Origin: Hyphochytrium catenoides
Taxonomy: Eukaryota > Protista > Hyphochytriomycota
DNA length: 53,867 nt
Assembly (NCBI GenBank): GCA_900088475.1
Contig: FLMG01003614.1
Location: 1 to 53,867, forward strand
Direction of reading: 5' to 3'
Shown here: positions 1 to 53,867 of the stretch, piece after piece
How the letters are laid out: each line of letters begins with the position of its first letter
Position numbering within the stretch: position 1 is the stretch's first letter
Program-made: the position numbers and the translations under genes
The notes under the pieces: generated by a model
Told to the model about the DNA's origin: nothing
What the model saw: the letters and a program-made list of their open reading frames with translations, nothing else
Database searches by the model: none

Positions 1-951
1 GGCAAGAAGTGAAGACGGATTGCTTAGATAGCAATAACCTTCAGGCTACCGCTGCGGTACAGACATATTCACCGGAGTGAACCCCTCACTCGCCAGGAAG
101 ACAAGATCAAGGAAACCACGCTTCACAGATATCGACTGCGAGCTCAGAACAGGTATAGAAGGCCTATTAAGGCATGGAGCTTGGCTGGATCGATACTATC
201 AAAAAAGCTAAGTGTTTCTGGTGGCGAACTTTAACCGTGAACAAAGCGTGGGGACTCACTTTGGGGGCGAGAGACCACTTGCAAGATGGACTGTGAGAGA
301 CCGCGGAAAAGTGCCGTTAGCTTTTTTCTCGTCGCCCTAGTTGGTGTTAGCCAGGCAAAACGGCAATTGCCCACGGCACTTCAATACCGCTGCTGTGAGG
401 CAGGCTATAAATCTAAGGAGCCCACAATGCCACCCACTGCTGACCACTATCTAACGTTATGATAAACATAGCTTGGTCAGGATCCGAAACACGCTGAGCA
501 TCATAATCTCAGTTCAGTCTTTCCAAATGCAAGCATTAACAAGGAAAAGCTTCTGAGAGATCACCGGCGTCGAGGCAGTAACCAATAGCAGTGAGAAATA
601 TACTCCAGACGATGCGTGGTGAAGTCGCCTGAGATCTGAGGCCTGCTAGACTCTAGGCAGAGCTTCTGCACTGCAGCACCTGCCACGCGTCCACTACTCC
701 AGTCTAGAATCTATAAAGATTCCTATGTTGGCACAAGAAGGCAAGGGAAAGAACAAACTCCAGATTCCAACAATCGACTCCTTGGTTTATCTGCAAGAAA
801 GCTGACACAGGAGTTTGCCTCTTACTGTACCCAAAAGGAAAGGGGAGAAATCTCTCGTTTGATATTATTGAAAATGAATCCCGAATATGGCTCCGGTTTG
901 TCACCCTTTTCTGGCATATGTAGTCCTTCGTTACCGAATCAGGTTAAATTG

Positions 952-1234
952 TTCCCGCCAAAATGTTTCTCCATTGCGCGCCAAACGGAATTACAAAACC
1001 GCCTCACCAAAATCTGCTATCTTGGGAGTCTTATAGAACTATCTAGCGTTTCCTCTGCTCCCACTCGCTGTTGCCGTTCTCCCCGCAAACTCCATTTCCC
1101 GCCCATTCCGTTTGCTGCTCCTTTCACGCAACTGAATGAAAGATAATTTGCCCCACTCGAGCTTTCATTTCTCTAAATCATTCTCTAAATCTTTCTGGCC
1201 CAGACGTGACGAGTTTTCATTTCGCGGCGCGCAA
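952..1234. promoter_or_regulatory. Cluster of E2F-binding-site motifs upstream of the atypical E2F gene
   Basis: TTCCCGCCAAAA 952-963; TTGCGCGCCAAA 974-985 (minus strand TTTGGCGC); TTTCCCGC 1095-1102; TTTCGCGGCGCGCAA 1220-1234. All match or nearly match the TTTSSCGS E2F consensus. Confidence 0.6.
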
Positions 1235-1303
1235 TTGATACTTGGTCCAGCCGCAGTCTTCGTCACGGCTTCGGTTAGTCTTCAAAGCCTTTTGAGATTT
1301 AGA

Positions 1304-3025
1304 ATGGCAATAGTCGATTCCAGGAGTATCATGATCAGCCCATATGATAGTACCAAGAGACAACCCGAGAACTGCACAGGATTAAAGCCTGTTATTGAAA
1401 CTCCACGGATCTCCAAAATTCTGACATTCTCCCCGGAGAAACGATCTCATTCAGGAACAGAAGGCACAAGCTGTGGTCAGGGACGAGGATCACCGAAGAT
1501 TAGCAAGAGCTTGGCAGTTTCTAAAACCACCCTTTTCCAGGCCTCAGAGTCCAAGCAAACTGCCAACGAGGATCCAAGACTTCCAAGTTTCCAGGAGGTC
1601 TTTGGCCAAAGCCGAAACATTCTTCCCCTGGGTTCGTCGCAGCCCTTTAATAATTCTCTCCATACAAGGACACCTGCCCTAAGTTCATTGAAGAGGTCTT
1701 TTCGAGACTTTGCGGCTGGGGCCAATGATGCCAATTTGCATGTTGTGGGTGGCGTAAAAAGTGTCTCTTGCCGAGCTTCCCACAGCCCTAGAAGACCCCA
1801 TCCGTTGGATTTCTTTTCTATGCAGACTCCCAGCAAGCCTTTATTCTCACCCACAGCCAACAACCAGAAGTCTCCGAGCTCGACAGATGCTCACACGCAG
1901 CTAATCCCCACTCGGAGTTTTGAGACCCCCTTGGCCTCCAAAGGCTGCATTTTAGGACCTTTTAATGAACCGCTAAACCAGCAGCAGCAGCCTGAGGTTT
2001 CTCCAGCTATCAAGGGAGTCGCTGTTCGGAAAGAAGCTGCGAAGGAGGACAAATGGAAACGCGGGTCTCTGGATACGACATGTCGAACGGTGATAGAAGG
2101 CTTAACATGTCCTAGGATCGAGGCTATCACGACAGATGATCAGGGTCTCAAGTACTTCCAAGCAGCGTCTCTGGCGGACGGACTAGGCGAAGTTCGGCGA
2201 AGGGTCTATGACGTTCTCCCTGTGCTGGAATGCCTGGGTATAGTGACCCGCTATGGCCGTCGATATACATACTTCGGAATGGTAGAGATGTGCGCCACGA
2301 TTACTTGGTTAAAGCGATGTGCTGATTACGCACAGTCATGGGCTGCTGGTCGAGTAGATCCGTTGGATGGCTTTAAGATTGTTCTGGACGATGAGAGTCG
2401 ACGACGGGCAGCAGGACGCATGATTGAATATCTGGTCAACAACTGCACCAAGCTAGTTGAGGAGGCTAAGTCCACAGCGACGGATCGGGTGGGAAAGGAG
2501 AATCTTGCCGGAAGAGCTAATCACTCCATGGATCGATGTATCATCTCGCCAGAGCAACTCGCAAGGACGTCATTCTTCGTGAGCACGTCCCCAACCCAGA
2601 GTAACAAAACTGCTCAGGACCAGAAGATTTTATCCAACCTGACAGTCAAGATTTTGCTCTTCCTGCATTTCAAGGGACCTCTGGATACAATTTCTATTGC
2701 AGACATGCTTGAGGAAGTTGACTTCGATCCGAAGCTCCTTTTTGACGAATATTCTCTACGAGTCAGACTTATAAAAATTCCATCGACCAAGCCTAGCAAT
2801 GCGAAGGCATCCAGCCCCTACTTTGGCGCGGTAGGGCGTCGTCTCTATGATGTAATCAGTGTGTTCTCAGGACTCGGCATAGTTTGCACGAAGCGGGGTG
2901 GAGGACGTAGCAAGTCTTACAAGAGCGCATCCAAGTCCAAGAGAGTCAAAGTCAATCCCGTCTTATACGCGGCTGACGCGATTCTGCCTGAACATTTTTC
3001 CTCTTTTCTCTGCCCAAGTACTTAG
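1304..3025 (+). CDS. Atypical E2F transcription factor with two winged-helix DNA-binding domains (E2F7/8, DEL-like)
   Basis: Single-exon ORF 1136-3025 with two E2F/DP signatures, RRVYDVLPVLECLGIV and RRLYDVISVFSGLGIV. Start placed at ATG 1304 because the upstream part of the ORF overlaps E2F promoter motifs; ATG 1136 remains possible. Confidence 0.85.
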   Translation: MAIVDSRSIMISPYDSTKRQPENCTGLKPVIETPRISKILTFSPEKRSHSGTEGTSCGQGRGSPKISKSLAVSKTTLFQASESKQTANEDPRLPSFQEVFGQSRNILPLGSSQPFNNSLHTRTPALSSLKRSFRDFAAGANDANLHVVGGVKSVSCRASHSPRRPHPLDFFSMQTPSKPLFSPTANNQKSPSSTDAHTQLIPTRSFETPLASKGCILGPFNEPLNQQQQPEVSPAIKGVAVRKEAAKEDKWKRGSLDTTCRTVIEGLTCPRIEAITTDDQGLKYFQAASLADGLGEVRRRVYDVLPVLECLGIVTRYGRRYTYFGMVEMCATITWLKRCADYAQSWAAGRVDPLDGFKIVLDDESRRRAAGRMIEYLVNNCTKLVEEAKSTATDRVGKENLAGRANHSMDRCIISPEQLARTSFFVSTSPTQSNKTAQDQKILSNLTVKILLFLHFKGPLDTISIADMLEEVDFDPKLLFDEYSLRVRLIKIPSTKPSNAKASSPYFGAVGRRLYDVISVFSGLGIVCTKRGGGRSKSYKSASKSKRVKVNPVLYAADAILPEHFSSFLCPST

Positions 3026-3278
3026 GGAAGAGACACGCATGTTCGAGGCTTGACGAAGCCAAAGAACTTCGCGGCTTCTTTTATAACATCCGGTGCTTTC
3101 TCAGTAGTCTGAACTATATCCCTAACCTGTTGTGAGTGTCTGTTTATTGTACATACTTCTGCTGGATACCGTCCAAGCTGGTAACTGATCACATCTTTGT
3201 TAAATAAAGAGCTTTCCTGTTACATGCGCCCCCACGCAAGGGTTGCCTTACAAAAGAGGCCTTACAAAAGAGCTGAAG

Positions 3279-4743
3279 TTAGAGCTTTGCGGACCCTATG
3301 GACAGCTGCACGAGGGCTGACGCATCTTCTGCAGACCCCCAAGACATGCAATAACCTGCTCCGCCATGCCCTACAAGCCAGATACAAGCATTAGCAATAG
3401 CTAGGGAAAAGGTAACAGATCCCAATAGGGCGGTCGATCTCAGTAAGAGACCAAGAATAGGATAACAAAAGGTGAGCATCAAAAGCCTAACTAACCGTAG
3501 TTATGAACCACAATCGTTCCGTCATTTAGTGTCTCCCTCTCAATCCGCACACTTCCTTTCCGTTTGGGCCGAAGTCCAACCCAAGCTTCTACGACCTTTC
3601 CTTTGGCTAAAGATGGCACCATCTGGGTGCAGCGCGCAAGTATGTCCCTCGTGATGGCTTCGTTCACTGTAATATCGGTCTCTCCCACGTCCCCTGTCCC
3701 TCCACAGATGACATCACCACCTGCCCGAGGGATAATATATGCCCCGTTGTCATCATTAATGACCGCATTTATCCAAGGAGCGTGGACTCGTACTACTTGC
3801 CCACGAACAGGGTACATATTCTATACAATAAGCTAGAGGTCAGACGTCGCACTATGCACATAGAGTAACGATATCTTCAGCTTACTGGGTCTGGAACAAG
3901 CTCTTTAGCCCCTAGTCCAGAGCAGTTCACGATGACTTTAGCAGGAGCCAGGCGAGCAACCTCCTGTAATGAGGACACGGTCTTCTCCACTAGATGGCGA
4001 ACGCGTTAGACGTGAAGAATGAGTCAAAAATCAAACCTAAGAGAGTTCTGGCGTTCTTTAGGTAAAGGTCAAACTGACCTATCTTGACTCCATGCCCACG
4101 TAGTTCTCGAATGAGCCACGGCAAATACTCTAGCGGATCAGCCACTGGTGCATCGTACAGTTCAGCATCTACGTAGCAGCCACCTAAGAGGCTCTTAAAC
4201 ACCTTAAGCAACTCAGGCCCCTGACGATAGCTACTCAATCGGCGAGATATCTCATTGTAGGGAAGAGGACTGCGAGCCACAACGAGGCTGGGAACAATGT
4301 GTACCGCAGCCTCTGGGACTTGTTTGCTCAGGTACGTGAACTGTATCAGACTTCGAAGGACAAGGTTTGTAGCTTGATGTTCATCTTCTATCTGGAATGG
4401 TGGGCTTAAAGGCGAAAAAAGTTAGCGAAATACTTAGGTGAGAGAGCACCCCACGCAGGCATTAGTCAGAGCTTCGAGGTTGAAGTACATGAAGCAATAC
4501 CACGAGACACTCCAGAATACATTGTTAGAGAACTGAAAGAAGGAAAGGACAAACTCACCACGACCAAAGTGCTCCAGCGCCGTATGACGTATTAGCTTTA
4601 TGGCATCCAATGTGCTTGCCCCACACTTCTACGTTCTTGATTCCGTCTCGAACAAGCTGCAGCGCCGTCGTAAGGCCCACAACTCCTGCCCCAAGAACAA
4701 CGACGCCTGCAGGCTGTGTCCGCTGCTCCTTGGAAGGCGCCAT
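3279..4743 (-). CDS. DAO: D-amino-acid oxidase, peroxisomal (5 exons)
   Basis: Spliced product contains the FAD motif VVVLGAGVVG, then VIVNCSGLGA, PVRGQ, WVGLRP and HNYGHGGAGY (intron within HNYG|H), and ends in PTS1 -AKL. Confidence 0.9.
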
Positions 4744-5250
4744 TGCAGATGATGAGCACCTTCTAACAAGCAACACCTGGAAGCGTTGCCTTACTTCTCT
4801 TTCGCAAGGCGTGAGCTGAACCTTATAGTCGTAGAACTATTTAATATCTCAGCCAAAAGAAAAGTGAGATGGTTCAGGTCTGTTTCTCCTTCCTTTCTTC
4901 ACCCTGCACTTCAACCTTCAACCAGCTCATGATCGGTTCCTGCATTCGCATAATACCGCATACCAAACATATCCTGGATCCTTGGCCTAGGATCTGAAAT
5001 GATCATCAGCGGTATTACGGATCGCGGAGCCCTGTTTGGACATTAGTCCAAAGGCGATGAAAGAGCTTCATTTCTTGCTGAAGAGGTTCGCAAGATACAC
5101 AGAGCTCTGGCCATTGACGCAACAAGCTACCGATGAGAATTGCCTGAGAGAGCTCTAAACGCGAATGATCAGTCTTGCAGACAGCCTTGAAAGCCGATAG
5201 ATAGCTAGGGTCGCTTACAGCGGGACAAGCCGTCGTAAGACTGCTGAGCT

Positions 5251-5661
5251 ATGGAGGGAGGCAGACCCTTGTCTCCAAGAGCAAAAGCAGGGCTAATGAG
5301 AGAGAGGTCTCTACGGTTGTGGAGGGCCATAGCGACTGATGAGCCATCATCCAAGCTTTATCTCTACGAAGAGTGAGTTACCTAAACATGTTGGTCTCCC
5401 TGCACCCCTTGAGTGACGCCTATCCTACTCTTGCCGCCTGGTGTGTGCAGTACAATAGTGCAAGGAAATGTAGTCGGTTCCTCTAAGGACCAGCATCAAG
5501 TGGTGATTTCCGGCCTCGAGACCGCCATAGGCACATATAAAAGAGCGATCTTGAGAGAGCAGGACTTGCGTATTATAGAGATACCAACCGCAGGTCACGG
5601 GACTATTTTGTCAGAGATTCTACTGAAGACAACCTCCAAATCTTCAGATGTTGAGAGTTAA
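5251..5661 (+). CDS. GEMIN7: Gemin7-like SMN-complex subunit (Sm-like fold; exons 5251-5372 and 5451-5661)
   Basis: A GTGAGT...TGCAG intron joins MEGGRPLSPRAKAGLMRERSLRLWRAI...LYLYED to TIVQGNVVGSSKDQHQVVISGLETAIGTYKRAILREQDL. This follows the Gemin7 pattern RERxLR...LxE...VSxLxTxIG...AxLRxxD as I recall it. Confidence 0.75.
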
Positions 5662-6302
5662 GGTTCTCAGCACAGCCGCTGATAGGCGAGAGCGGAGCAA
5701 GCTCGAAGAGAAGGCAAGACACTTAAAGCTCTATCTCGCTGGCAGCGGCAAAACGACGTCAGACGGTTTTCGAAAGTAGGCAGCAGACCTACGTACTTTC
5801 TTTGCCAGCGCGATGTCAGACGGTCCTGAAAAGTAGAGAGCAGAAGTACGTCACGTTGCAGATGACCTTATATTCTCTATCATTGGTGCAGTCGCCTATA
5901 GGGCACCCAGGTATATATATATTTATATATATGCGCCATGGGGATCGCCGCCATGGCTCTCGCGTTCTACTCTTCAGAGACCGCAGACTTGAAAGCACAA
6001 TCCTTGCCAGAGCTTCCTGTTGTTGCGGTGAGAGCCACGTAGACTCTGTCTGCTAGAACGTACAGGATAGGTCAACCGAGCCATTTCACGAATTACATCT
6101 ATTGGTCGTTAGACTTTGTAATCCATATCCTGCTATGCTGCGGAGCAACTTTTTGCTCATGCATCAGATAAATATTGTCTTATCGGTCTCCTTTCTTAGC
6201 GTCAGTCTCTGCGACTGGAGTAATAAGCCTGGCAAAACCTTTCAGCTCTCTCTCTCTCTCCAATAGTGTGTAGTGGCACCTAGGAGTGTGCTTGTGCCAG
6301 GT

Positions 6303-7932
6303 TTAGCTATCATTTTGCGCTGTTGCTTCAGACTGTGCCTGGCGTAGAGGACGTTGCCGTGGGCTCAATACTAACTGGGTCTTATCCTCGCCTGCTGATG
6401 AGGCTTCCTCTGATGATCGGTCGATCTTTGTTAATAGCCCAGTGGTAGGAGAAGCGCCGTCATTGGGAACTGCCTCAATCCGCTTAGCCTCTCCGCCGTC
6501 GACGGCGGAAGGATGTCTCATGCTCCTTAAACAGAAGTCTTCCGCGCGATCTAGAACAACCTCCAGGGCCACATCGTCTGACTGCACGACTGAATACTCC
6601 TCCATATCAATGGTAATATGGCTGAGCGCATTCAGGTAGTTTCTGTGACGCTTTCTGTACGACAGAGACAGTGAACCCCAGTGGCCAAAGGTTAGCCCAG
6701 ACAAAAGATAAAGGTACTGGCCGTCTGAGGCCCATTGGATCCACCTTGGCGTAGCTCTGATGTAGAGAATGAACAGCGTAACGAAGGGACAGATTGAGAC
6801 AGCAAGGCCCTGAGCTAGTGCTCATAAAGAAGTGGAGGAAATGGGAGACTGAGCATAGGATAAGAGGACGCCCTTGCCTTAGTACTATCACGAGCCGTAA
6901 ATACTGCAACAGATTCCTAGCAAAGAGAACAGCCGTCGCCCCGAGCTCTTCCACCTCCTCCCACACCTGAGGTGCATGAAAATACACCAGCAGTGACAAG
7001 ACACAGAGGCCTTGACAAAGGTGCCTCGTCAGAATAACTTTTCAAGCTAGCTTTCTTCTTTATCTGTTTACTTCTTTCAATTTTCCCTGTCATGTTGCCC
7101 GGCGCCCCTGTTCTTCTCTTCTTTTTCACATCAGTTCTTCCTTTGTCCCCATTAATCCCTTAAAGATGCGTTCTCTGTTTGTGTGCCTTTGTAGTATGAA
7201 CACAAGTCCGTTCTCCAAGGCAGCACCCGGCAGGCTGGTACGTCCTTACCTGACACGATGAAGTCCACCCAGTTGAACCATTGATGCCAAAAGTCCTACA
7301 CACGTGGTCCGGCCAGGGTCAGAGGGAATGAGGAGAGCAAGCCTTAGGATGGCTCATCGCGACATGGTACTAGCATGGATAAGGCCCTAATCGTACCTTT
7401 CCCTGCCCTATAATTCGTATAAGCACGTCCATCATCACTAAACCCGTCATTAGCAGTTCGCATGCAAGAAAGATTGGAGAGTCAGGGCTGCACGGAGTAG
7501 AACAAAGGCGAAGGGACAATACAGTCAATATCTTTATAACGTTGGTTGGTATGGTTCGGCAGGTGCTTACAATGCGCCAAAAGATAGCAGAGTCTGCAGC
7601 AGAGAATGACATGGATTAGCAATTCGTTGAAGGGGAACAGCTCAGTTTATATGGAGGGGTTGACGTGACATCGAATGCGGCATACACACTTAAGGAGACT
7701 GAGGAACAAGACATCGAGGCGAACAAAGAGCAAAACGGAGAGCCTTCCAATGGCTGGCTAAGGAAACCTTGAGAGGATGAGAGAGCTGCCTTACCCATGC
7801 GATAACGACCACACTGAGAAGGATCATCAGCACATAGACGAAGGCATAGAACCGGCTAAAGTACACCCGATTAGCCAGCGTTCCCCAGTATTCAGCCCAT
7901 GGCATCTGAGGCCCGCTTTTCAGCGGAGCCAT
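6303..7932 (-). CDS. Stand-alone voltage-sensor-like (Ion_trans S1-S4) 4-TM protein, about 6 exons
   Basis: Spliced product shows S1 FYAFVYVLMILLSVVVIAW, S2 ELLMTGLVMMDVLIRI, S3 FWHQWFNWVDFIVSGLCVLS (the NxxD hallmark) and S4 RNLLQYLRLVIVLR. No pore helices follow; the tail is acidic and probably disordered. Confidence 0.7.
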
Positions 7933-8736
7933 GGCCCTTCAACTCCTGTCCACTGCTTTGCTTCAAACTAGATCTTCAATCTTCTCCTGACAAGGTTCCC
8001 GGGTGGGGCCGCCGTTTAGTCTGAACACGGCATTATTACCAGCGCAGGAGGGAAGCTCTTGCCAAGACAGGAGGTTCGATGACTCATAGCGGCTCCTAGC
8101 GATGAAAGGCTTATTAAATCAAGGGCGCTGATAGGGATGAGTAGAAGGTAATTGTCCCTATATACGTGCATGCGATGAGCTTGAACCTTCAAAATGTGCT
8201 CATTCTACCGAGCTCTGTAGATTTCTTATGATCTCGAGCAGACTTTTCTTACTATCTCTGGCTTCCTCTCTGTGTCGTCGCATTATCTGTATCTCTATAG
8301 GCTAGGTCATGTATATCTAACCTCACTCTGTCTCTCACAATGGCGGAAGACTTTGATCTTCAGAAGATGGTACGAAAGACGATATATTTCACATCCTGGA
8401 TAATACCCTCGACATTGCCTCTTTAACGGTAGGTGTACGGGCGGATCGGGAATCAGCCTGTGTGATGCACAATCTGATTCTGATGTGTTCAAAACATGAT
8501 CGGAAGGAAGGTCATCATCACGAAAGCCGCGCTCACTCTACTTCCTCAAAGCTGCAATGCCTTGGCATCAGCAGAAGAAGACCTCTCTGTTTCTTTGCAG
8601 ACCTATTCTTATAAAGGAGAGGGAAGCATCTTCCTTGCTTGCCTGCTACCTCAGAAAAGGGGATTCGACACAGGGAGGGGTGCTGGATAGAGAGACAAAG
8701 CAGTACTCCGCGGTTGTGTTGCCAATGTGATATGGG

Positions 8737-11700
8737 TTACTTCTTCAGTAATGGAGCCAGCTCATCTACATACTGTGGCTTGGTCAGGCCGACCAGCACG
8801 CAATCGACTTGCACCGGGTGATTCAGGAGCCACTGCACAGCGTACTGCTGCAGTGGGGTGGCCCGTGAGATGGTCTCTCCAAGGGCTGACTCTACCTTTC
8901 TTCGAGTCGCCATAGCACAGGAGAGTTTGATCATCTTGCCGTAGGCCTCGAAGAACGATTGTAGCTGTGAGCGTCAACAAGTATGAGTGCCTTGATCAAG
9001 AGATGGGAAAGTGTGGGCAGTTGATCACTCCAAAGAAAAGGCCTGAGCCATAAGAGCGGCAGATGTAGGCAAACCGAGAATAGATCAAATGCGAAGGAGC
9101 GGAAAGACAACGTAAGAGCAACAGGCAGAGGCAAAGGACGGAGTGATGAACAGGATGACCTACATAGTAACCCTAGCCCTAGCGTGGAAGTACTCCTAAA
9201 CCATGTACCCTTACCATATCAGCTGATGTATCATCCATGCCTTCAAGCTTCTGCATTAGCAGCGGCACAATTCCTTGAGCTAGGTTATCCTCATAGTGCA
9301 TCACAGAAGTGAACTTTGTCCTATCGCGGTCCTTTGGTGCAAGGGTCAACAGACAGACGGAGGTTAGCTTGAAGAATAAAAGACAGAGTCAGTAGGCTTT
9401 GACTCTAAGCGCAGTGGGATTGGTCCACCAGTGGGCACAGGTAGACGATTTTGCAGAAATAGGACAGCCCGGCACGAGATGGGCCGAGCGAGTACGGAGT
9501 ACGACGCGACTGACAAACGTAGTACGGATAGACGTCATATAACATAGGACGCCGATGAGATAAAAAGATGAGTAAGCGTTGGAGACCAGACGGGGCTCAT
9601 ACCAGGTCTAGAATGAGGGTCCGGAGCCATTCGCACGCCTCGATTGTCTCAGCTTCCTCCTCAGTAGGCGTACCTAAGGAGGTCCGAAGGTGAGAATTCT
9701 GTCAGCGGTTTAGTTAAGGAGAAAGGGCTCTCCTCCCTCTCTTCATTTACCTGAAATTTGAGGGGTGAAGTGTTCTAAAATGTCTTGAAGACCCTGTGAA
9801 TATCTTCTCTCAATCTCACTTGCACTATTTTCAATCTCATCGTCAGCAAGCCGCCATGTTCCATCTTCTGTTATGGCGTTCAGTGGACGATTGACAAGGA
9901 TGTGCACACCTGAAGAGGGCATAGGGAAGTGTGGGAACCTAAGAGACTGAAGAACCTCCCACCAGCCTCTCCATGTAGGAGGCTGAGCGAGGACAGTCTG
10001 CGGAGAAATGGGACGATAGGACAAGGAAAGTTGCCTGCAGGCGCAGGGACTTCCGCACGCCACGAGACAAAAGGAGCTGACGAGAATAAAACCCAATATA
10101 AGTGACACCGTGTGGGATGTTGAAGCTCGCCCCTCACCATTCTCTTTAGCCCATCGGGCACAGCCATCCAGCCCATGAGGTTCCAAAATGTTACCAGGTA
10201 ACTCAATGGCGCGAAAGTTGTGCCTAAAGCCACGAAAAGTAAGTCATCCTGACTACAGAAGCATACACTCAATGATGGAGTGGCAGTTGAAAGGTCAGCT
10301 GCTACCCTTGAACAGGCCATTTACCTGTCATTACCAACTCTCATGGCTGCCGCCTTGGCAAGCTCTGTAAGCCCAACGTACGGCATTCTATACGGGGCGT
10401 TGGGACCCGCGCTGACAGAGTTACAACTTATTCCATAGCCCTTACAGGGGTGGAAGAAGAGGGCGAGGAATGCCAGAGACGAGAACAGGCGGACGGTGAG
10501 ACAGATATCGGTAGAGAAAGATAGAAGGTAGAAGCGGTATAGGTAAGGGCGAAGGCATCTCAGGTTTGACTTATAAAAGCACGCGCTGAAAGAAGTTAAG
10601 AGATAAACAGAATATAGATGAGGGTCTCAGGCAGGAAATTGGGAGGGCCGCCGGACTGACAGGAGATGACACCACAGAAGAGTCATTTAAGGGGCTCCAA
10701 CCTTGATTCTACCCTGCTTAACCTCTGATTCGAGAGCCACAAATGCGTCCCCAATTCGCCTGAGTAGCTCGTCATTATGGCGAAGCATGGCCAAAGGATT
10801 CTGCAGCTCTTCCGGTGAGCTCTTCATGGCCACACTCTCATAGAAGTGGTCAGGATTCTGAATCAGGTAGAGATCGATAAAGCTAGAAGAAAGTGAAGTC
10901 AACATAAGAAAGGCAGCAAGAACCGTTAGATCGAGCCCGCTCGGCCAAAGCTCATTAGAAGAGCTGCATGGGAGGAGGACACCGGGCCGGGAGCGCAAGA
11001 TATGACCACAGACCATTTGATGTACAGAAGCCTAGACACCAGGCCAAGTAACAAAACTATGTGTCCATCTTATAAAGCTAAGCAAGAAAGACTAGAGCTA
11101 TTCAATTTCCTCTATTTCAGTCTGCAGCATACCCGCAGTCAAGCCTTTCCAGGGAATTGGTCAGCTGCTGTTCTTGAAAGGCGGGATGGATACAATGCCG
11201 AACACCCTCCGCAACTCTAAGATGTTAAATTTAGATGATGACAATGCGGAAGTCGAGGAAAGAAGTGCAACAGTAAACCGGACTTATTAAAGAAATAAAA
11301 GGTCACGTTGTACGTCATTCGCTTGTGCCAGACGTTTGACATTTAGGGGTTCTTACTCTACGATTTCGGGTGGCTCAGGGGAGCCCTGAGTACCCTCAGG
11401 ACTTGGTGGGAGATAGCCATACTTCGTAACGATGTAGACGCTCTCTCGACCACTGTGACAGCAGACCACAACGAGAGAAAAAGCCGTCAGGGAACATTGT
11501 TTGAGCAAGCACACAAGAAGCGAAAAGCTGAGGCTAAGAAGAGAAGCTAACGAGAGACGGTGCTCTATAAAGCCTAGGCGACCAAGGGATGGCGGTGGCG
11601 CGCAACTGTCACTCACTGCTTTAGTGCTAAGCTGCCCTCCTTTAGCACTTTCTGGATCAGCTTCTCGCTCTGTCCTAGGCCTACAAAGATGAGGATGTTG

Positions 11701-12048
11701 CCGTTCTGCTTAGGTCCTGTTCTTTCCTCTGGTTCAAGATGACCTACCGTAGCTCGAGCTAAAGAGAGTGAAATGTCAGCAATGTGGATGCTACTTGACA
11801 GGAACAAGCAGAGATTATGGAGATATTTGTCCCAACCTTGTGTCAATTAGGTTTAGTCCCCTGCTCAGGGCAGCCTTCATCGCCTCCTCATTCTCCTTGA
11901 ACCCCAGCTGCATCCGAGCAGTGCCAATACCGAGCCTTGAGACGGGCTCTCCAGATGCAGTTGTGAGGATGTACCTCCGATTAGCTGCTATACGGCGAGA
12001 TACGCGATTGGCTTGCCATCGTGCAAAGTAGAAAGGAAAGGCGAGCAT
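8737..12048 (-). CDS. Aldo/keto reductase family protein (many exons, large insert)
   Basis: Motifs LGIGT, GLNLIDTSSSYGLGQSE, IVTKYGY, IDLYLIQNP, ILVNRPL and QYAVQWLL...VLVGLTKPQYV, spread over GT-AG exons. The start codon is uncertain. Confidence 0.85.
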
Positions 12049-12545
12049 GCTTATAGCTAAGCAACTCCACTCCTTTGTGGATCGTAACCTTTCCGTTGTC
12101 CTAAGCTGCTCCCGTCTCCGCTGCCCTTCAAGCCCTAGGAGACTTCCTTCAGGTCTTTAAGGTCTGTCTTCTCACTGCTGCGGCCCTCTTCTCAGTCTTC
12201 ACCTTCTTCCTTCCAGCCGCTATGCTCTTTGTTGCTGCTTCAGCGCTCATCTCGCGCTGCTCCGGGTGCCGTTCCCTGCCTTCGCCGCCCAGCTTCTGGA
12301 GAATCAGAATCTTGCCAAGGAGAACGTAGCTAGATGGCCTTCCTCCCAGAGCTCCCCCTGGGGCTACAAGGAGCCGCCAGTTAGCGGCTATTGCTGTAAC
12401 CTCCCTGTTAATCTGAGGGTCACGGGTCAAGCTTGTGAGGATTCAGGCGTATGATCTTAGCTACTTAGAGGCGGAGGACATGATGGGAAGCGGAATATTA
12501 TTGGGAAGGGAAGGTTGGCAGCAATTTGTCTACCAAAGGCTGCTG

Positions 12546-12577
<32 letters not shown>

Positions 12578-12643
12578 GTGTCTTTCTCTGTCTCTCTCTC
12601 TGTCTCTGTCTCTCCCCTCTCTCTCTCTGTCTCTCTCTCTGTC

Positions 12644-12692
<49 letters not shown>
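12546..12692 (+). repeat. (CT)n microsatellite with CTGT interruptions, start of a CT/GA-rich island extending to about 19560
   Basis: Directly visible dinucleotide tract of about 145 bp, followed by about 500 bp of pyrimidine-rich sequence. Confidence 0.95.
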
Positions 12693-12698
<6 letters not shown>

Positions 12699-13341
12699 AC
12701 CTTCAACCATCCCTCAGTCTTCTTCCTTTAATTCTCTCTCCTTTAGTTTCCTCCGCCCCAGCAAAATGTCTACATCTCTTGCTCTTGTTCCCTTCTCTTG
12801 TCTCTCTCAGAATCTCTCTGGTGCTCTCCTCTCTCTCACTCACTCCTTTCGCTCTCTCTTTCCTGTTGCTCTCTCAGACTCACGTCCCCTTAGCACCTTC
12901 TCTCTCTCATGTCTCCTTCCTCTTGCCTTGCCTTATTTCACCTCTTCACATGGTCCTTGCTCTTTCTCTTCCCTCTCTGCGTGCTTCAACGCTGCTCTAA
13001 AGCAATCCCTCTCTTCATGTCATTCGTCTCTCTATGAAGACCTTTTCCTCTTTCACTTATGTCGCCCTCCTCGTCCTGCTTCTTCTTAGCACCCTCACCA
13101 CTTCTCACAGAACGTCCTGAGCCTTCTTAGGGAAGACTCATCTCTCTCTTGGTGCTCCTATTGCTCTCTTTTCTTTTCTCATTCCCTCTTCTCGTTCCCG
13201 CGGCTTGCGGCAGAGGGCAATTCTTTCCACTAGCGACTTGAAGTGCAAAGGATTTTTCGCTTTGGGAAAGAGTTTGCACGCACCGTAGCTTGAGAGTGAG
13301 TCAGGGACTTTTAAGAACCAGCGGGTACAGCCAGCCCAGGA

Positions 13342-14870
13342 ATGGCCTCACAGTCCGAGCACCAGCTCGCCCTGGCGGTAGAGGAGCTGACAAAGAAGAA
13401 GCTTGACCTGCTAGAGCAGCAGAAGGCCGTGGCAGACAAGTTCCACACCGCGCTAACAGGCCCGGTGAGGGTGTTGCTTCCGCTCTCTTTTGTCTGTTGA
13501 GCACGTTCACTTTGCGTTTCCCATTGTGTTTCTCTGTTTCTCCCTGTCTTCATCCTTCTCTTCTCATGGGGCTTTCTGGTCGTAGAGGAATTATCTTTCT
13601 CGCATGTAACATCTCTCTCTTCGTTCTTTTGCGGTGTTATCTCTGTTCCTGCTGCATCTCTTAGAATGGACTGAACGAAGTCTCTCGGTTGACATGCAAG
13701 AACCTTGAAGCAGCGGTTGCAGCCTCTCGCCGACCTGGCTCTCTGCGGTATTATGAACCGCCAGAAGAAGCAGTGAAGTTTGTCAAAGACAAGGAGCTGC
13801 AGACTCTGAATAGTAAGCTCCTCAAGCTGCAGACAGACCTTCAGACGGTGAGTCCGTTAAATTTTTAACATTGAGTTTCCTTTGTCTCTTATCACATTCC
13901 CTTCTATATCTCCCTCTCTCTATTCTTTCTCGTTCTGTCTTTCCCATTTTCTCGCTCTCAATCTTTTTCTCCCTCTCTCTTTCCCACTGTCTCTCTTCTC
14001 ATTTCTCTCTCTTTCTATTTTGTTCTCTCTATTAGTCCTCTTTCTCTTCCTCTTGGTCGGTCAGTCCCTTGCTCTCTCATCCTCTCGCTCTCGCTCTCCC
14101 TCTTTCTCCCTTCTTACTTTCCTTCGCCCTATCTCTCTCTCGCTACGGCCAGTTCACTCAGCTTTCTGTTCTCTCGTCACTGAAAGCTTCTTACTCTCCT
14201 TAGCATAATTGGTGCATGTGGTCCATGCATATCATGGGTTTTAGGTCTTCAATTCTCCGTTCTGGCATCTCTTCCTGCTCTTTCTCTAGATCCGTCAGTG
14301 TTAGAAGAGCTAACTATATGGTCCGGCTGATGTAGGTGGAGGAAGATTTGCAGCGAGCCAGGGAGAAGCTACAGGAGATACAGCGACAAAGTCCTCAGCG
14401 GGACGTGAAGGATTTGAAAGAGGTGAGAGGCCAATCGCTAGTCAGGTCTACGTCCACCGCCTTTTCTTCTGAGACTTTTCAGTACTTTGTGCTGATGCTC
14501 TTCTTCCCGCCCATGCTAGCTCTCTCGTCTTCCTCCCTCTCTCTCTTTTGACCTAGTATTTCTGCTACATTCTGATTTTCGTCCTAGTGGTTTGGCACCC
14601 ATGGAAGTCCAAAGCCTCAGGCGCCAGGGTATCTCACAGCATTCGAAAAGAACCCTAAAATTTACGGCGGTACTGAGCACTATCCAGGTAAATGTCACTT
14701 GTCACTTGTACGCTCTGGCTGCTTCTCGGCTCAGAGCTATCTTTGCCCTCATAACCGCCCCGATCTCCCTCTGTCTCTCTTGGAATGGCTCTCCACTGTT
14801 TCTCAACTCGTGCCGTCCAGCTTTCAAGAGCCAGGCGACTGTGATGAAGAAAGGAAGACTCACACGGTAG
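13342..14870 (+). CDS. Hypothetical coiled-coil protein, about 180 aa, 5 exons
   Basis: GT-AG exons join in frame: MASQSEHQLALAVEELTKKK...TGP | NGLNEVSR...LQT | VEEDLQR...LKE | WFGTHGSPKP...EHYP | AFKSQATVMKKGRLTR*. Confidence 0.7.
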
Positions 14871-15113
14871 CAGACCTACGGGATTATTAGGTCTAAGAAG
14901 AGCGGGAAGATGGCTTCATCATAGGCATAGCAAGGATGCATCGCCCCAATAAACAAGCACTAGGTTATATGTATAGTGCTCTGATAAATCGTATGAGGCT
15001 CCAGGAGAGGAAGAAAGTCGTCAAGCGTCTTCCTTGGCTCAACTCTATCCGTATTTCCTCTTCTACTTCTCTATTAATTGCTTCAATCTATAAATAATGC
15101 TGCTATTATCCTC

Positions 15114-17861
15114 CTACGCGCTAACCCCATTGAGCAGCTGGTTCATTGAGGTCGAGAACTCATGAGCAGAGAGAATTCTGTGACTGTTCACTAGGCCTTC
15201 CACAAAAGATTCTGCATCCTCTGTCGACACGTAGCAAGCTTCGGCTAGCGCTGACGCTACGTCTTTAGGACTGTAGCCATGCTGGGCTGCAGCAGCAAAC
15301 ATACTGCACGGCAGAGAGAGAAGTAGGCGTCATAAGGTGATGGGAAAGAATACGGTTCTGAACAGTCTAAGTAGAAGGCGAGGCCCACTGAGTAAAGGGC
15401 CACGAGGTTCACGAGATGACAGATAGTCCTATAAAGACAAGGCGTTCTGTACACTTCAGTTCTTGAGAGCTTTCCCCTGTCATTACTAGAAAACGTTATC
15501 GAGTGCAACGCAATGGGACACAAGTCGCCACAGACAAGGGGAGAGACACTACAAAGCAGCTCAACAAAACCGTTTATGCTCACCTGCAGGCTGTCTGCTT
15601 ATAACTGAGTCTCGCACCCAAGAAGAGTGCTCTAGCCACTGCTCGAAGCCCACCACTGTTCAGCCGAAAGAGAATCTTGGCAATCTTCGATGGATGAAGA
15701 CCCACGCCGCCCTGTAGCCACCACTGTTAGTTTATACCTTTAAAGAGTCTAGGCGTTTTCCCTTCACGACACCAGTGCTATCCTTCGTGCATCCTAACCC
15801 GTAGATAACTTTGCCTAGAGGCTTTGGAGCCTAGGTTTGACTCCACTTGAGCTCCTTGGTTAGGAATGCACTACCGTACCTTGACATAGAGAGAATATAC
15901 CACGGCATCTAAAGCTGCCAATGCATGAAAGAGAGCAGCGGCAGCATCTTCTAAGGTCATTCCAGCGCCCTAACCAAGAGTGGAAGTGGAGAGAGAGAGG
16001 AACGGTTTAATGTTCCTTCTTGCGTCTACTAGGGTGACAAAGATGGACTAAAGAGAAGGAAGAGACAACGAGAGAGAGAGAGAGGCCTTGGTACCTTCTG
16101 ATGGTGCAACGCCCAAGCAACCACCTCCATAGGAAAGTTGGCCCTGAGGAGGGCACAGGCCGTATCATCAGCCGATAGTGCCGCTCCAGCCTTGGAGTGC
16201 ATGGCCTTGGCAATTTCCTCAACGCTCATGTTTGCACCATGGGAGCTGTAGAGTGCCTGTGCCACCTCAGAGTAGAGAAGGCCTAGATCTAATTGATCTC
16301 GAAGGCTCTAGAGGAATAACGCATAAAGACGTATGTATGGTCAGCAGAATGTCACGCAAAGAGACAAAGAGAGCAACTGAATAGGTACAATCATGCTCGA
16401 AAGAGTAAGGAATAAATGTTCCATGTCCGTTGGAACAGTCGGTAGAGCGCTTATGTATGGCAGAGGGTAACAGCCTGGCCTATAAAGACTGCCAGAGGTA
16501 CAAGAGTATCCGTGGCGAACACGAGCAATGAAAACCAAGTAAGCGGAAGAAGAGGTCCTGGCGTCCACTGTCTCACCTTGCCTATCAACACCAATGACCT
16601 AGCGATGTATTCAGGCAACGCACCGAGGGCGACTAGCCCTGAGGCCGCATTGCATAGCAGATGACCGTTCTTGAGAGAGTTCCATGGATATTCCTCCCCT
16701 TGCATAGGCAGGAGACCTGTGCAGTCCAAGGTAACTCTCGAGCAAGATGAAGAAGAGAGGCCATTTCTCTCCTGCTGTTCTTTTCTCTCTCTGTCTCGCT
16801 CGTATTCTTGGCGGTAGAAGAAGGAGAGGAACTGGACTATAGTGTCTACTGGCCAAAGAAGACGCGTGTAGAGATTGCAGACGACACTTTCGACGGATGA
16901 GCCGTAGCGGGCTAGAAGATGACAGGCAACCACTCGCCTATGTATGGGAAGCAGAGGAACGAGAGGGAGCGCTGGATCTCGCTTGCGCCCTCCCATGAGG
17001 TTATGTCCCTTCTGCTTCCGGGCACAGCTAAAGGCAGTCTTCCTTTTCTTTTCCCATCTCCCCGTCACTTCTTCTGTTGGTTCTTCCTCAGGTCTTGGCC
17101 ACCGTCCGTGTTTACAATCTTCCCTGCTATATAACCTCACAGCCGCGAGAGAAGAAGAAGAAGAGCGTTTTCTTCGCTTTCCTCGCTTTAACGTAGAGTG
17201 AGCAGAAAGAAGCTCTTGCAAGGATACAAAGGCGTCTACCCAGTCATTCCGCGGCACTAAGCGGTACAGGTTATCCCATAAAATGGATTCTGCAGACAAG
17301 TGAGTGTAAGAAAGTGGCTGTCAAGACCAGAGAGAGAGAGGGAGAGAGAGAAGAAGAAGAAGAAGAAGAAAGGTAGGAGAGAGAGACAAGGACCAAGACG
17401 TTTGAAAGAAAATAACAAAGAGAGGAAACTTAGCGGCAAGAGAAGAAGCGGACAGAGATGAAAATTGGTGGTCAAACAAGGCAAAGTCTACGACAAAGAT
17501 TAAGAAAGTACACGAGACATAAGAGGAGCCGCTGAAAGAGAAGGCGAGAGAGAGGACCGAAAGGAAATAAGGACAGAGAAACGGAGAAAGAGAGAGAGAG
17601 AGAGAAAGAAAAGGAAACGAAAGAGACACGCTTACCAGAGACCACATAGCTGCAATCTTTAGAGACCAATCTCAAGTGGGATAGCTCCTCGAGAGTGAGG
17701 AACTGCAGCCAGTGAAAGTGAATGTCATCGCCTAACGCTAAGAACGAACTCGCCCCGTTCTCTCGCTCTGGCCCGTCTTCTCTCTCCTCAGACTCTGGCT
17801 GCGGACTACCAGCCGATGAGGACGCCGAAGAATCTTCTTCAAGTTCGGGAAGTCCCTCCAT
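15114..17861 (-). CDS. F-box protein with C-terminal short helical repeats (about 6 exons)
   Basis: F-box-like FLALGDDIHFHWLQFLTLEELSHLRLVSKDC...ESILW. Later exons carry repeated xExxAxAL units. Confidence 0.65.
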
Positions 17862-18272
17862 CCAGAGCACCAGGCTCAGCATGTTGAGAGAGAATAAAGA
17901 GACAGCGGAGCGATGCTGGAGAAAGGAAGTCAATGGGAGACGCGGTAAGAGTAGGAAAGTGAGGGATCCTCGCTATCTGTCTCGCCGTGTCATAACTGTT
18001 CTCTGCAAGATGGAGCTCGCCGTCATCGCTGACCCTCTCTCTCTCTCTCTTTCTCTCTCTCTATCTTTCCGTTTCTCTTTCTTCCGAGCTCTCTGCCTCA
18101 GCGTCAGGTCCAGCTATCCATCTCCTCAACTGAGTTGAAAGAGTTGTCCGTCTTCGTCATCGAGAGCCTGTTATCGCAATCTGCGTCTCTGTATGAACGT
18201 CAGTGTGCGCGGGAGATTGGAAAAGTGTTGAGACTGAGAGGGGAGATGGCCAGCGGGAGGGAGAAAAAGAGA

Positions 18273-18657
18273 NNNNNNNNNNNNNNNNNNNNNNNNNNNN
18301 NNNNNNNNNNNNNNNNNNNNNNNNNNNNNNNNNNTTGACAAACTGCCAACCTGCCAGAAAGAAACAGACAAATGGCGCCAAGCATCTAAGAACAAAAAGC
18401 GGAAGAGAGACACAGAGAGGGAGAGAGACTGCTTAGAGAGAGAGAGAGAAAGAGAGAAAGAGAGAGAGAGAGAGAAAAGAGCGCAAGGACTCGACAGACA
18501 GAGAAACAGCGGAACAACGGGTGACAATAGAAGAGCCATCATGAGGGGGAGATGACAACAAGGCGGTAAGAGACATCAAGGAACCAACGAATGAGATAGA
18601 GAACATAGGAAAGAAAGAAGGAAAGAGGAAGAAAGAGAAAAAGGAAGAGAGAGAGAG

Positions 18658-18690
<33 letters not shown>

Positions 18691-19507
18691 NNNNNNNNNN
18701 NNNNNNNNNNNNNNNNNNNNNNNNNNNNNNNNNNNNNNNNNNNNNNNNNNNNNNNNNNAGAGAGAGAGAGTGAGAGAGAGAGAGAATGACATGGGAGCAG
18801 AGAGGCAGGTAAGGGGGCGAAAGAGACGATGGAAGGGGAGGTTTGCTTCTCTGTCTTTTTATACTGCGTGAGAAACGGCGGTGGGACGGCACCAAGAAGC
18901 TCTCACTCACTAGGTGGGTCGGTCGATTGGAAGAGAGAGGAAAGGGAGAAGGTGCAGCAGCAGTGCGCGGTGGAGAGAGAGGAAGAGTAATTTAATAATA
19001 CAGAGAAAAAGAGACAGAGAGAGAGAGAGAAGTGTAACAGTCAGTCCACCCCAAGATTGCCGGAGTGTCTGTGTTTGGGAAAGAGAGAGAGTGAGAGAGA
19101 GAGACAGAGAGAGAGACCCATCTTTGTATAGAATATCTTAGAAAGAACTGTGAGGGAGGAATGGAGAAAGAAGCCAGCCTTGGGTTTGTGGCGTGCGTGC
19201 GTGTGTGTGAGAGAGAGAGAGAGAAAAAGAGAAAGAGATTGTCCAAGAGATGAGGGAAGAAAAGGCTCAGCTTACTACTTCTTTTTCTTCCACACGTCTC
19301 TCTCTCTCTCTCTCTGTTTCTGTTCCTCTCCAGCTGACAGGCGGACCAATCAGCCCCAAAGGCCTCTCTCTCCCTGCTGCTTGCTCCCTCGCTTCCTACC
19401 CAGATGCTTGGCGNNNNNNNNNNNNNNNNNNNNNNNNNNNNNNNNNNNNNNNNNNNNNNNNNNNNNNNNNNNNNNNNNNNNNNNNNNNNNNNNNNNNNNN
19501 NNNNNNN
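18273..19507. repeat. (GA)n/(CT)n low-complexity region containing three assembly gaps (18273-18334, 18691-18758, 19414-19507)
   Basis: N runs flanked by GA/CT dinucleotide tracts. Confidence 0.9.
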
Positions 19508-21217
19508 TCTCTCTCTCTTCCCTCCCTCCTCTCCGTTCCGTTCGTCCACCCTTCCTTTTATAATGCCTGCAAAGGCACAGCGCCACAGTCAAGTCATCTA
19601 GTTCTACCATCCTCAATCTCTGTGCTTCATGGTTGAGCTGCTCCAGTCGTCCACGTCGCCATCCGCTTCTTTTCAGGCCGTCAAGCTCTGAACATTAGTC
19701 CTAGCTTCTCATCTTGAACATCTGTCGCTTCTCTATGGCTGGAGTTCGCTCCAATTCGCAGCCTCTGACTTAAGGTATAGAAACTTGACTTGCCGCGCCA
19801 ACACCGCCTATTGTGGCTGGTGATGATGGATCTAACTCTTTATGCCGGACCTCTGGGCCGTTGCATGGGGGCAGGATGTACCCTTGGGCTTGTTGGTGAC
19901 GTTGTATCGGAGTGCGTCTCCTGGCAGATGGCATGTCTTTCGTCTCTAGCGCTTAAGTAAAAAACATATTTTCAGAGAGACCGAGGACGGATGGTTATGA
20001 TCGAGGTTATTAGTCGTCACTAACTCGGCTTGGTCTTTCAACTCTCTTCTCTGGTGATGGATAGGCGGCGGCACACTACTACTATCAGATTGCTTGGGGA
20101 ACAGAGATAGACCTCTACTTGTCGGTGCCTTCACTCTCAGCAACGAGGTCTCCGCCATCATCTGAGAGTTGACTCAAGAGATTGCATGGCCCCGCTCCTA
20201 CGAAGTACCATCTCCCTTCTGTTTAGTGGTAGCCCCAAAATATGGGGCATACGGGCGATTTACAGTCTGAAGAGACAGTGCTGTGAAGGAGTGGGATAAG
20301 ATAGTCCTTATTCTCCTTTGGACTCATGTTAGAGCCCCACCTGGCTATTTGCAGCTGACGTGCAGCCTTCTGAACAGTCTGTGCCAGAGTTTGGCTAGCT
20401 TTAGAGTCTCTCTGGTGACCTGCCAGCCAGCCACTGATGCTGGCCATGATGAGTACTTTAGCACTTTCAGCTATGATAGCAGTGTTTTCGATCAAAGTGA
20501 TAGTAAGGCGAAGAGCACTACAGCTTCCTTCTAAAACCTGCAAGGTTTCTATCACCATGAAAGGTCACTACCTCTAGTGTTTACAGTTTGTTCAGGGACG
20601 AGCGCTCAAGGCTTCTTTTATATCTGCTGGCGATACTTGGGCAATAACTGCTGCGATACGATGTGTATCTTATTATCACCCATTCGCATAGGTTTAGTGG
20701 GTCACGTTAGGCGACAGATAGATGAAAGATGTAACCTTTTATCGCTATGTGCCGCTCACGCTCACTCACTCTACCTTCTTGGTAAGTGAAGGCTTGTTCT
20801 TACTACTCGAGTCTGCGTGTGGCCACCTGCCTCCAAACGCTATAGCCAGATCTTCCTGGGTAGATTGAATGGGAGATGTAGCGCTGGTGAGTTGACTTCC
20901 TCGTCTTCACGCGTAAGAACATTGACATAAGGTTATGAGAAGGCACCATCGCGCGTTTACCAAGCGTTACCTAGCAAAACGCTGTGAAAGTCTTCCAGAC
21001 AGAGGTGGAGACAAAGGAGGCAAAGAGATATCAAATGCAGTACTAAAGGGAGCATTTGAACAGCGTCCTCTTCAGAGACTATTCGGCTCTCTGTCCATGT
21101 CATAGTTGTAGCGTACCGCCGAGAGTTTGAGCTTCGCCAGTGGCGTTTGCGTGTCAATCATCCAACACGTCTAAGTGAAGAAGCTCAGGTACGCTGCTTC
21201 CTTCAATATGTACTCAA

Positions 21218-23002
21218 TCACTGCTGGTCGTTGAGGTATTGATACTGCTTGTAGCGATAGAGCCCGGCTTCTACCGCCCCAGCAACTTCGACTGGGTCTG
21301 CCTCTTGACTGGGTACTCGGATCCAGTGCACAGTGACGTGGCTCAGATTTTCCCAGAGGGCACTATCCAGTTTTGAGCGCTGATCATCCCATAAGAGGAT
21401 TACCGTGGCACCCCGCGGTAGCCATACCGCGGCGAGACTTCCGCCACCTACCATGGCAACGACCACCTTCGTTGTTGCCATTAGGCGCATTTGGTCTGCC
21501 CAAGAGTAATCTGCAAGATTTAAGCCCTCCATCACTTCCGCCTGGCTGTCTGTCGCCGCCAATCTTTCTCGGACCAGTGCCACAGCCTTAGTGACGCTCT
21601 TGTTGGCCCACTGAGCTCTCCCTCCGACCTTCGCCAGGAAGATCACATCATGGATGCCATCCGTAGGCTTAAACAATGTGGAGGATTGCACTCCAGCCGG
21701 CACCAGTCCTGCTCGGACCATGAAGGCTTCCCGGAAACGGTAATATGTGTCTCCGTGTCCCACATTCTGCAGATCGTGGTGTTTTGGATTCAGATATTTC
21801 CCGTGCTCACTATAATCCAGCCCGTGATCTGTTAGCATACTCGTACCGACTGTTAAGCGGTCAAAGCACACAAGAGGAAGCTTGTTGCCTAGTAGTACCT
21901 GTGCATTGGTGCCCGTAAGGTTAGATATCGCTTCGAGCAGGGAATCTCTGGAATACTTCCTTTGCAAGACCTCTACCGAGTACTGCTGCCTTGTGAACAC
22001 GTCTACTAGCTTCTTGTTTAGCTTATCGCAAAATTCCCTGGAGGAAGCCCCAAGCATGGCGAGGAAGTCACAATTTTGCATCCACGGTCGTTTGGTCTGA
22101 AGACGAAGGGGCATGACATTAAGAGAGCTCAGACTAAACATCTCTAGTTGCCTGAACCAAGGGAAGATCTGATCGAAGAGAATATGACCAAAGTTCTCCG
22201 CATTGTATTCGACGAATAATGCCGCCACAAACTTTGAGGACTGCTCGTCCTCAGCCCTTCCTTGTGGGAGGCTTGGTTCAGTGCCGCTACCCTCCTCAGC
22301 AGCTTTCGGCCTAGCCCAGTCCCCAAGACTTTTGCCAGACTTTGAGTTGACTTGTTGACGTGTTGACCACCGATTGAAGTCGTCGGCCCAAATTATTCTG
22401 CCGACATCTGGCAGAGGAGCATCTACGACAACAGGCTGCCATCGGACAGGAGGGTCGCAGACGTGCTCATTGCAAAGTGCTGAGGCGGATACGGCCATAT
22501 CCTCGGCCCTGACGTGATCGAACTGGCTTCTGTAATAGTAGAAGATTCCATCGTCATTGCCGTCATAGCAAACGTTCCTTAGTAGACAGGTCCTGTACTT
22601 CCAGCCATCAGGGGTTCCTGTGTGTCCCACACAATTATGCCATGAATGCATCACATACGAGGCGGCTTCCTGGTCAGCCGGTGTTAATGTTCCAGAATCG
22701 AGCCCTCCTTGCAGCCGCTTTAGGCGCAGCCATGGTTTACTCCCCATCTTAGCAGCAACCTCAGACCCATCGGTTGTGGATGCAGAAGCATCATGGCATG
22801 ATGCAGACACATCATGGGACACCTCCGCGCAAGAAAGCCCTTGATAATCCCAGGAAGAGAGAGCTACAGGATCTGACTGTAGCTGGGAAATGCTGACCGA
22901 GGACAGCTTCCTTCCTGTCGTCAGACCACCTTGGAGACAAGGAGTCGAAGCCGCCAGTAGGAAGACAATACTAGCTGGCGTGACGTATTCACCTTTACCC
23001 AT
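21218..23002 (-). CDS. Glycosyltransferase family 61 (DUF563-like), single exon
   Basis: Long ORF (to 23188) with an N-terminal hydrophobic segment after MGKGEY, then RTCLLRNVCY, NFGHILFDQIFP, VCFDRLTVG and SWADQMRLMATTKVVVAMVGGGSLAAVWLPRGATVI. Confidence 0.8.
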   Translation of the reverse strand: MGKGEYVTPASIVFLLAASTPCLQGGLTTGRKLSSVSISQLQSDPVALSSWDYQGLSCAEVSHDVSASCHDASASTTDGSEVAAKMGSKPWLRLKRLQGGLDSGTLTPADQEAASYVMHSWHNCVGHTGTPDGWKYRTCLLRNVCYDGNDDGIFYYYRSQFDHVRAEDMAVSASALCNEHVCDPPVRWQPVVVDAPLPDVGRIIWADDFNRWSTRQQVNSKSGKSLGDWARPKAAEEGSGTEPSLPQGRAEDEQSSKFVAALFVEYNAENFGHILFDQIFPWFRQLEMFSLSSLNVMPLRLQTKRPWMQNCDFLAMLGASSREFCDKLNKKLVDVFTRQQYSVEVLQRKYSRDSLLEAISNLTGTNAQVLLGNKLPLVCFDRLTVGTSMLTDHGLDYSEHGKYLNPKHHDLQNVGHGDTYYRFREAFMVRAGLVPAGVQSSTLFKPTDGIHDVIFLAKVGGRAQWANKSVTKAVALVRERLAATDSQAEVMEGLNLADYSWADQMRLMATTKVVVAMVGGGSLAAVWLPRGATVILLWDDQRSKLDSALWENLSHVTVHWIRVPSQEADPVEVAGAVEAGLYRYKQYQYLNDQQ

Positions 23003-23613
23003 CTCGCTCCTTGGCGCCTTATATTTCTCTCTTCTGTTGCCGTGTGTTGCCAGAATAAAGCGGCGCGAGGAATTTTTATTCTGCTGATTGACTCGTAAGG
23101 CAGGCAGCGGTGGAGGACATCTTGCTGCGCTTTGCTTTCCCTTCACCGCAGCTATCCCTACTAGTGAGTCGCTGTCAGAGCAGATCAATCTGATGCTGCC
23201 TTCAGCATGCCGAGCATCCCTCTTCTTGCTTCCAAGATAGAGACACGCGTGTCTATACTCTGGGTCCTCACACTCGCCAGTCTCACATCAGCGATCTATC
23301 CGCTAAAGAATGCCTACGACGTTCATGGCCACACACAGCCATTATTAGGGTGGTTCGTCTGTTCCTCAAAGAGCTTCCCCCGAACGTCTGTCCTCAATCC
23401 AATATTAATCATTAGTGTCCATCTTGTAGAGCTACCATAGCAGCATCACTGTGGCTGTTCATAGCAGTAGTTCTACTCTAGTTCTAGTAGGCATGCTGCT
23501 TGAAGAACAGCTACAGCTTGAACCATAGGCTCGTTCACAAAACAGTAGTAAGGTGCGGATTAGGATATAGCCAGAGTATATGTAAATATGTCTGTGAACC
23601 CATTTCAGGAGCA

Positions 23614-23686
23614 TCCCAGTTAGTCTAGGTGGTTAGGATAGCTGGCTTTCACCCAGCAGACCCGGGTTCGAGTCCCGGACTGGGAA
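23614..23686 (+). tRNA. trnE-UUC: tRNA-Glu (anticodon TTC)
   Basis: Acceptor stem TCCCAGT/ACTGGGA, anticodon arm GCTGG-CT-TTC-AC-CCAGC, T-loop GTTCGAG, followed by a T5 Pol III terminator at 23691. Confidence 0.97.
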
Positions 23687-24049
23687 AAACTTTTTGCTTT
23701 TTGATCTGTTACAGACAGGTCCCAGCGCATTTGACGTTAGCGGTACTTATATGGGGTCACAAGCTAAATGAAGCGATCAGAAGCCAACAAAAACCAATGA
23801 CGAAGCTTCTTACAATAGAAAAGTGGAGTTGACCATTATGACAGCAGCAACGGGAGTCTAAGTCAGTCTATGAAAGCGTTCCTGTCATACCGCAGGTTGA
23901 AAGAGGCAACTGCGCAGGCGAGAGTAGCTAGAGGTCTATCTTCTCTTGCTCGAACAATGCCAGTTTTGAACTGGATAGCATTGGCACGGGAGTAGCAGTC
24001 TTGGACATCAAGTGTCAAGAGACAGAGAACCAGAGGCTTGTCCCTCATT

Positions 24050-26497
24050 ATGGGCCCTCTAGGACGTTCTTGGGCTGCAAGGCGGTACTTTTCCCAATCT
24101 GCTGGCAGGGGACAGCAATACTTTGAGGGCCAAACCGGATTGTGGGAGGTATAGGATCACAGTTGCAATGCCACTAAGTACGTTTCCTTGGTCGCCTCAC
24201 GGTTGTGACGCCCTTTCAGGCTTGCATTGGCCTGGAGATTCACGCTCAGATCATCTCGAGATCGAAACTCTTCTCAGGTAGATAAGGGAGGCTATGCGCT
24301 TTGTTTCCACGACACCCTGCACTAAGCAGCTCTTGACCTGCACTTAGATGGCTCGGCACTTTTCCAACTGGGCAAACCGAACTCTCAGGTGTCATACTTT
24401 GACGCAGCATTACCTGGCACATTACCAGTGCTAAATCAACACTGTGTGGACCAAGCGGTCAGGACAGCTCTTGCCCTCAAGAGCCGCGTGCAGGTAACCC
24501 GCTTTGTCGCAGTCGCTTCCACCAGCCACTGCTTTGCTGACAAGTACCTCAGCCTTATTCGATCTTTGAGCGGAAGCATTATTTCTATAGCGATCTGCCT
24601 CTTGGGTTCCAGACCACTCAGCAGCGGGCCCCAATCGCCGTAGGGGGAGAGTTCACCTTTCAGCTGCCAAAGGACAATAGAGCGCAAGCTGCATTGAACC
24701 AAAGCAGATCACGAAAAGAAAAGAACGAGAAACTGAAGGAGCTTAAGCAGCATCAATCACGCACCCAGGAGGTCTGTGACATCTCTATGCAATTTTGCAT
24801 TCTCCAACTCACACCATTCAAAGATGATATACTATCCCTTCCAGACTGTAACCTCTCCATCCCCTAGGTCCAAAAGGCACCCTTTTCACTCTTCACTAGT
24901 CTTACTAATCTGTGGCCACACATGCTATGTTACGCTTTATGAAACAGGAGCTTAGGTTCCGCACTTTGCACATAAATAGGATCCAATTGGAGCAAGACTC
25001 AGGTGAGTGCAGTGGAACTTAGCTTTCTCACTTCTCAGGTCCGGGGCTAAAGCTAGTAAGACTACTAGGGAAAAATAATCATGACTTGGATGCAAGACAG
25101 ACTCTTGTAGATCTCAATCGAGCAGGATGTGGGCTTATGGAGATCGTCTGCGAGCCAGACTTGCGCTCGCCCCTGGAGGCAGCAGGAGCGTTGAGATATT
25201 TGCAGCACCTTCTCCGCCACATCGGAACTTGTGATGGGAATATGGAGGAAGGCTCCATGCGGTGTGATCTGAACGTCAGTGTCAGGCCAGTAAGAGACAG
25301 CGAGAGTCAGGAAGGTAAGAGGGCCAGCCCCAAATTCTCTCTGTTTTTCGGAAATGTTAATGTGTGGCTTCAGAGGTGCCGTTTGGCGAGCGAGTAGAGA
25401 TCAAGAATATGAACAGCATCAAGAACCTTATAACTGCAGCCGAGTACGAAGTGTATCGACAGGTTTCGTATCTTACTCCTTGTCATTCGTTCTTCCGGCT
25501 ATTTTGCTCACCCAAGTCATTTGTTCTTTCCATGTCGTGTCTTCCCCCGCTGCTTTGTATAATACAAACACCCCGTTGCAGATCAGGCAGATTGAAGAGA
25601 CCGGGAAGCCCATTGAAAAGGCAACTAGAGGGTTCGATGCTATGAAAGGAGTAACGGTAAGGCTAAGGCTGTCACCGTTGCTAACTTTCCATCGCCCGAT
25701 AGTCAACACACTCACTCCCCTTTATGGTTAATTCCAACTTCTGGTTCACCTTCCCGCTCGTCCGCTTATCTGGCCAACTTTTTCTGACACGGTCATGCAT
25801 GTGCTCTCCAATATGCTGGCAGACCCATCAAAGAAGCAAAGAGGGAGCCAAAGACTACCGCTTCTTTCCCTGTCCAGACCTGCCTCCTTTGGTTCTGAGG
25901 AAAGAATACATTGATGAGCAGCGGGATGCTCTTCCAGAGCTCCCTGAAGCCCTGAGAGAGCGTCTTATTGCACAGTATCAGCTTCCCGCCTATGACGTAT
26001 CTATTTTGGTTGACGAAGGGGGTGCTGTACGGTTCTTTGAAGAGATCTTGAAGCAGAAGGAAGGGAGGAATCCAAAGCTGGTGGCGAACTGGCTAATCAA
26101 CGATCTCTTTGGTCTCTTGAAGGAGAAGAACGCCAGCCTAGCGTCCTCACCCATCAAACCTCAACATCTAGGAGAGCTGGTGGACTTAATAGAAGACGGC
26201 GACATAAGTGTTCGCGCAGCGAAGGATGTCCTGCAGCTTCTTTATGATGACCCAAGTAAAGGCGCAGCCCGCATAGTAGACGAGGGAGACTTCCGCCAGA
26301 TTAGCGACGTGGATCTCATAGAGACCTGGGCTAAGCAGGTCGTCGCTGATCCCGCCCATGCTAAGGCGGTGGAAGGCTATAAAAAGGGCAAGAAGAACCT
26401 CTTAGGTCTCTTCGTGGGGAAGGTCATGGCACTATCTAAGGGCAAGGCCAATCCTGAAATAGTAAACAGGTCCGTCCAGTCTTTGCTAGAGCAGTAA
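24050..26497 (+). CDS. gatB: Glu-tRNA(Gln) amidotransferase subunit B, mitochondrial (about 9 exons)
   Basis: Motifs [89 protein letters not shown] and a C-terminal Yqey-like [13 protein letters not shown]. The N-terminus [15 protein letters not shown] resembles a mitochondrial presequence. Confidence 0.95.
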
Positions 26498-26753
26498 AGA
26501 TACCCTCAGCCGGACCAGGAAGACGCGAAGCAGAGGTTAGCCCCCATGGCCAAGAGGGCTCTTCCCCTATGTACAGCTTCACGACACTCAGTAGGTTAAG
26601 TAAGTTAATATAAGTTTCGCCAAGAAAAGAAGCTATTGTTACATATAATAATTCGGGTTCCTACTCAGTCCTTTCATATGAGCTAACCAGTATGCAAAAG
26701 TCAATCCATTGTCTCTCTCTAACAGAGCTCCGTACCTTCTCCATCTCTTTCCG

Positions 26754-27335
26754 CTAAAAGTGTTGCATATGGGTGCGAAGATAGTATTCCACTGTGGATG
26801 CAATCGCTGCAATCCACCATTCAACCAAAAGGAACCGCCAGTTATCTTCCGACACGCCGTAGCCTGACCCAATCACGCTAATGAGCGCTATCTGATGGAT
26901 AAGAGCAAAGATACCCATAAACCAGGTTAGACTGAAGCCCACCTCAGCCCACCAACTGACGGATCTTTGTCTATGCGTAGCCGGAGCGTTTGTATGTCGC
27001 ATCGGGTTACTCTGCACCAGCAGGTAGCCCGTGCCAAAGATAAAGAGAACAAGGGAGACGCTGCCCATGGCAATGCTCATTGACTTCCGAGGGTTGAAGT
27101 TGCCCCACTGGCTAACCGCAATGATGATGTTGAGCAGGTACGAGGCTACCGCAATCACGAACCATCCCACTGCAAACTTCGTGGCGCGGGGGAACTGAAT
27201 GCCTCCAGTCCCAAAAGGAGAGCTGACCATGCTATTCCGTTCCATATTCGGAACCTGCTGCGTTGGAGTAGGAAGCACGGATGCTTGGCTGGGCTCTGCT
27301 GTGCCCTCTTCGTAGGATGAATATCCAGTACTCAT
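26754..27335 (-). CDS. Hypothetical 4-TM membrane protein (193 aa)
   Basis: Single ORF with four hydrophobic segments after a low-complexity N-terminus. No family recognised. Confidence 0.6.
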   Translation of the reverse strand: MSTGYSSYEEGTAEPSQASVLPTPTQQVPNMERNSMVSSPFGTGGIQFPRATKFAVGWFVIAVASYLLNIIIAVSQWGNFNPRKSMSIAMGSVSLVLFIFGTGYLLVQSNPMRHTNAPATHRQRSVSWWAEVGFSLTWFMGIFALIHQIALISVIGSGYGVSEDNWRFLLVEWWIAAIASTVEYYLRTHMQHF

Positions 27336-28591
27336 GGAGCTTCCTGAGCTGTCTACGTGCCTTCAGGAAGCGATGATGGAAGCTCAACTTACCGAGATAG
27401 TCGAGCTTTTCTGTCTCCAGAACTTTTGTCAGCAAGTTCTTTACTGTGCCTGATGCAGTGATGACTCTGGACCTGCGCGCTGCGCGGCAAGAAAACGTCT
27501 TAGGAGAAAGTCTCACAAGAAATGGCGATGTGACGCTGCGGTTGAAGGTCGGTCGTAGGGTACGGCAGCGGCAACAGGAGCGAGGAGCGGGTCAGACAGA
27601 CGGGACGGCGAAGGTGGGATAGGTTTCTACTCTTTGATAGGCGTTTAGAATGGTTATGTCTCTTTCTTCACTGGAAAAAGTCCACACAGAAAGAGCGTTT
27701 TCTTTCTTTCTATTTTTCCTTCCCTCTCCCAGAACGCCTCTCTAGCTAACTCTTTCTTTCTCAACTCCATCTCTTCCCTGTTTCATTCTGCCTTCTTTTG
27801 TACGTCTTCTGCTCTTTCTGTCTATTTGTCCTTTCTATATCTCTCTGGCTCTTTCTCTCCTACACTCACTTCGTTCATCAAAATTCGCACTCAGCACTGT
27901 TGATACCCCGTACTGATCTGTCTCACACAGTGTTTGATTCTTACTAGAGCTATCCTATCTCTCTCTTCCTCTGTCACTCGCCAGTCAGTTCTCTACTCTG
28001 GTTGTTGGGGTTCACCCTTCCTGCCCCTTTCCTGTCCTTTCTCTGGCTTGGCTGGTACTGTCCTCCACAATGACCGACCTTTCTGTGGGGAACTCAGCAA
28101 GAGTTGTATAAGAAGATAACCAGGTCATGTGTGTGCGTTTGTTTATATATAAGAATCAATCGGTATTTATAGTTAAGAATCTAATGAGAGTGTAGCCCTG
28201 TATGTGTTTGCTATGGTCACCGTCGAGTCAGAGCGCTCAAACCAATTCCCCATGCCAACAGGGCGGGTGAGAAGGGCCCTAAAGCAGGCAGTCCGCACGA
28301 CTGTTCCCAAGCTCCACCACCCCTATTTTGTTCTTCTTATTTTAGGAAACAGTTGTATGGTCAGTACCTCCACCTAATAATACGACTGGACACATCCACT
28401 GCGTGCACTTATCTAGCATGCCATTGTCAGAGTAGTAATGTCTAATAGTCGTCATACCAAAGACACCATCCCCGAAAATAACAGCTAAGGTTGTCCACCA
28501 TGCGCCGGAAACGACAAGGATCTATCGGTTTTGAGTTATGCTCCGCAGCATCCTCACAAGATGCCGACGCGGTGATGGTGGATCGTCGTCT

Positions 28592-28658
28592 GCCGCGGTC
28601 TCTATGAAGCTGCCAGAGCTGCCGCCGCGGTCTCTATGAAGCTGCAGAGCTGCCGCCG
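28592..28658. repeat. Tandem duplication of a ~32 bp unit (GCCGCGGTCTCTATGAAGCTGC[C]AGAGCTGCC x2)
   Basis: Directly visible; the copies differ by a 1-bp indel. Confidence 0.9.
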
Positions 28659-29899
28659 TTACTCTCCTGCCTGCTGGGCGACACTGTGCAGCATGATGGT
28701 AGCATGCGGCTCTGATTGAACAATGACGGGATCCGACCTCGGAGGAGGTTGAAGGACTGACGTGGGGCATTGGAATCTTGGTATGGGCTACGTCAGCGAC
28801 GTCCGTCCACATCCTCGGGGTCTCTTTCCTTTCTGATAGACAACGCGCGTCATGCCACCATAACCATCATGTCAACCTCAGCGGGGAAGAAGGAATTGGT
28901 CTTTTTGAAAAGAAGAGAAACTGTGGTTCTCTACAAACGCCCCATTCCCCACGTCACACCGCGGCATAGATGGAACACGCGGCTATTAACATGTCGAGGA
29001 TGATATTATTACTGTCGCGAGGAAACTGCCGGGTGGCGCCCAGCCACGCAGGAAACAATTAGATTTCTCTGCTTCTGTCTGTTAAGAAATGCGGACGTTC
29101 TGATTCTTCGCATTCTGGCCTTCCTCGACATCTGTAGGAGCTAACTTCCTAATTCTACAGGCTTAAGGACACCATCACCAATAAGGGGAACAATCTCCTA
29201 GCATAGAGCCATTATAATTAGCTTGAACACCTAAGCTTTCCTATACGCCGTCACTTATATAGAGCAGACTTGTTTAGGCATGTACCGTCAGCTCCTCCAT
29301 AAGCTCTTCAATTCTTATCCTTCCTTGTCGTCGTCCCACGAGGAAAGACAACTTTCCACTGCTCTAGGACAACTCTTGTTGATCCCAAGCTTGCCCTACC
29401 TCGCGCTAACCTGTTATTCTTGAATCGTAATGACAGAAAGTTGACAGGAGTTTGGTTGACGAATGTTGGCGAAGGAAGACTATCGCCTTACTATATAACG
29501 TCACAGTGTAGGCAAAGTTCCTCTTTGCATCGAGAGAGAGGTTGAACAAAACTGTAAGATCGTACGGGGACGACTATAAACTGGAAGTGATCAAGATAGA
29601 GCCCCGAGGACCCAGGGAAACATCCCATCCCATTTGTCAATGAATAAAGCTCGGGTGTTCCCGTCACTTCTTCCTCTCTGGGCGCGTCTGACACAGAGAC
29701 GGGAGGTTTTCAAGCCAAATGATCCCGGAGTGATAGCCACTCTCTTGTTTGAACTCCATTTCGTCCAGTTTGACTACCTTGAGAAGAGCCGTTATTGATC
29801 TGCATTTCCCTTCTTACGCTAGAATCCTCCTCAGAAAGAAGCCTGTCTTTGTCGTCACCTCATGTGGCCTAAAGCCCTGCTCACTGGTGGACAATCCTG

Positions 29900-32799
29900 C
29901 TACCTTCTGCTACCTCTCCTTTGTGCTCGGATGCTCCCCTTCCTCATAGCTTCATAGCCAAGCTCTAGACTCGAACGCTCCTCCAATGCGGGATCGTCTG
30001 TTTTTTTGCTGATGGCAGGCTCCTGTTCACCCTCACCGTTCAATGACTGCACCTCCATATCGTCGCCCTTAGACCTGAGGGAGATCGATCTGCCACTAGA
30101 CGAGGTTGAGGAATTGGGAATATATGGCAGACGCTGACTAGAGATGGAGCTACTCTCTCCTCCTCCTGCGCTTAGTTGAGCCTTCAATGACTTCAATTCA
30201 TCCATGTAAACTGTGCGTTCCATACACTCTCTGTGAACAGTGGCTTGGAGCAACCTGATCTCCTGTGTGTAAGAAAGGTCTTGGTGAGAGGCCAGAAGAC
30301 TCCAAACTGAACAAAATCTGCTAATTACCTTTTCTTTGGCAGTGATGCTGAGTTCCATGTCTCGCAGCTTTGCTTGAAGCTGCTGCTTCTCTGTCTCGTG
30401 GAGTTGAATGGCCTGGGAGGATTGTGCGAGAGAGGCTTGCAGTTTTAGGTTTGACGCTCTTAGCGCTTCGTTCTGTTGCTTATGCTCCTCTTGCTCTGCC
30501 TTGAGCATGGCATGTAAATCCTCCAGCTTCAGCTTCTCTTGGCTGAGTCGGGCGAGTTCCTTTACAATTTTCTGATTGTCAGACTCTTTACTTAGCGCCA
30601 GCTCTTTGTTCTGCGTTGAAAGAGCAGCGGCAATGTTGAGAGGAGCCAGTGACGCAAGAAGCTAACGTGGAAGGATGGCAACAGGCTTACCACTGTGGAG
30701 AGCTTTTCGAACTTTGCCAGAAGGGTTTTTTCGCGATTGGCTGCGGCATCAAACTGCGTCTGGAGGTCTTGGAGCTGTTGCTGCTTATCCTTCAGCTGCT
30801 CCTGCAACTTTTCGTGTCTCGCTTCCATCTCCCTGTCCCTTTCTTGCCAAGTTGCCTACTAACAAGAGTCAGAAGGGACAGGCAAACAGGGAGCTGCAGA
30901 TCCTCACCTCCTTTTCCTTCAAGCAGTGTCTGAGCTCCAGGTTCGCGGTGTTTAGAACTTCTATTCTTGTTTGTACTTCTGACGTGGTTCTTTTTCCATG
31001 CTCCTGCTGCTCCGTAAGCTGTGCTGCTAGCAGGGCTGTTTCATGCTTTAAGCTAAATATTTCTCTTTTTTCTTTAGCCAACTGCTCCTTGAGGTTCGAC
31101 TTGTCCATCTCTAGGGCTACGAGCTAGAGTTACCATGGCTGAGCACAAGAAGTGGCATCTATGGGAAAGAGGGAATTGACACCTGACCTTATCCTTCATG
31201 GTCTCCCTGTCTAGGGTTCCGGTCCTAACCTGCTCCTCGAGAGCAACTAACTCTGCTTCATGTCGCTTCCGCGAAGCCTCGAGTTCCTCTTTTAGTCTGT
31301 TGTGTTCCTCGTCGAGGGCTTGCCATTGGTGCTGAAAGGTCCGACCATCCTTTAAAGCTGTCTCTAGCTAGATGGTCGACACAGGTACCCTCACGATGTT
31401 AATCCCTGTCACACCGAACTAGTGGTGAGGCTTTGGCCAGCAGACTTTTACCTTCTTTCGCAGGTCACTATTGTCCTTGTCTAACTGCTGTTGCCATCCC
31501 TTTTCAGCTTCCTTCTCCCTGTTAAGCTCCTCTGATCTTCTTAGCATGTGCCGCAGCTGGACTCCCACCTATTTATTGTCAGAAAAGTCTTAGATAGCTT
31601 TTATTGGTCCCTTAGTCAAAGACACTTGTACCTCGTCCCGTAGCCGCGTTATCAATGCCTCTTGGCTAATGGAAACTTCGGTCGCCTCTCGCCTCAGTTC
31701 ATGCTGCTGGCGGCGAAGTACTTCTATTCTTTCCTAGTGGTGTCGAGAGAGAAGTAGTAACGGCGCCATGAAGAATTTGTCGTGAATGGAGCAAAAGGGA
31801 AGTGCAAACGGAAGGGCAGACCAAGCCCTACAAGGGTTCGACCAAGAGGTATCTTATGGCTCTGTCCTGAGCGACACCTCTGTTGCACTGCTGCAGAATA
31901 GATGGAGGGCATACCTTAGTTTCAGCATAAACAGCGACTGATTGCTTTTTGTGGTGACTCCGTAGCTCAGCTAGCTGACGCTGTAGCTCGACAATCTACA
32001 CGGGTCAAAGAGTCAAAAGTTAGCTCATGACTGATGCTCTGGAAGCGTGGATTGGTGCAAGACCCGACCTTGGCAGATAACTCTTGCTGAGCGCTCAGTG
32101 CCGCGTTAGACAGTTCCTCCCTTAGAAGCATCAGCTTTTGGGCCCATTGGCGCTCGCAGTCGGTTAGAGAACGCCGATAGTGCTCCTCAGCCTCAGCTCT
32201 TCCCATGGTCAGCTCCTTGAGTTGGCCAGATTGGCTGTTGACTTGCGCCCCTAACGTAGCTACCTGGCCCTGTGTTTTGTAGATCGAGGGGTGGGAAGTG
32301 ACCCATGCGGAGAGACGGGAATCTTGAGATAAGGTGACAAGAGGAAGTAATATTGGAGAGTAAGGAAAGCCATAAGGATAGCGAGAAAGGAGCGAAGGAA
32401 GGTAAGATGGACATAAGATCCAGAGACATTCTTGGGCATGAGTGGTAGACTGTCAAACAGAAAGCGGATGCACCAGAGGGAGAACTAATGTACGTGGACC
32501 ACCTTCAGTGCCTGGCTCTCCTGTTCAAGTGCCTTCCTCTCAGCATCTAGTCCTTGCAGCTTCTTCTGTAGCTCCTTGAACTCGGAGAAGATTAGGTAGC
32601 TGACTCCACAGAAGCTGTGGACAGAGCGGTGGACGTGAGGTTGAGCTCAGCGTATGAAGAAGCCCCTGCAAGCCTACCCGCAGGACGTCTCGTCCTTGGA
32701 GAGAGCCCTGACATGCTCTGGTAGCTCCTCTCTGCCTGGCCCGTTGTGCAGCTCCTCCAGTGTGGGGTCTCGAAGCTCTTGTTCCTTCTTCCTACTCAT
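29900..32799 (-). CDS. LEKR1: LEKR1-like long coiled-coil protein (about 11 exons)
   Basis: The spliced N-terminus LPEHVRALSKDETSCGFCGVSYLIFSEFKEL and the C-terminal LQATVHRECMER match my recollection of the LEKR1 motifs LPEEI...CKYCGVSYLILHEFK and LQETVRRECEER. The sequence between is E/K/L/Q-rich heptads. Confidence 0.7.
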
Positions 32800-33617
32800 G
32801 CTGTCAGGCACCGTTTACATTCTACCTAGCTAGTCATCCGGCAAGTCGTCACAGCAGGACAAAGAACTAAGCAACAATTATGCAAGGCGCCTTCCGAGCA
32901 GACACAACGCTCTCATCGGGGACATTGAGGCTGGTTCTGCCATCCGCTTTACCCTTCGCATGCCCCTGCTTCTGCAGCCGCTCCTCGTCCTGCTGATGCC
33001 TCTGCTGCCCAAATATATGAGCGGGCCTTACTAGCATTTGATGGGCGCCTCCATCGGTCCTGTTCTTGACGGACCTGTGATCCTGGTCAACCTGGGCCCA
33101 AAGCCCAATCAATAACATCACAAAGGCGTTACGAATCTAGCGGCTAACGTCTAGCGGGACAAGGAAAGGAATCATAGCTCTCCTGTCAAAATTATCCGAT
33201 GACGGATGGCGTAGGTCAGAGTCTTTGATCTTCAATCGTCTCTTCCAAGTGGCGTCTTGTCCCCAGAAACTGTCTCTTGGTACTGTCGCCTCTACTGCAC
33301 GATATAGGCTAAGTGCTTGCTGGCGTTATCAAGACAAAGAGCACCCATTGACCCTGTCCTTCTGTTCCCTCCCGCTACTGATGTCTCAGGGCCTGCGGTC
33401 AGTAATGGGCCCAAATGGCTTCCCTCTGTCTGTGTGTACCGTACACCTTCCCTTTATGGGGATATGTGCGGTCGATGAACATCGTCTACACGAAGCGCAG
33501 AAGAGATCTGCCTCCAAAATGTGATCACTGGGACTACCGGTGGCTGTCAGTGGAACGGAGTACAGTCCAGCCCAAACGATAAACAAAACGGGCATATCTA
33601 TTAATATACATATTCGT

Positions 33618-34793
33618 CTATAACATCTTCATGTCAGCCTTCTTTCGATAGCCTCTTGCAGGCAGTAGCGCCACAAGCCAACGCGGTGGACTTCTGAGAC
33701 TGTAGATGACTGCGCCAGCAATGACAAGAGCAGAGCCAAGACAGTGTTTAAAGGTGAACTTGTTTCCAAATAGAAAGACACTGAGAAAGAGACTGGTCAC
33801 CTTCCTGATGCTTAGCACCAGGCTGAGCGTGAGAGATGAAGTCTCACAAAGCAGCTTGTACACCCCGGAAACACACAGTGCTTGGGACACTGATCCCGCT
33901 ATGAGCCAAAATATCAACGAGAGTGTCTCTCCCTGGCTCTCTGTTCTAGATACTGCTGAAGAGGCAAGCTTGGTTATAAATTCTCGCTCAGAATAGAGCA
34001 GTACAGGCAAGGAGAGCAAGTGCGAGTAGAGTTGCATCTCTAGAGAAACATCCTTCTTTATCTGCGCAGGCGACTTCTCCTTTTCTCCAAGAGAGTGAAG
34101 TGATCGGAGAAGAACCTCCTCTTGCCAATGACCCAAGACAGCCCCAAGTAGAAGACTGACGCACAGCAATAGCATGCCAAAGCCTTCGGACTTTAACCAA
34201 TCAACCGTGCTGCCCACGTCAAGCTTCATGCCAAAGAGCTCATCATCCAATGGACTGTCACATCTAGCAAGTCCCAAGGAACAGGAGGAAGGTGGAGTGC
34301 GGTGATCTGCTCCTTCCTCGATCCTCCCCATTTTGGCATAGAGGTCTGCGAAGGCCGTCACAGCGGCACCTCCCACTACGATAAGAGCTCCTAAGCTCTT
34401 GTGCGCGGGGAACCTCTTGCCAAAGCAAAGCATCCCCACGAGTAGGTTTGCCGCGACGCCGCTGGACCGAAAAACTATTGTCACAGGCACAGAGACGCCA
34501 AATGATGGTGCCACGTTGACGCTCCAAGACGTGAAGAAGAAGACAAGAGTCATTGCCAGATGTACAATCAACGGGATCCTTCTCAATGGGATATCGCATT
34601 GAAAGATGCTCCGCATGTTAATACTTTTCAGACTCTGGAAGTAGGCTTGAAGAACCACACAGAGAAATTGCCCGAGCATAAAGAGCGGGCCAGCCAGTGG
34701 GTCCCTCTGAACCACCATTTCGAAGGAGATAACAGTGAAGCAGCAACCCAGCATTATCATCATAGTAGCAGACAATACGGTGGGGTTGAACAT
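33618..34793 (-). CDS. UAA-family nucleotide-sugar transporter (SLC35B4/YEA4-like, UDP-GlcNAc/UDP-xylose)
   Basis: Single-exon 391 aa multi-TM ORF with LGCC...FE, RRIPL, VSVPVTIVFRSSG, YSHLLSLP, CVSGV and SSLTLSLVLSIRKVTSLFLSVFLFGN. Confidence 0.88.
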   Translation of the reverse strand: MFNPTVLSATMMIMLGCCFTVISFEMVVQRDPLAGPLFMLGQFLCVVLQAYFQSLKSINMRSIFQCDIPLRRIPLIVHLAMTLVFFFTSWSVNVAPSFGVSVPVTIVFRSSGVAANLLVGMLCFGKRFPAHKSLGALIVVGGAAVTAFADLYAKMGRIEEGADHRTPPSSCSLGLARCDSPLDDELFGMKLDVGSTVDWLKSEGFGMLLLCVSLLLGAVLGHWQEEVLLRSLHSLGEKEKSPAQIKKDVSLEMQLYSHLLSLPVLLYSEREFITKLASSAVSRTESQGETLSLIFWLIAGSVSQALCVSGVYKLLCETSSLTLSLVLSIRKVTSLFLSVFLFGNKFTFKHCLGSALVIAGAVIYSLRSPPRWLVALLPARGYRKKADMKML

Positions 34794-36367
34794 TGTTCTA
34801 TTCTTGGAGCACCGCTTGCCGAGATCTCTGGTAAAGATTGCAACCCGAGTCAGTGCAACCGAAGGCTAAACCGCCAGAATGAAAGCGGTACGACCTCCTT
34901 AACTACCACTCAGGACCCGGACTGACAGGGTTACCTGGGAGTGGGCAAGCGAGACGGCCACCGCCATCGGTCGCTGCCATCCTCCACCTACAACGATGAG
35001 AAAATCTCACGAGTACAGTGGCAGAGTTACCCACGGCGTTTCTTGGTCATCTCCTTTGAAGGCGAATAGCGTTCGACTTACCGCTAATGCCAATGATGAC
35101 CGCTGCTGGTACTTGTGCCGGCTGAGGTGACAGGCTGAGATGTCTCCAACGTCAGTCAGCGCTCTGCTGCTATAAATTCTCTACAAGGTGTTGGGAAGGC
35201 TGCCCGCAAAAACTTTCTTTGCTTTCTGGTGGAGATACAGTTCAAGAGAGCGACTATCCTGGGACCAATAGAAGGACAGTGCCAGTAGCTACATTTTTGA
35301 CATGCAGTTTGTATTGATTACTCTTCAGCAGTTTAATGTATGCAGCTGCGTGGTAAACAAGTCTCTGGCGACTAATATAGGCTGCAGTGTGGAGCTGACG
35401 AAGGGAAAGGGCTACACATTTCCTGCAACAGGCTCGGGCTTCACGCTTGATGGCTCCATGCCCTTGATGCTTGAGTCTTCATCCTTCTCATTCCTTCGTT
35501 GGCATCGTCGGGAATCTTCCAGAGGCCCATGCACCTGCCCGTTCAATGGCTTCATGGCAGCATTATGGCGGGATGGAGGAGATAGAAGAGCGAGAGGAGT
35601 TCTTGCTGCTTCTTGTGTAGATCTGAAGACTTCCTACTCGAGGGTGGCTGCTGGACCACTACTGCTCTACCAGTCATCGTGTATACGTTCTCTTCGTACG
35701 AACTCATGGATCAGGATAATTCCTCTTACTGCTGCTGTATGAATGCTCCGTCAAAATAATCAGGTCCTTTCTTTGGAGAAAGCTGAAGTCATAGAAGAAG
35801 ACCGCTGCTGGCTGGTCCAGCTGTCATCATCTTCAGGAGGGCGCTGATATGCTACCTTGCCCTCTTGCTACTGGTCTGTACCTCCGCGGTTGCTTCTGTT
35901 GCCTAGTCTCCTCGGCAGACATACAGCGCTAAGCATTAACCTTTTGGCAGATCTTTTTCTTCTTCTGCAAGTCTCTGTGGCATAGCATAGTTATTTTGAT
36001 GGTGCTATGTATGTTGCCTTGTCCTTGGTCGTTGAGAAGGGATAATAAGAGAGGTCAGCATCGGGGTGCTCAAGTTGTGATGATGTGGTGGTGGTGGTGT
36101 GGCGGGAATATCATTAGTGGTAAGGCAACACCCTCTTCATTTATGACAGGACGCGGACACGCGCAGCAGGTGGTCCCACACCAAAAAACAGCTTTAGGGT
36201 GGGGTTAAGCCGTAGCAGCAACCGCCACCACTAGTTTCTGCGGAGCTAGCGCCGACAATCAATAAACGTCCCTCGCACAGAGGACAGCGAGCAGCGATGA
36301 CGCAAAAACGATCTACTATTTTGTACATAAATATGACGGAGGACACTGAAAGAACGAGCTCAAGTTT

Positions 36368-37789
36368 TCATACATGAGCATACTTTGGAGACTCCATAAT
36401 AACAGAATGCGAATGCAGACTTGCGGATGCAGTCTGAGGAGTGCCATACATAGTATCTTCCAATTCATTCGCTGCTAGCCTTGCTGGCCCTTCACGATTA
36501 ATGTCGTCGGTGTTATGTTCTTCGCGGAAAGTCTTATACCAAAAGCGTTGATATGGGTCCACCAGCTGGTGGAGAACTTCCCGATTGACAGCAGCGAGAA
36601 GGTTACCGGGCAGTGGCGGAGAATCAGATTGCAGTCCGTTGATCATGCGGCTTACTTTCTCTATGCACCCAGGATCCACTTCAATTTGCATTGTTGAAGA
36701 GTCGCTGAAGTAAAGACTTTGGATCTCCTTTGCGATGTCATTCCTCCTACGGCCATGTTCTGCTTGAAACTCCAGAGCCTCGGTGTAATACTGGCCCAGG
36801 CTGACAGCAAACTCCTCCACCAAGTAGATTGTAAACTCCTCCAAGACTTGGCGGTCCTCAAGGACCAGGGCTAGCTCTTCGAGCGTGGTCGCTCTAGGAA
36901 GAACCACACCGTTCTCTAGGCGTATTCTCGTCCAGTTCTCACTCAACCCGGAGCTAGTGAAGGAGGATGGCCTCGTAGAGCTATGGTAGGTTGCCCGGAT
37001 GGCGGAGATGGAGAGAGTGAAGCTGCAACTAAAGAGGAAACCGGCATAAATGATTGCAGCCCAAGAGTCCACGAGATCCGACTCGAAGTAGTTGTCGTTC
37101 AGAAAGATACTCACTTGCCAGAAGACCATGCCCACGAAAAGGAGTGAAGAACAACGCTTGTAGCGGTCACTCCATCTGAACGCATCCTCTAGACGATACA
37201 ATAGTATTGAGAGGACGAACAGCGTGATAGGGAAGACAATGGCGAAGATCGTATCGCCAACTTTCTCCGCCATGCCAACTTCAAAACAGGCCTCTTCCCC
37301 AGCTTCTCCCAGCAATGTCTCAGAGCCTAACTGGAAGACCCTTGCAACTGGCACCATCTCTAAGCAAACACCTACGAAGGCCACGATGACAACACCACAA
37401 GTCGTGGATCTCAACATTGGAATATATCGAAGAAAGGAGCTCGTTTGAACTTCTTTCTTGCTACTGTGGGCCAGAATAGCATTTTGCCGGTATCTTAGCA
37501 GCAGCTGGAACGCCTCGAAGATGATCAGGGTGATCAAAGGGAACGTGTCGGACTCCCAGACAACAACATCCACCCAGCAGGGAGCCGTCTCGAAGACCAG
37601 AGTGAAAACACCTCCAACGACCGCGAAGATTGTAGAGAGCTCCCGGAAGATGGCGAGCTTGATCGAGATTGCGTGAAGAGGGTAAATATCCCGCCTTCTC
37701 CAGAGGAGGATGGAGTTCACTGTGCATGTGATTATGGCTACGATGCACAGCACTAGACTGACAAGAGCCTCAGCTGAATCGAAACCCAT
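36368..37789 (-). CDS. Seven-transmembrane RGS-domain protein (7TM-RGS)
   Basis: Seven hydrophobic helices (about aa 8-265) followed by an RGS-fold pattern: LVLEDRQVLEEFTIYLVEEF...AKEIQSLYFSDSSTMQIEVD...REVLHQLVDPYQRF. Confidence 0.8.
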   Translation of the reverse strand: MGFDSAEALVSLVLCIVAIITCTVNSILLWRRRDIYPLHAISIKLAIFRELSTIFAVVGGVFTLVFETAPCWVDVVVWESDTFPLITLIIFEAFQLLLRYRQNAILAHSSKKEVQTSSFLRYIPMLRSTTCGVVIVAFVGVCLEMVPVARVFQLGSETLLGEAGEEACFEVGMAEKVGDTIFAIVFPITLFVLSILLYRLEDAFRWSDRYKRCSSLLFVGMVFWQVSIFLNDNYFESDLVDSWAAIIYAGFLFSCSFTLSISAIRATYHSSTRPSSFTSSGLSENWTRIRLENGVVLPRATTLEELALVLEDRQVLEEFTIYLVEEFAVSLGQYYTEALEFQAEHGRRRNDIAKEIQSLYFSDSSTMQIEVDPGCIEKVSRMINGLQSDSPPLPGNLLAAVNREVLHQLVDPYQRFWYKTFREEHNTDDINREGPARLAANELEDTMYGTPQTASASLHSHSVIMESPKYAHV

Positions 37790-39453
37790 GTTGGCTAGCC
37801 TTGGTCTTCACTTGCTTCACTGCCCCGCTCACGCGGTGTGCTAGCAGCGGTAGAGAACAGGAGCTCTATATGAATCACCAGACGGCTCTTGCCCTGTCCC
37901 AGAGTCAATTGCTACTTCCTCTTTGGCTGGCAATATCTCTTCTGCGGGACAGTCAACAATAGGAACCCTCCCTGCAAAGACGAGAGACTCTTGAGGGAGC
38001 TCTCAATCAGCAGAGAGTCTCCTTCACCAGTCCATCTTGGACCATCACACCCTTCCACACCTCCCTTCCCCTTCCTCTATGCCTCCATCACTCTGACCAA
38101 AGTCAAGATCTTACTTCTGCTACGAGTACTGGGAAGATGTTACTAGGAGAGAGCAAGGAGCGCAACGATGATGAGCCAGGGTCGTCCGTGGTGGATTCTT
38201 GGTGTCACAATTATTAGGGTGGGGTTGGCGCGTGGAAGGGGCGGACAGAGGAAGAAACTTATCCATCTCTCACGGCTCGATCTTGCATCAAACCCACTCA
38301 TCTCCCAGTAAGCCCCTCGACATTGACATCAGATAGCGCGCATCAAGAATACGAGGCTGTAAAACCATTATCATGCCGTATAACGTTGATAACGTCAGGA
38401 ATACATGCCTGTCCGAGAGGGGTGCCTAAGAATCCAGAGGGCTGTCCCCCCACTGGGTCACTGACAGGGTGGAAACAATCAAGTTAGCATACCTTTTGTC
38501 GGTAAGGCCCTACCACGTAACTACCGTCCTATAGGGTTGGGTCACATCTACCGCCCAAAGGTCTGTCAGAATCAGAGTGTGAGTAGAGGCATCGTGGGCC
38601 ATCATCAGCATGGAGATGAAGGGGAACAGAGCGTAACATCACATCGTCAGTGCCGCCAGCGCCAGTCGTTGACCTGCTTCTCAGAGCTCCTTTAGGTTCC
38701 TGATGAGATGAGGAGCTAAGGCAGGCAGCGGCTTTGGGTTCTGGGATCTTGTTTGTCTCCTTTCCCCTTTTTTTGGCTTTGGTTCTCTGGACTCATTGCG
38801 GCGTGTCTTCATCTTAGACTTCAAACGTGGCTGGTTAGGAAGAGGCATCATCTCGGGGTGGAACTCGCATTGATCATAACATTAACATCTATAGATTGAC
38901 TGCTGATGGCTTGCACGGTACGCAGCAGATGAGGCGAGGAAAGACTAATGAGCTGCTAGAACTATACCCTGCTACTACTTTCCTTCAAGACCCTGCTGGC
39001 CTTTTCCCCTCCTTATTTAATTACCTTACTTCTTACCTCCTTCATACCTGCACTTTTTTGAAAAATGCATTTCCTTCTGTTTATCGCTTCTCAGTCCCAA
39101 TCACTCCCTTCAATGAGTCGTCGTGGAGCGGTAGATGAACAGCTTGATCTGAACTAAATGTTTGCCTTTATTATGACCAAGCTTGACACCAGTAAGTGGA
39201 ATTGTGGCGCTGGTTGGTGTCTCTCTGCTCTACGACGACATACACATTATGCATTTCGAACGAAGGGGACTACCGGCCATGGTTTCCTTGACAGTAGTGA
39301 TTCTTCGTTGCAGAGACGTTCTTTCAAACTGCTGGTTAGCATACGGCGATGCGACGGCGCTAAAGTAAGCCTGAAAGATTATTAGCTGTTGATAGTGATC
39401 TGATCCACTTTTCTATATATAACAAGCTGCTAAGAAAGTTTACAGTTCGCCCA

Positions 39454-41526
39454 TTATGAGGAAGTCTCATCCTCCTCAAGCTGTATGGCAAAGACCTCGA
39501 ACATGTTGAGCATTTGAGCCTGCATCCAGTCATTGGGGTCTATGTCCACTGGTGGTAGCCTTGTCAGCAATTCCTCTGCCAGAGCTTTTATATTATCCAT
39601 CTGGATCAGTGATGAACCCTGAGGGCGTGTAAGATGGTGGTGATAACAAGAGCAACACGACAGTTTGCATCAGGTGTCGGCGATCCTTCATATCTCGTTA
39701 GGTGGTGCCCTACCGTCAATCCAAGGTACGGCCTTGGATGGGAGTCAAATAAGAAAAGCTCTTGCTGACTGCCATCGGTTGAGACAGTGAACTGAACTAG
39801 AAGCGTCTCGGGTGGTTTGGTAAGGACAATGCTACCCCTTCCGGCGCACTCAGCGATAGCGTCACTCATCGTGGATAATAAGCTGTCGGAAGAAAGAAGG
39901 CCCTAAGGACATCCTCAGTAAGCTTTCATTGAGAAATCTCAGTATGTGGGTCGTCACCTGACATGTGTATTTTGCGGAAAGGCGCCGTCCGGGCCGCGGA
40001 ACAAACACTTCTAAGAGCTGGAGAACTTCCTCCGGGGCGGCGTGTTCAACCGGTAGTTGATCTTTGCAAAGACGATAATTCTGCACCCCTTCGTCTAGAA
40101 TACGAAGGACTACGGCCTCATCGAACGCTTTCGGCGTAAGTTGCCCGAGGATCATTGCAGCTGTGAAGGCAATGAAGGTGCAAGCAGATCGACCGTCTTC
40201 GTAGTCGAATTGACTCTTGTCTACAATCACTGCGCGTACTATGTTAGGCCATATGATACATAGCTGCAATGGCTACCACGCTTACCTACCATGGCAACTG
40301 TCCCGCGTTGCTGATACCCCAGGGGCTGGCGGTGGCCTGAAGTCTTGGTTTCTTGACAGTTGAATGACTCTCACCGCTGACGGATCGACACTTGCCAGCG
40401 GGGAACAGTGGCGATTCAAATCTCTGCTATAATGAAGAGTGCCATTCTGCAGGCTCAAGGGTCATCACGTCAATGAAAAAGGTGCAGGGTACGAACATGG
40501 TAGACTAACCTCTGGTCTAAACGAGCAATAATTCACAGATTCCCCCTCCTTCCTCCCCACCAACAACAGTAGAATCTCCGGATGCATCATCAAGAAGCAG
40601 CAGCTGCTTATGTCAGGGCTACTTATCACAACCTTCTCTATGTCATCTAGAAGTGGACTGTCTGCCGCACCCGTTTGTTCCATAACCTTCCAGGTCACTC
40701 CTTGGGAGGTTAGAAGTTGGGCTTTGATATCGGGGTACTCTAAGAGCCACAGAGGCAAAGAGTCGCGTCCGACCTCCTGTCCGCCGGCGTCTAGGAGCTG
40801 TTCACAGACACGCTCAATCTGATGCTGTAGGGAAGAAGAGGCCATCGAAGGCTTGGGAATGTCGAGGAAGCCATCCTCAAGAAAGATGGTGGCGGTAGCG
40901 AGCGCAGCAGCAAGCTGGTGGGTAGAAGAAGATTGTATAAGCTCTAGGAGCTGTGGGTAAGAGAAGTCTATCATTGAACCTACAAGTTGCGGAGAGATCG
41001 TTATTGACAGTGAGAAAGCACCGCGTTTCTGCTGGTAAAGGACCTACCGTCTTGCAGAAGGAAGATCGCGTCATCCAAGCGGCCACCCGATGCTAGTAAA
41101 GCCCTCTCGATCTCTGTGCTGCCATAGTCAGGCCCTAAGATACCCTTGATGACCTGTATCTCTGACTCCCAGGTCTGTCGCAAGTCTGATTCAATAGCAG
41201 CACTCAGATTTTCCAGGTGCTTAAAGATTGCTTACCATGGCTACTGAAGCACTGTCGAACTATCTGTACCTATGTATGTGGATTTGTTGTTTGGTGGAGA
41301 AATAGAAAAGGTGGGAACTCGAAGACAGAGCCGAAACTAGCCAAGATCCTGTCTCCTTCTATGATGCCACGAAAGAGATTGATGCTGGAAGGTAAATGGC
41401 CAGAGATCATCCACTTCTCAGAACCCTCAGCATACTAAGTCGCAATAAATTAGAGCAGTACTACCAAGAAGGAGAGGCACCTTTCACACCGCTCGTACCA
41501 GGAAGGTGGGCGATGGCAGAAGCATA
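39454..41526 (-). CDS. CUE/UBA-like domain plus viral-tegument-like (VTD) cysteine deubiquitinase, multi-exon
   Basis: CUE/UBA-like EIQVIKGILGPDYGSTEIERALLASGGRLDDAIFLL. Catalytic-type SQFDYEDGRSACTFIA (Cys codon 40180-40182) and LFDSHPR (about 39735-39750). Stop at 39454. The 5' exons and start are uncertain. Confidence 0.65.
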
Positions 41527-41664
41527 CGCCCCTTATGAAGATTTGACGGCGTCTTTTCTCGGGCACCGGAAGAGAAAGATTACTAGGAATAAGAACTGGA
41601 GCGCTTGGTGCAAGCAATCAAAGAAGTGATCGAGGAACCGGGAGAGGAGGTGGAGCCCACAGCG

Positions 41665-41703
41665 ATCTTCAGAAGCTTCCCAATAATCTTCAGAAGCTTC
41701 CCA
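41665..41703. repeat. 21-bp-period tandem duplication ATCTTCAGAAGCTTCCCA in a divergent intergenic region
   Basis: Two identical 18-mers at 41665 and 41686. Confidence 0.85.
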
Positions 41704-42257
41704 TATCCATCTGCAGTTTCATGATCTGAATGATAACTAAATCTAAATCATGGTACGATTCTCTTCAGATAGATTGTGGGCGTTTTCTCCTTCAATCTTA
41801 TTCTCATGCGAGGAGCTAGCTTATGGTAGAGTAAATCAGGGTGTCGAGGCCAGCCACTTAAAAAAGAAGCTGACACTAGGCATTTAGTTTCGGTATTCCG
41901 GTGCTTTTATCATACTTTGGGGTATTTTCGGTTTTGAGGTGTTTTTGGTGAGACTCACTCTTCGGCCAATCGTTTGATGTCCGCGTGAGAAGCTAGCAGC
42001 TGATGAACCGCAGAGCTTCGTTATAGAGATAGGAAGTATTGAGCTTGCAGCTTCCATCCACAGCAGTCACTGCCCTGCTTTCTCTCCTTGATGCAGGCGC
42101 TACGCATCGTCAATAGAAGCGGAAGGTGTGTCATTCTTCGCTAGATAGTTCCAGCTGTGGCTCGCCGCAGAAATTACTTCGTAGTATTGCCATTGCTAAG
42201 GTCTACCTCTCTTTTATTAGCGATAGTCACATAGGTCCAGGGGAAATGGTCTTAACG

Positions 42258-44201
42258 ATGGCAGGTCGGACTCAGAAGCTCGCAAAGCAGATGTTGCAAT
42301 CGCCTACTGGTGAGAAGAAGGCCTGCGTCTTCTTTGGAAGCCCTACGGGATGTCGCAATGGCCAGACATGCCGTTTCCTACACAGCGCGCAGATAGTCGG
42401 CCCTGCTATTTCTACCCCTCAACTAGCAAAGCCACAGCCAAAAATTCCCGCCCCAGAGTCCGCTTCAGGACTCTTGGGAGACGCACCTCAACAGCAGGAG
42501 GTTACTGCGCCTGCAGCAGTATCGGAGTCACCTGTTGGCCCAAAACCAAAGAGAGCACGGACAAATGAGCGGGATGTCACTACCCTCAGAGATGACCGGG
42601 GGGTGATTGAGTGGGATGAGCTGATAAAGCGCACCAGAGCCCATCCCAAGTACGCGCTCGAGTACGCTTTCCCAGCATGTGATAGCCCAGCTGGAGAAGG
42701 CTGGATGGAGACAAAGCCCTGCGGAGACTGGTGCTTTGGGCTGCCTCACGTGCTGGCGATTGACTGCGAGATGTGCGTCGTGAAGAACATGAGTAAGTCG
42801 TCACCTTTTACCATGGACCACGATATGAAGCGATTGCTTGGCGTGATGATAGGGACAACATTGGATTTCAGCGTTGAGGAGCAGCTCTAGGTCTCCCACT
42901 GGTGTTCTCATGTTTTTTGAAGCGCTGAGTTGTACCCACTCTTCTTCTACTTCCCCCAGCTACTGAGAGACTAGCTTGTGGCCTCCGCACATGTTCTCAT
43001 GACTGACTTTCTTTTCTTTGCAGAGACTGGCGTTGAAGACAATCGAGCGTTGGTGCGGGTGACAGCAGTGGACGGAAACAACCCAGATAAGGTTCTTTTG
43101 AACGACCTTGTCCGACAGCCTGCCAATGAACATGAAAAGATTCTAGAAACAAAGGAGGAGATCCACGGCATCACTGCGGTGGACATTATGAACGCTTCCA
43201 TGACGTTCCGTCACGCACAAGCAGCATTCCTTCGGCTTGCTTGTGCTAACGCAGTCGTGGTCGGTCACTCCCTTCATGGAGATCTAAAATCTATGAAGAT
43301 TAAGCATACGAAGGTTGTAGACACGGCGTACCTCTACCGGTTAGTGATAGGAGATGGCAGCCCCGCTCTCAAGGACGTGGCGAAGGCCGTGCTTCAGCAG
43401 GAGATGCCTGAGCAGCACGACAGTTACCTAGATGCTAAGGTAACGTCACTCCAATCGAGTTCCCGCAGAGCTTCAGCTGACTTTGAGAACTTTAGGTTGC
43501 GATGCTAGCGGCTAACCACGAACTGAGGAATGGACCCTCCCAGCCTATTCATAGAGCCCATGCGGTGACAGATCTTTCAAAGCTCAGGCTCCATCGGATT
43601 CCTAAAAAGTACGTTGTGGCGGTGTGTGTCACAGTATCAGTTTACTTCTTATCCGCCCCAAGTTAGGCTTCTACTCTATCGTTTATGGGTCCCCGAGCTA
43701 TCCTTCTACTTCCCACGTGTAGATTTTCATCTGAGATGGCGTAAGGTTCTTTTATTAGATCGGAGTGATACATTCTCATGAGTGATAGCCATTCCATACT
43801 CTCTTGCCTCTCTTTTCGTTGATCTGAGCGGTATCGTGGTTCTTTAATACAGTACGACGCCAGAAGAGCTGCATCAGATCTTTGTGAGTCGAGCGCGAAT
43901 TGTTCCAGTCGCGGTAGAAAACATCCGCTGGAAGGACAACGTGAGAGGGGAGAAGCTTGGGTCCACTATTGTGGCTTTCCTCACGGTGGCCCATGCGGAG
44001 CTAGCTTTCTCAACAATCGAGGGGGTAGCTAACAAGGTAAGCTGTGCAGCCTTCGTATGCCTTGCGCGTGACCGAGCATTCACCATGTATGCTAATATTT
44101 CTTTCCGGCAGGACAACCATGGGCGGGATCAAAAGCAAGTGCTTTTAGCGGCTGACGGCAAAAGCAACCGCGGCTACTTCCATATGGTGAAGGTCTTATA
44201 G
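42258..44201 (+). CDS. CCCH zinc finger + DEDDh 3'-5' exoribonuclease (REX1/SDN-like), multi-exon
   Basis: C-x8-C-x5-C-x3-H (CVFFGSPTGCRNGQTCRFLH); ExoI AIDCEMC; ExoII VGHSLHGDL; VVDTA; ExoIII HDSYLDA; a possible RRM-like C-terminus. Confidence 0.85.
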
Positions 44202-44405
44202 GCTTTTGCCTATGTGGGCAACCTTGAGTGTGCTGGGAAACTGAAACGAAGAACTATTTAAGTGGAAAGGAAGCAAGGGGTCGTTAAATATCTATGTAAA
44301 CTAACTATGAGTTCACATCCTAGGAGTGAGTCACAGCGCAGAGGAGTGAAGAGGGAATATAGCTGTGGTGAGTCATCCTAGCAAAGCGTGAGGAAGAAGT
44401 CATGG

Positions 44406-45750
44406 CTATGACGCGTCAATAGATGAGTCAATCTTGCTAAGAAATCTCAAACATCTGCTTCTCCACTCCTCTCCGAAGAAATTGTAAAGTGCGCAGTGCG
44501 CCCCTCCAGCAGGCACCCAGAGCTCCACCTGTTGCTTGTCTGGCCCCAAAGCCCTGGATTGCGCAGCGATAAGTTTTGCTGCCAGCTCTTGGGAGTGCTC
44601 GTAGGGAACAATGATGTCCCCTTTGGCATGCATTATAAGAACAGGCATGCGCAACTGTGCGATGGCGTTCAGGGGCTCCTGGACCCACCGATGCCGGAGG
44701 CGCAGTCTGATCATTAAGAGAAGGATAGAAAGCTCTATAATGAGATCTAGGCAAAACCGAACGATAGGAGGACGCTCCGATTTGCCTGCAACATTGCCGA
44801 CGATAAAGTGAGCAAGACCTGCGCGCGTAGAGAATGGATTCTCAGCTATCACTCCATCAATTGAGCAAGAGCCACAGGAGCTATCTAAGGCCGCCGCCAG
44901 AATGGACCCACTCGCTCCCATACTAGTCCCCATCACGACAATCTTGAGATAACCTAGGGCTTTAGCAAACCTAACGGCCGACAATACATCGTCCGCTTCA
45001 TAGGTCGCCCACCCTATCCCTCGCTGCTTGCCGTCACTAATGCCATGCTCCTGTTAAGTGATGTCAGGACACAAAGGGGACGAAGCTCACACGCTTTCAT
45101 CTCTTACCTGCATGTCATAGAGGAGCATCGCAGCACCTGCTGTGTGGAACAAGGGCAGATGTCGCAGCCAAGCTCTCCTATCGCGGCCTCCTCCTGCAGG
45201 GATTAGTAGTAGGAGTTAAGTATTGTGTTCCCTTACTGACCAAGAGACACAGATGGCAACAAGCCTCACCGTGAAGGGCAACGACACAAAGGCGGTCCTT
45301 AAGTTCGCGGCTACTTTTTCCAGCGATGGGGCCACTCTCGGTGCACATTGTCTTCAGGATACTGAGATCCTCTTGCGCCTTTTGGGATGGGACTAGCCAT
45401 CCTCGAATATACTTGTTGCCCTGGAGAGGCTTTATCGCCGGAATGATGACATCCACATAGTCAATGTCAAGATCCAACTTTGGCGTCCGGAAGCCCCTGC
45501 GTTCGTCACTTTGCCCTTCTCTTGGCGGCAATTTCCAGAAGGTAGCAGCTGAGCCTGGTGGCATCTCAAACAGCTTGTCACTGTTCTTATGCGCCTCGAC
45601 ATACCAAGAAGGGAAGAGGAGAAGGCGGGAGATATACAAGCTCAAGACAAGCATAATGGCTGCTACTAGAGCTGCCACTGCGAGGAGGACAAGATCCAAC
45701 CTCTGCCACAGGGCAGAGACTCCGAAAGAAGCCAGCAACCACATCGCCAT
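44406..45750 (-). CDS. Membrane-anchored alpha/beta hydrolase (3 exons)
   Basis: N-terminal TM, oxyanion HGGG, nucleophile GTSMG, acid MHAKGDIIVP and histidine GGAH. Confidence 0.88.
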
Positions 45751-46070
45751 AGCAAGTTTTCTGACACGGCCCTTCAGCCCGTGACCCTTCTTGATGTCGG
45801 GGCCAACGCGGGCAGAGTCCTACTTGTATACCTAGCCAATGTGGCACAGTCTCTCTCTCGTTCTAACTCCCGTTGTCTCAGGTTGCGGTCCCCTCTACAG
45901 CTCGATCCTGGATGGAACTCATGTCGCCACTGCACGGTGGCGGGCACGGCCACGGCTACTGAGAGAGGTAGACACTGAGATCTGAGCTTTGTATTGAAAG
46001 AGACAGAGAAAGAGATCAAGGTTCTGATTCTGGCCCTTCAACAGCATTCCAAACCATAACGTCCGGTCTC

Positions 46071-49000
46071 TTAAATAATAATGCTTTTAGTCAAGGCTAT
46101 TCCCAATAATGGGCTGCTAAGTTCATATTTTTGGCCAGGAAATCTGAAGATTCTGTCAGTTTCAGAAGTTCCTGTCTGTCTTGCTGAGGACAGAGTGCCG
46201 CGCACCTCCTTCTCCGCTGCCGCAGATGCGCGTGAGGACTTACCTTCTGTCCTCATCGAAGGCCTTGAGGAGAGCTTGGACAGCCGTGAAAGCTGTTTGT
46301 GCTCTTTCATACTCGACCATTAGCTTCTCTGAGGTCTGGAGAAGCAGTTGGCACAATCTCTCTGCCTCCTCGCCAGCTGTTAGGCCTTCCAAACGGCGTG
46401 ATGGCTTTCCTGAGCATTGGATGGCCACATTGGCAGTCTGTTGGGCGGAAGTCAACTGTTCTTGTAAATCTTGAAGAATAGTGTAGAACTGGCTTAGACT
46501 GTTTCTTCCTCTGACATCCTCCGCATCAGCCTGAGTGATAATATTGTGCAAAGCATGAATGACATCCGCCCGCTTCTCTATGACTGCCTCACTCACTGCC
46601 ATCGTCATGCCTAGGTCTTCATCTTCCTCTACATGTGGCTTCCGCGCCAGGTTAGTGGCGATCTTTTGTTGAGATGCAGCGTGGGGGGCTTCCGCCCCCA
46701 TCTGCTCGTCAACACTTCCCGTTGCAGCTGCTTGTTGCTGCAACAGGGCCTCTCGGCGGCTTGAAGCCGCTCTGAACTCATCTTCAGCGACCTTCTTTCT
46801 CATGATTAAGGTCTCCAATGCACGGGTGCTAGCGGCAGCACTTACTTGGCACTCCAGACGAAGCTTCGCTACATTTTCTGACACTGTGGTGCATTTTTCC
46901 AAAAGTCTCCCGCAGCGTTGTCCGCACTTTCGCCGCTGCTCACGCTTTTCCATCACTACGCGCCGCAAGAACCGACTTGAAACGTGAATAGCCCAAATCT
47001 CTACTGTTTGCGGCTGGGAAATGATCCGCAATAGTGAAGGGAATTTCCATAGAGTGACAGACGTACCATAGGAGGATGTGAAGAGGTATGCGCTCCACTC
47101 CTCTCGGGCAGAAGCGACAGAAGTAATTGCCGCTCGAGAGTCAGCTTGCTTCTTCTTTGTCTGTGAGAGCTTCAGTGGCTTGCACCATTGAAGACTGGTT
47201 ACGTGTTCGTTGTGCGCAGTCAGAACCTCATGCCGTTTCTCCATGTAATGACAATCCCAGAGCTTGACAGAACCATCATCTCCCCCGGACAAGAGAAGCG
47301 GGTACTCCAAAGCGCCCTTGAGGCTTTCTAAGTCATGCTTGAAAGATGTTAAACGGGATACCCTCCCTATGTGAGCCTCACGGAAGCGGTGCAAGAGCCT
47401 ATAAGAGAGTTTCGAGCCCCATTCTGTCGTCTCAGTACGGTGGGGCTGAGGCGGCCCCGGGCCGCGAAAGCGACATTCACGCTCATCTATTACCGAGTAG
47501 AGAATAATGTCTGAACTTCTGGGTGTTGACTGCTGTGAAACTGCGAGGCTGAGCCTTTTCCGGAAGCCATCATACAGAGGTGATAGGCAAGCTGAAGGGG
47601 AATGCAAAGTAATCGTAAGGAGGCGCTGGAGAGTGCAAGGGCCATAGGCTGGGCAACTGACGGTATAGATGCCCACAAGATGCTGCTTTTCGGTTAAAGA
47701 GAGGAAGAGAAGAGGCGGCAAGTGGTCAATTGGGTCCAGGGACTTGCATGCTTCAACCCGACACTGCAAATCCACCGCCAGACGGAGGCGTAGCGACTTT
47801 AACGTCAAGCCGCCTACAGTCTGGACTATCCGACCGTCCCTCGTCTCGATCCTCTCCTTGCGGCAGGACTCCCACTTCCACATCCGCAACTGGCCACCCC
47901 CGCTGCAAGCTACCAAGAAGCTCCCTCTCGTATACCCTGGTAGGATCGTTGCACTTAGCTTCCCTAGTAACTTGAAGGTTAGACTCGTTGTAACGTTCTC
48001 GACCGCACCTACACCACCTACAGCTTGTATGCCGTAGTGCTTGACAAGAGAGTAACTGGTTTTACCGAACTGCTCCTCGACCTGTAAGTCATAGCAGGAC
48101 AAAACGCCGTCTCCATAGCCTACAATCAATACAGAATCCAGCCAGAAGCACGATGTAGGTACCGCTCTGGCCCGCTTGCCATCGTTTACTCCTGAAGGTT
48201 TGGAATTGCAGACCTTAGCAGGGAGGGATTCCGGGGCATTGGCAAGAGAAGGCTCTTTGTCTTCGGTGGAGGCGTGTGCAAGCCTAGAAGACTTTTCAAT
48301 GCTCCAGACCTCCACGCCACGAGAAGTGCAAAGGCTAAGATACGTTCCTAAAGGGCAAACCGCGCCGCAAAGGACTTTGCGTGATGTTTGGAAAGATGCC
48401 AGGCTTGTCATCTGTGGTTTGTCTGTGCCAGATGAGGAGATTCAGAGTGGCATAAGAGAGAGATACTACTCCTACTCAGAGCTAACAGTGCAGAGTTCAT
48501 AAAGGAAGCTGGCCAGAAATGAGAACTTGGAAGAAATTGATCACAGCCCATAAAGGGAACTGGGGAAACCCTCAGCCGTGCGGGCAAGCAGATAAAGAGG
48601 AGATGAGAATTGTTGGGCTTCTTGTCAATGCAATGCTGCTTGTTTGAGGGCCAGTAGCTCGACAGCCATATCTTTTTGTATCTACTTACATAGTTCGATC
48701 TTGGCAGGAGAGCTGCTTACTTTCCCATTGCTATTCTCTAAGACGCACTGGTATACTCCAGCTTGTCTGGGCTCTAGCCTCTTGATCAAAAGATGACTTG
48801 ACGAGCGCTTAGAGACCGAAAGTACAGTTCGCCCGTCTTGAATCCATTGGAACCTTGCTACCCGCTTGCCGCCGCACCATAAACCGACGCGCTCTCCGTA
48901 CCAGCAGAGCCGTGCTTGAGGGTGTATCCTGACTTCGGGAAGAAGAGTGCGAACTGCTTTCCAAAGAGGAGTAGATGTTAGGCTCTTGTCAAGAGTTTTG

Positions 49001-49970
49001 CAGACTTCAGGAACGACGAGGCTATACCGGCTCCTGAGACGACTTGGGGTTGACTCGCTACGTGCTGGATTTGGGCCTCTTTTTTCCCCTGATTATCCAA
49101 AGCATCTATCCTTTCCTTCAGGTTGGCGGCACTATCAGCCTTAACAGAGCGAAGCGCTGCCAGCATCTCGGCTACGAAGGAATAAAAGATGGAATGAGCT
49201 TCGCCTTCACCCCAGAGCGCTTTCCGTAGCACGAACCTGTAACGGACGGAGCTTTTCGGCATAAAACGAGGTGGATGCTACGAAAGCTCCAAGCTGTAGT
49301 TATGTCCAGAGGCACAAAAGTGCAGGCGTACTCCAAGCACTCACGGAGACCTAGCGTTTAGCAATGAGACAATACTCTTGGGATCGGACATCCAAGAAAG
49401 AACGTACCCGCAATCGAGTCATCAAAGCCAAACCTAGCGCCGATGGGCTGCAAGGCGTCAACCATTAGCGGCATAACCTTCTGTACAGACATGTCAAAGG
49501 GCGGTCGAGGCTTAGCGTTATCGAGATAGTAGGAGTCATACCTGGAGGAGTTGCTCCGGTGAACTGCCAGCTAAGCCACCAGGAATGAATGAATCAGTTT
49601 GGACTCGACTAAGACTCTATGCCAATAGCATATTTTACCTTTCTCTGTCTCTTCCTCAATCGTTTGGCTAAGTGGACCATGCAAAACTGCTCCTTGCATC
49701 TCTTTGAGCATATCTGGAGAGTGATTTGCCATACGTTAAGAGCGCACAAGAGTTTGGGACGGGTAGGGAAATCATCTCAGAGTTTCTATACCTTGGACTT
49801 GGTTGAGAGTCAAAGTGACCATCTTGTCTCAGGCGACCAAGCTTCTCTTGCTTGTTAGGTAACGCTCCCTGCCACTTGTGGGCCGTTGTCTTAAGCTTTC
49901 CTACCTCGGATAGTGCTACTTGGGACCTCTCAACGATGCTCCATCTCTCCTCGACTGCTCCAATCTGCAA
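46071..49970 (-). CDS. Multidomain protein: unknown N-terminus + Ig I-set-like domain + WD40 propeller + coiled coil
   Basis: Exon 48690-48953 encodes an Ig-like domain and splices in frame to the large WD40 exon starting at 48422 (LLSGGDDGSVKLWD, AHNEHVTSLQW, SVTLWK). A terminal intron follows FDEDR and leads to a stop at 46071. The true start lies at or upstream of about 49970 and is unresolved. Confidence 0.7.
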
Positions 49971-50334
49971 TGATCAGAGTTATCGATGATGAGTGGCAGC
50001 TTCTGTATGCCGCCGCCGACGGCAGCACTTGACAACATGCCATAAACAGCACCTTTCCCTTCCCCTAGCTAGTTCTATCTGTCGACCTACTGCACCATGC
50101 TTCTCATTCTCTTCTGAAGCTCACTAGCTAGATCTCTGGCGCTAAACAAGGCCTTGTGGCAGGAGCCCAAGGCTGAACACTGCTTGACCTGGACCTCATC
50201 ATCCTTCTAGCCATCTTCGCTCTCTGGTCGAGTCGAGTCCGTCCTCCGCTGACACATCAAGCCATGACCTTTGAGTTGGGACAAACGACCTGTGCTATAT
50301 TACCTACTAATCACCATCGGATTCCAACAACACA

Positions 50335-50406
50335 TCCTCGTTAGTATAGTGGTTAGTATACCCGCCTGTCACGCGGGTGACCCGGGTTCAATTCCCGGAC
50401 GGGGAG
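50335..50406 (+). tRNA. trnD-GUC: tRNA-Asp (anticodon GTC)
   Basis: Acceptor stem TCCTCGT/ACGGGGA, anticodon arm CCCGC-CT-GTC-AC-GCGGG, T-loop GTTCAAT, oligo-T terminator downstream. Confidence 0.97.
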
Positions 50407-50732
50407 AAACTTTTGCTGTAGTTTTTGAGGATTGGTAGCTGCTAACGCCTAGTTGAAGGTGAAAGGAAGAGCGAATCGAAGCATTGGTTGAAGCTTCAAA
50501 GCAGCCGGTAGAGAGCAGGCAGAGGGAGATATCGCAGATCGCTTCTCTTCGACCTCTATCTTCCGGGCTTCTACTCTCTAGATCATTCCCATCGCTCCCG
50601 TGGTGCTGGACGAGTTATAGGCCGCGATAACCGCATCTATTTGCATCTTCTGTCTATATTGATAGACGGACAGGCACTTGGTACTCTTCGACCCTACATC
50701 ATTAGATCATACTACCAACGATACCGGAGAAG

Positions 50733-51512
50733 ATGACTTCCGTGGGTAACATCATCCGCACTTTACTTGGCTTGTACATTGTACTGGCAGAGACCAGTCT
50801 AAGGTGCGCCTCTTTGCAGGAGGCCAACGCAACCAAAGGTGGACACTTCTGCAAGCTTACTCTAACTTTGCAACAACTCGTGTTTTTGCTTCCTTAACCC
50901 TGATATGTTAGAAGTTCTTCTACCGCACTCTCCTCGATCCTACGGACGCCTCCTACCTCCTCTTACGCTCACTTTCTTCCCTGACCATGCTATTTATTGG
51001 CAAGGCATTTCCTTCTGCCTTGTTGAGATCCTTTCAAGTTACATCTCCAATCGCACGGCTAAAGCCCTGTAGTTGACGACTTTCTTCCCGCAGAAGTGTA
51101 CTATGTTTGTAATGCTGGCGACGACAGAGTGAATGGGCGATACTATCTTCCCTCTAGCCGGAGACCGGATGGGCTCCTTTACTATGCCAGAGATGACTCG
51201 GATGATAACGAGGACGATACGACGGTTATTCGCCTCTTCCGACACCATGGTCAATGGATGTTTGGGAATTTCGAGGATTGGCCACCTCAGACCCTCTACC
51301 GTTGTGACCCGTTTGTCGCTGAAGGAGCTTTTGCGGAGGCTTGCAAGGGAAATAGCGAGACCCCGTCCCTCAGTGGCTATACACCTGCAAATCCTGACGT
51401 CGCACTTCCCGGCCCTGTGCTCTCAGCAGCACCCTGTGCCTTCCAAACGATGCAGGGGAACCAAAGCTCTCAATCTTCCAATAGCAGGCCGGATCGCGGT
51501 GAGGAACTCTGA
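50733..51512 (+). CDS. Small secretory-pathway protein with C-terminal -GEEL (ER-retention-like), 2 exons
   Basis: Signal-peptide-like MTSVGNIIRTLLGLYIVLA..., spliced in frame (phase 1) to EVYYVCNAGDDRVNGRYY...GQWMFG...TLY...RGEEL*. Confidence 0.6.
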
Positions 51513-51757
51513 CATCCAAAGGCAGAAGAGAAAAGGATCCAAAGCTTTAGAGCGGAAGAAGGTCCAATAAATACTCATTCATTAACTCTAGACATGTTAG
51601 CACTAAAAATAGATAGTGAGAGCGAGAGCAGATGGGCTAATCGTTATCCCAGCTACGATACACAGAATCAACCGTCAGAAAGCAAGTATCTGAAAGGGAC
51701 GACCTCCCAAAAACGAAGCGCTCCCTTCTTAGTCCCATTCTGAGGTTTTATGCTCCG

Positions 51758-53245
51758 CTACGTCTTCCAGAGCTTGTTCAGCATGTGGATGCAAGCTTGA
51801 TTGTCCGTCACCCACATCACAAACTTCGCAACTTGCTTCGGGGTCAAAATTTCCTGCAATACGTCCATTTGCATCTGGAGTAGCTGGTTCTTCTCTTCTA
51901 TTGACTTTCTCAGCTCTTTAGCCAGGTGCATTGTGTCTCCAATCTTACTACTCAGCCGCCTAAAGTCGTCTCTCATTTGAAGAATCCTCTCCTTCTGCTG
52001 CGGAGTGACGTCCAGATCATGATTCAGAATTTTCCACAGGCTTCCATCTCCCTCTTCATCTTCACTATTCGAAGCCACGTCTCTGTAAAAGTCATCGTCC
52101 TGTTGCAAGGTCCATATGGTCATCTTCGAAACCTGAGTGGGTACTAACAGCTTCTGGAGCCGATCCAACTGGTGCATTGTGGACTGAGTGCGATCTCGAC
52201 CATAGTCAGCGTACCGTGCTGTGTATTGCGCCATACAGTGCCGGATATCTTCCGCGCTTCCATTATGCACCAAATCACGGAGAATGTCTGTAAACTTGTT
52301 TCTCTCTTTGTCCTCCTTGGATCGAACTTCTTTCCCTGACCGCAACTTTAGACGCAGGTCTGAATTCTCTTCTTCTAGCTGCTGAAGGCGAGCTTGAAGT
52401 TGGGCAATGTGCTCCTTCTTCCTTCTCCGACACTCTCGAGCGGACTCTCTGTTTTTCTCTTGCCGTTTCCTTTTTAAATGCTTAGTTGCCCGTCCGTTAC
52501 TATTGCCCGATGTCTCCTCAGCCACATTGGCCCCATGTCCCTGTGTGGCAGTTAAGGCAGGGCTTGGGGCTGCTTGCGGTGTAGGTGGGTGGAGAATCGG
52601 GGTAGGATGGAGGTTAAACTGGGGCGACAGTAAGCCAGGAGCTACCCAGCGATAGCCTGGAACAGAGTAGGGTGGAGCAGGCATGATAGGTGGGGGCCCT
52701 GAGGTAGGTGTAAGGGGTAGAGAGGGCTGCAGGGGAGGCTTATTGCCATTATTCTGTCTATCCGTGGAGGATGAAGAAGAGCGGGACGACCTTTTCGTAG
52801 CTTTGCTGTTCTTCTTTGAGGTTGCCTTTGCTGGCGCTTTGGCACCACTTTGCGCATTGCTCAATTCTGGCGGTACCACCGTAGATCCGATTCCGGTCTC
52901 TGCAACATCCTTAGGCAACGATTCCTTCTCCCCTTGCGTCCCTGAATGGGCCGCCTCCGGTATTGGTCTGGACTCAGTGGTCACGTTGCGTTTTTGGCTA
53001 GATTGCACTATCGTGTCCAAATCCCCAGCCTGGGGAGCAAGCTCAGGGGTATCCTCCACCATGGAAGTGCTTAAGGCCTCTAAGCTTGGAGTAGCAAGAT
53101 CAGTAAAGCCGTCGAGACCGTGGTCAAGGTGCAATGTGGCGGCGTGAATATCAAGAGGCCCGCTGCCAGGACTCCCATGACTACGACCGTGATCCCTCAA
53201 AAGCCATTGCAGTATCTCCTCGGGCTCATCCTGCGTGCGAGCCAT
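51758..53245 (-). CDS. bZIP transcription factor with C-terminal DOG1/TGA-like helical domain
   Basis: Basic region KRQEKNRESARECRRRKK with a leucine zipper, then LQEILTPKQVAKFVMWV. Single exon; start taken at ATG 53245 (MARTQDE). Confidence 0.88.
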   Translation of the reverse strand: MARTQDEPEEILQWLLRDHGRSHGSPGSGPLDIHAATLHLDHGLDGFTDLATPSLEALSTSMVEDTPELAPQAGDLDTIVQSSQKRNVTTESRPIPEAAHSGTQGEKESLPKDVAETGIGSTVVPPELSNAQSGAKAPAKATSKKNSKATKRSSRSSSSSTDRQNNGNKPPLQPSLPLTPTSGPPPIMPAPPYSVPGYRWVAPGLLSPQFNLHPTPILHPPTPQAAPSPALTATQGHGANVAEETSGNSNGRATKHLKRKRQEKNRESARECRRRKKEHIAQLQARLQQLEEENSDLRLKLRSGKEVRSKEDKERNKFTDILRDLVHNGSAEDIRHCMAQYTARYADYGRDRTQSTMHQLDRLQKLLVPTQVSKMTIWTLQQDDDFYRDVASNSEDEEGDGSLWKILNHDLDVTPQQKERILQMRDDFRRLSSKIGDTMHLAKELRKSIEEKNQLLQMQMDVLQEILTPKQVAKFVMWVTDNQACIHMLNKLWKT

Positions 53246-53867
53246 GGGCGCGTTCACCACTTTCGTGCCACTGATGTAGGTTGTGAGAAGAACAACCGAC
53301 CGAGGCGACGGGGGCAAATGGCCCCAAGCAGAAGCAAACGTTGCAGGAATCGATCTCTCACGTCGCAGTTTGGCACATATTTTTCAGATGTAGCAACACC
53401 TCTTGGAAGGCAACTTATGACAGAACCCGTAGCAAGACTTCTTTACACCTATAATAGGAAGCCTCAAGCTGGGATCACCGTCATCCTCAACCGACTCATG
53501 ACAAGAAGGCCAATGCACGAGAAAAGCCAATGTCGTTTGACACAATAGCGGCGCCGTCTGTCTCTTTCTAATTCAAGTAAGAACAGCTTCTTCTACAACT
53601 GCAAATTGCGGATGAATTACGGTCTGCGAGACCAGACAATGAAAGACGGAAAGACTCAGGGACCCAACCTCAACAACACGCCCTAAATAATTGGTCTAAC
53701 AGACTTCTTGCAAGGAATTACGGATAGAGTGAAGCCTGTTGACACTTATTTTCTCTAGAGCTGTGACTCATCCAGAATACAGTGTTCCATACGTAAATTA
53801 TTTGGGGTCAACCTCACAACCGTGAAAAATCGACTTTCGATGGCAATTTTGACGCCACGTAAGTGAT

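Follow-up and report, generated by a model that had tools for sequence, protein, structure and literature searches.

In textbooks, classical immunoglobulin superfamily (IgSF) domains stand for the cell-surface biology of animals, and many animal Ig domains are encoded by phase 1-1 exons. Domains of the C2/I-set type (Ig_2 PF13895, Ig_3 PF13927, I-set PF07679) are found in contactin, DCC, Robo, sidekick and titin; those of contactin have a conserved Cys and the blocks W-x-x-D-G, L-x-I and G-x-Y-x-C-x-x-x-N-x-x-G. In titin, obscurin, myosin-binding protein C and palladin, the domain is found without secretion signals and together with repeat and helical modules, and cytosolic I-set domains often retain the cysteines that form disulfides. 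The cytosol is likewise the typical place of proteins with WD40 repeats and with long helical tails; an N-terminal WD40 part followed by C-terminal helices is the order seen in CFAP43/44/57, POC1, NEDD1 and coronin, and we know of no Ig domain in any of these families. I-set-like Ig proteins have been described in Acanthamoeba castellanii, where they are of the adhesion type with weakly predicted transmembrane domains (PMC4053784). Well-supported cases in distant eukaryotes bear on the age of the domain and on its spread by shuffling or transfer, and a cytosolic context and a cleanly bracketed symmetric exon raise the relevance of such cases.

The locus analysed here belongs to a stramenopile, Hyphochytrium catenoides, in line with a preliminary description of the sequence that had placed it in a non-animal eukaryote. 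Within the window, by which we mean the whole stretch of 53,867 nucleotides analysed, an Ig-domain exon of 264 nt lies on the minus strand at 48690..48953; it has no start codon and is of phase 1-1, the layout shared with many animal Ig domains. Its in-frame codons (48951..48691, minus strand) give 87 residues that include Cys26, Trp36 and Tyr67-x-Cys69, and the 87 residues quoted earlier for these coordinates were reproduced, plus two leading ones. The exon sits within an open frame of 136 codons devoid of ATG, an AG preceding its start, and it was hidden from the list of open reading frames, as had been noticed, because no ATG, GTG or TTG occurs early enough in this frame. The splice signals proposed at both sides were also read in place: CCTAAC (48982-48977) and GCAG (48957-48954) in the 5′ flank, behind a GTATAG donor, and an exact GTAAGT donor in the 3′ flank (48689-48684). 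Both ends are in phase 1, as claimed, and splicing would create GTT (V) and TAC (Y) as junction codons. Two introns supported by homology have donors of the matching form GTAAG[T/G], and the hexamer GTAAGT occurs only 13 times across both strands of the 53.9-kb window. With these signals taken as its boundaries, the stretch is predicted to be a genuine internal coding exon in a nuclear gene of the stramenopile.

The HMMER-type Pfam comparison suggested in the preliminary description placed the exon above the curated cut-offs of four Ig families: Ig_2 (38.9 bits, cut-off 27, E 1e-9), Ig_3 (32 bits, gathering cut-off 30), I-set (26.3 bits, gathering cut-off 23.7) and ig (25.2 bits, gathering cut-off 21.8). 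When all six frames of the 61-Mb genome were scanned, its E was 9.5e-8, and the match lies well outside chance expectation. The Cys, W-x-x-D-G, L-x-I and G-x-Y-x-C-x-x-x-N-x-x-G of the animal domains are all present, with the B-strand Cys, the C-strand Trp and the F-strand Tyr-x-Cys at the contactin positions. In the PDB, matches were obtained with contactins, DCC, Robo, titin (3b43) and Ig-like tail proteins of phages, the W-x-x-[DN]-G and [DA]-G-x-Y-x-C blocks aligning with PDB Ig domains, and in the ESM Atlas the exon scored 0.96 to Ig_3/I-set clusters. A single-sequence AlphaFold2 model, built with no alignment, was all-beta with seven strands at a mean pLDDT of 54.8, and Foldseek with this low-confidence model returned no meaningful match. 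Judged from its sequence, the exon encodes a classical IgSF domain of the short C2/I-set type. The earlier assignment to I-set stood as far as the hallmarks and the four families are concerned, but not as a subtype: an I-set domain is expected to have I-set as its best Ig profile and a longer C′-D region with a Cys-Cys spacing of about 50 or more, whereas here Ig_2 is ahead of I-set by 12.6 bits and the spacing is 43, and the domain is therefore better termed C2/I-set-like.

The comparison with animal IgSF proteins ends at the level of the domain, where similarity is about 35%. The locus belongs to a stramenopile and has a single Ig domain in place of a tandem array; no signal peptide, transmembrane or GPI context was detected, and the domain is probably combined with WD40 repeats and a helical tail. 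An animal contaminant or a chimeric assembly as the source of the exon might be suspected from sequence features that come closest to animal IgSF domains, but this is hardly credible: the sequence continues without a gap through the locus, the nearest runs of N being 29 kb off, the GC content of the exon is native and equals that of the neighbouring exons, the putative flanking introns are short and, like others in the window, have CTRAY-like branch motifs, identity to sequences from outside is 30-37% at best with no close animal match, and two more Ig loci exist on other contigs of the genome. Moreover, the published contamination screen reported no non-eukaryote-like scaffolds in this size class (PMC5795050). 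A search of the same genome found no paralogue of the exon, and a word-index search of a protein collection with the 136-codon frame was blank, a result that is uninformative because the 723-residue ORF of the locus itself is also absent from that collection. Phage sequences were considered as well. The Ig-like tail or decoration proteins 9ncf_S and 9c2d_S align with the exon over residues 4-85/86, an 'immunoglobulin I-set domain protein' of an E. coli phage is 30-35% identical in tblastn, and weak matches to PHROG tail proteins were seen; the E-values are marginal (3e-4, and 0.004-0.01 for PHROG). The tblastn and PHROG matches are insufficient to support an origin from a phage or a bacterium; in contrast to the phage genes, the exon is putatively spliced and eukaryotic, with no phage gene context around it.

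Downstream of the Ig exon, a putative intron 2 of 267 nt (48423..48689, minus strand) would run from the GTAAGT donor to a CAG acceptor (48425-48423), in a species whose introns average 208 bp (PMC5795050). Its 3′ end is rich in pyrimidines (70% of the last 40 nt), and the GC content falls to 46% in the putative introns from 52-53% in the flanking exons. The acceptor at 48423 is the first downstream one in phase that gives an open frame, the next exon starting with ACAAACCACAGATG at 48422. The boundaries of this segment can also be read in another way: since an in-frame TAG occurs two codons into the putative intron (48684-48686, ...IELCK-stop), the Ig exon might be the last one of its gene, and since ATG 48411 comes only four codons past the proposed acceptor, the WD40 frame might represent an independent gene. 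The locus would then encode a small protein that has its Ig domain at the C-terminus and stops at TAG 48686-48684, and a separate WD40/helical protein from ATG 48411, the 267 nt between them serving as 3′ UTR and promoter. By our own estimate, an in-phase AG would arise by chance in the 30 open nt before the ATG in about half of the cases, and short intergenic spacers do exist here, because the next gene on the same strand begins about 490 nt beyond the WD40 stop. Even so, a spacer of 267 nt would be roughly half of this one, the only other tandem spacer measured, chance would place an exact GTAAGT precisely where the domain ends in well under 1% of cases, judging by how often the hexamer occurs in the window, and the in-phase acceptor has its CAG preceded by pyrimidine-rich sequence. 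We regard two separate genes as unlikely, while keeping them as a serious competitor. Most likely, as the splice signals and the frame suggest, the Ig exon is spliced from GTAAGT to the acceptor at 48423. The in-frame join to the WD40 ORF claimed in the preliminary description is borne out as frame compatibility, the physical join being a prediction from splice signals and frame. To the full reading, a real internal exon within one spliced gene for a cytosolic scaffold that combines an Ig domain, a WD40-like region and a helix-rich part, we give a probability of about 0.6.

The large exon that would receive this splice (46240..48422, minus strand) holds an open frame of 733 codons with ATG 48411 and a stop at 46242-46240. 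One canonical WD40 repeat at ORF residues 371-411 (47179..47301, minus strand) reached 32.4 bits in Pfam (cut-off 27) in a scan restricted to its segment, WD40 scoring 22 bits in the scan of the whole ORF, and it is the only repeat of the ORF above the cut-off. The same residues match idealised WD40 repeats in the PDB (6y7o). A motif scan extended the WD40-like region to about residues 88-483 (46963..48150, minus strand), with WD-type strand signatures at residues 98, 169, 376 and 446, and two-blade PDB alignments joined residues 372-483 to Notchless and FBXW11 and residues 277-394 to YTM1. At least two to four WD40-like repeats are counted in the 733-codon frame. AlphaFold2 run without alignment on the WD40 part gave a pLDDT of 33.7. 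The C-terminal region (residues 500-723; 46243..46914, minus strand) is helix-rich by composition, with helix formers at 0.46-0.65 and Pro+Gly at no more than 0.08 per 50-aa block, and matched no family in a Pfam scan; it may form a coiled coil. The preliminary description had spoken of a WD40 propeller and a coiled coil, of which one repeat over the cut-off and a helix-rich tail were found, and since a single repeat passes the Pfam cut-off and the tail is helix-rich, a complete propeller of 6-8 blades and a coiled coil are best regarded as predictions.

Relatives of the WD40/helical part were sought in several collections. The word-index protein search was blank for the whole ORF and for the C-terminal region, again in a collection that lacks the 723-residue ORF of the locus. 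An exhaustive HMMER search with residues 1-500 against 1.84 billion representatives yielded generic WD40-repeat matches, the best one reaching E 3e-30 as the sum of 14 copies of a single repeat; residues 371-411 were the best stretch in nearly all of the 150 matches listed, and none of those listed spans the query, which leaves no orthologue among them. No paralogue was found in the same genome either, and by sequence this part is an orphan in the databases searched. Despite the common order of WD40 and helices, a relationship with CFAP43/44/57 by orthology over the propeller was not apparent from the exhaustive HMMER search, with its generic single-repeat matches, and a CFAP57 cluster appeared among the weak look-alikes in the ESM Atlas (0.91).

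Upstream of the Ig exon, three phase-compatible donors were found (49027, 49236 and 49407), each of which could provide the 5′ end of the gene. In a first model (A), a putative intron 1 of 74 nt (48954..49027, minus strand) starts at the weak donor G|GTATAG at 49027, which departs at +4/+5 from the GTAAG of the homology-supported introns, and ends at tandem AG acceptors (AAGCAG) with the branch-like CCTAAC 23 nt upstream. The candidate first coding exon of this model (49028..49262, minus strand; ATG 49262, 78 codons) lies in a 99-codon open frame and has the top codon-usage score among the candidates (+0.14 bit/codon); it matches no Pfam family, is unique in the genome and does not resemble a signal peptide, with a maximum hydropathy of 1.07. 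In two alternative models (B and D), open frames on the minus strand at 49616-49543, 49480-49408 and 49350-49237, all with codon scores near zero, would feed the Ig exon through the phase-1 donors G|GTACGT (49407) and G|GTTCGT (49236); these two models and model A are mutually exclusive. The codon-usage log-odds, trained on the long ORFs of the window and of contig C96, amount to just about 0.03-0.14 bit/codon in real exons, too weak to pick an upstream model, and to about 0 in the one frame that runs across intron 2. A 6-nt micro-exon with a strong GTGAGT at 49344 was discarded as implausible, and splice matrices obtained by unsupervised EM from pairs of ORFs were set aside, as they converged on CT-rich low complexity and not on splice signals.

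The weak upstream donor is also one of the features expected if the Ig stretch were silent, a pseudo-exon or relic that enters no mature protein, for example a transferred fragment in decay or an exon skipped in splicing. The exon has no start codon of its own and no paralogue, and no identical or near-identical protein occurs in the protein collection, from which the ORF of the locus is missing too. However, a decayed sequence would hardly keep an intact frame of 87 codons with all the fold-defining residues, phase-matched splice signals at both ends, and GC and codon scores like those of the neighbouring exons, and this explanation is distinctly improbable.

As to the location of the product, no signal-like or transmembrane-like segment was detected in any candidate exon, the top 19-residue hydropathy being 1.28, and the signal peptide plus transmembrane or GPI anchor and the tandem Ig/Fn3 domains that mark cell-surface IgSF proteins were not seen in the candidate exons. 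The earlier statement that signal peptide and transmembrane helix are missing holds for these exons, but for the signal peptide it is insecure, since the N-terminus depends on the weak donor GTATAG or on one of two further phase-1 donors that compete with it. This ambiguous 5′ end leaves room for a signal peptide on another first exon, in which case the protein would be secreted or exposed at the surface in the manner of adhesion molecules or of semaphorin-like propeller-Ig proteins, as might also be thought from the two retained cysteines of the canonical disulfide and from the best PDB matches, which are cell-surface molecules. We consider such a protein very unlikely, given that no candidate exon upstream resembles a signal peptide, that there is no transmembrane segment, that a WD40 part with a helical tail is typically cytosolic, and that the other Ig domains of the genome accompany IQ, C2 and MORN modules; the cysteines are of the kind often kept in cytosolic I-set domains. 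Because no signal or membrane segment was found and the genome's other Ig domains sit with cytosolic modules, the Ig-WD40-helical product would most likely be a cytosolic scaffold.

Such a product would have about 900 residues in the order short N-terminal segment, Ig domain, WD40-like region and helix-rich tail. The propeller and the Ig module could each present a protein-binding surface, in the way of the intracellular I-set domains of titin, obscurin, myosin-binding protein C or palladin, and the helical tail could oligomerise or anchor the protein. The resemblance to those proteins would be one of functional analogy, since the locus shows no orthology with them and has no kinase, Fn3 or tandem Ig domains, and a role in the cytoskeleton or the flagellar apparatus is a guess by analogy. 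Compared by description and not by sequence, the I-set proteins of Acanthamoeba castellanii differ in that the context here looks cytosolic.

No paper was found on the combination of I-set and WD40, nor on I-set domains in oomycetes or stramenopiles, and neither papers nor protein searches yielded a counterpart with Ig and WD40, in agreement with the preliminary description, which knew of no described protein of this architecture. The rarity claimed for the domain in such a host needs to be softened: the setting is unusual, but Acanthamoeba castellanii offers a precedent (PMC4053784) and the same genome holds two further classical-Ig loci on other contigs (C1094 and C96 of genome G000). Classical Ig domains are present at three loci of this one stramenopile genome, and it is possible, as a tentative extension, that Hyphochytrium and perhaps other stramenopiles use classical Cys-Trp-Cys Ig modules intracellularly in at least three unrelated cytosolic proteins. 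If this is true, the IgSF domain would either be older than the animals, with an original place in the cytoskeleton or in scaffolds, or have been acquired by a lineage distant from them and multiplied there through exon shuffling, and the phase 1-1 exon would be a direct trace of such a history. In C1094, IQ-like and coiled-coil sequence is followed by two C-terminal Ig domains, whereas in C96 the Ig domain lies inside a frame of 4102 codons with the order LRR-IQ-Ig-C2-MORN. Both share with the present locus the matches to Ig_2, I-set and Ig_3 and the adjoining modules of cytosolic type, but their architectures differ, and they are not recent paralogues. The second Ig domain of C1094 is 37% identical to the Ig exon over 49 residues, and an intron of C1094 splits its Ig domain, whereas the putative introns of the present locus bracket it.

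The minus-strand segment 48953..48690 (264 nt, with 87 stop-free codons from 48951) had been read in the preliminary description as an immunoglobulin (Ig) exon of the I-set kind, and retranslation gave the same peptide plus two extra leading residues, which at the level of sequence is an Ig domain. Four Pfam families all exceeded their curated cut-offs on this exon (Ig_2, 38.9 bits, E 1e-9; Ig_3, 32.0 bits; I-set, 26.3 bits; ig, 25.2 bits), among them the three that had been proposed for a HMMER check (I-set, Ig_2 and Ig_3), and when all six frames of the 61-Mb genome were scanned with Ig_2, it came out as the top match (E 9.5e-8). Comparison with PDB sequences revealed matches to Ig domains of contactins, DCC, titin, sidekick, Dscam and Robo, in which the W-x-x-[DN]-G and [DA]-G-x-Y-x-C-x-x-x-N-x-x-G blocks align with the exon; two phage Ig-like tail proteins in the PDB matched it along its full length, and in the ESM Atlas it fell at 0.96 with Ig_3/I-set clusters. 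The classical Ig profiles and the core residues (Cys26, Trp36 and Tyr67-x-Cys69) sustain part of the original label, but a textbook I-set domain is not what was found: because of the Cys-Cys spacing of 43 and of the profile ranking, with Ig_2 first, the product is better described as a short C2/I-set-like domain. From the single sequence, AlphaFold2 built a seven-stranded model with a mean pLDDT of only 54.8, and Foldseek with this low-confidence model returned noise, with no meaningful structural match. Searches and models of the locus were run exon by exon, each exon singly.

The exon was missing from the ORF list because the 136-codon open frame around it is free of ATG, which implies that the Ig stretch could be translated only as a spliced exon. 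Re-reading of the sequence confirmed the positions of the surrounding splice signals, all on the minus strand: a proposed donor G/GTATAG (49028/49027), a branch-like CCTAAC (48982-48977, 23 nt upstream of the acceptor) and an AAGCAG acceptor ending at 48954 on the upstream side, and an exact GTAAGT donor (48689-48684) followed by a CACAG acceptor, ending at 48423 and continuing with ACAAACCACAGATG, on the downstream side. Phase 1 was found at both ends, as had been claimed, and the junction codons on splicing would be GTT and TAC.

Downstream on the same minus strand, an open frame of 733 codons extends over 48441-46243, with its ATG at 48411; we call it the WD40 frame, and put at roughly 0.6-0.75 the probability that it forms one gene with the Ig exon. 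The putative intron between them (48423-48689) has a TAG two codons from its start, and the ATG of the WD40 frame stands four codons past the proposed acceptor, so that a small Ig protein beside a separate WD40 gene is possible; this arrangement seems unlikely, however. The GTAAGT, a hexamer found only 13 times on both strands of the window, coincides precisely with the Ig domain's end, and domain continuity fixes two introns that have donors of the same GTAAG[T/G] form: one belongs to the neighbouring exonuclease gene, the other splits an Ig domain on C1094, another contig of the same genome. Moreover, the CAG at 48423, which follows a 70% pyrimidine tract, is the first in-phase acceptor to give an open frame, and the intron would measure 267 nt, against a mean intron length of 208 in the Hyphochytrium catenoides genome (PMC5795050); that the Ig exon requires a downstream partner or a stop was also counted in favour of splicing. 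A different reading frame stays open for 102 codons (48411-48716, minus strand) across the whole putative intron, up to the WD40 ATG; with a codon score of ~0 and without family match, it is probably due to chance. The exonuclease-like gene (42126-43508, plus strand) carries a CCCH zinc-finger hint, and removal of its intron, ATGA/GTAAGT ... CTGAC ... TTTGCAG/AG, restores the conserved DCEM...LVRV spacing; this intron served as a reference for the splice signals.

The WD40 frame contains one canonical repeat at ORF residues 371-411 (32.4 bits vs a Pfam cut-off of 27, segment alone), PDB alignments with two blades over residues 372-483 and another over residues 277-394, and four WD-type strand signatures, at residues 98, 169, 376 and 446. 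A complete propeller is plausible, though AlphaFold2 modelled this part with low confidence (pLDDT 33.7). In composition, residues 500-723 show many helix formers and little Pro or Gly. Word-index protein searches with the ORF and its C-terminal region were blank in collections that also lack this locus's own products, exhaustive HMMER of residues 1-500 against 1.84 billion representatives gave only generic matches to the single repeat, and no paralogue was found in the genome; in these searches the WD40/helical protein is an orphan.

At the 5' end, three phase-1 donors on the minus strand could feed the Ig exon, all of them weak apart from +1, +2 and partly +5. The G/GTATAG at 49027 would close a 78-codon exon starting at ATG 49262, inside a 99-codon open frame, with the best codon score among the candidates (+0.14 bit/codon); the alternatives are G/GTTCGT at 49236 and G/GTACGT at 49407, the latter closing a chain of small frame-compatible exons up to 49616 or beyond. 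The earlier failure to see a signal peptide or transmembrane helix was borne out provisionally, the first exon being still a candidate, by the lack of any signal-like or membrane-like segment in all candidate exons (highest 19-residue hydropathy, 1.28). Further upstream, an ATG-less 101-codon open frame (49671-49973, minus strand), with a donor-like CCAAG/GTATAG near 49790 that is phase-compatible with small exons further down, could represent 5' exons of the Ig gene or another gene. The Ig gene is bounded by a tRNA-Asp(GTC) about 1 kb upstream on the opposite strand (50335-50406, plus); the window also contains a tRNA-Glu(TTC), far from the Ig gene (23614-23686, plus), and a bZIP-domain ORF of 519 residues (51758-53317, minus; bZIP_1, E 1.9e-10), upstream on the Ig-gene strand, is a separate gene.

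Contamination or a chimera at the Ig locus is very unlikely, since the locus is contiguous, with the nearest N runs at 18.3-19.5 kb, and the GC content of the exon (52%) is similar to that of neighbouring exons, with 46% in both putative introns; the host was rightly taken for a non-animal eukaryote. The three N runs are assembly gaps (18273-19507), and the region that holds them has a reduced GC content (44%) and contains CT-rich simple sequence.

As for origin, the domain belongs to a known superfamily, and its nearest matches, animal, phage and the genome's own C1094 domain, all show 30-40% identity, those to PHROG having E values of 0.004-0.01. Its symmetric 1-1 phase is compatible with exon shuffling but is no proof of it. 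I-set-like domains have been reported, and termed "remarkable" by the authors, in Acanthamoeba, a non-animal eukaryote (PMC4053784), and our literature search found no paper on such domains in stramenopiles. Just as no described protein of Ig-WD40-coiled-coil architecture had been known to the preliminary description, neither a paper on Ig plus WD40 nor a related protein was found in our literature and sequence searches, and the newness of this putative combination is conditional on the splicing.

Classical Ig profiles matched at only three loci of the genome, the present one included, so that the domain is no one-off and a simple story of recent transfer is weakened. The C1094 gene (1797-4700, plus strand) has IQ-motif-like and coiled-coil-like exons, then two classical Ig domains at its end, the first without the B-strand Cys and the second (Ig_2, 32.6 bits; 37% identity over 49 residues with the Ig exon studied here) interrupted between strands B and C by a GTAAGG...TTCAG intron of ~420 nt, with a stop soon after. 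On a further contig, an intron-poor open frame of 4102 codons (C96:9000-18999, plus strand) comprises LRR, IQ, C2 and MORN repeats along with two or three Ig_3/I-set-like domains, and its predicted product is a giant protein of cytosolic type with classical Ig domains. Because both Ig contexts are cytosolic in type, they support the idea, advanced in the preliminary description, that the exon may encode an intracellular Ig module.
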